From positions 62,001 through 126,000 of the forward strand of contig OY253678.1 of assembly GCA_958009085.1 (NCBI GenBank): a DNA stretch of 64,000 nucleotides, given 5' to 3'. Every line of letters starts with the position of its first letter. Position 1 is the stretch's first letter. The notes beneath the pieces are model-generated. The model was not told where the DNA came from. It saw only the letters and a list, made by a program, of their open reading frames with translations, and made no database searches. A program made the position numbers and the translations under genes. Shown here in pieces: positions 1 through 64,000 of this stretch. The stretch comes from Protoeuglena noctilucae. Lineage: Eukaryota.

Positions 1-1996
1 GGGGAGTAGACGTGTTTGCCGGTTCCCGTGCCTCTGCGACGGGACCGGCGGGGCGCGTGGCGGGGTGGCCGCGGGCGGGGGTAGGCAGGTCACTAGGTGC
101 GGGGCCTGGGGGGCCAGAGTGCTCCCGGCGGGGTGGATGGCGAGCGGGGTGGCTCGCGGTGACTGCGGGGGGCGTGCGGCCCGCGAGGGAGAGGGAGAGG
201 CGGGCGGTGGGGTGGGCGGGGGGTGCGGCGGGGGCGGTGTGGGCGCGGATGTCAAAGGAGCCGGCGAGAGTGGTGACGGAGAGGTCCTCCATTCCCACGT
301 ACACGCCGTTGCCGCTGCGATGAGGGGTGGGGGATGGTAGAGGTGGGGGTGGGGGTGGGGGGGTGGAGAGCGGTGGGATGGGTAGTGGTAAGGGAAGCGT
401 GTCGTTGCTGAGTGATGTGGGTGCAAGTGCCCCACGTCACATCTCTCACATACACCTGCATCACTGCAACCCCTGGCTCCATCCCCCTCCCTCACCCGAA
501 GCAGAACCGGAACCCCTCCGCTGCCGGGCAGTGCATCTCCAGTCGCATGGCGTCGACCTTCTGGGACGTGCGCAGGGCCTCGTCCTTCAGTCGGGCCAGC
601 TGACGAAGGCCGGCGTCCTCCACCACTGCGGGGAAAAGGAGAGGAAGACGAGGGGATCGAACCCGCAACCGCTTGGTGGTCGATCGACTACGGCACCAGT
701 GGGGGTGCAGTGAGATTAGTGATGGGGACTGGCGATGTCCCTGTCTCAGTACACAGTACCCTCACCCCATCGCCTCAGCAAACACACACCCCTGTCACTA
801 TCCCAGCTCCAGCGCACCCCCCCACCACCCCAGCACCCACAACACACGACACGCCCACCCTCCAACCCCCCCCCTTGCCTGCCGTGGCATTGGCGTCCTC
901 CGCTGCGTCCGCCAATGCCTCCATCTCCGCCGCCTCCTCTCTCAGCAGCCGGACGTTGTCGCGACACGCCGACAGCTGCGCCTCCCACATGCGACGTTGG
1001 GCGGGGGAGGGGGCGGACGAGAGCATCTGCGCCGCCACCGCCGCCTGGGTCTCGTTCGCGGCGAGCTTTTCCTGCGATGAAAGAGCGAAACGATGAATGG
1101 AATGGGAGAGATATGACTGTGTGGGCACAGCAGGCCAGGTGACGGGGCAAGGCGCTGCGCATATCAGGTGCTCTCTGCGACCCTGGCTCTCACTCGCAGC
1201 GCTGCCACGTCTCTGCGGAGGTCCTCGATCCCCATATCGTTCTCACCGTCGTCCGCCTCCATCGCCGGAGCCTGCGCGGAGCATCGAAAACGAACGATAC
1301 TAAAAACCAGTCCGCGAAAGCTCTCCAAGACGCAGGCAGGCACATGCCAGCGCCTGGGGCTCACTTCGCGAGTGAATATCTCGACCGCTGCGTCTCCCGC
1401 CAGCTCCTGCCGCTTCCGGGCGCGGCGCGTGAGCACGCCCTGCAGCACCGCTTTGCCCAGGCGCCCGCCGCCCGATGCGGCAGGCGCAGGGGCCGAGGAT
1501 CCCGCAGAGCCGTTGGAGTAAAAGTCCAAAAACGACTGGAGCGACCGCTGCGCCTGCTTCACTTGAGACTGCGTGCCGGTTGGGAGCGGAGCGGTTAAGG
1601 AAACTCGTGACGTGGTGGGGAGCGAAAGGCGGGACGGGGCCGCAGATGCATCGCACACAAATGTCAGGGACTACAAATTACACGTGCTGAATGGGAAGAA
1701 GTTTGCTTTAAAAGCCCAGCATCGCGCAACGGGCATAGGGAGTTGTGTCACGCCCTTTCCGAGCCCCACGCTCCGCGCGCGTGCGCTCAGCCTCTCACCT
1801 CAAGGCCTTCTCGAACCTTGGCCAATTGCGTGACGGTCTCCTTGAGCATGGCGCGCTCCTCGGCCGACTCGGCGCGGCGGGCCGTGTCCAGGTCCGCTGC
1901 GGTGGCCTGCAGCGACAGCATCTGAGCCCGGGCGGTCTGTAGCGCTTCCCGGGCGGCTAAGGACCTCGACGCGAGGTCTGCGTATCGCTCGTCCAT
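1..1996 (-). CDS. Hypothetical multi-exon protein with coiled-coil-like N-terminal half; 3' end runs off the window
   Basis: Exon-like minus-strand segments with GT/AG edges, e.g. MDERYADLASRSLAAREALQ..., EKLAANETQAAVAAQ..., VVEDAGLRQLARLKDEAL.... No family recognised; start uncertain. Confidence 0.5.
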
Positions 1997-2763
1997 CCTC
2001 CCTGCGCCCGACGGTCGCCCGAGGGGCAGCTGCAGTTATGCGATGCAGCCAGGCCGATCTTGTTGAATGCGTGGGGTACCCGCGACTTGCGACGGGGCCG
2101 CAAGCAGTCCCTGCAGGTCTCGGGACCTCTCGGGCCTTCCGCGCGACGCACGCGCAGGCGCAAGACGACGCTGCCAGTGTTGGGTCGACCTGTTCAACGA
2201 AGGCAATCACGAAAGCCGTCGCGAGAACGGAGAAAGACAAAGGGTAAATTGCACAGTGCTGTGCGGGGCAGATTAGCAGAAAACAGCAGAGAACTGGCGC
2301 GCAACCCTGGACGCGTCCATCGCCCCGAGAGTCGCTGCGGGACGATGGCGCTGAGTGAAGCTGCCGACGACGCGCGGCCGGTCGCGGCGCGAAAGACGCT
2401 CGGGACCGGCGGCGCGCTGCACAGAGGAGAATGCGGGGCGGGATGTCCGCGGCAGAGGCACAGGGGCCCGGGGCCGTCGCGCCGGTTGGAAAACAGAGCA
2501 ATACAGGCGCGGGCGCGGGCGGCTCCGCGGCGCCGGTGCTGCTAGGCCGCGGGGGCTAGCGCAGCGGGACGCGGAGCGGCGGTCGCGCGCGCGAGTGCAG
2601 GCGAGTCGCTAAGCGGAGAAAGGGAGCGGGGCCCGCGGTGGGCGGGCTGTTCTAAGCACAGAGTGCAGACTGCACGCTCTGGCTGGCCGCGTGTGGCCAA
2701 GGGGTCGCGGTCACGTCAAGGGGCGGCGCGGGTGGCGCCGCGGGTGCTGAAAAATCCAGCACC

Positions 2764-5700
2764 CTAGGCGGCGAGGTGAGGCCCACCACCCGAGCTGGGC
2801 GCGAGAGCCAGGCGTGGAAAGGAGGGCGGCGTGAGCAGGGCCCCGTGGTAGGTGTGGCCTGCCGAGGCGCCTGTGTCGGCGTCAGAGTCGGCCGTGTCAG
2901 TGTTCCCCGTGTCAGTCCTCCCGGATGGGCGCGGGGTGCTCCTTGATGGGCGTGCGCACGCCGTCGGGCCTCGACGTGAGGCTGGACAGGTTGGTGGTGA
3001 GCAGGCCTGCCACGTTCGTGTCCATGCCGTATAAGATGGCGGTATCCATGGGGCCCTTGCCTGGGAGTAACGGAGTGGGGGAGTGGGTCGGAGAGTGGGA
3101 GAGTGGGAGAGTGGGGGTGGGGTGTGCGTTGGTAGAGGGTCGCATCTCCCCCTCCCATGCTCACCCTTGATGTCGAGCGTCTCAAACGTCAAGTGCTCCT
3201 GGATGTCGGCGGGCAGTGCCAGGGCCGTGGTGGCGGTCATGCGGATGTGGGCGGGGCGCGAGTTGCTCTCCATGCGGGCCGCCACGTTCTGCAAGGGTTG
3301 GGGTGAGGGTGGGGGTGAAGGTGAAGGTGAGGGTGGGCATGAAGGGTGGGGGTGGCAGTGAGGGTGGGAGTGAGAGTGGTGCAACCATGGTGTCATGAGT
3401 CGTGAGTCGTCTCCACACCCACTCCCCCATTTCTACCCCTCACCAGCGTGTCCCCGCACAAGGTCAGCAGCGTGCGCTTGACCCCGATGATCCCCCCCGC
3501 GACCGGCCCCGTGTGGATGCCCACGCGGATCTCGATCGGCCCCGTCCTGTCGGCCTTCTCGATCTGCGAGGCCTGCGTGACCATGGCCATGGCGATGCGC
3601 AAGGCCAGCAGCTGGTGGTCGCGCTGGGGGCGGGTCAGGTTCACCGCCACCACGTACGCGTCGCCCACCGTCTCGTACTGCGATTGGGGGATGATTGGGA
3701 TATGAAGCGGAACTGGTCATAGTTATCGCGTAGCTAGGTATATCGTGAGACTGCGGGGACACGCACGCGTCCCCCCCCGTCTCGTACTGCGATAGGGTGG
3801 GAGATGGTGGGGGTGACACGATTACCAGCAGAGCCACGAGGAGGTAGTAGTAGTACCAGTATATTACTATTACTAGTAGTGGTAGTACAGCCACACCCTG
3901 CACCCCCTCCCTCACACCCCCCACACCACCCCCCACACCCACGCCCACCACCCCATCTCACCTTATAGGCCCCCAGCGCCTCGACGAGCGAGTCCAGCTT
4001 GGAGAAGTAGGAGTGGAGCATGGACAGCACGTCGATGGGGCGGCTGGTGGACGACATGGTGGTGTAAGAAACGACGTCGCTGTGAGGGGAAGAAGAGATG
4101 GAAGGGGATTGGGTGGAGTGGCACTGGGGTGGGGTGGAGTGACATGCGAGTGATAGTGATGAACACCGTCGTCTTGGTACTACCCAAAAAAGGCACCCAT
4201 GCATCCCTCCTCACCAATCTGCCATTAACTGCCATCCCACCACCACTCACCTGAGTATCATGGTCACGTCGTCGTAATCCTTGAAGTACAGACAGACACC
4301 CCTCTTATCAATCAATCAACCATTGTTATCAGCTACTCTATGCTTACTCGCCTGAATATCATGGTCACGTCGTCGTATTCTTTAAAATACAGCAGCGGGG
4401 CGGGCCCGGGCGCCCCGTTGAGATGCAGGCGCGTGTTGGTGCGCTTCCACCTCCGTGAGGCGTTCTTGCCCAGGAACGAACCCTGCCGCGGCTCCACGGC
4501 CGTGTCGACCTCGGAAGGGTCACGGCGGCGCGTGCCGCTGAGGGGGGTGCGGGGGGCGGAGGCCGAGAGCTCGCGCGAGGCCGTGCCGCCTTCCGTGGAG
4601 ATGCGCCGCCAGGACCCGGTGGGGGAGAGCGGCGACATCTCCGGCTCGGACAGCGCCGCGCCGTCGGCCGCGCGCAGCGACTGCTGGCGCGACGCGTGGG
4701 GCGAGAGGGCGCGGGCGGCCACCGGGCACTCCATGCCGGTGGCGGGGGGCCCGGTGCGCGCGAGGGCGTTGGCGTTGAGGGATCTTTCGGAATCTCCGGG
4801 GAGCGTGGTGGTGGCGGTGGGGCGGTGGGAGGAGGCGGAGCGGTCGAGGGCGCGGGACGTGAAGGCGCGGACGGTGGGGCGGGCTGGGGGGGGGAGGGGG
4901 TTGGGGTGGTGGGTGAGTGATTGAGTGGTGCAGTGGTTAACAGTGGTGGGAGAGTGGTGGGGATGGGTGAGAGGGATGGGACGTGGAGGCACGCACGGTG
5001 GGGCGGGCTGGGGGGGGGGGGGGGGGGAGGGGGGTGGGGTGGTGGGTGATTGATTGAGTGAGTGGTGCTTTGGGAGTGGTGCGAGAGTGGTGGGAGTGAC
5101 GAGCTGTGGTGGCATAGGCAAGCAGGCTTCATACCTCACACGCTCTCCCAACAACACCCCATCCACCAATCACCCACCACCCCATCCCACGCTCTCCCAA
5201 CACACCCCATACATCAACCAACTAGTAAAACTACATTCAACCAATCACATACCCCCATCCCCCCCCCCCCCCCCCCCCCCTCACCCCCGTCCTTGCTCCC
5301 ATTGGGCGACGAGTTGTCCCCCCCCTCCTGCGACCCTCTTTCCGTCGCCTCCACGTGCGGCGCGGGCTTCGTCCGCTCCTTGGGCTTCCAGGGCACGGAG
5401 CAGGCGTTGCCGGTGTCGACGGCGAGGGACGGGCGCGCGTGTCGGATGAGCACGTCCGCAACTTCCTTGGGCACAATGTTCTGGATCACGGCGTCGCGGA
5501 AGCGGATCGCGTCTGGGGATGGTAAACGATAAGTGAAATGAGGTGAGGTGAGCTGATGTGGTGAGATGTTGAGAGATGTAAGGGATGACGAGAGGGTGCT
5601 GTGGGTGACGGTGGAAGCGGAAGCGGATGGCGTCTGAAGGGGGGTGGATAAGTGGGATGATGTAAACAGGTAGTGTGAGATGATAACCGATGTAAAAGAT

Positions 5701-8345
5701 GAGGAGAGGGTGTTGTGGATCACGGCGTCGCGGAAGCGGATGGCGTCTGGGGGGTGGGGCATAAGGGTAAGGATGGGGCGAGGCTAACGTCACCGACAGT
5801 GCCGGCTGTAGTGCCACGTTCACGTTCTGTCGCTTGCTCCCTCACTTCACCCCTCCCACCCACACGTCACCCACCCCACCCACCCCAAAGCCACCTCCCA
5901 TTTCTGAAAATCCTCACCCATGGCCGTCTTCCTGGTCGCCGCCCACCACGCAATCCCCGCAAGCGCCCACGCGGGGTGCAGGTCGATGCGCCGGCCCGTC
6001 GCCAGCACCACAAACGCCGCCACCGCCCCCGCCACCGACACCACCCACGAGGCCGCGTACACCAGCAGCCCGCGGAACGTCAGGATGTGCCAGAAGCCGC
6101 GCAGGTAGAGCCCTAACGCGGAGAGCGGGGCCAGGATGCGGCCCTCCACCATCATGTAAGCTTCAGCGAAGGAGGGGCCGGGGGACTGGGCGGCGCGCCT
6201 GGCAAGGGCCGCCGACCAGCACTGGAAACTGGCGATGCCTCCCGCGTTGAGCACCCCGCGCGAGAAGAGTCCCGCGATCACGGCGAGGACGGCGGCGACG
6301 GCGGCGGCGGCGGGGAGGGTGGCGGGGTCGGCGTGGGGCCACAGGGCGGTCTTGGCGGCGACGTCGGCGACCGCTGCGGCGCTGAAGACGGCGACGGCGA
6401 GTCGGGTGGTGTTGGAGCACGCGCTGACCATGCCGCGGATGATGCCGAGGCCCAGGGAGAGGCTGGGGGGGTGGGGGGGGTGTGGAGGGTGGCGGCGGGG
6501 GTGGCAGTGAGAGTGAGACTTGCAGTGCGAGTGGCTGTTCATCACCCTATAGGGAGGTCCTACCCCACTATATACATGACTTGCGACCAGCTGTGCGCAT
6601 CGCATCAGCAACCACCACCACCACCACGTGACACATGTGATCTCGCATCCCATCCCATTCCACCCCCCTGCTCTAACCCTCACCATATGACTTGCGACCA
6701 GGAGAGCTCGTCGCGCGCGGCGACTAGGATGTCCGAGAGAGGCACGAGGATCATGGCCGAGAGCGCCTGGGCGTAGGCGACCACAAAGGCGAGGTCCCAC
6801 TCGCGGTCGGTGACGAAGGCGAAGGCCTGGAGGAGGGCGGTGAGGGCCAGGAGGGCCAGGGTGGTGAGGGACACGGCCTGGGAGGAGAGGCAGCCGGGGA
6901 TGGGGAGGACCTGGGGTGGGGGGGGAGTGGAAGGGGGGTTGGAATGAGTGATGTGGGTGAGGACCCTCACTGCAACTTTTGGGTGGTTTGACGGTCAGGA
7001 GGGGCGTCGGGAGGCGTCAGAATTGCTTTGTGTCAGTCACGAGTGCAGTAAATGAATGCTCTGTGTCGGCATCCAATCCCCCACACCCACCCCACCCCCC
7101 CCCCCCCCCCCCGCCCCTGCCCACGCATCCCTCGTCGCTCGCCTTTGCGAAAAGGTCCATGAACCCCGTGCCCGGCCGGCAGTGATGCAGCCCGATGTCG
7201 TAGTGCCAGAAGGCGGTGGAGAAGAAGAGGCCCACCGAGACGGCAATCAGCGCGATGGGGTTGTCGTAGCGAATGGCGGTGGCTTCCGTTAAGAACTTGG
7301 CGCTGAGTGGGTGGGGAGAGGGGTGCGGATGGGTGGGTGTGGGAAAGGGGCAGGGCTGTGGGGCAGGGTGAGTGTGTATGGGCGGGGGTGAAGGGGCGGG
7401 GGGGAGGGGGGTGCAGGGGTGGGGAGCAAAGGCGTCGAGCGCTCCTTCGTCATCCACAGTTGAATTAGTCAACCATCCCAACCCCCCCCACAACCCCTCA
7501 CCGCGCGACCAGTGCGTAGTCGTCAAGGGGACCGCACCCCAGGGACGGCTCGGCCACGCTACTCTCCGCGTCGTCATTCTCCAGGCGGACCTGGGAGGTG
7601 TGTGAGGCACGTTGTTTGCAGAGTGTAACATAGGGCTCTCTATCCCCCACACCCATCTTTCATGCACCCACCAGCGCCCCCAGCACATTGCATGTCATCT
7701 GCCACCCCTCTCTATCCACTCACACACCCATTCACCCACTCACAGGCACATCCACCCACTCCCTCCCCCATGCGCACTCACCAGCGCCCCCAGCACGTCG
7801 TCCTCCGCCGTCCACCGCAGGGGAGAGGGCTCGAACTCCTGCATGGGCGATGCGGGAACGAAGAATGCGGCACAGAGAGCGACGATTCGCGTCCTCATGC
7901 GACCCGCCAGCCACCCCGCATGTGTGTCACACACTGGCGGCCAGCTCACCATGTCCGGCCCCGCCTGCCGCGACGCGAACGCCGACCGCGCGAAGCTCTT
8001 GCGGGCGTCGCGAGGGGCGCGGGGGCTGTCGGGCGCGGGCGCGGGGGCCGCGTGGCCCGCCATCGACAGCCGGGCCGCCGACCCCTCGAACGCCGACGCG
8101 TCCGCGGGCGAGGGCGCCGGCGGGCCGCCCGGGAGGCCCACGCGGCCCCGCGACGACATCTTGCGCACCCACTGCCGCGCGCTCGGGGCCTCCTCGCTCC
8201 GCAGCATGAGCGACATCGCGGGCGGGCCACGCCCCTCGCCCTCCTCCGCGCCCATCGGCGGCTGGGTGTCCACGAACGCCGCAGCCGCGTCCGTGCCGGA
8301 ACGCAAGAGCGTCCCGCGCTGCGACTTCTGCTGCGCGACGCGCAT
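2764..8345 (-). CDS. Membrane-bound class III nucleotidyl (guanylyl-like) cyclase, multi-exon
   Basis: Motifs across exons: FSDVVSYT, YETVGDAY, IRVGIHTGPVAGGIIG, LCGDTL|NVAARMES, K|GKGPMDT. Hydrophobic TM-like exons at ~5.9-7.3 kb. Start approximate. Confidence 0.88.
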
Positions 8346-9528
8346 GACGGCCGCGACGAGCGGATCCACATGCTGGGCGCCCTTTGGACCCTCCCCCGTG
8401 TAGTCCTTGGCCCCTGTGGTTTGCGCCCTGCGCGCGGACGATCATGCGGATATCATAGAAGGCCTCGCGCCGATCGGAGCGGCCGGGAACGCGCGGGCGC
8501 GCAGGTTCCGCACCGTGCCACAGCATCGCGCGGACCCCCGCGGTCGCGCGAGACCTCGCTGCCCGCGGTGCCTGGCGCTCCGCTCTGGTTGGGGGAAACC
8601 GTCCTCTGCAGGGGCGCGAGGAATGGGGCCGCGCATTTTTCGAACCACGCGGCCCAAGCGTGCCTTATGCATTCCATTCATCAAAGGGCATTCGGCCGCG
8701 AGCGCGCGAGGCGCCTCGTCGGCGCGATGGGGGCGCATCGGGAACGCTCCTGTCCGTATCCAAAAGACGAGGCAACTCTCCCCGGCGCCCGGAGGGCCTC
8801 TCGCTCTTTCGCCTCGCTGGTGACGGGCGCACCTGGAACGGGTCCCGACCCGCCGCGCGGAGGGCTGAGAGCAGCTTGGACTTGGTCGCGGTATGATCGA
8901 ACCGGTTCTCCGCCGAGCCACCGCTGCGGGGAAGGGGCCGCGCGCAGAGGTGCCGGGGAGTGTGCGGACACGCTCGCCTCCTACCCCCGCCCACCCCTGG
9001 CCTCGCCCGCTGCCACCGTCCGGTCCCTCGGCGACAGAGCACGGCTGCGTGGCGCACCTGGTCTGAAATTCTTCCCTCGCCACGCGTGACCGCCCCCGGT
9101 CGGGGCGGGGGGGTTCGGAGGCCATGGCTATCTCCGTGCAAGCTCCAGGCCCAGCGTGTTATTATTCACGAAGCAAGTGAGGAGTGCTCCGGCTTGCTGA
9201 AGCACCGCACGAGCCCCTAACTGCCCGGAGTTCGGGCCCCAAGCCTGCCGCAAGGCTGGCTGCGGGTCACGAGCTAGCAAAGAAGAAGCGCTTCAGCCGC
9301 AACATAATGCGTCGCGGAAAGTCGAAGGTTGGGGAAAACTACGTGCGCGCTTGGTGGTCCGCCGGGACGACACACACGAACGCGCATCATTTAGCACATG
9401 ACGTGCGCGTGGAGAGGCAAAGCGGGCGAAAGTCGGCTCTGGCGCAAGGCTCTGGCGTTTCAGCCACCCCCTCCGCCGCTGTTATGCGGCTCCTCAGGCC
9501 CCAAGTGCCCCTAGACATTCTCGTCGAC

Positions 9529-10543
9529 ATGGAGAAAGCGGAGGATACGTCGCAGTCCGACCACCTACTCGGTGGCGCGTCGTCCACTCCCGCAGGCTTG
9601 GCCCGGCCGGGCAGCGATGTAGAGCCCGTTGCTTCCCCCTCCGGCCCAGCCGCCGAGGTCTCTGCAAATCGTCAATCAACCTGGGCGTCCCCGTCTGGTC
9701 AAGGATCGCTCCGGTGAGCGCGGGCGCGGGCCCCAGCACTGTTGCATAACGTCGCCCGTGGCATCAGCTCGCAGCCCCGCCCGCCGGCCGCAGCGCCTGG
9801 GCCGCGCGCACGTTCGCCGCGGGAGCCAACGTCCTCCTCCCCGTCGCCGTCACCTGGGCGATCGTCGCCTTCCTCGATGGCTTGTTCAGCCCCATCATCT
9901 CGCGCCTGTTCGGCGTTCGGGTCTTCGGCCTGGGAATCGCCAGCGCCGTCGCCGTGACCTTCGCGGTGGGGCTCGCCACGTCGTCCATGGTCGGACGGTG
10001 GCTGTGGGGCGTCCTCGACGCATTGCTCGCCGCCGTGCCCCTCGTCAGCACCGTGTACGGGTCCGCCAAGCAGATTGCTGCGGCCGTGTCGCCGCAGGGG
10101 GAGTCCGGCAAGGCCTTCCGGTTAGTGCGGAGGGACGCGTGACCGTCATCGATGTCGTGACAGCAGTGCACAGTTGCGACCATCCCCACGCCAGCGCTGC
10201 CGGCCCCCGCAGGGAGTGCGTGGCCTTCAGCCACCCCCGCGCAGGTCACCTCACGCTGGGCTTCGTGACCGCCGAGCCCGTGGTGGCCGAGGCAGGCGGG
10301 ACACCCTCGCGCTTTGCTGTGGTGTTCGTCCCCACCAACCACGTGTATCTGGGGGACCTCCTGCTGGTGCCTGCATCGGCTGTGCGCCGCACCAACCTCA
10401 CCGTGAGACAGGGGCTGGAGACCGTGCTGTCCTGCGGGGCCGTGGCGCCCGCGAACCTCGTCCTGTCAGCCTGGGCGCCGACGCAGCCCACGACAGAGCC
10501 CACGAGACCAACGCAGCCTGCACCCGCTCCCGAGAGTGTCTGA
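9529..10543 (+). CDS. COV1/LCV-like DUF502 membrane protein
   Basis: FSPIISRLFGVRVFGLG..., VPLVSTVYGSAKQIAAAVSP, HPRAG..GFVT, VFVPTNHVYLGD are characteristic DUF502/COV1 motifs; stop TGA at 10541-10543. Confidence 0.85.
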
Positions 10544-10724
10544 CTGGCCCGTTCCGGCGCGCAATGTTCAATGCCGCGGGCGCAAAAGGAGAGGGTGAAA
10601 GGGGGCTTTACTGTCAGCATAGCAACTGCAACCGCCGCCTGGGTGGCACTGCTGGGCGCTCGAGGCCAGATAGCAAGCAGGGTCATCCGCGCAGCCTTGT
10701 CTACAGGAGGGGATGCGAGCAGGG
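10537..10724 (+). repeat. Direct repeat copy 1 (~190 bp) on the left of the kinase-WD40 segment
   Basis: TGTCTGACTGGCCCGTTCCGGCGCGCAATGTTCAATG...GCTTTACTGTCAGCATAGCAACTGC...GGCGCTCGAGGCCAGA...GATGCGAGC recurs at 17065-17261. Confidence 0.95.
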
Positions 10725-11798
10725 TAGGGTGGGCGCTTAAACTGGAGGAGGTGTGAGCGTCGCGTGGACAGTGTGCTGGTTCTAGCGCGGCAAACGCTGT
10801 GGGGAGTGAGATGTAACCACGTGGGTGCAGTTGTTACCTAGCACTATGAGAATCAAGCGTTAAAGTCGGAGATCACAGCTTTGTGCTCTTGTCAGACACG
10901 GCGCTTGGGGCCAGAAAGCCGCTTTCGACGCCGTGACGCTTGTGAAGTCGAATGCGATCTTCAGCTGCGGCGCATTTATCGTCGAGTGTGCGCTCTTCAA
11001 GCGTAAATCCGACCCAGAAAACCACAGCGCGCGTGGATAGAAGACAAGGCAAGAATTCAAAGCAGCTGGCCGTAGATCGCATGTTATGACACGTCTCTGG
11101 CTGTCTCCGGGGCCAGGGAGAGTGCTAGCGAGGTAGCACCGCCCCAGCATCTGAACAAAGTTGACCCTGGGGTCCGAGCTCGGCGATCGGACATTTCCTG
11201 CTTTGCTTTGGGATCATGTTACTGCCTTTGTTCGCGCTCACACCTGCGAGGTGCCCGTGGGCGCCAGGCAGCCAGACGCGGGCCCTGACCTCCTCGCGCT
11301 TGCCGAAGGCCCTCTGCGCCTGGTCACGCGACCCGTCCTGCTTTTAAGCATGTTTACGAGTGCAGCTTCGAGATAGACGTTGGATGACAGGGCCATTGGC
11401 GCTTGATACCCCTCCCCGGCGGTAGCACGGCGCTGAGCATGCCAAGGTCTGCCGTGCGCGCAGACGGGCCGAAGAGGCGCCCAGGGCTTTCCGAAACGTT
11501 TGCAGCAAAGTCTGCTCATCTGCGCGAGTCTGCAGGATGGGAGGCGGGGCCAGCAAGCGGTCGCGGAGGTGGGCGTGTGATTTGCATTGCGCAGAGGAGC
11601 TGGCAAGCAGCGAACACGACGCGCAATCACCGCGTACTCACTGCGCCTTCTTCTCGCAGCCGACAGCGTCGCTCCGCTCCTGCGACCCCTGCACATGCAC
11701 CACCCGTTGCGGCGAGCCATGGGACCGAGACGCCACGCGGAGGTACGAATCCACGGCCATCTCCTCCCAGAGGCTCCGCCAATCGCAGCGGGGGATGC

Positions 11799-14700
11799 AT
11801 GTCGTCCATCGGAGAGTCTCTCTCGCCTGCAGGGGCGGCTGCATCGCCAACCAGCGTGGAGGCGAAGGCAGCACTGGAGGTGGGCCCTGGCAACGAGACC
11901 TCATCGGAATTCCTGGCGTCTGTGTGGGCCATGCAGGCGCTGGTGGGGAGCGGCGGGGCGCTGGACGGCGTCGTGGACAAGGGCGGGGCCGGGGCGGAGG
12001 ACGTGGCGCGGGCACGGAAGGCCATTGAGCGCGTGCAGCGTGCCCTGCAGGGGGTGCCGGGCCTGAGTATGCTGGGGCCCGTGTGGGAGGTGGCCGGTGT
12101 GGTGTTTGGGCTGTGCGCCCAGGCGCTGGCCAACCGCCAGAACTGCTACCGGCTGGCGCGGTGCGTGCTGGTGGTGGCAACGCGGCTGTCGGCCATGGAT
12201 GGGCACGTGCTGGCGGGGAGCAAGGTGGCGGTGGAGGACCTGACGAAGAGCCTGGAGAGCGCGAGAGAGACGGTGCAGGTGAGAGCCCACGGGCAGAGAC
12301 CGGTGGGGCACAGCTTGACCCCAGGCTTGCAGCTGCCTGTCGGAGGGGAGGACATGCGAGACCCATTGATGCGCCTGCAGCGGTACTGCGACCGTGGCAT
12401 GCTGGCCAAATTGCTTTTCAGCACGGCGCATGCGGAGAGGTTCGTGGTCCTGCACCGCGACCTGGAGGCCAAGTTCCACGTGCTGGCGAGCGACGTGGTG
12501 CTGATGGGCGGCAGCGACTACGCGGAGGACGAGAGGCTGCGGGAGGCGCTGCGGCGCGTGGCGGGGACAGACGACCCCAAGGCCCTCGCGGCCCTGGCGC
12601 ACGACGAGGCCAAGGTGGAGGCGGTGCTGGCGGCGCTGTCGGTGTCGGACCAGGCGGTGGTGGCAGTGGTGAACGCGCACGCGGACCGGCAGTTCCAGCA
12701 GCAGGGGTCGCTGATCCGGCGCATGTTCGAGCAGCAGCGCGACGCCTTCCAGGACATCGCGAGGCAGCTGGCGGAGCACCGGCACAACGGGACGCAGGGG
12801 CCGGTGGGCTTCGACGGCGAGACAGCTCGGCAGGGTTGCGCGGAGTGGTCGCGGGAGGTGGTGGAGGCGGCGACAGGGGGCTTTGAGCCTTCGCGTGTGG
12901 TGGGCAAGGGCGGGTTTGCGGAAGTGTTCGCCGGGGAGGTGCATGGGGGCTCCAAGGGCGCGGCGCTGCCAGTGGCAGTGAAGCGGTTCCTGGACAGAGC
13001 TGACGCAGACGACGTGGCGCGGCAGATGGCGACGGAGGCGGAGCTGCTGTCGGCGCTGCGGCACCGGCACGTGGTGCGGCTGCTGGCCACGTGTGCCGAG
13101 CCGCCCTGTCTTGTCTACGAGCTGTGCCGGGGGGGCACGCTGGAGGAGCGGCTGGAGGGCAAGCATGGAGGCCTGTCCGCTGCCGCGCGGCTGCGGGTGC
13201 TGGCGGAAGTGGCCGAGGCGGCGGCGTTTCTGCACTCGGCGACTGGGCGCGCGGGGGGCGCCAAGCTGCAGGGGGTGGTGCACCGGGATATCAAGCCGGA
13301 CAACATTCTGTTGACGGCGGACGAGGACGATGCGGAGGCGCGGCTGGGGGACTTTGGGACGGCGCGGGAGGAGAGCGAGCAGGCGCGCGTGACGCGGGTG
13401 GTGGGGACGTACGTGTATGTGTGCCCGGTGTACATGCGGACGGGGCTGGTAGGGCCGCAGACGGACGTGTACGCGATGGGGGTGACGATTGCGCAGGTGG
13501 CGGCAGGGTGCCGGGGGGTCGACGTGCTTGCGGCACTGGCACCGGGGGGGGAACGGGAGCTGGCGGCGGACGCTGGAGCGGGGGAGTGGGTGGCTGGAGT
13601 CTTCGAGGAGTGCGTGGGGTTGGCGCGGTGGTGCATGCTGCAGCGTGACGGCGGCGCGGCGCGGCCGGACATGCGGGCGGTGGCGGCATACCTGCGTGCG
13701 CTGTGCGTCGTGGTGACGATGAACCAGGCGGGGCTGCTGGACGCGATGCTGGGGGAGCTGAGGAAGCGGCGCGAGGAGGTGAGGGCGGGTGTGCAAGAGG
13801 GAGCGGCAGTGTGTGCGGGGCAAGGCATGGCGCACGCAGTGAGTGGGACTTGTGCGTGGCTGGACGCGCGGTGATGTCGGTATGCATGGCCTCTGGACGC
13901 AGGCGTTGTGGGCGGCTGTGAATGCGGGCCAAGACATGTGCGAGTGCAGCGTGTGCGGCAAGAAGAGAAGCACGTACGAGGTGGTGGTGTGCTCGGAGGG
14001 CCAGCACCGCATCTGCGGGTCGTGCCTGGGGCCGCGGGCGCTGGTGCTGGCGGCGCGGAAGGCGGCCTTCACGGAGGCGGGACACCTCCGATGCCGGGAG
14101 TGCACGGGGCGTGCGTGCGAGGGGGTGCTGGCATACGTGGACGTGGCGGCGAGGCTGATGGAGGACGGAAGGAAAGCGGAGGCGGCGCAGTTCATGGATG
14201 CGAGCCGGGGGCTGACGGACGCGGTGCAGGGGCGGGACCGGGGCGGGGTCGGCGAGGGAGGTGAAACGGGGGAGGGGAGAGTGCCGGGGCCACAGGGTGC
14301 GAGAGAAACCAGTCATGCAGAGCGGGTGGTGGAGGTGAGGGGGAGCGGTGCATGCATGCATGCGGGCGCGACAGAAGTGTTGCGCATGCTCGGGCATTGT
14401 TGTTTCGAGGTAGCGGCAGCGCGCATGTGGTGTAAGGGTGGTGAGCATGTGGGTGTAATGGTGCGGGTGCTCGCAATCAGCCATTGATGCGTGCTCAAGT
14501 GGACGTGCTGAAAAGAGGTAGGATTGCGTGGTGGCTGCAGGGCGGGCAGGATGAAGATCTCAAAGCTGCAGTGGAATTCATCCAACGACAGAGCGTCCGG
14601 GAGGTATTAAACGCGGCCACTGGAGGACTCGTGCGCACAGTGTCCAAAGACTCAGACAACGATAGAGCCTCTCTTAAATCCTTACCATCTTGCACGGTGA

Positions 14701-16505
14701 AGTCGGTGGCCTTCTCCCCCGACGGGCGGTGGGGGGCGAGCGGGTGGGATGACAAGACGGTCAAGCTGTGGGACGCGGCGACGGGGGAGCTGGTGCACAC
14801 GCTGTCTGGGCACTCACACTTGGTGAAGTCGGTGGCCTTCTCCCCCGACGGGCGGTGGGTGGCGAGCGGGTCGTATGACGAGACGGTCAAGCTGTGGGAC
14901 GCGGCGACGGGGGAGCTGGTGCACACGCTGTCTGGGCACTCACACTTGGTGAAGTCGGTGGCCTTCTCCCCCGACGGGCGGTGGGTGGCGAGCGGGTCGT
15001 ATGACGAGACGGTCAAGCTGTGGGACGCGGCGACGGGGGAGCTGGTGCGCACGCTGTCTGGGCACTCACACTGGGTGAAGTCGGTGGCCTTCTCCCCCGA
15101 CGGGAGGTGGGTGGCGAGCGGGTCGTATGACAAGACGGTCAAGCTGTGGGACGCGGCGACGGGGGAGCTGGTGCGCACGCTGTCTGGGCACTCGTATGGG
15201 GTGAACTCGGTGGCCTTCTCCCCCGACGGGAGGTGGGTGGCGACTGTGGCGACCGGGTTGTATGACAAGACGGTCAAGCTGTGGGACGCGGCGACGGGGG
15301 AGCTGGTGCGCACGCTGTCTGGGCACTCACACTGGGTGAAGTCGGTGGCATTCTCCCCCGACGGGAGGTGGGTGGCGAGCGGGTCGGATGACAAGACGGT
15401 CAAGCTGTGGGACGCTGCGACGGGGGCAGAGGTGCGCACGCTGTCTGGGCACTCGTATGGGGTGAAGTCGGTGGCCTTCTCCCCCGACGGGAGGTGGGTG
15501 GCGAGCGGGTCGGATGACGAGACGGTCAAGCTGTGGGACGCGGCGACGGGGGAGCTGGTGCGCACGCTGTCTGGGCACTCGTATGGGGTGAACTCGGTGG
15601 CCTTCTCCCCCGACGGGAGGTGGGTGGCGACCGGGTCGGATGACGAGACGGTCAAGCTGTGGGACGCGGCGACGGGGGAGCTGGTGCGCACGCTGTCTGG
15701 GCACTCGTATGGGGTGAAGTCGGTGGCCTTCTCCCCCGACGGGCGGTGGGTGGCGAGCGGGTCGGATGACGAGACGGTCAAGCTGTGGGACGCGGCGACG
15801 GGGGCAGAGGTGCGCACGCTGTCTGGGCACTCGTATGGGGTGTACTCGGTGGCCTTCTCCCCCGACGGGCGGTGGGTGGCGAGCGGGTCGGATGACGAGA
15901 CGGTCAAGCTGTGGGACGCGGCGACGGGGGCAGAGGTGCGCACGCTGTCTGGGCACTCGTATGGGGTGAACTCGGTGGCCTTCTCCCCCGACGGGAGGTG
16001 GGTGGCGACCGGGTCGGATGACGAGACGGTCAAGCTGTGGGACGCGGCGACGGGGGCAGAGGTGCGCACGCTGTCTGGGCACTCGTATGGGGTGAACTCG
16101 GTGGCCTTCTCCCCCGACGGGCGGTGGGTGGCGAGCGGGTCGTATGACAAGACGGTCAAGCTGTGGGACGCGGCGACGGGGGAGCTGGTGCGCACGCTGT
16201 CTGGGCACTCACACTGGGTGAAGTCGGTGGCATTCTCCCCCGACGGGAGGTGGGTGGCGAGCGGGTCGGATGCCAAGACGGTCAAGCTGTGGGACGCGGC
16301 GACGGGGGCAGAGGTGCGCACGCTGTCTGGGCACTCGTATGGGGTGAACTCGGTGGCCTTCTCCCCCGACGGGCGGTGGGTGGCGTGCGGGTCGGATGAC
16401 AAGATGGTCAAGCTGTGGGACGCGGCGACGGGGGAGCTGGTGCGCACGCTGTCTGGGCACTCACACTTGGTGAACTCGGGGGCCTTCTCCCCCGACGGGC
16501 AGTAG
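11799..16505 (+). CDS. Predicted MLKL-like 4HB + Pelle/RLK-type Ser/Thr kinase + RING + 14x WD40 protein (4 exons)
   Basis: ATG 11799. Introns 12279-12380 and 13779-13902 are phase 0, GT-AG. The third intron is either 14335-14540 (phase 0) or 14261-14499/14571 (phase 1); all keep frame. Kinase motifs GKGGFAEV, VAVK, HRDIKPDN, DFG, TDVYAMG. RING C-x2-C..C-x4-H-x2-C-x2-C..C-x2-C. The WD40 ORF ends at TAG 16503-16505. Fusion into one mRNA is inferred. Confidence 0.75.
14697..16502 (+). repeat. Coding tandem array: 14 near-identical 126-nt WD40 units plus a partial 15th
   Basis: Unit V[K/N/Y]SVAFSPDGRWVA[S/T/C]GS[Y/D]D[K/E]TVKLWDAATG[EL/AE]VRTLSGHS[H/Y][L/W/G]; unit 5 carries a 9-nt insertion (TVA). 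Confidence 0.98.
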
Positions 16506-17064
16506 TTGGCGAGGCAATAAGTATGTTGTTTTCTTTGCGATGGCGTCTGTGAGGCCGATGTTTGTTTTAGCTACAATGCACCCCCCCGCATCCCCACCTG
16601 CCACGACCCTAAGGGCACCAGCTGCAGGCACCGCCACCGCGACAGCACCATTTAGCTGCCCTCACCACTGGGCTCCTCAGCCCAACTGGAATCGCAGCCG
16701 TGTCTAGGCATGGTGGGCCGACCCCTCACGCGTACTGGTCGACCCTGGCCGTCAGCATGCGGCCCTAGCACTCCATGCCACTGAATTGCACAATATACGT
16801 TTGGGAGTAAAGGTGCAGGGGCAACGAGGGACACATTAGTGGCGCCGTGCTGGACCTAACCTCCAGGCCTACAGAGGCCAGCCGCACGTGCTTGTGGCAT
16901 TTTGCCCGGGTCGATGCGCCGTGGCGTGTGATCGCCTGCCTCAAAGGGCAACAGCCTGTAGAGGCTGTTGTGCGGTCTATTACCACACCCAAGGGCGTGG
17001 CGGTTCGTGGCTAGGGGGCAGGTTTTGTGTCTCGGTAGGCTCGCGTTGATCGCCGGGTTGACAC

Positions 17065-17261
17065 TGTCTGACTGGCCCGTTCCGGCGCGCAATGTTCAAT
17101 GTCGCGGGCGCAAAGGGAGAGGGTGAAAGGGGCTTTACTGTCAGCATAGCAACTGCGACCGCCGCATGGGTGCGTTGGGTTGCATGGCGCTCGAGGCCAG
17201 ACAGCATGCAGGGTCAGCCGCGCAGCCCTTGTCTTCTACCAGCGGCGATGCGAGCGCAGGG
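17065..17261 (+). repeat. Direct repeat copy 2 (~195 bp) on the right of the kinase-WD40 segment
   Basis: Matches 10537-10724 with a few substitutions and indels; ends ~12 nt from the rubredoxin stop codon. Confidence 0.95.
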
Positions 17262-17273
17262 CGCGTCGGTCTC

Positions 17274-18061
17274 TCACTGCATGGCGATGAAGTAAGCCCC
17301 CGCGGAGGCCACCGCCAGCGCCCCCACCACCAGCAGCGGCGTCACGTCCGCGTCCGCCTCCGCCTTGGTCCGGAACTTGCTCTTGGGCGCCGCGCACTCG
17401 GGGCACCGGTAGTTCTGCGGATAATGAGCACATTCGGTGAGCTATGTGCAACAAGTAACCGCTGCGCAGGGGGCTGCCATGCGATGTCAGGCACGCACCT
17501 CGGGGAGCGACGCAAAGGCCTTCCCACGGTTGGCGGACGGGTCGTAGACGTAGCCGCAATCACGGCAGACGTAGACCTCGGGGCCAGGCTTGTTGCTCGC
17601 CGCCTTGCCCTTGGCCGGGGCCGCCTTGCCGGTCGTCTTCGTCGTCGTCGCGGGCGGCGCCTCCTTCTTCTTCAGCAGGTTAAAGGCGCCCGCGGTCACG
17701 ACGCGCGATGGCGCTGCGGGACGGCCGATGGTCTGCGCAGCCGACGAGCTGGCGAGGAGCGCGGTGCGGGACCTGCGCGGGTAGCGGCGATCGGATACTG
17801 GTGAAATCGTGGTGGGGAAACGCCCGCCCATTGCGAGGTCTCGGGCGCACCGCGTCCTGGTTTCTGTGCATCTTTGCATATAAACGACAAAAATAAACGC
17901 GCAAGCGCGCCTGCAGGCGCGGGGGAGCCTCGTCGACGCCGCAGGCCGCGCCCGGCCTGCAGCAGCGTCCCTGGGCCGCCGAGCGCTCGGCCGGACGCTC
18001 CGGCAACGCAGTGATAGCGAGCTGTGCTTCTTGTGCGGCGCACTCACTGCAGGGACGCCAT
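17274..18061 (-). CDS. Plastid-targeted rubredoxin-like protein with C-terminal TM anchor
   Basis: Spliced model MASLQSRTALLASSSAAQ (transit-peptide-like)...YVCRDCGYVYD...LPE|NYRCPECAAPKSKF...LLVVGALAVASAGAYFIAMQ*; two CxxC motifs. Confidence 0.88.
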
Positions 18062-18253
18062 GGTGGTGAGACAGCTGTTCAACCGCGTCTAGGCCGTCGA
18101 GCAGGGGATGCGAGTCGAGCAAAGGGGAACAGGTTCGAACACGGGATGACAGACTGGCGCAGTACACGCGGCGGGCGCGCCTTTATAGGCAGCGCTGGCA
18201 CGCATCCAGCTGGCACGCGCTTTCTCGCGCCTGCCCATCAAGTTACGGCCTCT

Positions 18254-21200
18254 CTAGAGCTCCGCTCTCTCCCCGCGCGTCTCCTGGAATGCCGCCGAGA
18301 GGATCATCAGCCGACTGCGCACGTAGGGGAAGGCGTCCGCCACGGCGGGGAGCGTGCCCAGGTCGATGCCCCGCACCTCCTGCAGCGCAGTGGGGAATCG
18401 CGAGGTCCGCTCGGCGCGCCAGGCCCTCCACGCGCCTCTGCTGGCCTGTCTCATTAACTCCTCACCTCCTCCACCGCGCTGCGCTCGCCGCCGTCCCGCA
18501 GCGGGGCCGGGAACAGCCACGCCTCCCCCGTGGCGCGTATGAAACTCCTCGCGTCCTGCGCCAGGATCGCCTCCCAGTCCGTCTGCTCGTCCTCCGGGAT
18601 CGGACTGACCACGGGCATCCCCGCGGCCAGGAACAGCGCCAGGATGGTCGTGTATCCCACCGCAGCTGTCCCTCGCGCCAGGGGCATGAAGTTGTACCAG
18701 AAATAAGCGAACAGCAGAATGGACTCAGCCACCTCCTGCATGAGGTCGCTGCGGGGGAGCGGAGACGGGTGCAGGAGGGGTGCAGAGGGTAGGGAACGGT
18801 GGGGGCGCGATGGGCCTGTCAGTCACCACCACCCCCATCGCATTATGTCACCTACACCCAGATTGCCTTCTCTGCATGTCACTACAACATGTCACCTCCC
18901 CATAAATGTAACTACCACATACCACGTCCCCCACACATCAACACAACATATCACCTCCCCTGTGCATGTCACCTTGGCGCCCCCTCGAGCATGCCCCCCT
19001 TTCCCCTGTACCCTTCCAGCGCCACCATCCCCTCCACCACCCTCCCCCAGCACCAGGACAACTCCTCGTCAAAGTCGCGCCAGCGGGGGGGCGTCACGGG
19101 GGTGCGGATGCTGAACTCGAATCCATCGGGAACGTTGGGGACACTGGGGGGGAAGAGAGGGGTCACGAGAGATGAAAGAGTGGGAGTGGGTAGGGGTAGG
19201 TGCGGATGGGGGGAGTGAGAGGTGAGGGCGTGTGAGCATGGAGATGAGAGCACCTAACCCACACCCCCATGCATCCATGCATTGCCCACCCATGCCGTGC
19301 CCATCCATGCACCACCCATCCAATGCATCACCCATCCATCCATGCATCACCCCTCACCGCACGACTGTCAGCCGCGTCCCCTCCATGTTATGCCCCTCCC
19401 GGCTGGCGCTCCGCACGCGCACCACATTCCAGCAGTCCTGCCCCGCCACGCGCCACACGTCCCCGCACGTAGCAGCCCCTCTCACGGCCGACAGCTGAGA
19501 CTCGCTCAGGGGGATAGCGGCGTCCTGGCCGTTCGTGCCCCTGCGTGCGACGACGCAGTGCTGTCAATGCATCGTCACGCAGTGCAGTCGATGGCAGTTC
19601 GTTACCCATAGAAAGAGAGAAGGGACAGGGGGAGTTAGATGAAACTCGGAGTCATGGGAGCGCTACTCCTCTTCCGCAGCCCCACACCCCTCACACTCAA
19701 ACCCCAAACACATCCCATCACCCACCCACTCCCACTCCCCCTCCCCCTCCCCCTCACACCTGTCTTCCTCCACATCCACACACCACAACACACACCTCAT
19801 CACATATATCACCTGTCTTCCTCCACAATGACCTTCTTCAGCAGACCCAGCGCCCTCTCCGCCCAGTGGTAATAACGCACACACTTGGTCTGCCCGGTGT
19901 ACATGGGAGTGTGGGACCCGAAACCTCTCTCGAACTCTTCTCTCGGTAGCAAGTCCACCCAAACCACTTGGTCATTTGGCTCCGCAATCTGTCGCCAACG
20001 AACGATGACGTCCATCGCATCGCGCCAACCGAACGCGTGCGTGCCCTTGGGGAGAGATGAGGCCGTGGTTGCGTTTGCAGTGTTGCCTGCACTTGCACCG
20101 CCACCCGCACTGCCACCCCCGCTGCCACCCCCACTGCCACCCCCACCGCCACCCCCACTGCCACCCCCGCTGCCAGCCCCACCACCCCCCGCCGTCGCCG
20201 TTGCGTCCGACACCGCCGTCTTTTTTCCAGCGATGCGATCGGCCACCAAGGCCCGCACCGTCTGCGCCAACTCAATCGCCGCCAGCCCCGCCATCCGCAG
20301 CTGACGGGCGTTGGGGAGGAAACCCTGGTGGCGGTACTGCAGGGGTGGGGGAGATGGGAGGGGTGGGGGTGGGAGGGTGCGACAGGTGCACGCTCAGGAT
20401 GTCAGCTGATGTTGTCATGGCACACCGCCCATGCCCGGTCAGACCGTGACATCTAAAACATCATGAACTCCCATTATCGCCAATTACCTGGATGAGTGAC
20501 CCCAGGGCATCGGCGGCCTTCACCAGCGCCCTCCCCGCATTCGCGTCCACCGCCGCCGCGTCCAGTCCGGGCACAATGCCCTCCCCGGGCTCTGGCAGTT
20601 TCATGTCCTTCAGGGACTTGCGGCTTCTAGCACGCTGGGCGCCAGTCTGGGGGGGCAGCGGGGGGCGGGGTGGGAAAGGGGGGCCAGAAAGCGCCACAGC
20701 GAGTTTTCATGCACCCAACCAATCAAGCGGCAATGGATTTTTATGCAGTTTTATCCTCCCGATGTGGCCATGGCATACCAACTGCAGGTCGCATGTGCAA
20801 GCCACCCACAACTGCTGCTCCGTGCATAGTACTATCATAGTACTATCATCACATGCCCCCCGCATACCCCTCACCTCGGTGATGAGGGCGGGCGACGGCG
20901 GGAACTTCATGCACCAGTTGTGTTTGAGCCTCGGGTGCAGGTCCCTGTCGAAGCAGAAGTCCCAGGGGCGGCAGTCCAGGCGGCTGCAGAGGTACACGGC
21001 GAGCTCCTCCTGGTAGTAGGCCACGAACCTGAATGTATGGGAAGTGGAAAGAGTGTTACAAGTAGCTAACCAATTACTCCTGGTAATAGGCGACGAACCT
21101 GGGTGGATGATGTGAGGATAAGGAATGAATGTGGTAGAAGAGAGTAACGGCATGAACACAACAGACAGTACCAGCAACCTCTCCCACATTGCGTACACCG

Positions 21201-23783
21201 CACGCCCACACCCCGACCTGCCACCCACCCCACCCCCCCAACACCCCCCTTCCCCCAAAATCACCTGAGCTGCGCCGTCTCCCCCCCCATGGCCCCCCCG
21301 TCCATCTTCCACACCGTCGCGTAATCCTCGACCGCACTGCGGAACTGCCCCAGGGCATGGTGACACGCCCCACGCAGCATGTACAGCTCCGCCAGCGCCT
21401 CTCTCTTTATCACCCCGCTCTTGACGCCCTCCATTCCCCGTCTGATCGCATCCGATGCGGCTTTGACGGCCCCGCTGTGGTTGCCCAGCCCCTGCTTGGC
21501 GTGGGCGATGAGCCGCCAGGCCACGTGGTGGGTCTTGCCCTCCTTGTCGAGAATGACAGATTGCAGGAGTGCCGATTCCCCCTCCCGCACCTGGCCCTGC
21601 TCTTTCAGGGCGTAGCCCAGGTGGAACCAGGCGTCGCGATGCTGAGGGCTCAAGTCTGTGAGGGAAGGGGATGGGGGTGGGGTGTGGGGAGTACAGGTGG
21701 TGCGAGGCATAAGTGAGGTGGAACCAGACAAGGTGCATTTGCGACAGTAAAATGACAAGAGCCACAGTATCACCGACGCCCTTCCCATCACCACACACTT
21801 GTCACCTCATCACCCATGCCCTCTCCACCTCATCACCCCCACCCATCTCCCACTCACCCGTGGCGTGCCTGAGCGTGGCGATGCCGTCCTCCAAGTCCCC
21901 CATGCCGACCTGCGCCCTCCCCAGCAGGAACCACGCATCCGCCGCCCTCGACCCCAGCGCGCACGCCACCTGCAGGTGCGCCGCCGCGTTGCCGCAGTCC
22001 CCTTGAGTCAAATAGATGCGGCCCATCTCCAGGTGAGCCTCGCCACGCGCTTGGGAGTCGCCCATCGGGCTCATGGTCTCAATGCACTGCGGGGAGTGAG
22101 TTGAAAAGGGGTGGTGGTGTTAGCAACACCGCTACATCATGATCTTTTCAACATATCAATTAGCAACAGTACCACTGTGACCGTCCACCCATCCCTTCCA
22201 GCCACCAACCACATCGCAGCGCACCTGTCCGTAACATCACCCACCCACCTGTCCACATCCACTACCCCACCACATCAACCCCATCAAACAATCCTTACCA
22301 ACACCACCACATCCACCCTCTTGATTACCTTGTGCAGGTCCTCCAGTGCCTCCTCCGCCTGCCCCAGTGCCTGCCTGGCCTGCGCCCTGCGCTTGTACGT
22401 GTCGCTGTAGCGGGGCTCGATGCGTGACGCGCTCGTGAAGTCCTCAATCGCGCGGCGGAGGTCGGCGGGGGTGGTGCGCAGGGCTCTGGGAGAAGAGGGG
22501 TGGGTGTAAAGGGGGTCCGTGGGTAGGGAGTGGTGGAGGGTGCGGGGTGGGTGAATGGGTGGGGAATGGTGGAGAGGGCGGGGTGGAAAGCCCCCTCTGA
22601 CCCCACCTGGCCCCCTGATGTATTACCTTCCCTTACTCCCAGCCTCACCTGGCGGTGCCCCTCGCGACGTACGCGCTCATCAGCTGCAGCCGCTCCATCC
22701 CGTCCGTGCACCCATCCATCGCCTCAATGACTTTGGACAGGACCTGGTCTGCGGTATCCACCGATCCACGATTGATCTCCCCGACTGCATAATCGATCAA
22801 TCGACGGGACTCCTCAGCTGTCAGGTGGACCCTGGCAGCGGGCGCGGAGGCGGGGGAGGGGGACGGGGAGGTGGGTGTGGCGGAGGGCGCAGCATCCGGG
22901 GCTTTGCTGGCGGGACGTCCGGGCTGGGCGGCAGCGCGGGAGCCTGCGGGGGGAGGGGTGGACGGGCGAGGTGAGGAACAGGTGAGGTGGGGCGAGCGCG
23001 ACGCAAGGGGTGGTGAACACACGCAACACATGCAGCGTTACACTGCACAAAGGCTCGCCCCCATAGCAACAATCGCGTCTCTGTGTCTCAACACACGCGT
23101 GTCGCAACTCGCTGTGAGAGCCACAGAGGACGAGAGTGGCAGGTGCGGTCTTCGCTCACCGGTGGAGCTGGACGCCTCCGCGTGGGACTGGGCGCGGTCG
23201 GATCGGGACGCGCGGCGGGGCGGAGGCACAATAGAGGCGTCTCCTGCCGCGGCGGCGATGGCGGAGGCCGGGCGGTCGTCGGTTTCGGAAGCACTAAGGC
23301 CCTCACTCGCGTTCGCAAGCATCGCGGACGCCTGCTGCGCCACGTCCCAGTCGCTGAGGGGCGTGCTGCGCTCGAGAATCGCCTCGAGAAGGGCCCGCGC
23401 CTCCGCATCGCGGCGCAGGGCCGAGAGCGCGCGCGCCTTGACCAGCGCAGCGCGCACATTGTCCGGACGGAGCTCCGTCGCCCGGTCGCACTCTTTCAGG
23501 CATCGCTGCAGCAGCTGCCGCGTCAGCAGACACGATGCCAGGTTGCAGTGCAGCGTGGAGAGGTCGTCCGCGTCGGTCGTCGCCTGCAGAGCACCGGAAG
23601 GAAGGCGTCACGACAGCGCCCCCGGAGACGCACGACCGGATCCGCCGCAGCGCTGACAAATGAAGGGATATATGTGTTTCTAGAAAGCGCGCTCTTCACC
23701 GAGATCTCTGCCTCCAGCAGCTTGATGGCCTTGGCGATGTTCTGGGCCCGGACGGCCTGCGACCACGCGCTCCCCGCGGCCAT
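18254..23783 (-). CDS. SRFR1: SRFR1/TTC13-like tetratricopeptide repeat protein
   Basis: TPR exons plus conserved C-terminal motifs: FVAYYQEELAVY..FDRDLHPRLKHNWC, WRQIAEPNDQVVWVD..EEFERGFGSHTPM, GFEFSIRTPVTPPRW, FWYNFMPLARGTA. Confidence 0.85.
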
Positions 23784-25125
23784 CCCGCGTCGCCCGAGGT
23801 GTGCGATCGATCAAATCGATAACGACCTACCCAGGCGTGGCTAACGCGGGTGCGTCGCGGCGTGCGGAAGCCGCGAAGGGGTGGGTGCTTATGACCCGCG
23901 TCTGCGCGCTCTCCGCGCCGCTGTGGGCGCCCGGCGGGTCACCGTGGTTGACAACGTGAGAATGAGGGTGCCGGACGAGTGCCTGGATACTATGGCCTCT
24001 CGCAGGCTGCAGCAAGAACCTGCTTCTGGCAAATTCGCGCGCGGGGTTGTGAGCTCGGGGAAGCAGCCGGCCTGGGCACGTTCTGATGTCTTCACAGGTG
24101 ATGCTACAGCAAACGGTGGCACGCGGAGGCCGCCCTGTGCTACACGGGCTGAGTGTGCACCATCTATCTTCAGCCAGGCTCAATTCCACAGCTGTCAGCT
24201 ACCCTGTAAAGTCAAGCAGGAGTTTCTGAGAACAACCATCTCTGCCTTTTCGTGCCATCAAGCTATGCGGGGTCGCAGCGCTGTGGGTTAGTTCATGGGC
24301 ACGCGTCACGATCATGGCTAGTGGTTTGCAACCTTCCAACACGCCATGTATCCAACCAAGTCTCTTCCGTCGCTGTGGTAGCGTTGAGTAACGCTGGGGG
24401 GAGAGCCGGAGTACGCGGACGAGCCGGTCCGGCTGCCAGAGATTGCACCGGCCGAAGCCGATGCGGGGGTCGGTAATAGTTTTCAACCAGCAATAGTCAC
24501 GTCTCGGGTAGCCCTCATAAACTGTGACATTACCCCAAGCGCAAGGATGCGGATCGCGAGCAGGGCCGCCCGCATATAATGCCGCGGGGGCAGGGTCCAA
24601 GCCAGCGCCCTAAGAGCGGGGGCCGGGTCTTCGGCGCGTCGCGGAAGGCGCACCCGCGCGCACAGTCGACTCCTGGCCTCGAGATCCGGCGAAAAAAGCG
24701 GTGGCTACGAGCGGAGAGTCCGGGAGGCGTGCGAGGGCCAGCTCGGCGCCACGCCTTGCCGCAGGCCGCGTGCGCCCGCGCCCAGTCCCCGCGCAGCCCC
24801 GCGTGGCGCCCGCCGGCACGTTTGGGCCTAGAAGCGACCGCAACGCTCCCCGCGCTGCCGCACAAACGCGGCTACTTGTCACTCAGCACATGGGACGCAC
24901 GTTCTCCCAATGCCCGTCATCCTAGAGCGCCCGCACTAGCCACGCATTGCACCGTAGCATGCCGATGGCGCCACGGCGTTCAGGGGAGTTGAGAAATGCC
25001 CCAAGTCCCCCAGTCAGACCGCAAGCGCTCGCCAGAGACCTCCGTGTGGGCCCAAGACCGCGGGTGGGGTCAATTGCTGGGGCACTTGGGAGTCCTTCTC
25101 CCGGGGCGTTCCGAAGCCGGGCGCC

Positions 25126-28100
25126 ATGACGAGCTATTACCCCCCGCAGCAGCAGCAGGAATGGCACAACCCGCTCGAAGGCTTTGATGCGGACCCGACG
25201 CAGCCGCAGCCCTACTCGGGGCGCCAGCGGGCCATGACGGAGATATTCCAACGAATCGGGAGCTCCCGGGTGCGCTGCGCCGCCGCCCCGCATCCCCGGC
25301 CCTCGTCCCGCTGCGGCATGCGTGCGGGGCGTGCCGTCGCGCGCCGCAGCGCATTGGCCGCCCCAACTCCTGGCAACTCAGAATCCCATCTCCGCGTTTT
25401 GACGCCGACGATGTCCCTCCGCGCGATGGCTCCGTGGCTACAGCCGAGCATGCGACGCACGTGACGTGTGTCCTGACCCCTCCCCCGCCTGCGCAGCTCC
25501 TCAGCGCCGCCTCGAATGCCGCGGAGAACATCATGGCTAATGTCCGGTCCGACGACATGGGCAGGTGCGTTTGCGGGATCTCCGCGCCGCTCAGGCGCCC
25601 CGTCTGCGCAGGTGGCAACGTCTTTCTCCGCCTTTCCCGCAGCGACGGTGGCCTGGGCTCCGAGATGTCCCTGCGGCACGCGCCCATGTCTCGTATCGCG
25701 GAGGAGAGCACCCCGCTTGGGCGCCTCCCGGCCCCTCTGAGCCGCATGAACAGCCTGATGGAGGCAGCGGCGGGGTCACGGGGCCAGACGGCGGTCGCGG
25801 CGATGATGGCCGCTCGCATGGCCTCCCGCGCGCGCCTGGCTCCCTCCGGACGCATCGCGCAGTCCGTGGACGGCGACGGGCCGCGTGCCGCGATGACCGA
25901 GGCGCTGGGCGGGAGCGAGTTGGGTTACCCAGCCAGCGCGGACCCCAGGCCCGGCACTGGGTCCCCCCTGCGCGTGGGCAACCGCAGCTTCCGCTCTCGC
26001 CCCGCTCTGTCGACGGACGGCATCGAGGGGATCCGAGCGTTTTTCGAATTGGCGGAGCGTCACCGGGACAATGCGGTGGCGGAGGCGAGGGCGGAGCAGA
26101 TGCAGCGTCACGAGAGCCGGAAGCGCATGGTGGCGGCGCGGACGCGTGAGGACGCGGAGAGGACGCGGGCGTCGCTGGAGACGTACCAGCGGGTGGTGCG
26201 GGCGGTGGTGCGGGTCCAGGCGCGGTGGCGGGGGTACGTGGCGAGGAAGCGGGCGGAGCGGGCGAGGATGCAGCAGGAGATGGCGAAGCTGCTGCAGGAG
26301 AACGAGGCGGAGCTGGCGAAGGAGCTGGAGGTGATCGTGAAGCAGGTGAGCAGGTGGGGTGAGGGTACATGTGTGGAGGGTGTACGGTGAGGGGTGGAGA
26401 GGCGAGTGGTGGGGGTTACACGGTGAGGGGTGGGAAGTGATCGTGAAGCAGGTGAGGGGGTGGGGATGGGTAGTCATCGCATAGCTATTGCCATTGACCA
26501 TCTACGCACCACCCCCCGTCCCCGCAACATGCGTCACTCTTCTCTCCTCCCCAGGACAAGGAGCGCGAGAAGCAGCGCAAGGAGGAGCGGTACAAGAAGA
26601 TCTTGCAACGACAGGTGTCGGGGTCCAGCGAGTACATACGGCACCTGGCGCGCATGCACACCGCCAACGGGCAGGCGAGCGAGTGGGAGGGGGATTGTGT
26701 GTATGTGGGGCGAGGGAGGGATGCATGGTAGACATGAGAATGCATGTTTTGTGTGTGACGCCCACAACAGAAAGTGGGACGACGCTAACACTAGGCGTCA
26801 ATACGTAGTCGTGCCACGCTGTGTTGTTTTGTACTGCATTGCAACACAACATTTTTTGCATCTCGTGTTCTTCATCTCATCTACTCTCATCTCGTTATTG
26901 TCCTTCAGGTGAAGGTGGAGGCGGCTGCCCGCCTGGCCCAAGAGGTGCTTCTGGCGGAGCGGAGTCAGGCGTCGGTGGGGCCGGTGAAGAGCGTGCTGCT
27001 GGGGGAGGACCTGGGGTTGGAGGGGAGCGAGGTGAGAGAGAGAGTGTGTGTGTGTGTGAGGGATGAGGGTGGTGGGAGTGGTGCGTTCTCATCACGTCAC
27101 TCACCTCCATCACTCACGCTTCCCTGCCCATGCCACTCACCACCCTTGCTCCTCGCACATTCAAATCCCCACCCGTCCCCACCCACGCAGGAGGCCCTGG
27201 CCCAGCGCACCAGCGGGGGCAGCCCCACCGCCCTCCACGCCCAGGCCAGGGCGCTGGAGTTTTCAAACAACAACGAGGATTCGAACTTCCGACCACCGGA
27301 GGGACCGCCCTTAGCAGCGTCCGCGTCGCTGCCGGCCATCGCGGGCGGCACATCGCATGCCATCGGCACCCCCACCCCCGCCGAGCGACTGGTTGCCAAA
27401 ATGCAGAAGCGGCAACTGGCGATTTCACGCAACGCGGCGCAGTCGGGGGGATACTTTGCGATCGAGGATCCGGGGCTGGGGGCGGAGGAGGGGGTGGGTC
27501 AGATGGGTGCGGTCACATCGATGTCCACCTCGCTGTCACCTAAGAGGGGTGGGAGGGTGGCGGTGCGGACGGGGCGCGCGTGGCTGGGCGCGGAGGCTTC
27601 CGCTGCGTCTGCCGCATCCGCCCCGGCGCTGCGGGCGGGCGCGGGGTCGCCGATTGCGGGGTGGGGCGGCGGGGTGGGTGCGGGTGCGGCCATCGTGCTG
27701 CCGCCCTTGGTGGGGGTCGAGGGGTCGCACACTGGGAAGCGGAGGGAGGTGCGGGCGCATCAGGCGGGATTACCTGTCACAGTGGGGGAGGCGGAGGGGG
27801 GGGTGGAGGGCGAGGGCGCGGGTGCGGGTGTAGAGAGTGCGGGGGTGGTAGCTGAGGCGAGGAGCAGCGCGCGGGCTGTGTCGCGGGAGAGGGGCGTGCG
27901 GGTGAGCTTGGAGGGAGTGCGTGTGGCAGAGAGCGGGGGTGTGGGGGCGGGGGTGCGTGTGGCTGGGAGTGGGGGTGAGGAGGGGGCGGAGAGTGGGGCT
28001 GAGGCGGTGCGGCGTCGGATGCGGGGTTTCACGGTGCCGGGAGGTTACATGGTAGAGGGGGTGGCGACGGGGGTGGTGAAGGGGCGGGGCGGGAGTGCGG

Positions 28101-29458
28101 GGGGGGGGGCGGGGGGGGCGACGGGTGTGGTGCGGGAGAGTGGGGACGATGGGTTGGGTGCTTGGGGGGACGAGAGCGGCGTGGAAAGCGGTGCGGCGAT
28201 GGGGTGGGGTTCCCAGGGTGTGGGTGGTGGCAATACGGGTGGCAGTGCGGGTGCGAGTGCAAGTGGCGGTGGGGGTGGCAATGCCGATGGCAATGCTCCC
28301 GCTGCGTTGCCGTCGCTGCGCTCTCGCCGCGGCCTCGCCAAAACGGTGTCGGTGTCTCGGGAAGTGTCTCTGGAGTCCGTGCCAGTGGCTGAGGTTTCGA
28401 GCAATGCCCTACCCGCCGTGTTCAAAAGGCGCAACAGCGTCCGGCAGCTGGGGCCGGCGGGGGCGGGGCTGTTCGCTGGGGGAGGTGGGGGTGCGATGGG
28501 CGCAGCGGCGGGGGTGGCGGGGGGTGTGGCGGTGCGGGGGGAGGGAGGAACGGCGGTGGGGGTGGCGGGGGTGCGTGGCGATGGGGGCGGGGCGGTGGCT
28601 GTGCCAGTGGGCTTTGCGCAGTTTGGGCTGGGAGAGGATGTGGTGCAGGCGCACGTGAGAGCGGGGGATAAGGGATCGCGGGCGCAGGGGGCGGCGATGG
28701 GCGGGGGCGTGGGGGTGGGCGTGGGAGGTCGGCCGTTGTCGCCCTCTGCAGTGCTGGGGAGGACATCGCCGGGGGGAGAGGCGGCGACGGAGGGGACGGG
28801 GCAGGGAGCGTGAGTGGGGGGGGATAGGGATGGATGGGAGATGTGGTTTTGGTTGTGGCTGCGATGTGGGTCGTTTGTGCATGGGATGGCGAATGACAAT
28901 GGGGGAGGTGTCATATGGTCAGTTGGACTGACCATTTACTTATCTCATGTATAGTTATCTTATGTTTTCATCATATGTGTAGATTTACTCATGAAATCCT
29001 AGTCCCATCTCCTGCTCGCAGTGTGTTGGTCCGTGCCATGTCGCCTGCGAGGTCACCGGAGGCATTGGCAGAGAAGACCATCGCCAAGGCTACAGCACAG
29101 GGGGGGGAGGAGACGGGGAGGGGGAATGGGGGAGGGGGGAGAGGGACTGGGGTGCGCAAGTGAGTGATGGGGTGGGGTGGGTGCAAGGGGGGCTGTGGTT
29201 GGGGTGAAGAGCAAACAAGCAGCTACCTTGCTGCCACCCCCACTGCCACCCCCACTGCCACCCTCACTTGCACCCCCCCTCACTGCCACCCCAACCCCCC
29301 AACCCCCCAGGGACAGGGACCCCTCGTCTGCCCCCCACCACATCCGCAAGCCCCCCCGCGGCACCCTGCTGCCACTCACAGCCGGCCCCGTGCACGGCAA
29401 AGACCTTTCAGTCGACACCCTCACGGCCCAGGCAGCGCTGAGGCTGCAGAAGACGTGA
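25126..29458 (+). CDS. IQ-motif, coiled-coil and low-complexity protein of unknown function
   Basis: IQ-like AVVRVQARWRGYVARK at ~26.2 kb within helical exons; long Gly/Ala-rich exon; ends approximate. Confidence 0.6.
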
Positions 29459-29697
29459 TGTGATGGGGGTCCCGTGATAGATGGGATGGTGAATATAAGA
29501 TGGGACGGTTATTATATGGAGGGAATATATGGGATATATGTTAGATAGCCGAAGCATATGTGAGGGGAGCCAAGGCGTGTTTAGGGGTTAAGCCGCAAGC
29601 ACGCTTGCAAGTTGCCTCCTATGTTTCTTGAACTCTTCTGCCAGTACGGTACATATCTTCAAACCTTACACACAACACTGCACAACTCATTCCCGCT

Positions 29698-32600
29698 CTA
29701 CCACCCCACCCCATAAATCGCCACCACCACCCCCACCGCCGCCGCCGCCACCACGCCCGCCCCCGCCCGCACCGCTGGTGCATTTGACTCCACCAAAAAG
29801 GGATAGAGGTAGTCCGGAGGCACAGCCGGCAGCAGGGGAGGCGTGGACTTGGCCAGCTGAGCGGCCCTGCCTTGATCTAAGGGGAGATAGGTGACGGTGG
29901 ATTGGAGATAGAAAGTGGATGGGGTGGATGCGGGGAGGTGGCCGTCGGGCCATCGCCACGTGCCGAGTTTCCAGGAAACGCGGGCGGCCTCGATTTTCAT
30001 CTGGGGGGTGGACGCCACGCCGACCTGGGTCGGGGAAGGGGAGGGGGGTGGGAGTGGTGTTAAGGGTGGCAGTGGGGGTGGGAGTGGGGGGTAGCACCGA
30101 AAGCAACACACCACAATTCCATGCCCACCATCCCCACCCCTCCACTCTCATCTCTCACCTTGGCCGTGAGTATCTGCAGCTCGAACCCCACCACCGCGTT
30201 GACGCACGATTGTGAATCAACGTCCCAGGTCTGCGTGGCTGGGATGGCGTCCACAGTGACGGGCACCCAGTCAGTGATGTTCAGTGGGTCCGCGTCGCCC
30301 CATATGCCCAGGTAGATGGTCTGGCCGGAGAGGGGCAGGTTGGCACTGGGGGTGGGTGAGGGAGGGGGGGGTGTGTTGGAGGTGGTTTGAGGGGTGGAGA
30401 GGGGTTGAGCGGGAGAGAGGGTTAGGTCGGGTGGCTGTGAGGGCGGATGTGGGGGGCGAGCGGGGTGGCTAGGCTGCAGCAGGGGTCGTGGCAGGTTCGC
30501 AACAACCACCGGACCCAACCTCTCACTACCACCCCACCTCAACCACCCCACCACAACAAAACACCCCTACCATATCACCAAACAACCCCCCAACCCCCCC
30601 CACCAACCCCTCTCCTCCCTAACCCTCTCACTTGGTGGGCCCGAACATCCCGTGCGCAAACGACGGCGCGGTCCGCGCCACCCCCCCCGCCCCCGCACGT
30701 CGCCTGCAGCTCATCGACCGTCGCAGCGAACCCGCAACTCATAGAAGCGTCCATCCCAAACGCCACTGCAAGCGACGCGTTAATAGAGCACCGCCCGTCG
30801 GGACCAGCACCCGGGAAGGGCAAGCCCCGGGGGAAATTCGAAATTGCGCGGTGGTCCCCGGACTGCACGAGCGTCCCCGCCTGCACCGGGTACCCGGTCA
30901 GATACCCGGGGCGGCCCGAGGTGCCACGCGCACCCCCTTCCGACGCCTGCCGCCACTGCACGGTGAATCGCTGCCTCACCGCCCCCGCCCCGGTCGCATC
31001 CGCGGCTACATTCGTCAGCTGCACCGCTGCCGTGACGCTCTGCACCGCCCGGTTGGCCAGGTCGTAGGTGATCGTGATGTCGGCGGACGTCAGCACGTTA
31101 TCGCACGTGCTGCTGGATGCGTCCCACGTTGGCAGAGCGGGACTCGCGAGGGGCACCTCGGCGCCCGTCTGAGGGTCGATGTGATAGTACATTACGTTTG
31201 TGAGGGGCACGAGGGCGGAACGTGCTGTGGTGGTCGCCAGGCGGAGGTCGCTGACGCGGGTGTGGGCGAGGCCAGGGAAGGCAACCGCGTAATTCTGGCA
31301 GTTTGCTGACAGGGAGGGAAGCACGACATCGCAGGCGGCGTCGTCCGGGCGCTGCTCGACGCCGGCGGCGGTCGGGGGAGGAAAGGCGAGGGCGAACCCG
31401 ACCGGGGTGTCGGTGCAGGCGCCGCCGTAGAGGGGGGAGGGGACGGTGAGGATGCCGGCGGGGGCTGGGGGTGGAGAGAGGGGGGGGAGGGGGTGAGTGA
31501 GTGAGTGAGTGAGTGAGTGAGTGAGCGGAGTGTGTGAGTGGGTAAGTGTGTGAGTGGGTTGCTCGAGTGGGGGAGTGGGTGTGTTAAGGGAGTGGAATGT
31601 AACACTTACTTCCCTCACTCACTCACTTCTCACCAGCAGATGACACATACATGAATCCCATGCGCATTCCTGATACTCGCATCCACCCCCACACCGCCCT
31701 CACCTGCAGCTGACGTGTACATGGCCGGCACGGGGCTGCCCACCGCATAGGCAGAGGGGGCGTTCTGGGTGTAGGGGACAGGGCTGCCGAGGAGACCCGG
31801 GGTGGAGGCGTGGATGGCCTTGTCCAGCGCTGAGGCGGGGTCCTGGGGGTGGCAGTGGGAATGGGGGTGAGGGTGGTGTTGAGGGTGGCAGTGGGGGTGG
31901 CAGTGACAGTGAGAGGGTGGCAGTGGGGGTGGGAGTGAGGGTGGCAGTGAGAGGGTGGCAGTGGGGGTGGTAGTGCAGTCGCTGTGCCGCACTCGCCAAC
32001 ATCAACACCAACACTATCACTGTCAATATCAATGCAACTACCAGCAACCGCGTAAGTAAGCCTCACCTGTGGCAGTGCCGGGTCGAGGAAGTACGCCCCG
32101 AGCGCGGGGTTGTTGTCCCCAACGATGCACAGCAGTTGAGAGAACAGGTCGGTGCGGGCGTCCGCGCGGCTGACGGTGGCCAGGCCGCTGCTGGCGGGGA
32201 GGTTCACGGTGGCGACAGCTGATTTGGGCAGGCAGTAGGTGAGGGAGGGGCCGGGGGGACCCTCGGGAAGGGCGGCGGTGAAGGCGGACTTGTCGGAACC
32301 TGGGGGAAGGTTGAGTGAGAGAGGTGGGGAGTGGTGAGGGGTGAGTGGGGGTGGGGGTTGTGAGGTGGCGAGGGGGGTGGTGAGCGAGTGGGCGATGTAA
32401 AGCTGGATGGTATGTGCCAATGCAACCGAAGCAACGGCAGGGCAACGTAAAGAGCGCGGCAGTGTCACTGTGCTCTGCTACCACTGTGGCGCTGGGCTGG
32501 CCTGCGACGCTCTACTCTCCCCGCCCAAACCACCTCACCGGTGCAGTCCGGGTCGCAGTAGCAGTTGGCGTCGCACGCGCCGACGCGCAGATCGCACTCG

Positions 32601-32902
32601 CAGCTGCCGGCAGTCGTCACGCTGACCGTCCGGGGCGAGGGGCTCGCGGGGGCGTTGGCAACGTCGACCGACTGCTGTGCGTAAGCATCGGGCTCCCAGA
32701 CCGCCTGCGCCGCGCCGGGTCGGACCGCGGTGCCCACGAGAGCGAGCAGTAGCAAAAAGCCGACGCGACCGGCGCGGCGCGCGGACCAGGACCAGCGCCG
32801 CGGGGCGGAGGGGCGGGGCGAACGCGCCACGCGCATGCTGGGCGTGGCGAGCGCGTGGGAAAGCGCCCGGTCGCCTCCCGCGGGGGCAGTGGCTCCCTCC
32901 AT
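29698..32902 (-). CDS. Tectonic family ciliary transition-zone protein (DUF1619)
   Basis: Hydrophobic signal FLLLLALVGTA; CECDLRVGACDANCYCDPDC; SGRPGYLTGYPV; hydrophobic C-terminus. Confidence 0.88.
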
Positions 32903-33449
32903 TCCAGCGCTAGATCGCCGCGGCCCGGTCGCCGCGCGCGGGGATGCGCGGGGTACGCTGCAAAGAGCGTGGCGGGGTCCTAATTTGAATCGCGCGTCAC
33001 GGTCGGGGCTAGCTGCTCGCGGGAAGCTTGGACATGCGATGACAGAGCGGGCTCTGCCACGCGGGGATAGGCCGGGCCGCAGATGGCCGCGGCGGGGCGA
33101 CACACGGCGATCCCGACGCCGGGCTCCTGCACAGCCATCGGGCGTCGTGGTCCTGGTAACGCTGCGGACCCGTGGTCGACGATTCATCTCCTAAAGCGTA
33201 CGCACTCTGATTACAACGCATATCCCAGGTCTTTCTAGCCAATCACCCCTTGCGTCCTTTCCCCAGACCCGCGACGAGGCCCGTTTGGCCGGCGGCGCTT
33301 CATCAGCCGCGCAAGGAGGTCGCGGAGGGGATTTGGGGACACCCGCGCGCGGCGATAGGCTCTCGGGGACGAAGGGGAAGGGGCGGCAAACGCGTGCCCC
33401 TGAGGAGTCGCGCGGGCCCACGTGAGGGGGTGGGGGGAGCGGTCCGAGG

Positions 33450-35446
33450 ATGTCGTTCCTCAGTTCGTTCGGGCAGCCCGCGACGACCGCGGCGATAACG
33501 CCGGTGGACGAGCCGGCCGACCCCAAGGCGGATCAAGTGCCCTCCGACACGATCTCCAGGCGAGGCGCGGCTGGCGTCGCGCGTCACCGAAGCTACGGAG
33601 CATCCACAGCGGGTCGCGCCGGGGCGTGTGGCCATCGGCGCGGCTGCTCGCGCGGGCGGCACGGCCGACGACGCGTCGTGCTCTCGTCGCGCACGCAGCC
33701 TCGCCTGGGCCCCAAATGCGAACTTCCTTGTCGCGACGTCGTGGGACAAGAGCATACGCTGCTGGGAGATCGGCGCGATGGGCGTGCAGCCGCGCGCGAT
33801 GAAGGAGCAGCCCAAGCCGCTGCTGTGCAGGCGAGCGGGCCCGCGCGCGGCTGCCCCTCCGCCCCGCTGCCCACCGCGCCGCTGCGAACTCCTTTCTATC
33901 CTCTCTTTGCAGTGCATGGAACGCTGCGGGCACCCAGATCTTCTTCGGGGGCTGCGAGGGCAAGGCGCTGCAGTGGGACTTGGCGACGGACCAAGTGATA
34001 CAAGTGGCGCAGCACCAGGCGCCCATCAAGGACATGGTGTTCGTTCCTCTCCACAACTGCCTCGTCACGGGCTCCTGGGACCGCTCGCTGCTCTTCTGGG
34101 ACCTGAGGTCCCCGAACCCGATTCACCGATTTGACTTGGGAGAGCGATGCTACGCCATGGCCTACCGGGACGCGTCGCAGCAGGCGAGCCGCAGATTGTG
34201 CTTGCTGTTTGCGTGCTATCGGTAGTTATGGCGAGGTACTCGTGTCACTCGCGATTGTCCTTGTGACTGTGACTGCGATGGTCCAAGTGGTTGTCACCCG
34301 AACTCTCCGCCCTCTGTCCTGCCGCAGGGTGGTGGCAACATGCTGGTGGCGGCCACGGCGGACCGCCCGCAGAGCACGCCCAGCATCGGCGGCACGTCCT
34401 CTGGCAACGTGCACCCCGTGTGGGTGTTCGACATGCGCAACCCCACGTCCCCGCCCACGTCCCTGCAGTCCCCGCTCAGGTGTGACTGACGATACGTGCT
34501 GTGCTGTGCTGCTGCGCATTGCCGGCCATGGTTTGCGCATTCAACCCACCCACCTGCTGCTACCCTTTGCTCACCTTACTGCCCTACCGCTATTTGTGCA
34601 AGCACACACGCTCACCCCACCCCGCCCACAGTTACTCCACGCGGTGCCTGGAGGTCTTCCACGACGCAAAGGGGTTCTTCCTGGGATCGATCGAGGGACG
34701 CGTCAACGTGCAGTACCATCCGGAGGCGTACGCCAACAACGCCAAGAAGTCCTTCACGTTCAAGTGCCACCGCGTCGACAGGGACCAGCCACCGCCCACC
34801 ACGTGAGGAGATTTGTTGTGAAAGAGGGATTCACGTGTGCAGCGTGTTAAGAGGCGATTGGTTGTCCGCCTCTTGACAGCCATCGATTGCTTGCGCGCGT
34901 CGCTTGTGGCACGGTTGGTAATCATCATCGCCATTCACCACCCACCCTCCCGCAGTTCCTTCACGTCCGATCGGAGCAGCAAGCCCGAGAAGCCCCAGGA
35001 CGCGTACCCCGTCAACGCCGTCACGGTGCATCCCGAGATCGGCACCTTCGCCACGGCGGGGTCCGACGGGCGCGTGTGCTTCTGGGACAAGGACAACCGA
35101 TCAAATCTCAACAAGATCGGGAACCCGAGGGGCGGGAAGACACTCACGCCCGTGACGGCATGCAAGGCAAGCGGCGGCGGGGGATTGTTTGCGAGCGATG
35201 TGCGCACACCTGCAATGGGTAACCCAGCGGCGCTCGGGAGCGGGCCGCGTGTTGCGCGATGTGCGGAACTGTATTTTGCGATGTTATGTCTCGCAGTTCA
35301 ACGCCAACGGGTCGCTGATCGCGTACGCGCGGGGGTACGACTGGCACATGGGCCCGCCGGCGCCCAACGCGGCTTACCCCGTCGAGCTCATGATCCGCGC
35401 GGTGGCGGAGAAGGACATTAAGCCCAAGACGCAGATCGGGCGGTGA
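33450..35446 (+). CDS. RAE1: mRNA export factor RAE1/Gle2 (WD40), 7 exons
   Basis: SDTISSLAW..FLVATSWD, LVTGSWD, GSIEGRV, FTFKCHR, YPVNA..HP..GTFATAGSDG, YARGYDW. Confidence 0.92.
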
Positions 35447-35795
35447 CGATTCCCGCGCGTAAGCCGGATATATGCTGCAGGAGACCCCGCGTTTGTCCGG
35501 GCAGCAGCAGCACCCGTTTGCGGCCCTGCGGCTGCGTCGTTGAACCTCTCTTGAAACCAATCGCTTGCTTGGTTCGCCACACCAGTAGGCTAGCTTTGCT
35601 TTTACGCGCGCCTGTCGATCCCAAGCGCTTGACGCACCTCGTGCTGTCGCGCCAGCGCCAGTCAGGCTCCTTGCTCTCTCTCGCGTCCACGACTCGGCCC
35701 CGCACTGCACTTTCAGCCTGACAAAGGTGTCGCTGAGAGCATTCGCATTGGTCAACGCGGACTGCAGAGCCCCGGGTGTGCAGGGGCATTCGGGG

Positions 35796-36220
35796 ATGCG
35801 AACGTTGGCACGCGCGGTGGGGACGGGCGGCGCGGAGAGCTTCGACGGCAGCCACAACGCGGTCCAGCGACTGCCTTGGTCAGTGCCGCGGCGTCCCGGG
35901 GACGGTCGGCGTGTCTAGACACGGCGAAGCGCTTTGTTGTGCCTGTGCGGGCCGCGCGAGGGCATCTCCGGCCTCTCGTGTCGCGCAGGTACGCGAGGCC
36001 AGTCGTAAGGAGCATCGCGCTGGCCGTCCTGCTCTTCGCGGCGGGCGTCGTGCTTCTACTCACCGCGCTTGTCTGGGTGGGCACCGGGACTCCCTCCGCG
36101 TGGGCGCCTTTCACGCTGGGACTCCTCTGCATCCTGCCTGGGGGTTACCATCTGTACATCGCCTTCCAGGCGTGGCGCGGCACGCGCGGCTACGACTTCT
36201 CTGATATTCCGGAGGTCTAG
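35796..36220 (+). CDS. TMEM230/DUF872-like small membrane protein
   Basis: Intron 35879-35988; SIALAVLLFAAG...LGLLCILPGGYHLYIAFQAWRGTRGYDFSDIP*. Confidence 0.85.
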
Positions 36221-36418
36221 AGCAAGGTGCGTGACGAGGTGCGTGACTCCCCGGCCTCCCGGCGACGCGCAGCTGCAGCGTTTACCGACGAGCATAGCTT
36301 CGGTATCGGCGCGGTCCGCGTTGCGCAGCCTCGCTCGCCGTTTGACGCCGTGGTGGTTGGGGCGCGTTGAACCGAGCTCCCCGCGCGCCTGGATCGCTTC
36401 GCCTTTGCGCCCGCGCAG

Positions 36419-39112
36419 ATGTCGGACGCGGACATGACGAAGGAGCTGGTGAGCCGGCTGATCCGCGAGGAGGCGGACGCGAAGAAGGCCCACAAGCGGG
36501 AGAAGGTGGCCAAGCGCAAGAGAGAGGGCTCCGATGACAGCGAGGACGAGGTGAGATGACGGTTTTAGTATCTATATGTTATCCATTCATAGTATAGCTG
36601 GGTGACAACTTGTCATGATATGGACAGGCGGGGGCGTTGCACGGTGCCGTCAAACCATGTGCTTCATTGCTGTTTCTCCTCAATCATATCATTCCGCTCT
36701 CTCGCGCAGGCCCCCGGCGGGCAGCGAGGCAACGACGGCGCCGCGGGTGTGGGCGCTGGTGCGGGCGAGGAGGAGGATGAGGAGGGGGCGGCGTTGCGTC
36801 ATTTGGGGGAGGGGGTCACGGGGGCGGCGCAGAAGCGAAGGGAGATGCGGGCGGCGATGGAGGCGGGGCTGGAGGATGGGGGGGAGGGGAAGGGGGAGGA
36901 GGAGATGGGGTGAGAGGGGTATGTGGGTAGTGGGGGAGGGTGAGGGGGCGCGGTGGGGGTGCAGGGGAGCGGGGGTGAGGGTGAGGTTTGCAATGACAGG
37001 TGGCGGGCCCACACCGTACGTTGCACCCCCCACTGTCCTCTCACCCACTCTCGCTCTCACCTAGCCCCACTCTCACCTGCCACCCCCCCCACCCCCCTTG
37101 CGCAGTGAGGACGCGGTGGCCCATGCCCGTCAGGAGAACATCCGCATCATTCCCTTCAGCACAAGGGGGGACGACGAGGAGGGGTACTACGACGACAAGG
37201 GGTTCTTCGTGTTCAAGGTGAGTCAGAGTGTTTGTAATATTGCAATGGCAATTGGACTATATCTATGCTCACAATACTCCGATCTCGTCAGCTATCTACC
37301 CTCACGCCTCCCCACTAGTATCCTCCACCGCAGAAGCGCGACGGCGGCTCCCCCCAGTCCGGGTCCGAGGGCGGCGAGCCGGGCGACGAGGCGTGGTTTC
37401 AGAACGAGGGCAATGCGGAGGTGGGGGAGAAAGGATTGGCGGCGCATGAGGCGATGCTGCGTGCGATGAGGGAGGCGGAGGCGGAGCAGAGGAGGGGGCT
37501 GGGGGTGGCGCAGGAGCAGGGGATCAAGGTGGGTGGTGGTGGGGATGGGGTGAGGGGTGGGGGTGAGTGATGGAGGGGTATCTGTGGTGGGGGTGGTGCA
37601 GGAGCAGGGGATCAAGGTGAGGGGTGGGGTGGTGGGGTGAGTGATGGGGCGAGTGTGGTGGGGTGGCGGGGTTGGTATGGGCAGGTGGTGGTGTGAGATG
37701 CAGGGAGTGGTGACTTCGGAGCATGACCCATTGATACCTTCAGCATCACCCCACTCTGTCCCTCCCCCCCCCCCCTCCGCCGCATGGTGGGGTACTTGGT
37801 GGTCATTGGTGGTCATTTACACTCGTCACAGTATCAGCGCTTTGTTCTCGTGCATGACCCATCACCCCCTCTGCCCCCCCACAGCGCCGCATGGTGGGGT
37901 ACTTGCAGCCAGGCGAGACGGTGGCGGCTGCATTGAGGCGCATCGGCAAAGAGGCCGAAGCTGCGAGAAAAGCGCGGGGTGGGCGCGGCAGGGGCGGTGG
38001 GGGGTTACAGGGGAGGGGTGATGGTGGGGACGATGCAGAGATGAAGAGGAGGGAGTTTGAAGCACGGGCCAAGAGTGCGCAGGTGAGGGGAGTAGCGGAG
38101 TGGAGTGGGAGTGGGGTGGGTGGAGAGTGCACTGGTGAGGGGAGATAGATGCGCCTGTTTTGCATTGCTTGAAGGACAGGTGTTGGTGTTTGCCCATACA
38201 TCCCTATCTTACACCTCGTACCCCCCTCTCCCTGCCCCATAGTTCGACAGCCTGACGGACATGGCGGACCAGCTGCTGGCCGTGGGTGACACGGACATCT
38301 TCACAACGACGAGGGAAGAACTGGAACGGTCACTGGCAGTCATGGGGGGGGCATCGGGGGCTGTCTCTGGCGGGGAGGGGCGGGCGGAGGGGAGGCGTGG
38401 GGAGGACACGGATATGTTTGGAAGCGATGATGAGGGGGGAGGGGAGAAGGGGGATGGGGTGAGTGGTTGGCGTGGGATAGTGGGCGAGCTGAGCTGGTGG
38501 GGGGAGCATAGCTGGTAAGGCAAGCGGGTGAGCGGTACTTCTGAGGGCTGGAGACATCACAGGCGGAATATCGGCATGGATCCGCTACCGCAGGCTGGCG
38601 CGAACGGCAAAGATAACGGAGAGGCAGTGGCGTCGGCAGGTGCGACCCATGTGCACACCAGCACTCATAGTGCACCTGCCACCGCCCAAGCAACAACCAC
38701 CGCGCAAGCACGGGTGCAGCAGACCGCGGCAGACTTCAGCGGGTGGCCGGTCAAGGTGCGTTGGGGGTAACTGCGGCGTTTCACTGCGTTATAACTCAGT
38801 CTTGGTTTGCTAATCAGGCAGATGGTCCCGTCGTTGCAGGAGCTGCGGCGTTTCCTGGAGGAGCGGGGCGAGGACCCGGCCAAGTTCACCGAAAAGGGCG
38901 AGCTCATCGCAAAGGTGGTGGAGCTGGCCAATCAGGGGCCGGACGGGGACGGAGAGGCAGTCCCGGCGGACCCGCCGCAGGGGTATGTTTTCGATGCCAC
39001 GTCGGGGTATTACTGGGGCGCGTCCGACCGCCTGTATTACGAGGCCCGCAGCCGGATGTTCTACGACCCCGCCTCGGGGACCTGGCTTGCCGATCGGGCC
39101 ACGCGCGGTTGA
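36419..39112 (+). CDS. CD2BP2/U5-52K (Lin1)-like splicing factor with C-terminal OCRE domain
   Basis: IIPFS...EEGYYDDKGFFV, YLQPGETVAAALRRIG, LTDMADQLL..GDTDIF...REEL, aromatic octamer repeats GYVFDATSGYYW..LYYE..MFYD. Confidence 0.85.
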
Positions 39113-39736
39113 ATTGCGCCGCACGCGACGTCAGACTGCTAGGGTAAAAGGTTGACCCCGCTCATGCAATCGCACGCCAGGCGGCCGCTTCTTCTCAGAT
39201 ATATGCAGGCAGCGCGCAGAGACACGACGCGTCGGTGGTTGTGTAAACGCCCCGACGGCCCCCCGCAACACAGCGCATGCCTTCCCTCGTAGTTGCCGCT
39301 GCCCGTCCCACCAAGATCATCAACGCGCTCTTGCCGACCCGTCTTCGGCCGACGTGAACCAGGGCTGCGGCGCAGGTGCGGATGCAAATGCTGGTCTTGG
39401 GAGAAGGTGCAACGGGGAGTCCCGCTCGTCATCTGTTGCGTTTAAGCGACAGACGTGGCTCGTGCCGGGCGGGCCCCCTTGTGCCCAACGTGGCCGGGGA
39501 ACGGGGGGCCAGATGTGAGCTCCCGGGCCTTGCAGGGCCTTTGGGCCCACGGGAGGGCTGCGGCGCGCCTTGCTGGTGCCTCACCATGATTTGTAGCTCT
39601 TCCAGAGTGCAGCGTGCCTGAAAACCGTCCATGCGCCCACCGTCGCGCCCGGTCAACCTTCCCGCAGGGGGTGCGATGATTGCGCAGTGAAAGCGCGGCA
39701 GGGGAGCCAAACAGCGCCGCTCGGGGTCCCTGCGCA

Positions 39737-42700
39737 ATGGAGGACTACGTATTCGGCGAGTCCGGCTCTGCGGCGGACAACCGCAAGCTGTTTTCCTCCA
39801 AACGTGCGACCGCGCACGAGGTGGAAAAGGTGCGCCCCGCCCAGCCCCGCCGCGCAGCGATTCCGTCGATTCATTAAGCGAAATGGCCCGCCTCCGCGGC
39901 ATCAAACCGCCCCGCCCCCACGCCACGTGCAGGATGCGGGCGCACGCGAGATGCAGCTGCCAGCTCGAGGTGCGCTGCCGCGCGCGCCCCCCTGCCCGGG
40001 CGCGCCCGCTTCCCTCGCATTTAAAGCCTCTGCCCGCGTCCGCCTGCGTTCCCGCCAGCCCCGCGCGACCTCCGCCTCGTCGCACGCCTCGCCCGCAGTG
40101 CGCCGGAGCGTGGAGGAGGCCCGCGCGAGCATGCGCGGCGGCGGCCGGGACTCTTTCAGCTCCGTGGACGCGCGTCATTCCGCGTCGGGTCTCAAGGCGT
40201 GGCTGACGGGCCGCAACCGCAGCTCTGTGGAGCGCCCGCGGGGACCGGCGGACTCGGTGCGAGCGGCCGCCCAGATGCTGGGCTCTGCGGGCCCGCACCC
40301 GAACCCGGTGCTGGAGCGATTCCGCCGCGCGGTGCGCAAGGCCTACGTGGCGTACCGGATGAGCGCGAAGCTGCGCACGCTGCGGGACATGTTTGCCGAC
40401 ATCCAGCTGGACCCCGACCGCATCAAGCCGGTCAAGGTGCTGGGGAAGGGCGGGTTCGGGATGGTGCACCTGATCGAGTACGAGAAGACCAATGGGGCGA
40501 TCGAGATGATGGCCATCAAGGCGAGAGGGCAGTGGGGGTTGGGGGAGGGGGGGGGGGGGGGGAAGGGGTGCGTGTGTCTTTGCGCTCACCAACCCTTGCT
40601 TGCTCGAAGGTTGGTGAGGGGTGATGAGTACAGGTAATGCAGGGAGTGTGAACAACTCATAGGAAACACGATAGCCCGGCCATAGGTGCACGACATGGCC
40701 CTGCATGGCACGCACGCCGCCCCACCACACGACGTGCTGTGGCGTGGTGCTGAGCTAACGTGCTCTGCCCCTGTCCCCGCAGATGCTGCGATCGGGGACG
40801 GTGGACTCCACGGCGCTGCAGGACTTCGTCAACGAGGTGGCTCTTTTGAAAAAGCTGAGGCACCCCAACATCGTGCAGTTCAAAGGCATTGGGACATTCA
40901 CGGGGGAGCTACTGCAGGTGAACGGGGGGGGAGGGGGGTAGTGGGGGTGATAGGGGAGGGTGAAGGGTGGCAGTGAGGGCGGTAGTGAGGGTGGCAGTGG
41001 GGGGTTATCGGTGGGGGGCTGTTAGCCAGACATCTGCGACGTGTGCTGCATAAACTTTGACATGTCTATCGAGTATCTGTCTCACATGTCATCGCGTCCA
41101 TGCATGCCATTATCGCTCCCGCAGGTGCACGAGCTGACGCGTGTCAAGATGTGCGACGTCTTCCTGGGCCAGGAGTACTGTGCCGGGGGTACTCTGAAGA
41201 ACCTCATTGTGCGATACCAGGCCAACAAGGAAGGGAGACTGTACACGTGGGAGACGGCGTTCCGGTTGCTGAGGTGAGGGGTTGGGTGGGGGTGTGGGGG
41301 TGGGGATGGGGGTGGGTATGGGTGAGGGTGCACGTTGGGGTGCATGACACCCACCCATGACCACGACTGTCTATGTGCCAATCATTTCCATCCATCCTTA
41401 TCCTTCCCCTCTCTCTTTCCACCCAGGGACGTGGCGAGTGGCCTGGACTACCTGCACCAGCGCGAGCCGACCGTGATTCACCGGGACATGAAGCCCGACA
41501 ACGTGCTGCTGACCGACATGGACCCGTCAGCAGCCCACGCCAAGATCACGGACTTTGGATTGAGCAAGACCTACAGGAGGCGATCGATGGCCGAGGACAG
41601 GGCGCGCAAGGCCGAGGGGTCGCACTCGGGGGGGGGGCTGCTGACGGCGGTGAGTGGGCGAGTGGTGGTGGTGGATAATAGGTGATAGATAGGGAACTAG
41701 GAGGTGTTATCGATGTGGATGAGGGGGTAGCGCTGATGGTGTATGGATGAGCATGGTCGAAGGGTCGCATGCGCAGTTTGCTCCCCCGCAACCGTCAGAT
41801 CAACTCCGTGCAACAGCACTGCACCTTTAATCCACAAACCCCATGACCCCTTGCATGACCCACAGACCTCCCTGAACAACAACCACAAGCGGTCCGACCC
41901 CGTCTCCACCGGCACGCTCCTCCACCCCAAGGTCTCGCTCCCCAAGTCCCCCAGCTCACGCATGGACACCCCCTATCAGCCGGGGGAGATGTCGCCGGTC
42001 AACGCCCGCACCTCCCTCGAGGGCAGGGGTGCGTATGGCAACGGGCACTTGGGCGGGCTGCAGGGCGACAGCGGGGGGTGGGGTTTACCCGGGACTAAGC
42101 CGGGGAGGGTATCGAAGCTGGATGAGGGCGCAGGGGCGGCGAACGGGTCCGGGAGCGCGGCGCTGGGGGAGGGGCGGGGGGAGCAGGGGAGCATGGAGAT
42201 GCAGTTGCGCAAGGGGGGGGCGAGGAACGCGGTGGCGCCCATGACACCGTCGCAGGTGGGGGGGGATGGGGTGGAATGGTTGCGGGGGTGTGAGAGTGGG
42301 GTGGGGTTGCTGGGATGTGAGAGTGGTGGAGAGGAACAAGTGTTTCCGATCATTTCACGACTCCAGCATTTACCAATCTCGTTCTGTCTTTTTTTACCCT
42401 CGCCTGACTCTTTACACCTCTTCCCCTCCCCCCAGACCACCGCCCAGGGCCGTCGCCGCGGCAGCACCGACCGCACCTCCCGCTCCCGCCACAACCCGGG
42501 TCTGCTGCAGGTGCAGGTGCACGACCCGGCCGCGGAGCAGCCCGCCAGGCCAAGGCAGGCCAGCAACGCGGGTGAGGGATGGGGTGGGGTGGAGGGGGTG
42601 AGAGAGGGTTAGCAACGCGGGTGGGGAATGGGGTTTAGAGGGCTGGTGCAACATCACTCTCTACGGTAAGGGTAGGCTACGTTGCCTCTCCCAGTGCAAC

Positions 42701-44184
42701 AGCGCTCCACCTCTACGCCACCCCCCACCACCCCCCGACACATCCCAACTCACCTCAGCCCACCCCTCTCCCTTTCCTACCCCCCCCCCCCAGAGTGCCA
42801 GCGCTCCATCGCCGCCAATGCCGTGGCGTCCGGCCCCATGTCCCCCACCCACAAGGCCATCATACGCCGCATTTCCGAGGCGGAGAACAAGCGCATGCAG
42901 GTCGCGGGGCTGCCCGAGGGGCTGTGGAGCGGGCTGAACGAGCTGTGGACGTCGCTCAAGGCGGCGTCGACCGGTGAGGGTGGGAGATGGGGTGTGAGGG
43001 TGTGAGTGGGTGAGTGTATGAGGGTGTGAGTGTGAGTGGGGATGGATGAGCTGTGGACGTCGCTCAAGGCAGCGTCGACCGGTGAGGGGGTGGGGTGTGA
43101 GGGTGTGAGGGTGGGAGTGAGTGGGGATGCAAGTGTGTGTCTAGGGGTGCAATCGTGAGTCCCTGCCTTCTCTTGCAGCCGACTGCGCTCCCTTCCACTC
43201 CCACTCCACCTTCACACCACCACCACTCACCACTCACTCACCACACACCACTCACCCCCCTCCCCTGTTCCCCCCCATCCCAGCCGACTACGCCCCGCTC
43301 AACTTGACCGGCCTGACGGGCTCCCTCATGTACATGGCTCCCGAGGTGTACCGCAAGCAGCCCTACAACGAAAAGGAAGACATATTCTCATTCGGGATCA
43401 TCGCCTATGAGCTGCTGTCACACAAGCTTCTCGTGTCGAGCCTGCCGCGGGTCGACCTGCCGGGTGAGGGGGGGATGGGAGGAAGAAAAGGTGGGGGTAA
43501 TACGCCATTACTCACGCACCCTCACCTGTTCTGTATCTCTCTCTCTGGCCCTCAACACCACCCTCAGCCACACCCTCACCCACCACTCCCACTTCCCGTC
43601 TCGTGCTCACCAACTGCCACTCCCATCCCACTCCCCATCTCACACACTAACCCACTCACCCACCCCACCCCCACCCCCGCCCCCATCCCCAGGCGTAATG
43701 GATCACGCTGAGAAGGTCCCACTGTTACCCACACACTCACTCACTCACTCTCACTCACTTACTCACTCACCCACTCCCACTCATCCACTCACTCACTGTC
43801 ACACACACATTCACTTACTCACTCACACACTCACTCACCCACACACTCACTCACTCCCTATTCATCCAGTCTGTCACTCCCACTCACCCACCCCCACCCA
43901 CTCTCTCTCACTCACTCCCATACTCATCCCCATCTCTCACCCCGCCCCCACCCCCAGGCGTGATGGAGCACGCTGAGAAGGTCTCGCTCGGCTGGCGCCC
44001 CGAGATCCCCAGCACCTGGCCTTTATCTGTAAAGCGACTGCTGCAGAAGTGCTGGAGCCCGGAGCCCCGGGAGCGCCCCCCCTTCGACGCGGTGGTGCGC
44101 ATGATTGACGCGATCGTCATGACGGGGGACGTGAGGTGGTACGTCAAGCGGCACGAGACGGGGGGGTGCTGCCGGGTCATGTGA
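39737..44184 (+). CDS. Tyrosine-kinase-like (Raf/MAP3K-like) protein kinase
   Basis: [60 protein letters not shown]. Confidence 0.9.
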
Positions 44185-46030
44185 GATCCATCACGTCACG
44201 TGATCGATGATGAGAGGAGAAGACGGGGGTGGGCATCGCGGGGGGGGTGCTGCTGGGTCACACGCAAGGTCCATGCACACAAACCGCGTCGATTTCCCTC
44301 TCGCCACTCACCCCACGCCATCCCACGCCACCCACATCGTCAGCCGGGGCTGCAAGGGACCTTGGCTCCCCAGCCACCCCGCCGCACCCCACGCTGCGAC
44401 CCACAATATTCCCAACCGAGAGCAGTTCACTCACCCACTGCGGACTGCGATCGCCAAGTGACAAGAATGGGGGTGCCCACCATGCAACAACACGCGACAT
44501 GTGCTATGCCATGCGCCCCGCACCGCCAACCCCCCACAGCGCCTTTTACCGGTTACTGCAGCTGCGCTCGGGCCCTTACCGTCCGCATTTGCGGCCTCTG
44601 GGCCTTCCCAACTCCGCCGCCCTTTCGCTCCCGCCCTATGCCTGACCTAGGGCGAGCATAGTATGGGTCTCGCCTCGCCTCACACACACGCGACAGACTC
44701 CCCAAAACATACAATGCAGGTCTGGCGGGGCGCGGCAGCGACCGCTTTCAACACACCGTAGCTGCCGCCCCCTCGCTCCCCCTCCCCGACCCCTCCGCCG
44801 CCGTTGCCGTTTCGTTTCCCTCGCCTCCGCGCTGCGAGGAGCTCTGCGGCACTCTGCCGCCGCCTTAAGCCACCTTTGTTCTCGCCCTCTCGCCTGATGG
44901 TGTGTTGGCAAAGGCCTGCCCCACGCACGCCCTCCGCCCCACCCCGCCCCGCTCCGCCCCGCCCTCTCCCACTCCGCGTGTGACGCCGACACAGCACCAG
45001 TCACACCCTTGTTCCCCCATCCTCGCCTTCCCCTCTGCCCCGGCAGTCGTGGCGATCCTGTCCCCGTCGCACCCCGACCCCCTCTCCCGTTGCCGTTCAC
45101 CCCTCGACCCCCCAGCAATCCCTTAGGGGCTTTGCCCTCCCCAGAGTATCCCACTTTCCCTGTCGCCGCCTCTCGTGTAGTCGAGAGGCCAGGCCTCTCA
45201 CCCTAGCCACCCCGCACGCGCCCGCCGCCCCCGTCGATCGGCCCTCTTGGGCTACGGGCTCTTATGGCACCGAGCACTCACTCTGTACGAATGAGTACTC
45301 AATAGTGACTTATTGCCAGTGCCCTCCCCAACGGCGGTTGACCCAGGCGGCCCAGCCGGGGTTCCGGGCCCTCGCGCCAGCCTTCCCGGCGTGGCCCGCC
45401 TCGTCAAACCGGGTAGTAAACCCTAATAGCTTTGGGTTCCGGGCCGGCGTTCGGGTTCGCCCCCAATGCGATGCCATGTGCTGTGCCCTGCGGACTCTCT
45501 CCAGGCCCACGAGAGCCCCCACGTTTCGTGCTGTGTTTGTGTTCGTGCTGACTTTTGTGACGTGTTCCAAACTCGCTGTTCAACCCCCTCGAGCGCACCT
45601 GGGAGAGCGCAGCGCTGTGTGCAGTGCGCGCGCGTGGAGGTGAATGGGCCTGCCACCGCGAGCTTTGGGTAAACGGCACAAGGCGGCGACACGCTGTTCG
45701 TGAGCTTCGCCCGGCTTGTTAGGCAGAGAGCAGCGTTCCACCGTTTTGAAAGGAGAGATAGGCAGAACGTCGATGGTGGTGCACACGCACTGAGTCATGC
45801 GAACGATGCATGCATGGCTCCTTTGTGTCCAATGATATATTCTATACGATGCAAAGAAAGGGAGCTGTAATGCTCTGCATTGACTCCTCGAACCGCCTTC
45901 CCTGCACAATGCCATCCCACAGCGCACCCACTGCACCCATCCCTGCACACCCAGCACCCTCCCCCTGCACAACTGACTCCCATCCTAACCAGCCCCCATT
46001 CCCTGCGTATCCCGTGCCCATCCCCGCCCT

Positions 46031-46842
46031 TCACAGCACCCTGGCTGCCGCCACCGCCCTCTTGCACCCGGGGCAGTGGTGAATGGCGTCATGCAGAGGG
46101 CAACAGAACCCAAGCCCGCACGTCAGCATGCCCCAAACCCAAAACATGGTCCCGCGTCGCAAGTCCACTCGGCTCAGGCCCTCGTAGCCACACCGCTGCG
46201 TGTGAGACGAGAAGGCACGCAAGTGTGTAGTGCTAAGTACGCGTGGCATATGCAGCCCTGCTCCTGATGAAAACCAACTGTCGCGGCGTCTGAATACACA
46301 TAACAATGACTAACCCTATCGTCATCTCGATGGCAGAGAGCATGGTAGAACATGCGTGGGTGTGCAAGCAGCGACTCGCCTCGTCTCGCATCATGACTGG
46401 GCCGTAGCCGTACGTCGAGCCCAGGTACGCCAAGCGGTCCTCGTCCGCTCGGAATACAATCATCGGGACCTGCAATGACGTTTCGGGCATCGGCAGCGGC
46501 GCGGATGCCACGGGGACGCCCTGCACAGCGTCGACCTTCTCCGGGTGCCCCGCCGCAGCCAGGGCCGGGTCCGGGGCGCCAGCATGGTCGTCCGCTGCAG
46601 CGGGAACGCCTGGTCGCTGCGCACTGGCCGGGGCTCCGGGCTGACCGGCCAGCCCGAACTGTGGGGCAAGCGAAGAGGGAACTGAGTTGCTTCCGCGTGC
46701 CGAACTCTCAGACGCAAGGCGCCGCGCGCGGCCTGGGACGCACGAGCTGCTCGTTGGGGTCGGGTTCTACCGGCGGTTGAGGGGCTGGGTGGCCCGTCAT
46801 CGCGGTGGCGGGGTTGAGGGACGGATACTGCACGTAGCTCAT
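46031..46842 (-). CDS. LITAF-like zinc-ribbon membrane protein
   Basis: Pro-rich N-terminus; GPVMMRDE|RCGYEG..., a hydrophobic stretch, then DAIHHCPGC. The first knuckle reads DERC rather than CxxC. Confidence 0.7.
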
Positions 46843-47447
46843 GGTGCTGGTGCGCGCGAGCTCGGCTGCCTCGTTGCCGTGAGATGCATGCGGGCTTTGT
46901 CATCGTGTTGACGAATGAGCTGCGACTTCCAGTGTACGGGCAACGCTTTTCCAGCGCGAGGTCTGACGCCCTGGCCTTTTTTAGAGAGGGAAAGCTCGTG
47001 AGAAGCCGTTCCCATGCCAACGGGATGCGAAGAAGCCATTCAAGATGTTCCGTCGCATCTGGGACTTCCGCAAGCGCCGGGAGGTGAGGCCAGGCTCCGA
47101 GACCGTTCGTTCGCCGCGCCACATGACTCCTAGACGCCGCCGATGCCTGGCGTTTGTCAATCATTGAACATTTGTGCTACGGCGGGTGTGGAGAGTTGCT
47201 CGCACGCGCGACGAGGGGTGCAGGCCATTGCGTCGCCCCTCAACCCCCGCAGGAGGCGGAGGCGGAGAAGTACAATAGCCTGAGCGCGGCAAAGGCAACG
47301 GCGTCTCTTGCCGCGTCTCCTGCGGACGCGGGCGTGGCGACCGGCGGCCTCGCGGCCGACGAGGGACCCGAACACGGTCTCCCGCCAAATGAAGCCCTAC
47401 CGGGCGCTCCCGAGGGGGTCTCGCGCACCGATCAGGGAGCCGGAGAG

Positions 47448-50400
47448 TATGATGTATCGCAAACGGACGCGCAACCCCGCGCGTCGTGGGGACCCGGCTT
47501 CCGCATCGCGGAGAAGGTGCGCACGCAGCGCTCCGCTTACAGCGCCCAGCACCGCGCACCCACGACCTTTCGCGAAGCCATAATCACCCCACACCTCCAT
47601 CACAGACCCATGCGTCCGCCGGACCGTCGGACTACTCAGCGTTCCGCCTCTCCCCGCCGCCGCGGGACTCGGCACCTTCCAGCCCCAATCGCCCCAGCCT
47701 CTCCTCCCCCCGCTCGCCCCCATCGCCTTACCCGCGCGAGCCTTCGATCCACGACACCGTCGCGCACCTCCCCGGCGCCCAGGCGACCGTTATCCCTCCA
47801 GCAGAGTCCGCCGTTGACGCACACGCACACGTACCCGCACACGCACCCGCACAAGCGCCCTCGCCGCCCGCCTTATCGGCGTTATCCAAGATCCCCGATC
47901 CTATCCTCGAGTCGCGGCGGAGATGGGCAGAGGCCAAGATGCGCGATCGCGACGCTGCGGCGGGGACGGGAGGAGCTGCAGATGTCGCCCAAGGTGGGTG
48001 CAACGCATTGCTGACTAAAAGCCAGCAGGCCAGACTGTGACACGTTAAACTACACCTGGGATGCTCTTGCTTACAAGCGGTGCCACTTGCGTCATTCTTG
48101 CTCGACGCTGCACCCGCTAAGGCGCCTTCTCTGACCCCTTCATGCCGGCCCTTTCGTGACCCGCCCAGCTACATACTCCCACCACCCCCCTCCGCCAGCA
48201 CATATGACTTCTCATCCTCACCGCTCCCCTCTCGCCCATTCAGATATCCCTCACCTGCCCGGAGCCGTGGAGCGGGTAAACCCCACCGTCACCGACGCCA
48301 CCGTCTTTGGAGCGTCAGAGCACTGGCATGCCAGACACGATGCTGCTAGCACGGCGCACTCCCCCAGGGCAGGGTTCAGCGGAATGCGAACCGTCGCGGG
48401 GGGCAGTGGCGGGGAGGAGTGGGAGGGTGGCAGCGTGTTTGGCGAGGCGGTGGGTGTTGAGGAGCGAGAGAGTGTCTTTGGGCAGTGGAATGATGGTGGT
48501 GGTGTCAAGGGAGTGGAGTGGGCGAGCGGGTGGAGTGCGGATAAGGGCGTGGGAGAGTGGGAGAGTCGGGTGGTGGGGGGCAGCGGTGGGGGTGGCGATG
48601 GCGGTGGTGGTGGTGGTGGTGGTGGTGGTGGTGGTTCAAGTGCTAATGCTGCAGTGGGTGGGGTGCAGCGTTCGAGTCGCCCCGTCGTCCGATTGCGGTC
48701 CATGTCCGGGGAGTGCCTGGAGATATCGGGGGAATCCGAGGGGGAGCAGGCGAGGGCGTTTTCTGATACACGCAAGCTGGCAATGACGAGTGGATGGGGT
48801 GGTGATGAGGGTTATGCAAAGGGCCAGTGGCCCTTTACCTGTTCATCATGACTCATTGATGCCACTTCAGGTCTCTGTGTCCAAAGCACCACTCGCATTC
48901 CCCACCGCATATACTGCCCCTCTCTCCCCCACCACCCACCCCACCCACTCCCTTTCCCCCTCAGGACCTATCCAGCCCCACCCACTCCCCCCGCCCCTCC
49001 CACCCCCCCCTCTCCCCCCGCCCCGCCATGCGCGTTCGCGTGATGCATCGATTTGAGGCCGTGGAGGAGGACGAGATGACCGTGGATGTGGGGGAGGAGT
49101 TGGTGATCGTCGATGACGCGGGGGAGGGGTGGCTGATTATCAGGACAAATGCAGGTGAGATGGGAGGGAGTTGGGTGGAATGGGCGTGATGGGGGGGAGG
49201 GGCGGTCAATGCTTGAACAGTCACAGTGGCTCACGAGTGAGCCATTCATAACATTCACTATCTTTCCATTCATTCCTCTTTCCTCTTTCATGCCCCCAGG
49301 TGCCGAGGGTTTGGTACCTGCATCGTACGTGCAGCACATCGGCACACATTCACAGGGCCACCACACACACAGCATTGGCCAAGACGACAGCCACAGAGAC
49401 GACAACGAGCGGGAATCGATGTTATCGATTGTAGAGCAGCCTGGTGTTCATCTGCATGACAGGGGTGACGGTTCGCATGTTGCTGAGCGGGCGGTAGTGG
49501 TGGGAGATGGGGTTGGGAGGGAGGAGATGAGGGGTGGGGGTGGCGATGCGATGAGGAAGGAGGAGATAAGTGCGATGGCAGATGAGGGGCGTGTGGATGG
49601 GAAACACAGTAGCACTGTTGACGGTGTGGGTGATGATGCGGGTGGTGGGGCGAGTGTGGTGGTGACGCTGGAGGGAGTGAGGGGATTGAGCGTGGGGGTG
49701 GAGGAGCTGCATGTGTCGCGGTTCGTGGGGCAGCGGGCGGCGGCCGTGGGGGCGCGGGGGGTGGTGGCAGTGGCGATGGAGGCATGTGTGACAGTTGGGG
49801 GGGGGTGAAGGTGAGGGGAGGGTGTTGGATTGGGAGTGGAAGTGAGGAGTGAGTGGTGTTGTTGGGGTGGTGGCGCTGGCGATGGAAGCGTGCGTAACCC
49901 GCCCTACCCTTACCCTGCCTCGTTCCATGCAGCTGCGTCAGGCGGTAACACCCACCCCGCGCCACACAGCGCCCTGCCACGCCTGACACTGGCACCTGAC
50001 ACCTGGGACAGACTGGCGCAGCGACTGCCAGAGGTGACGCCAGTCAGCGACGCGGGTGCCGGCCCTTTGCTTTGTCAGACCCCCCCACCCCTCTCACAGG
50101 TCGGGGCGTTCAACCCTCACCAGCTCTCACAGGTTATCTCCCTTTTGCACCCCCAGTGCTTGACCCTCACCCTCACCCTCTCCCCCACCCGCACCCCCCA
50201 CCCCTCGCCCACCCCCAACACCCAGCATTCATCAATCAGCCCCCCCGCCTTTGTCAAGCACTTTGCAATCAACAAGAGCCTCCAAGACTCGATTGCTGTC
50301 GGCTGGGGTGGAGTGGCGGGGACTGACAAGGGTGATAGGGGTGCAGAGGAGGGAAAAGGTGGAGCGCCGGTCAAGGGATTGAATCCCGCCGCGGATCGCG

Positions 50401-51987
50401 ACACGCCCCATTCTGGCGAGTCGATTCAGGCGGTGGTATACCTGCGCCCTTCGACGGTGGCGCTGCCAGAGGGGTTGAGATGGGCGGGGGTGAAGGGTGG
50501 CGGTGGTGGTGGTGCAGAGGGGGAGGGGGAGGGGATGAGGAGGGAGAGTGAGGGGGCAGCAGGTGAGGGAGAGTTTGAGAGGGTGGTGTGAGGGTGGGGT
50601 GGTGAGTGGGGTGGGGTGGCAGGTGAGGGTTTGTGTGAGTGGGACATGGTAAGTGGCGTGGCTGCGAGCTCGCATGGGGGGTGGTTTTGCACGGATTGTG
50701 AGCGTGGTCACGCCGTATGTTTAAAAATACAAAGTTTTTATTCAAATTCCAACCACTGTAACCCCCCCATCACCCCCCAGGCATCCACCGCATGCCGAGC
50801 GCGGGCCCGGCCATCGTCTCCGCCATCCTCCACGCCGTCTCTGATTGTGCCAAAGACGACCCGGCAATGTTAACCGCATTGAAATCGAATCTCCCCTTCA
50901 GCGCGCGCGTCCCGGTGTGGGTGCCTGTCATCACATACGCATTGCAGGGGGGCGCGTGCGGGAGGCCAATCGTGCTCTCCACGCGCTGGCGCAGGCGAGG
51001 GGATGCTGCGGGCGTCGTAGAGATGGATATTCTGTATATGTGTACATATATTTGATTTTATTTTATAATTGTCTGTATGTTATAATGGTGTGCTTCCTTG
51101 TCAAGTTATACTTATTGCAGTTGATAATTACTACTGTTAAATTATTATCACTTCCCTCTTTCCCATCCAGGCCCGGCATCCCCGAGGGCAGTCACGGGGA
51201 GGCGCGGGTGCGGTGTCGTGCGGACCCAAACATCGCGGGGGCGGTGAAGGGGGGCAGCATATGCCTGGACGTGCAGGCGAGTGGTGGGGATGGTGATATG
51301 TAGTGAAATGCTGAAAATATTATAAATGGTGATGACATTTTATCTACAGGATTGTAATTTATAATTACACTTTACGTCATTATATATAGTTATAATGATA
51401 ATAATTATGTACAAATATTGAAATACTCGCTGTTCTCTCCGCAGAACTGGCGCCCCCGCCTGCTCCCCTCCGGCAAGCCCAAGGCTTTGGTCCGCCCCAA
51501 GGCTCTGTGGTTGAACCAAACAGTGGTGTGGCCCATCCTGCAAGCACCCAGGGCGCAGACCAGCACGCAAAGGCAGCCCAGCGGGGGTGAGTGGTGATGA
51601 GAGAGTGGTAAAATAGGGGAATTATCAGTATTACTAGCAAGTAATGCCAAGACGGCAGCCCAGCGGGGGTGAGGGGCGCAGGCAGGGATAAGAGTGAGGG
51701 GTAATATCCAAGACGTCTGTTTGTGTTTCGTTATGACGACATTCCCTTCGCTTGTGTTATATCCCTCATCCATCCCACCTCATGTTCGTCCCGCAGAGAG
51801 CGTGCTTCTGTTCACGAACAGAGAGGGCTCTTTATTAAATGACCGGGAGGACAGCAAGGCGCCACTGGGAGTGCGGGCATCTGCAGCGGTGCGGGTGGAG
51901 GGACGGGGGGCATCACATGTCGCTGTCAAATGTGCGGGGCTGCCGGTGAGGGTCGGGGCGACGGTGCTGGCGACGGCGGAGCCTTGA
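47448..51987 (+). CDS. SH3-domain-containing multi-exon protein; boundaries uncertain
   Basis: SH3 at ~49040-49335: [47 protein letters not shown]. Further exon-like segments to ~51.9 kb. Confidence 0.55.
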
Positions 51988-52032
51988 GGATAGGGGTGGG
52001 TGGGAGTGGGGGTGGTGTTGAGGGTGGGAGAG

Positions 52033-52423
52033 AGGGTGGCAGTGGGGGTGGCAGTGGGGGTGGCAGTGGGGGTGGCAGGGAGGGTGGCAGTGAGGGTGGC
52101 AGTGAGGGTGGCAGTGGGGGTGGCAGGGAGGGTGGCAGGGAGGGTGGCAGTGAGGGTGGCAGTGAGGGTGGCAGTGGGGGTGGCAGTGGGTGTGGCAGTG
52201 GGGGTGGCAGTGAGGGTGGCAGTGAGGGTGGCAGTGGGGGTGGCAGTGGGTGTGGCAGTGGGGGTGGCAGTGAGGGTGGCAGTGAGGGTGGCAGTGGGGG
52301 TGGCAGGGAGGGTGGCAGGGAGGGTGGCAGTGAGGGTGGCAGTGAGGGTGGCAGTGGGGGTGGCAGGGAGGGTGGCAGTGAGGGTGGCAGTGGGGGTGGC
52401 AGGGAGGGTGGCAGTGGGGGTGG
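52033..52423. repeat. 12-bp minisatellite GGGTGGCAG(T/G)G(A/G), about 32 units
   Basis: Directly visible tandem array. Shorter copies of the motif occur at ~3350, ~20100, ~29230, ~31850-31970, ~40970, ~54040. Confidence 0.95.
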
Positions 52424-53030
52424 GGGTGATGGTGGCAGAGTGGGGGTGGAGCTGGCGAGAGCGCTGCGTGCCAATACAGCATGTACGGGCCACAGCAGGG
52501 GTCTTTTGTTGATGCCTTGCTCGGCTGGCCATAGCAGATTGAACGAAGCCCCATGTCACCACCCATCCTGTTCTCATCATTGCGCCTCGGCTGTTGTTGT
52601 GTCGGTATCACTGTTACAGAAGGATACCATCCCTCCTGTCCCCATCTCGCGTCTGGATGGCTTTGAAAAGGCGACGCTACGCTAGTGAACCATCAGCCAG
52701 CAGCCCGAAGCTCCCCCACGCCCCAAGCAGCGTACGACACCGCGACACTGGCGCCCGTTCCGACGCGGGGCATACCCACACTACGCCCCATGCCCCGCTT
52801 TCTCAACAGGGTGATCTGGCCTCGCTAGCTCCCCATCCCAGGCCTTGGAAAAGCGAAAGCCCCGCCTCCCCGCCACCCCATGGACTGATGTGAAACGCAC
52901 CCTTGGCCATGCACATGCGACGATCTCGCAGACTCCGCAACGCAGTTGGGATGAAGTGGCAAGGCAGCCATGCCACCCGATTCGTCCATTTTCAAATTCT
53001 CTTTTTTGAATTTCCCCCCTTGCCAGGCCC

Positions 53031-55501
53031 TCACTCGTCGTCGTCGTCGCCCTCCTCTGGGGAAGCAAGGGGGCGGGGGGCAGGGAGATGTCAGGAACGC
53101 GAGTGGCATGGGTGCAGATACGCGGGTGCGGGTGCGGGTGCAAGCAAGCAGGCATGCACACTACAAGTGTGTGTGTGCGGGTGTCTGTACACGTGTGTGC
53201 CCTCGCAGCCCAGCCGGCCCTCCAATGCAGAGGGTGGCCCGTCATTGAATGACGGCAGTGCGTGGGGCGGTCTCTGTCGCAGGGCACTACAATGCCGCCG
53301 GGGATGGGGCAGCCCCGGAGGTTCAACATCCCTGCATGCTCATGAGCGCATATAACCATGCCCACGCACATCTGCTGCCGACGTGCCCAGAACACCCACC
53401 GTCCCTCACCTATCACCAATCCCAGCCAAGCACCTATCACCGATCCCAGCCAAGCACATCTACTAGCCATCACCTTACACCAACACCCATCATCTCACAC
53501 ACCCACGTAACCATCTCCACCCCCCCTCACCGTCCTGCCCGTCGTCATCGGGGTCGTCCCCATCGTCGTCGCCCTGCCCGTCCTCCCCCTCCCCATCGTC
53601 ATCTCTCTCCTCTTCCTCCTTCCCAGCGCCGCCCTCGGCCTTCCCAGCACCGGCGTGGTGGCCGGCGGCGTGGCCGGCGGCGGCGGCGGGGGCCGGGGCA
53701 CCGCCCGCAGTCGCACCTGCGGTGTGGGCTGCCTGCGCGTGCGCTCCCTGCCCCTGCGCGGCTTGCGCGTGGGCGGCTTGCGCGTAGGCCTGCTGGTACG
53801 CCTGGGCTTGCGCCTGCGCCTGGGCCTGCTGCGTCTGCATTTGCGCCATCTGGGCCTGGTAGAGCTGGTAGCCGTACATCTTGGCCTGCAGCTGCTGGTT
53901 GTACTGGGCCGCCAGCGTCTGGACCTGCTCGGGGGTGTAGCCGCGCTGCTGGGCGAGCGCCAGCTGCTCCTGCGCGTACTTCTGGTAGTACTGGAGCTGC
54001 AAGGGAGACGGGGGGGGGGGGAAAGGTGAGTGATGTTGGGGTGGCAGTGAGGGTGAGAGTAGGGGTGACGGTGCGCGTGTTCGTTTCTGGTCAAGCAGTG
54101 GGAGGTTCTACATCTCTGAGTCACCACTAAACTATCCCCATCTCCCATCCTCGCCTGCTCGTAGGTGATGAGCTCCACCGCCTGCCCCGCCACCTGGCCA
54201 CTCAGGTCGACGCCGCCCGAGGCGTCGCCGTGGCCCTTGGAAGGGGCCTGGGGGGGCGATGGAGATGGGATAGAAGGTTTTATCGACAACATGAACATCT
54301 CCTTCGAAATGTATACATAAGTATCATGGGCTGGGATCCAAGGAGGCGGCCAGCACCCATCCGCACCACGTCACGATAGCAAACCCACCCACACCCACAC
54401 CCACACCCACACCCACGCCATCCTTCTCATCGATTTCAAAAACCCTCACCACTGCGTCCCCAGAGTCTCCCGAAGTGGCGGCGTGGGCCCGGCCCCTCCC
54501 GCGCCCGCGACCGCGCCCACGGCCACGACCACGGCTGGCCTTGGGAGAGTCGTCGTCAGCGATGCGGGACACCACCCTGCGCGGCGACAAGGCACGCAGA
54601 GACAAGACCTCAGCCATGCGCAACCTCCACAAGCGTCAACACCACACATCGCGCTCGCGCGCTCCGGCACCCGCGCACGCACATCAAGTCAAGTTCACAA
54701 AGCGTAGCAGCGCAGTGGGCGTGTTACACCGCAAATCACCTGCGGGCGTTGTCGTCGGTGTACTCCTCGCCCTCAGAGTCGACGTTCCCCTCCGCAAGGA
54801 CCGTGTAGTTGACGCGCGCGCGACGGCTCGACCGGCGCGTGGGCTGCAGGGACTGCGGGGAGGCGCGGGAGGGGGATGGAAGTCGAGCGGGGCCGGCGGG
54901 GAGCGGGAGCGGGCGAGGGGGCGGGCGGTCGCGGGGCGGGGGGGGCGACATGGGCCAGATTGGGTTGGCGGGAGATCGCGCGGGTGGGGACGGCGAGCGC
55001 GGCCGGGAACGAGGAAAGGGGCGATACGCGAGGAACGGAGGCGCGGAGGCGGGGCGGCGGGGGCGGGCGCGGCGCGGGGGACCCGGGCGCCCGCGCTGGG
55101 AGGGGAGGAGTGCAGCACACACAACTGGGCGCCTTCCGCGCCCGCGGGGCCACGTGCGCGGACGCGGGGCGCGCCGTGCGGGAAAGGCGGACTCTTGAGG
55201 CCGGCGGCCGCGCAAGCGGGCCGCGGGAGCGCGCTGGCGCGAGGAGCTGTCACGGCCAGCCCGACGCCGCGCGCGCCCAGCCATCGCCGGGACCCGGCCC
55301 TCCCGGGCCCCGCCCGCCCCGAGACTTGGGCGGAGTTTGAAAGTACGGCGGGATGAGCGCGCCCACGCGCCCGGACGCGGCGCACGAGAGACGAGGACCG
55401 GGGGGAGCTGGGTTTCGAAAACATGCTGACGGGAGGTGCTTCCCGCCATGCGGGAGGGCCCGGCCCGCGCCCCCGCGGCAGCGTGCGCTCACCTCCTCCA
55501 T
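53031..55501 (-). CDS. Hypothetical low-complexity protein (RG repeat, Q/A/Y-rich region, acidic tail), possibly nuclear
   Basis: Spliced model MEE|PTRRSSRRARVNY...RGRGRGRGRGR...QYYQKYAQEQ...EEGDDDDE*. Confidence 0.6.
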
Positions 55502-55842
55502 CTTTTCCGCAGCCGCTGCTGCTCGAGGCGAAGGCCGGCGATCTGCTCAACGGCAGAGGACCGTTGAGGGGGACAGTGACGGCACCAGCGACGCCGATGG
55601 ACGCGCCGATCTGATGACGAAGTTCAGGCAGGACGGAGGGAGGCAGCAGAGGGCCGCCCGGACGTCTCCAGGCGAGATGGGCGAGGGCAGCACAGCGGGC
55701 GCCACTGCGAGCCGCGATCCGCGTCCCGAGTTCGAATTGAGTCGGGAGCCGCTTCCCCGCGCCCTGAGGACCTCGCTGGCGGGCCGCGCGAGTGTTGCGC
55801 CAGAAACACCACAGCCAGAGGCTTCAAGGGCCGCGAGGGCAT

Positions 55843-57162
55843 CTAGGCCTGCCATTGCCACGGGAATTCGCTGGCGTAGTACGCCGCCCCAATCCGCTGG
55901 TCCGCGGCCGCGGTCTGGGGCCTCTCGCTCCACTCGCGCGGGGGCAGCTGCGGGGCGGCGTAGACGGACGAGTAGGAGGTGTTGTACCGCGACGCGTCCT
56001 GCACGGGCGCGTTGGGCGAGTAGGGCAGCTGCTCCTGGAGCTGCTGCGGCTGCTGGCCGGGCGAACGGGCCCAGTCGCTGCCCGCCTGGGGCTGCGCGGG
56101 CGCCGTGGTGGGCCTCTCCGTAGGCGCGTGCCACTCCAGGATGCCGGGGTTGCCGTCCCGCACCGCGTACGCCGCCGTCGGGGCATCCGGCCGCCCCAGC
56201 TTCATCCCGCGCATCCACTTGACCCTGCGCGGTCACCACCGGGGACCCAGCTTGCTTCCCGCGACCCTCGCGTGCCCTGCGCTCCGCCCCGCCGCATCGA
56301 GCGCTGCGCTGTGGCACCGACGCTGCGCAACGCTCGCCTGTCCTGGTCCTTGTTGAAGAACTTGCCCGCCACGCCGGCGTCCGTGGACGCCTGGTGCGCC
56401 TCGTAAGCGTCCAAGTCACGCTCGTACTGCCGCATCACGTTGCGCTCCATCTCCAGCTGCTGGTTCTCTGCCATCACGTGGCGCAGGTACGCGCGCCTGC
56501 GGGCGGCGCAGGGCGCAGGAGAGGTGGCATGCATGCCTCACTTCTTGCGAGAGCGCCTGGACCAATGTAGACCCATTGACCCCTGCCACGAGCTGCCCCC
56601 ACCTCATCTGCTTCTCGTAGTCCTCGTTTCCGGCCCAAGGGTTCACCCGGTCGTGCCAGGGGATCGAAGAGTAGCTGCGGTAGCCAAAGTCCCACTGCGA
56701 GCACATGGGCGCGCGCTTGGGTCTCTCCGGGTCCTCCGGGTCGGTCAGTCGATCGCAGCGAGTAAGTAATGTGTTTCTCGCTATATTCCTACCTCCGGCA
56801 CGGCCTTCCTCTCGGCCTCCTCCTCCACGCGCTGCTGCTGGCGGGCCGCAAGCTGGTCCTGGATGTCCGTGCGGACCCGCTCAAAGTCCTCCACGCGCTC
56901 CTGGTCCTCCGGATCAAAAGCCCTACGAATGCGGTCCTGCATGGAGCCGGGAGGGCCGGGAGCGGTGCTCGACAGGCGCCACACGGCTCGCGACGGGGCG
57001 GCCCCTGGAGGCGAGGCCACTCACGTGCGTCTCGCTGTTCTTGTCACGCTTCGAGCTCCAGTACGCGACTTCCTGGTTGTACTGGCGGTCCTCGCTCTCG
57101 ATGTTCGCCGCGTACGCCGTCGCGCGGACCTTGCGGTCCAGGATGCTGTTCTTCTTGAACAT
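55843..57162 (-). CDS. Hypothetical multi-exon protein
   Basis: Exon-like ORFs MFKKNSILDRKV..., DRIRRAFDPEDQ..., WDFGYRSYSSIPWHD..., AYLRHVMAENQQ... with GT-AG edges; no family recognised. Confidence 0.6.
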
Positions 57163-57731
57163 TTTCCGCGATCCGGCCCTGCGGCGGGCGCGAAAGACGA
57201 GCACGGATCGCACGTGTTCGCCTTCAGGATTACGACAGCCTGGCGCGACCGGCGCGAGAGGGCTCGGCTGCCGCGCTCGACGCGCTTGAGTCGCGGGCCA
57301 TGCGGAATGCCTCCCGCGGCCATTCGGACCCGCATTTTCCGGCGAGAACAGCCTCGCGCACAGCAATTGATGTAAGCATCTTGACAGCAGCATCTGACCC
57401 TCCATCGGCGCTCGGAGGGGGCCGGCGCGCGGTGCACGTCACGCCACCTGGAAGCGCAGGGCGGAGGCCCTCTCACCCGTCCGTCGGGCCCGGCAGGGCG
57501 CGGGAGCTCGCCGATGGTCGTTGGACAGGAGCCACTCCAGCTGCCGACACACGCCTCCCTCCCCGTTGTTACTCCGGTCCCACCCAAACGTTCAAGCGAG
57601 ATGGCGGGGAAGGTTAGGGCACGGCTGTCAATGTTACGCTCAAAGTTTGTTTTCGTGGCCTCCCGAGCTGGGCTGGCATTCACAGCGCCGGCAGCCTAAA
57701 AACCCTCCCCTTATTGTGAAAACGTCGTCAT

Positions 57732-60700
57732 TTAACGCGCTGCGAGGCTGGCGTAGGCGTCAATGGCGCGGAGATGGTCCCCAACGGACGTGAGGGTGTT
57801 GGCGACGAGGAGCCCGCTCGCCGCCGCTGCAGGGACGCCGATCCCCGGCTGCGTCGAGTCTCCGCAGACGAAGAGACCGGGGACGGGCGTCTTGCACCCG
57901 GGGAAGCTGCCAGACGCCGCGGAGATGGCCGGACCGTACGAGCCGCGATAGCGCCGCAGGAAGCGCGCGTGCGTCAGGGGCGTCCCGACCAGCACCACCT
58001 CGGCCCGGCTGCGCACGTCCGGAATCACCTTCTCCAGCGCCCTCCAGAGCGGCTCGGCCCGCGCCTCCTTCATCGCCTCGTACTCGGCGCTGCCGTACCG
58101 CACGCCCTCCCACCTGCAGCCGACGGATCGCAGCTCTCACAGTGCGGTCCTGCGCCTGCAGCGACGAGCCCCAGCGCGGCATGCGTCACTAACTGACCAC
58201 CTCCGCGTTCACAGCCGCACCTGGCGAAGTCCTCGTTTGCGGCGCTGTACACGTGGATCGCGTGGGTGCCCGGGGGAGCGGCGCGGGGGCAGAGCACGCT
58301 CGGGATAGAAATGTTGATCACGTTCATGTCCTGTGGTTGGAACGAGACGCCAGGAGAGGTCTAAACATGATACATGGCAGTACACTGCAACACGCCCAAC
58401 ATGTCGTAATAACTAGCCTGTGGCCGTGACTCGCGCGATGTGCAAGCAAGCAAGCGCGTCCTCACCTCGTCAAGGGGCCTGTCCCACGTCTCGACCGCCA
58501 AGTGATGGATCCCGATGTCCTCGGGGGCGGGCAAGCCCTCCGCACGTATCCCGACGTGCAGGTGCATGAAGGAACCGCACATAGGGGTGGCCATGGATTG
58601 CTTGGCCCATCCCTCAATGCCGCTCGGGGCACCCGCGCTCGCGGCCAGGATGTTCGACGTGTCCCACTGCAATCCATCACAGGCATATGTGTGATGGCTT
58701 GGCATGTCCCACCGTTAGTAGTACTTACCACAGGCACTATGACGCATCGCGGTGTGGCATGTGTTCAGCAATATGCCCACTCTTGCTTATCCTCGCTCAT
58801 TCATCTCTCACCACAGATGCATTGGAGATGACTCCCTTGGTCGCACGCACAGTGCCCCGCTTCCCCCGTAGCCGCACCCCCGCAGCCCGCCCTCCCTCAA
58901 ACACGATCCCATCCACATGCGCACGAAGCTCCAAGCGACCCCTGCGATATATGAGTGGCCATATCGATGCTTATTGAGTGCCAGCCACATGCAAGGCCCC
59001 ACCCCGAGGGTGCCTCTCTCACCGTCAAAGCCAAGCCATGACAGCCCACGCCTCATGTCACCTCCCACCTCACCCACACCCCTCAATCGCCAACGCTACC
59101 CACGCCCTTACACCCCCTTATAGTAATAAATCTCACCCGTGTTTCTTCAACCCCCGCACGAGCGCCTCCACCAGCGCCGCCGTGCCCCCAATGGGGTAGT
59201 CCACGGACCCTCCCGGTGCATTGCGCTCGGCGTACATGAAGGCCATCTCGGCACAGATGGTGTCCTTGGCTGCGAAACAGATGATGGTTGAGAGCACGAT
59301 TGCATGCTTGGATGATGCAACCATGTGCTTGGTATGCAATGCACCCTCTCGCCCATCAGTATTCCTCACTACCCCCACTCGCCTGTCATGCCCGACAGCA
59401 GAAAACACTCCAGGTCCAGCACCCGCAGCAACCTCTCGTCCGTCACGTGCTTTCGCACAGTATCCAAGAAAGGCTGCGTGATTTGCGAGGAGGCCAGCCC
59501 CGTGCGGAGGAGCTTGAGAGGGTCGATGCGGGAAGCGGTCAGGACGACGCCGGGGTCGTAGCGGAGGTGGGTGGCGGGGAGGTCGCCGGACATGATGCCC
59601 TGAGAGGGAAGGAGGGTGGTGATAGTCTCAACTTCACGCACTCACGGCGCCAGCCCCTCCATTTCCACCCACCCCACGCTTCTCGGTCGTCCTTATCAGC
59701 CGCAGCACCCGACTCGCCACACACTACCACCATGACCACCACCACTATCACTTATCCACCCCCCTTTGCTCCTGCCCCTCACCAGCGGCAGCACCCGACT
59801 CGCCATACACTACCACCGCCGCTACCCATACCGCCACTATTACCATCCCCCTCCCCAGTCATCCACGCCCCTTTGCTCCTGCCCCTCACCAGCGGCAGCA
59901 GCTCCGCCTCCAGCGCCGCCCACTGCCTCGCCGCCTCGTCCCCCAGCCACTCCCGCAGCGCCCGCGTGTACTCGACACCCCCGGTCAAAAAGTCGAAACG
60001 GCCCTCTGGCAGGTGGGCTGACCAGGACCGATATGACTTGCATTCCACAGACTCGCCCAGCAAGTCCAGCACCTGGGGGGAAGAGATACAGGGAGGTGTT
60101 GACGGTCCATAAAGCAACTTCCATGCGCAACTATGGGAGAGCATAGGACATGAAATGGGTGGCCAGCATACGGGGCCATGCAACCGCAGGCTGCCTGAAG
60201 CCGACGCCCCTCCCTTGCCGTGCGTGCAATGCTCCACACATGGTGCTCCACACATCACAGCCTCTAGTCCCCCAGCTCTCGCCTGCCGCAGCGGGTTCTT
60301 CGACTGCCCCAGCGGGGCGCTGAGGCCCGCGTGAAAGGAGGGGCCCGACTCAAATACGTACGTGCCACTGGGACCCCTCACGCGGAACGCGTGCGCGGCG
60401 CCCCCGGGCGCGTAGTGAGACTCGCATACGGTCACGCGGTTGCCGCGCAAGGCCAGGACAGCCGCAGCGCACAGACCGCCGATGCCGGAGCCGATTACCA
60501 CGTAGTCCGTCTCGTGCGATGCGTCGGTAGCGGATGAAGGCGAGGGCCCCGCGTCTTGTGGGTCGCCCACAAGCTCGACCGCGGAGCTCGAAACGGAGGC
60601 GCGGGATGGCTGCGAATGGGAAGAAGGATGCGCATCCCAGAAGACAGGGTGAGGGTTTGCTGGAAGTGGGCGAGGGAGTGGCTGCGCTGTGGGGGGATTC

Positions 60701-60833
60701 TCGCGGATCGCCGCTCGCCACGCACCAGGAATCGGCGAGGCAGGTGCTTTCGGTCTCCATAAACGCAGTTGGCCCGGCGACGCGGGGCCAGGACGCCGCA
60801 GGACGGCGCGTGGAGCAGCGCGGGGGCGACCAT
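57732..60833 (-). CDS. FAD-dependent oxidoreductase, carotenoid isomerase/phytoene dehydrogenase (CRTISO-like) family
   Basis: VVIGSGIGGL (Rossmann), ESHYAPGGAAH, FESGPS, GTPLTHARFLRR..GSYGP, CGDST.PGIGVPAAAASG. Confidence 0.88.
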
Positions 60834-61300
60834 GTTGCTCTGCGCGACGGGCAGGCCCGGAATGGCCCCTGACACCTCGATGTCGTCGAGCTGAAATCAA
60901 CGCGTGAGTCCAAAGCGGGATCCATTCACCACTCTGCCAGCAATTCCGGACTGGCGTTCTGGTGGTCTGACGTTCTCGCTGCTTGGGGCCGGGCGAGGTG
61001 AACCCCGGGCCCCCCGGACTTCCCCGCATAACCGCGCTGATGCCTCGAAACCTGCCGTGACAGCGGACCCGCGCAACTTTGGGCGTGGAGGTAGATTTCC
61101 ACGGCAGTGGCTTCCTGCGCGTTCGCTCGTTGCCGGCCCGGGGCATCGTCTTCTCGAAAGGCTGCTGAAAAATGAACGCGTCCTCGGTGTGTCCCGCGGG
61201 AGTCTGCTCCGCGCGGGCGCCGGGGCAGGCCCTGGTGAGGTTCACGCATCCATCTGGCCGCCCGGAGAGCGGCGTGGGGGTCCGCGAGCGCCCGCTCGGC

Positions 61301-62506
61301 ATGCGATCCGTCGTAACCGACTCGCGTTATTCGTTCGCGTCCCATCGCAGCGCGCGGCGCCGCCTGCGGGGTGCAGCTACCGCGTGCTCCCCGCGCGCAC
61401 CGGTGGACGGCACGCGGCGGCTCGTGCGGGCTCCGGGGGGAAGGACCAGGGCCCCGGGGACCTCGAGATTCTCGAAGTCGCAGTGCCCAAGGTGCCGTGG
61501 CTGCGATCGCCCTCGCGCGTGCCCCGGGCACGCCCGTGCGCATCGCGAACTACGCCCCCGCATCGCGCCGCCCCCGCAGGACCAGCGTCCCGTCAACCAG
61601 CTCAGCGAGCTCAAGTCCTCTCCGCTGTATAGCTGGGCCATCCTGCCGCAGTCCGAGTACCTCCGTCGCCTAGGCATCCTCTTCGGGGTCGTGTTCACGC
61701 TCCTCGGCGTGCCCGTCGCGTCCCAGACCTTCGATCCGATGTCGCAGCCCCTCGAATTCGTTCTGTCGGCATCCACAGGCGAGACGGCGAACGCGTCGGG
61801 CGCAGCGGCGCGCGCAGCGGGTGCTTTGTTGTCACTGCGACGTCTCAATTCGACCGCGCCGCTCCCCTCCCCGCATGCGCCTTCCTGGTCGTGTCGGTGG
61901 CCGTCATCCGCATCTATTTGGGATGGTCCTACATCGGCAATCGCCTTCTCTCCGCGGCTGTGGAGTACGAAGAGACAGGGTGGTACGACGGGCAGATCTT
62001 CGTCAAGCCGCCCGAGGTCCTCGCCAGGGACCGGTGAGTTCTTATTGCGTGGGTATGGATGTGAGAATGCAATTGCAACAGCTCAGCAACTTGCTTGCTG
62101 CACTTGCTGTGATTCAGCAACTGTCGAAGACTTATGACTCTTCACTCACTCCCGCTTCCCTCTCCCACCTCTTCTCAGCCTGCTGGGCTTGTACGAGGTC
62201 AAACCCATCCTGCAGCAACTCAAGTCGACACTGGTGGGCTCTGGCGCAGCTCTGGCGGTGGTGGCGGTGACACTTTCAGGTCTCATCGCAGCGGACGCCG
62301 ATGCGGACGGAATGGTGGGGCGGGGAGCAGCGAAGCGAAGTGCGGTGGCGGTGGGGGTGGAGCGTCGGCCGTTGTATGCAAGCGACTTGGTGGTGGGGTA
62401 TGGGATCGGGATGGATGGGGATGATGAGGTGGGGCCTGTTGTCGCTTCGTATGGGTATGACGTGTTTCACAAGGGCGGTGGTGGGGATGGGGATGAGACG
62501 GCGTGA
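61301..62506 (+). CDS. CGLD27/Ycf36 (DUF1230) plastid protein
   Basis: VPK|DQRPVNQLSELK..LYSWA, RIYLGWSYIGNRLLSAAVEYEETGWYDGQIFVKPPEVLARDRL. Confidence 0.88.
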
Positions 62507-62753
62507 GGGGTTGGTGGATAAATGGATGGGTGGGTAATCAATCAGTGCGGTGTGAAGCTGTCTCACCGTTTGTAATCGCTGTGGTGAGCTTGAAACGTGG
62601 TATTGATATCGAAGCGGGGGGTGACACGCAGAGATCGTGGCAAAAGCGTCGCATCTTCCATTCAATCTGCGCTCGTCAATCCAACTAAAGACGCGGACTC
62701 CACACGAACCCACGCCCACACCATAGCAGCCTGTATCAAAATAAGACAAGTCA

Positions 62754-64000
62754 CTATGCGCTCTCTTCCCCCTCCGCCGCCCCTCCCTTCTTCCCCCCAC
62801 CCTCCCCTCGCCCCTGCATCCCCCTACGCACGGCTGCCCTCAGCAGCACCTCGCCCTTCCCCTTTCCCTTCCCCCGGATACTCGACAGCCGCGCCGCACG
62901 CTCAATCACCCCGTTACTGCTCGTGGTGGTTGCCTCCACAATCCCCCGTCCCTCACCCCGCCCCTCGCTCTCACCATCCCCACTGCCACCCTCCACCATC
63001 GCCGCTCCATCCCCACCCACTCCATCACCCCCACTCTCATCAACACCCTCGCCCTCATTCCCCGCACTGCCACTCCCCCCCGCCGTCTGCGACTGCGGCG
63101 GTGACGGCTGTGGTGGCGGTGGCACCCCCGCCTTTTCCAGTTTCTCCCGCAGGATTCGAACCCGTCTCTCCCAGGGCACGTTCGCGTTCCACTCCCAGTA
63201 GGGCACAGAGACGACGGTCCACCCCAGGGCTCTCAGGAGGCGGTGCTTGAGGAGGGAGCGGCCCTGTAGAGAGGGGAGGGGTGAGTGGGGTGGTGAGCGG
63301 AGTGATGAGTGGGGAGTGGTGGTGAGTGAGTGGGCGAGTGGGGAGGTGAGACGTCAGATGGTGTGAAGTGGTGATTGCAGGGTGACGGGTGGGTGGAGAG
63401 TGTTAGGCTTATAAGCTACATTTCAACACCAACACCAACAACAGCCACATGTACCCCATCCCTCGCCTGCAGTTCCCGTCTGTTGCGGTAGAAGTGCAGC
63501 GGCCCGTCCACCTCAATCGCCACCATGCAATGCGGCATGGCGATGTCGATGGTGTACTCGCAGCTGTGCTCGAGTGTTGCGATCGATGGGGGGTATCCCA
63601 GCTGCCGGATGGCGCGGAGGACGTCCAATTGGAAGCGGGAGACTGGGGGGGGGGAGTTTGGGTGTGTAATGAGGCGGTGTGATGAAGGGGAGGGGTGGTG
63701 CATGTGGGCAGTGCACTTGAGAGCATGAGACTGGGGGGTTAAGGGGTGAGGTGCAAGGGTCAGGGAGACCAACTTAACCATCTCCTACCCTGTACCACTC
63801 CTATCACCACCCCCTCCACTCTTCCCTAACCACCCCACTCACCGCTCCTCATCTCGCACGTCTTGCCCACCTCCCAGCTCCTGGCCGCCCGGTCCTTCAT
63901 CCTCCCGTCCTCAAACATCGCAGCCATCGCCGATGAGAAGTCCTCGGGGGCACTCGGTTTCAAATGTGGGGCTTCTAATTTGGTCGCCAGATCTACCTGG
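62754..64000 (-). CDS. RAP-domain protein, 3' part only (organellar RNA-binding type)
   Basis: SRFQLDV...YTIDIA...VAIEVDGPLHF...GRSLLKHRLLRALGWTVVSVPYWEW. Confidence 0.85.

Follow-up and report, generated by a model that had tools for sequence, protein, structure and literature searches.

A predicted Protoeuglena noctilucae gene with a helical head, a protein kinase, a Cys-rich finger and 14 near-identical WD40 repeats

The closest described systems are MLKL, the fungal HNWD NLRs, the bacterial Ser/Thr kinase-WD40 proteins and the land-plant protein PhWD2/UPPER. The head-brace-kinase arrangement of MLKL is described in bioRxiv 10.1101/681015, and the HNWD NLR family in PMC1805685 and PMC2873952. 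The association of kinases with WD40 repeats, as well as highly repetitive WD40 proteins, is reported for prokaryotes and protists in PMC5587647. As for UPPER, PMC10286513 reports it absent from green algae.

The locus compared here with these systems was found in a window of 64,000 nt, i.e. the whole stretch analysed (positions 62,001–126,000 of Protoeuglena noctilucae contig OY253678.1, GCA_958009085.1); all coordinates are window positions. It is tentatively read as a four-exon nuclear gene on the + strand of a high-GC marine alga, with a predicted protein of ~1,380–1,420 residues, and the chances of this best explanation as a whole are set slightly below even. The domain order given in a preliminary description (helical head, kinase, Cys-rich finger and WD40 array, with no NTPase) holds. 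The parts of the gene are known, but their combination is probably new, and a literature search returned no description of such an architecture.

Gene model and transcript evidence

The proposed exons, introns and flanking repeats are listed in Table 1. The helical N-terminus and the Pkinase domain both lie in a frame that is open over 11388–13874. All four coding blocks have open frames with GC3 of 0.87–0.95, and all 3 introns are of phase 0, with donors G/GTGAG and acceptors CAG/ (the slash marks the splice site). The similarity of paralogue fragments breaks off exactly at donors 1 and 2. A second possible acceptor of intron 1 is located near 12333 and would shorten this intron to 54 nt.

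Table 1. Predicted features of the locus and its flanks (window positions)
Feature	Position	Strand	Basis or remark
Direct repeat of ~200 nt, upstream copy	10536–10735	+	repeat search
Exon 1, helical region	11931–12278	+	GC3 0.92
Intron 1, GTGAGA...CTGCAG, 102 nt, in frame, without stop	12279–12380	+	paralogues diverge at donor
Exon 2, first part, helical linker	12381–12884	+	GC3 0.95; no Pfam family
Exon 2, second part, protein kinase domain	12885–13778	+	Pkinase E 1.4e-32, catalytic motifs
Intron 2, GTGAGG...ACGCAG, 124 nt, phase 0	13779–13902	+	GC3 drops to 0.6–0.66
Exon 3, Cys-rich RING-like finger at 13945–14103	13903–14334	+	GC3, Cys/His spacing
Intron 3, best-consensus model, GTGAGG...CTGCAG, phase 0	14335–14540	+	splice consensus
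Linker with degenerate partial WD40 unit (LNAATGGLVRTVS), coding status uncertain	14541–14696	+	GC3 0.52
WD40 array and TAG stop (16503–16505)	14697–16505	+	TRF, Pfam WD40
Direct repeat of ~200 nt, downstream copy	17064–17262	+	repeat search

The start at 11799 assumed in the preliminary description is doubtful. Although an in-frame ATG is present there, GC3 equals 0.70 for 11799–11930 versus 0.92 for 11931–12278, and two paralogue fragments begin at a Met equivalent to ATG 11931. The codon-position GC and the paralogue Met thus make ATG 11931 the likelier of the two and suggest it as the start. The 3' end of exon 3 is also uncertain: GC3 is 0.90 for 13903–14195 and 0.61 for 14196–14334, with the coding-like signal fading near 14250, and the true intron 3 may span from ~14224/14261 to 14572–14703. 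Downstream, the linker frame is open from 14445, and the repeat finder reports a copy at 14607–14906 with 72% identity. According to codon-position GC, the finger-to-WD40 junction is uncertain.

RNA-library contigs match parts of the exons at 100%, leaving 13608–13975 and 14344–14711 uncovered. One of them (12354–12504) extends into intron 1 by 27 nt, and those libraries may therefore contain DNA or unspliced RNA. No contig bridges any intron, so that the single chain of head, kinase, finger and WD40 repeats has the status of an inference, though a fairly probable one. An unlikely alternative is a pair of genes, one for the head and kinase, possibly together with the zinc finger, and the other for a stand-alone WD40 protein starting at the in-frame ATG 14487. 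This arrangement would fit the absence of bridging contigs, the lack of coding-like GC3 between ~14250 and 14696, and the divergence of one paralogue at 14195. However, the stop of the zinc-finger frame (14485–14487) overlaps that ATG, the first of the WD40 frame, which leaves no space for a separate gene. The strong phase-0 GTGAGG/CTGCAG pair, the existence of further phase-compatible pairs, and the uniform strand and GC skew over 12–16 kb likewise argue against two genes. TGTAA was also considered as a poly(A) signal; its sites at 14431 and 14454 are uninformative, since both lie upstream of the unspliced stop.

Relatives and flanking repeats

Only three homologue clusters were found among 1.84 billion representatives. 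The exhaustive homologue search gave 4 matches, one of which is a spurious repeat protein, and the profile search returned P0001 and P0003 only. Both of these align with exon 1 up to its final VQ and then diverge, and P0002, being 56% identical over query residues 229–358, diverges just past the intron 2 donor. Among longer proteins, no homologue of the head was detected, and the single match to exon 2 (a 1660-aa kinase protein) is unrelated. The metagenome contig scan produced 166 pattern matches with 0 relatives. As for the viral contig scan, its 2 matches are phage ORFs that carry the search pattern by chance, and for the finger it gave 0 of 13.

The two copies of the flanking direct repeat are ~92% identical, lie 6.5 kb apart and have no match in Rfam. 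Together with the very small number of relatives and the odd GC3 of the junction segments, they would suit a young, decaying or non-functional chimaera in a duplicated segment bounded by these repeats. Such an origin is, however, quite improbable given the open frames and high GC3 of all four coding blocks, the intact catalytic motifs of the kinase, and the exon-matching contigs in the RNA libraries.

Domains of the predicted protein

Regarding the head, the top Pfam family is MLKL_N (PF22215), with E-values of 0.005–0.02 and 14.7–16.7 bits, below the gathering cut-off of 27 bits, and the match reaches only positions 2–73 of the 142 in the profile, i.e. its first half. The MLKL_N-like stretch corresponds to 12075–12278 (E 0.009, 16 bits); the exon 2 part has no MLKL_N match in Pfam. 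For the paralogues, P0001/P0005 (70% identical) gives MLKL_N E-values of 0.018–0.023 with 15 bits, and P0003/P0007 (45% identical) gives no MLKL_N match in Pfam. In the protein language-model atlas, ranks 2 and 3 are clusters in which 36% and 30% of the members carry MLKL_N (score 0.92) and which share 187–192 features with the head; 6 matches carry the MLKL_N family set, and the atlas recognition value for the head is 2190, under the guide value of 2300. PDB sequence searches returned chance matches only, with no MLKL or HeLo chain among them. Both AlphaFold2 models predict helices, including in the exon 2 linker, at low confidence and with unreliable packing (pLDDT 41.9 and 39.4). The N-terminal helices are probably a divergent MLKL_N/HeLo-type bundle, which a helical, brace-like linker would join to the kinase, and 12381–12884 is a candidate for the fourth helix and brace-like region. 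The helical region of the preliminary description was recovered; its MLKL-like recognition did not stand as written, being limited to sub-threshold Pfam matches, and the MLKL reading is a lead, no more.

The Pfam Pkinase match covers 12885–13508, and the motifs GKGGFAEV, VAVK, HRDIKPDN and DFG are all intact. The closest kinases in the PDB are ScRIPK (3.4e-29), BIK1, FERONIA, PBL2, CERK1, BAK1 and IRAK1/4; in this ranking of sequence matches, which is not a tree, plant RLCK/RLK kinases come first and IRAK1/4 next, in agreement with the Pelle/IRAK type proposed earlier. Because VAVK, HRD and DFG are kept, it is not a pseudokinase, and a catalytically active RLK/Pelle-IRAK-like Ser/Thr kinase is predicted.

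The finger has the pattern C-x2-C-x11-C-x4-H-x2-C-x2-C-x22-C-x2-C with eight ligands present. Canonical RINGs have a gap of 1–3 between the third Cys and the His; here it equals 4. The best Pfam model, zf-RING_5, remains below threshold (E 0.21, 12 bits versus a cut-off of 27.9), and RING clusters of the atlas score 0.82–0.85. A RING-like zinc finger between the kinase and the propellers is probable, and of the C3HC4 RING claimed before, the Cys/His pattern was confirmed and the Pfam RING assignment was not. Ubiquitin-ligase activity could be proposed by analogy alone.

The array consists of 14 full WD40 units, the number described previously, and a 9-aa partial unit; TRF reports a period of 126 with 14.4 copies (score 2943), and Pfam WD40 matches 14 stretches (E 1.2e-206). 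The 126-nt units are 93% identical at the nucleotide and 88% at the amino acid level. Each half holds 7 repeats and exceeds the cut-offs of seven-blade propeller families (417.9 and 326.4 versus 305 for THOC3), and by these scores the array makes up two seven-blade propellers. Within the repeat, the positions that vary are 42, 2 and 18, equivalent to the top-face contact hotspots R1-2, R1 and D-1 of PMC3419727, with 2–3 residue types each. The earlier term "hypervariable" is not supported: variation is found at these three positions, yet dN/dS among units equals 0.84 overall, with pN 0.24 versus pS 0.26 at the hot codons. The reported absence of a P-loop was borne out, with no GxxxxGK[ST] in the spliced protein or in six frames of 11000–17000 and no NACHT or NB-ARC match in Pfam; as predicted, the gene is without a STAND NTPase.

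Possible mechanism and comparison with known systems

A substantial alternative, though with less than an even chance, is that the protein serves as an ordinary kinase in signalling or as a scaffold, the eukaryotic counterpart of the fusions between Ser/Thr kinases and WD40 repeats that are common among cyanobacteria and actinobacteria; its head would then be a regulatory or oligomerising coiled region, and the protein would have no death or immune role. It would be consistent with a head below every formal threshold, with the dN/dS value, and with kinase-WD40 association and highly repetitive WD40s being known in prokaryotes and protists (PMC5587647). Against it, MLKL_N nevertheless ranks first among Pfam families (E ~0.01 for the whole library), the atlas lead agrees with it, and repeat variation is concentrated at ligand-contact positions.

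In the mechanism proposed here, the propellers might bind a ligand or partner, and this binding could alter kinase activity or autophosphorylation. The change in the kinase would release the head, which could then form oligomers and attack membranes in the manner of MLKL, and the finger might set turnover or recruit partners. This sensor-switch-executioner mechanism and an immune role are drawn by analogy alone; an immune or cell-death function is speculative, and that the protein takes part in cell death triggered by viruses or stress is a guess. The strongest version seems rather improbable: a STAND-less single chain in which near-identical, shuffling WD40 blades would sense a viral or non-self ligand, an active IRAK/Pelle-like kinase would replace the NTPase switch, and an MLKL-type bundle would kill the cell, the gene belonging to a small fast-evolving paralogue family.

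Regulated cell death is central to bloom collapse and molecularly poorly defined. If the head proves to be a genuine MLKL/HeLo bundle that shares its chain with an active kinase and a repeat sensor, this would mean that membrane-attacking death domains could be coupled to ligand sensors without an NTPase, and the locus would become a candidate regulated cell death gene for unicellular phytoplankton. If the head is not MLKL/HeLo, the gene would be a lineage-restricted kinase-WD40 scaffold.

Compared with known systems, the algal protein shares with animal and plant MLKLs the order of helical N-terminal domain, helical linker and kinase fold. MLKL, however, is a pseudokinase without catalytic residues, whereas the algal kinase keeps VAVK, HRD and DFG; the algal protein also adds a zinc finger and 14 WD40 repeats, and its head is known from sequence, with a sub-threshold MLKL_N match. 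With the fungal HNWD NLRs (HET-E, HET-D and NWD) it has in common a WD40 array of high internal conservation and top-face variation. Unlike them, it has no NACHT or Walker A, it carries a helical head and a kinase as its N-terminal module, and its repeats have a dN/dS of 0.84. Bacterial Ser/Thr kinase-WD40 proteins of the PkwA type likewise place near-identical WD40 units after a kinase, but the algal gene is eukaryotic with introns, its kinase is RLK/IRAK-like, and it carries an extra helical head and zinc finger. Finally, land-plant PhWD2/UPPER contains the same three domain types in the order RING-kinase-WD40, whereas the algal protein has its finger after the kinase and carries a helical head in addition.

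Gene model and transcript evidence

Between 11.4 and 16.5 kb the + strand carries three consecutive open frames. According to Pfam, a Pkinase domain (E = 1.4e-32) lies in the first and 14 WD40 stretches (E = 1.2e-206) in the third; the second matches no family. Three GT-AG introns, each of phase 0, connect the frames. Paralogue fragments from the protein homologue searches (P0001, P0003, and P0002) lend support to donors 1 and 2, because their similarity runs to these donors and is then lost. Used as the measure of coding status, third-codon-position GC (GC3) supports some segments as coding and others not. The GC3 pattern favours ATG 11931 as the more likely start codon, and 2 paralogue fragments also begin at the matching Met; a start at 11799, as previously proposed, is disfavoured. 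Owing to the GC3 values of the segments there, it is uncertain where the finger joins the WD40 array; further phase-compatible GT/AG pairs are also present. The linker before the array, which has an open frame from 14445 onward and includes a degenerate partial WD40 unit, may thus still be coding.

Marine metatranscriptome contigs match parts of the exons at 100%, as well as sequence 3' of the stop, with none of the matching contigs bridging an intron. One of them extends 27 nt into intron 1, so some could derive in part from DNA or unspliced RNA. The loose end at 14195, common to a likely DNA run (X4) and 2 RNA runs, points to a paralogue diverging there. A 527-nt RNA-library contig (X3) combines a look-alike of the 5' region with a WD40-like unit, separated by 220 other letters, as might be expected of a paralogue whose domains are arranged differently.

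Features of the studied locus and its surroundings (window positions)
Feature	Position	Strand	Detail
Intron 1	12279-12380	+	donor G/GTGAGA, acceptor CTGCAG/
Intron 2	13779-13902	+	donor G/GTGAGG, acceptor ACGCAG/
Intron 3	14335-14540	+	donor G/GTGAGG, acceptor CTGCAG/
Segment	11799-11930		GC3 0.70
Segment	11931-12278		GC3 0.92
Segment	12381-13778		GC3 0.87-0.95
Segment	13903-14195		GC3 0.90
Segment	14196-14334		GC3 0.61
Segment	14541-14696		GC3 0.52
Segment	14697-16505		GC3 0.92
Contig matches, exons	11839-12102, 12857-13035, 13127-13389, 13472-13628, 15966-16047, 16286-16373		100%
Contig match, 3' of stop	16511-16900
Contig entering intron 1	12354-12504
X3 look-alikes	11520-11570, 15373-15454		5' region; WD40-like unit
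Raised word depth	14712-16551
Direct repeat	10536-10735, 17064-17262		~200 nt
Rubredoxin-like gene	17274-18182	-	at least 2 exons
Open frame	26795-28810	+	672 aa
12-nt arrays	51998-52438, 20096-20182, 31844-31979

Head, kinase, and finger

MLKL_N is the best or sole Pfam family for the helical head, with E-values of 0.0054 (read-through), 0.009-0.022 (exon 1), and 0.047 (whole frame). At 13.6-16.7 bits, however, the scores fall short of the cut-off of 27, and the match is confined to profile positions 2-73 of 142. Of the five alignment members, the window sequence and its near-duplicates P0001 and P0005 match, while P0003 and P0007 do not; nor does the exon 2 part in Pfam. On visual inspection, the first part of exon 2 seems to carry on the pattern of the later MLKL helices. 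In the ESM Atlas an unnamed cluster ranks first (0.93), followed by two (0.92) with MLKL_N on 36% and 30% of members, at a recognition value of 2190, under the guide value of 2300. PDB sequence searches with the head returned chance matches alone, and two AlphaFold2 models have pLDDT of 41.9 and 39.4. Homology to MLKL_N is reasonably likely.

The best solved relatives of the kinase are ScRIPK (3.4e-29), BIK1, FERONIA, PBL2, CERK1, BAK1, and IRAK1/4, which agrees with the Pelle/IRAK type assigned earlier. Since its glycine loop, VAVK, HRDIKPDN, and DFG are intact, it should be active, whereas MLKL is not. As for the proposed C3HC4 RING, all 8 Cys/His ligands occur in that order, but one gap is off-range and the Pfam E-value is 0.21; RING-bearing atlas clusters score 0.82-0.85, and the finger is tentatively a RING. 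Walker A is absent from every frame of 11000-17000, and Pfam matches NACHT or NB-ARC neither in the studied gene nor in any of the 31 other large ORFs scanned, bearing out the stated lack of a STAND NTPase.

WD40 array

With Tandem Repeats Finder the array has a period of 126, 93% matches, and 14.4 copies. No two of the 14 units are the same, and their mean identity (93% nt, 88% aa) exceeds the 0.7 by which PMC5587647 defines "highly repetitive" WD40s. The amino acid varies at 14 of 42 unit positions, with synonymous variation in 4 codons alone; multi-state positions 42, 2, and 18 correspond to the top-face contact hotspots R1-2, R1, and D-1 (PMC3419727). Each half of the array passes seven-blade propeller models, as a double propeller implies. 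The dN/dS of 0.84 among units indicates relaxed constraint or diversifying selection, neither being proven, and hypervariability is not established. In the likely DNA run, summed word depth over the array is ~10-25x that of the flanks; depth is not copy number, but it exceeds the need of 14 collapsed units, so the genome may carry similar units at other loci.

Genomic setting and related systems

GC per 2-kb bin is 58-71% across the 64-kb window, whose alga-type genes include a CGLD27-like ORF (E = 1.8e-14) and a rubredoxin exon (E = 5.9e-4, under the cut-off). On the opposite strand, the rubredoxin-like gene follows closely downstream of the studied gene, and by eye it has a seemingly hydrophobic tail, as have phototroph thylakoid rubredoxins. 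The studied gene is flanked by a direct repeat (~92% identical, 6.5 kb apart), whose two copies are the sole ones in the window, with 0 matches in Rfam; the repeat possibly delimits a segment that was duplicated or is mobile. The 672-aa frame has a strong GC skew resembling that of the studied gene and no Pfam family. The 12-nt unit GGGTGGCAGTGA or close variants form tandem arrays in both orientations.

Real homologue clusters number 3 among 1.84 billion representatives, all exon fragments, and full-text literature searches found no such architecture described in algae, consistent with its presumed novelty. The multidomain locus is real and unusual; an MLKL-type head and a single chain are probable, yet unproven. 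The proposed cell-death receptor mechanism would follow by analogy only. Among published systems, MLKLs, fungal HNWD NLRs, bacterial kinase-WD40 proteins, and the land-plant RING-kinase-WD40 protein UPPER come closest.

Follow-up and report, generated by a model that had tools for sequence, protein, structure and literature searches.

A WD40 array of 14 near-identical units in Protoeuglena noctilucae, predicted to end an MLKL-like/kinase/RING gene

The window analyzed, a stretch of 64,000 nucleotides from Protoeuglena noctilucae contig OY253678.1, contains a tandem array of period 126 with 14.4 copies (14696-16513 by repeat detection). The array is predicted to be the last exon of a gene for a 1451-aa protein, in which a MLKL-like helical domain, a kinase and a RING1-like finger precede 14 WD40 units, with no NACHT (Table 1). 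The order of these domains is seen directly on the DNA, and we infer that the exons are spliced into one protein. This architecture, together with the modular family to which the gene belongs, is the more unusual feature of the locus, and was missed by an earlier note on the same DNA. Pfam scans of the ORFs at the locus gave the kinase, a weak RING, WD40 and a weak MLKL_N, with no NACHT/NB-ARC and no HET; similarly, a scan of the genome for NPHP3_N gave no match at this locus.

Table 1. Positions of the array, the predicted exons and the flanking repeats within the window.
Feature	Positions	Strand	Evidence
Left copy of ∼190-bp direct repeat	10537..10720	+	87% identical to 17065-17255; begins at end of upstream + strand ORF
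Exon 1, starts MGGGASK	11537..11568	+	ATG, exon and GT donor kept in C22 and C23:15k paralogues
Exon 2, low-complexity linker	11660..11742	+	Splice ends kept in C22 paralogue; compatible phases
Exon 3, opening part of MLKL_N-like helical domain	11833..12278	+	Pfam MLKL_N scores of 14.7-18.7 bits against a cut-off of 27
Intron 3 (102 nt), stop-free and in frame	12279..12380	+	GT..CAG ends conserved; in C22 103 nt, frame-breaking
Exon 4, remainder of helical domain, then helical linker and protein kinase (∼12840-13700)	12381..13778	+	Pfam Pkinase 1.4e-32
Exon 5, RING1-like Cys/His finger (13930-14190) and linker	13903..14334	+	zf-RING_5 E 0.099 only; 3' donor inferred only
Start of last exon, linker and degenerate WD fragment	14541..14696	+	81% identity to C23:283k paralogue in 31 nt of acceptor context
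WD40 units, 14	14697..16469	+	13 of 126 nt, unit 5 of 135 nt; Pfam WD40, 14 stretches
Truncated 15th unit	16470..16514	+	Stop TAG at 16503-16505
Right copy of direct repeat	17065..17255	+	Adjoins 3' end of - strand rubredoxin-like gene

The predicted protein opens with a start that, by motif rule, we take to be myristoylation-like (G2/S6); the C12 paralogue begins MGCVGS. The putative lipid anchor and the glycine-rich, probably flexible extension ahead of the helical domain set the protein apart from MLKL, a point against the receptor reading given below. The stretch of intron 3 is missing from the protein of the C2:1290k paralogue, and orthologues lend no support to the last intron. The kinase retains its VAVK, HRD..N and DFG motifs and is not a pseudokinase of the canonical MLKL kind, although its fold follows a helical domain and a helical linker, as in MLKL-kinase fusions. 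Its best PDB matches are RIPK, BIK1, FERONIA and PBL2, and the RLK/Pelle/IRAK assignment was made from the top PDB and database matches. The second finger (Rcat-like; IBR/catalytic RING2) is absent from this gene and present in paralogues. The gene body is under purifying selection, with dN/dS values against the C22 paralogue of 0.19 for exon 3 and 0.18 for exon 4.

In terms of the N-terminal domain, the MLKL_N score rises to 32 bits in the C2:1290k paralogue, above the cut-off, and the second ESM Atlas hit (score 0.93) was a cluster with MLKL_N in 10% of its members. A model of the paralogue domain was all-helical at a pLDDT of 62; fold searches with it returned, at low confidence, generic bundles and listed no MLKL chain, and the domain profile matched nothing in the PDB under E 0.15. 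A paralogous N-terminal domain above the MLKL_N cut-off heads a NACHT-type gene (NPHP3_N 42 bits) with weak WD40, which places the same domain at the head of a predicted NLR-like gene in this genome.

The 14 units are all distinct, with 23 variable sites and a mean pairwise DNA identity of 93.2% (range 87.3-98.4), a level of internal conservation that they share with HNWD/NWD NLRs. The H-S/T-D-W tetrad is intact in 11 of the 13 units scored; near-identical blades with this tetrad are also the mark of highly repetitive WD40 proteins (WRAP type), and the best PDB match was 2YMU. The stop of the 15th unit occupies the position of TGG in the others. The earlier note had described 14 near-identical units and a decayed 15th with a TGG->TAG change, and the period, unit lengths and identity confirm it; every silent and amino-acid variant that it listed was found in the units. 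By count, silent variants are few, as it remarked (6 silent versus 18 nonsynonymous); per site they are not (pS 0.077, pN 0.065), and the whole-unit nonsynonymous/synonymous ratio is 1.04 on distinct changes. Further variants absent from that account were an EL/AE two-codon block (5 of 14 units) and an H/R variant (2 of 14), neither of which lies in the top-face loops, four singletons (V>G, D>A and T>M among them) and a 9-nt duplication in unit 5.

Units 6 and 13, proposed earlier to be mosaics, differ by 2 nt and both lie within a 131-nt exact repeat (15260/16142), which bears the proposal out. The N+T combination is indeed common to units 8 and 11, but occurs in unit 5 as well. A 122-nt exact repeat links the unit 7/8 region with the unit 10/11 region, and of 120 informative site pairs, 49 do not pass the four-gamete test. 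Exact repeats and four-gamete failures support concerted evolution with mosaic exchange. Directed mutagenesis, whether adenine-specific or RIP-like, was considered and rejected, since the variants mix A/G, G/C, T/G, C/T and A/T. Between this array (C11) and that of C2, the polymorphisms shared are at codons 6, 7, 9 and 27 (4 of 4), while the fixed differences are silent (3 of 3; p=0.029). Together with the mixed unit tree, these shared polymorphisms fit exchange between loci or retained ancestral variants.

Transcript evidence was sought in contigs of marine metatranscriptomes. No splice joint was found in two runs (contigs only, 11300-14860; 4 runs of 22 listed), in which uncovered bins carry no evidential weight; the contigs comprised short stretches identical to exons and one contig of 265 nt spanning two WD units, while two RNA contigs extend across predicted introns (11572-11746; 12354-12504). 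In two other runs, one of them a marine metagenome, the longest listed contigs were identical to the unique part, save for one whose 24 differences fit a paralogue, although these contigs may not be independent of the assembly. The summed depth over unit 1 was ∼20-30 times that of the flank, as many units would give, but this depth is not a copy number; letters missing from unit 1 are no sign of strain variation, since rare variants are lost from contigs.

The lack of an RNA joint and the inferred last intron would suit an arrangement in which the WD40 frame, lying behind a kinase gene, forms a gene of its own or a copy in decay, as would the WD-only or fragmentary family copies at C14, C15 and C23:15k; the number or order of units might also be partly a product of assembly, given that Illumina-only assemblies are described as misbuilding such arrays (PMC12222747). 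This is nevertheless improbable. The WD40 frame stays open over 1.8 kb without stop or frameshift, and the 9-nt duplication in unit 5 is the sole indel of the array. No two units are identical, and the longest exact repeat is 168 nt. Moreover, fingers and beta-helix repeats share one continuous ORF in paralogues, and the kinase part and the array both lie inside one pair of flanking repeats. A horizontal or viral origin of the locus was not supported, in view of its introns, host-like GC and paralogues on many contigs.

The placement of variation was compared with HNWD receptors, in which codons 7, 9, 25 and 27 are under selection (PMC1805685). All four belong to the set of 8 positions, out of the 42 in the unit, that vary recurrently (p=0.0006; p=0.009 once 16 positions classed by the analyst as structural are left out), and the HNWD-like placement proposed in the earlier note is supported. 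Among 39 units from four arrays of the genome, the five most variable of 33 positions were 6, 9, 27, 25 and 7. In this array pN/pS at the four HNWD codons was 3.2 (bootstrap 1.6-11; distinct changes p=0.045), by a counting method. The ratio was 8.4 in the C2 array (p=0.004) and 2.6 in the C23 array (p=0.001), while the excess was not significant on distinct changes in the C14 and C15 arrays (p=0.20 and 0.16). The highest per-site ratio, 6.5, was at codon 39, off the top face, and the GC3 of 0.91 may depress silent change. The notion of a diversifying surface is upheld in part: the ratio of 3.2 and significance in 3 of 5 arrays favor it, but the signal in this array alone is modest and the whole-unit ratio is ∼1. 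Burial of the variable residues was judged from the register with HNWD and 2YMU. Likewise, the two 7-blade propellers proposed earlier are supported by analogy only, 2YMU having 14 near-identical repeats in two 7-bladed propellers.

The pattern might instead be the product of drift after a single blade was recently amplified, with variation merely tolerated on the top face of an ordinary signalling kinase with a young propeller; single blades are described as continually giving rise to new propellers (PMC6805158). The whole-unit ratio, the small number of changes behind the p value of 0.045, and the clustering of singletons and broken tetrads in end units all accord with drift. It is unlikely, however, because the opposite-side loops (14-18 and 33-37), equally exposed, are invariant in 13 of 13 units, the C2 and C23 arrays exceed the silent rate at the same codons, and different loci have variants in common at these codons but fixed differences at silent sites.

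The RING1-like finger was matched at 12 loci in the genome, with a kinase just upstream in 11; the loci end in beta-helix (6), WD40 (3) or EGF (1) repeats, and two are unresolved. The family, as read from these sequences, is lineage-specific, its predicted kinase-RING bodies carrying WD40, beta-helix or EGF repeats. The body of the present gene is closest to C22 (83-91%), but its WD40 repeats are closest to those of C2 and split from the C22 repeats at 96/98 support, which amounts to a sensor swap. Most family members have no MLKL-like domain, but a kinase and two fingers resembling RBR ligases. The two-finger paralogues resemble RBR/RNF216-type clusters (0.86-0.89), an IBR/Rcat likeness that applies to the paralogue only, and PF26191, which we take to be RNF216-RING, was precomputed for paralogue P0008.

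This composition of the family, and the fusion of the two-finger module to a ZNFX1-like helicase in an unrelated record, would suit an array that serves as the diversifying substrate receptor of a kinase/ubiquitin-ligase module, tagging and destroying foreign or selfish proteins in the manner of a restriction factor, with the helical N-terminus a scaffold and not an executioner. For this gene such a role is doubtful: it has lost the second, presumably catalytic finger, and RING1 is its least constrained part (dN/dS 0.62), whereas the helical domain is strongly conserved (0.07-0.19).

Relatives outside the family were scarce. A representative search with the N-terminal domain gave four hits, three of them the family's own paralogues, and three homologue searches, each limited to longer proteins and scoring 8000 candidates, found no relative beyond the family with a kinase-WD40 or MLKL-kinase make-up. 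In metagenome scans, from which near records may have been withheld, there were 0 exact matches and kinases at 21-34% only, a viral scan gave two loci at 42-45%, and exact look-ups of eight WD40 ORF versions found none. In a literature collection short of most subscription papers, no description of this architecture in algae was found.

The array is best read, with a probability of roughly 0.6, as the predicted sensor end of a MLKL-like/kinase/RING protein that would act as a NOD-less non-self receptor. Its repeats would be reshuffled by unequal exchange, a few predicted top-face residues being kept diverse, and the two propellers would form a clamp. Anchored in the membrane by its N-terminal glycine, the protein may be held in autoinhibition until a foreign (viral, bacterial or protist) protein binds the array. 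The role of the nucleotide switch in NLRs would fall to the kinase, and the helical domain would form oligomers that signal or bring about cell death; RING1, on its own, may recruit an E2 or be a remnant. More tentatively, this green alga may have its own NOD-free family of immune receptors, in which kinase-RING bodies, some with a MLKL-like executioner drawn from its own NLRs, bear WD40, beta-helix or EGF repeats as exchangeable sensors, which diversify by shuffling and are swapped between loci. Such genes would spread as intron-keeping DNA cassettes duplicating 26-307 bp of target site, and would unite sensor, switch and killer in one protein. The locus offers a concrete candidate for the recognition of viruses and other parasites by microalgae. 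If true, the reading would suggest that a kinase can replace the NLR switch, in parallel with wheat MLKL-kinase resistance proteins but with the sensor built in.

Among known systems, MLKL-kinase fusions (Pm13 and R3AK of wheat; MLKL of Arabidopsis and of animals) have, like the predicted protein with its putative MLKL_N-like domain, a helical linker and a kinase fold after the N-terminal domain. The catalytic residues of Pm13 are reported as intact (PMC10951266), as here, while AtMLKL is described as a pseudokinase (10.1101/681015); R3AK is reported to kill through a four-helix bundle (10.64898/2026.08.07.743466). In contrast to these fusions, to which no close sequence relationship was found, the present protein would have its own repeat sensor, a RING-like finger and a lipid-anchor-like extension. 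Plant receptor-like cytoplasmic kinases (RIPK, BIK1, PBL2) provide the best PDB matches (E 1e-29 to 1e-23) and a similar myristoylation-like start, but identity is 31-36% and the kinase is here fused to effector, RING and sensor domains. Nostoc WRAP/2YMU has 14 near-identical blades with recurrent change at one position, and Thermomonospora PkwA is a kinase-WD40 fusion; unlike both, the present gene is eukaryotic, contains introns and has a Pelle-type kinase. In a 2017 survey, as reported there, none of 305 highly repetitive WD40 proteins came from animals or plants (PMC5587647). The candidate ROCO-LRR and NB-ARC-TPR receptors of brown algae are also algal and lineage-specific, with repeats shuffled between paralogues (PMC13449251), although there each repeat is an exon, while a single exon encodes this array and neither GTPase nor NB-ARC is present.

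High internal conservation is described as enriched in NLR-like proteins (PMC13449251; PMC4986451). The Podospora HNWD/NWD NLRs (het-d, het-e, het-r) are fungal and differ in that HET and NACHT are replaced here, in a green alga, by a kinase and a RING-like finger, and in that the variants show no RIP-like or single mutational signature. The same codons are thus varied on a MLKL-like/kinase body rather than on NACHT, and in the green lineage, for which the 2017 survey is reported to give no highly repetitive WD40 proteins (PMC5587647); this, if true, would show fungi and algae converging on one hypervariable surface. In common with the present array, the Podospora genes have near-identical 126-nt WD40 units, codons 7, 9, 25 and 27 as sites of variation, and a predicted double propeller; their units evolve in concert both within a locus and from one locus to another (PMC1805685, PMC12222747), as the present units do within the array and may do between loci.

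Tandem Repeats Finder (period 126, 14.4 copies, window 14696-16513) and translation both recovered the 14 full WD40 units that the earlier note had counted. Unit 5 is longer owing to a 9-nt duplication, and the 15th unit ends, as also claimed, in TAG where the others read TGG. No two units are identical (mean identity 93.2%, 23 variable sites). The mosaicism suspected earlier is real: among 120 informative pairs, 49 violate the four-gamete test, a difference of 2 nt separates units 6 and 13, and parts of the array far from each other share exact repeats of 110-168 nt. Adjacent units are slightly more similar (Mantel rho 0.28, p=0.02). The variants listed from the sequence were correct, but an EL/AE block (5 of 14 units) and an H/R variant (2 of 14), both outside the listed loops, were missing. 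Silent variants, described there as few, are so among distinct changes (6 silent versus 18 amino-acid), but per site the two are equal over the whole array (ratio 1.04).

According to the available excerpts of Paoletti et al. (PMC1805685), selection in HNWD proteins acts at codons 7, 9, 25 and 27, on either side of the conserved codons 8 and 26; these sites belong to the d-a loop and the b-c turn at the propeller top. For the register, the conserved V and D of the array, which lie 18 codons apart, were numbered 8 and 26, and 13 units were scored (unit 1 is without the GH part in this register). Variation recurred at 8 positions, and these included all four HNWD codons (p=0.0006; p=0.009 after leaving out 16 positions classed by the analyst as structural), bearing out the proposed HNWD-like placement, and loops 14-18 and 33-37 were invariant. 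In selection tests that are qualified by small counts and a GC3 of 0.91, pN/pS in the window array was 3.2 at these codons (bootstrap 1.6-11; p=0.045 on distinct changes) versus 0.65 outside them. The per-codon check also gave a significant excess in the paralogous arrays of contigs C2 (8.4, p=0.004) and C23 (2.6, p=0.001), but not C14 (1.4, p=0.20, after removal of two gapped units) or C15 (1.3, p=0.16, after removal of the first unit). When 39 units from four arrays were compared, variation was greatest at positions 6, 9, 27, 25 and 7. A further caveat is that the highest single-site ratio falls at codon 39. Between the window (C11) and C2 arrays, all four shared polymorphisms fell at codons 6, 7, 9 and 27, and all three fixed differences were silent (p=0.029). 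Drift after amplification of the repeat would agree with the overall balance, and is an improbable account of the array. The closest PDB match, 2YMU, forms two 7-bladed propellers from 14 near-identical repeats (excerpts of PMC8458387, PMC6805158), and by analogy a double propeller is the predicted fold here.

The array is preceded on its own strand by a kinase (Pfam 1.4e-32) with intact catalytic motifs, whose closest PDB matches are RIPK, BIK1, FERONIA and PBL2; before the kinase comes a helical domain that matches MLKL_N weakly, and between kinase and array is a Cys/His finger. When aligned with its C22 paralogue, the gene has four predicted introns with conserved GT/AG ends and diverged interiors, and two of them disrupt the reading frame in one copy or more; a fifth, with an acceptor context common to C23, is putative. 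The six-exon model yields 1451 aa starting MGGGASK, and paralogues start MGGRAS and MGCVGS, a myristoylation-type pattern. In the comparison with C22, dN/dS was 0.19 and 0.07 in the helical domain, 0.33 in the linker, 0.18 in the kinase and 0.62 in the finger. Parts of exons and WD units are represented among the RNA contigs; none holds a splice joint and two extend into predicted introns, so that splicing of array, kinase and helical domain into one protein stays a prediction. An array that is separate, decaying or misassembled would account for the missing joint, but is very unlikely. The genome (26.3 Mb, 27 contigs) has genes for chlorophyll a/b LHCII proteins, and marine metagenome runs contain the locus; the host is therefore probably a green alga.

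The repeat matches arrays at six or more other places in the genome, the N-terminal domain has four further genome matches and the finger 11. A kinase precedes the finger at 11 of the resulting 12 loci, and the ends of the 12 are beta-helix repeats (6), WD40 (3), EGF repeats (1) or left unclassified (2). Most carry a second finger; only the first is kept in the window gene and C22. In the Atlas the two-finger paralogues come close to RBR/RNF216-type clusters (0.86-0.89), a likeness that counts as a lead only. It would suit a kinase/ubiquitin restriction factor, which we consider unlikely for a gene that keeps one finger. The N-terminal-domain paralogue at C2:1290k scores above the MLKL_N cut-off and also picks up RPW8 (E 3e-4); after it come a NACHT-type domain and a stretch that matches WD40 weakly. 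Three further NACHT-type/WD40 loci were found. NPHP3_N has 22 genome matches, from a model that also matches in control genomes. Calcium-binding EGF arrays are usually extracellular.

Several side observations concern the family. The beta-helix repeats of the kinase-(RING-RING)-beta-helix genes L047, L048, L050, L051, L054, L055 and L040 seem to be repeated internally and to vary at some positions. The two-finger RBR-like module of the family also forms the end of P0009, a ZNFX1-like helicase in a different record. Short or fragmentary copies have the window gene's promoter and first exon fused to an EE(K/R)RAA coil and roughly two WD units, then kinase fragments; WD-only cassettes on C14 and C15 have 5' DNA in common with kinase genes. 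Public assemblies other than this one contain an allelic variant of the C12 paralogue's kinase that differs by one residue (P0003 vs L040/P0024).

Coordinates of family members, direct repeats and neighbouring features (L, loci, and C, contigs, of the same genome)
Feature	Locus	Position (strand)	Remark
Kinase-fingers-EGF-WD40	C2	83k	
Kinase-EGF-WD40	C8		
Helical-kinase-beta-helix	C12	69k	
MLKL_N-like/NACHT-type/WD40 NLR-like genes	L042	C2:1282500-1292499 (-)	also L057, L058, L059
Calcium-binding EGF array, between kinase and WD40 repeats	L031	2997-4136 (-)	
Same	L056	2914-5235 (-)	
Same	L049	1570-3966 (-)	broken by RNase H (RVT_3) retroelement-like ORF
Short or fragmentary copies	L034	C23:13000-22999 (-)	also L032, L037
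Direct repeat, 190 bp	window	10537-10720, 17065-17255	
Direct repeat, 307 bp	L032	5700-5990, 8470-8763	
Direct repeat, 195 bp	L055	1444-1634, 7507-7690	
Direct repeats, 43 and 26 bp	C2 and C1		
Unassigned membrane-protein-like neighbour	window	9500-10543 (+)	
Rubredoxin-like neighbour	window	17274-17760 (-)	transit-peptide-like start; Pfam E 0.0067
12-bp tandem repeat	window	51998-52438	36.8 copies, 89% matches; motif again at 20096, 31844, 40964

The body of the window gene is closest to C22 (helical domain 89%, kinase 91%, finger 84%) and its repeats to C2 (93%), and a 51-unit tree separates C22 and C15 from C11, C2, C14 and C23 (support 96/98); the sensor, the repeat end, therefore has a history different from that of the body. 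The 190-bp sequence stands in two copies (87%) on either side of the whole gene, between two converging neighbours. Direct repeats of 26-307 bp surround 5 of the 18 family loci examined, several of which had short flanks, and none of 100 bp or more was found in 16 control stretches. Together with the introns retained by the genes between them, these repeats point to copying at the DNA level with long target duplication.

The most likely reading, which we put at about 60%, is that the product is a membrane-anchored non-self receptor, in which the double propeller would bind a foreign protein, the kinase would serve as switch and the MLKL-like domain as output. Its specificities would be renewed by unequal exchange. 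How the array evolves, the order of the domains and the existence of the family stand on observation; splicing, fold, ligand and output are predictions.

The available parts of the sources report repeats of high internal conservation outside fungi, mostly with ATPases (PMC13449251, PMC4986451), and NACHT-WD40 in Chlamydomonas (PMC4773052); in that of PMC5587647, neither plants nor animals supply any of the 305 highly repetitive WD40 proteins. Sequence searches outside the genome's own family and a literature search, both of limited reach, found no other case of the window gene's architecture. The sensor would work like that of HNWD proteins, but the gene differs from HNWD and NLR genes in having no HET and no NACHT. 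Its first half, as far as the excerpts go, is like Pm13 and R3AK (PMC10951266; 10.64898/2026.08.07.743466) and unlike the pseudokinase MLKLs (10.1101/681015).
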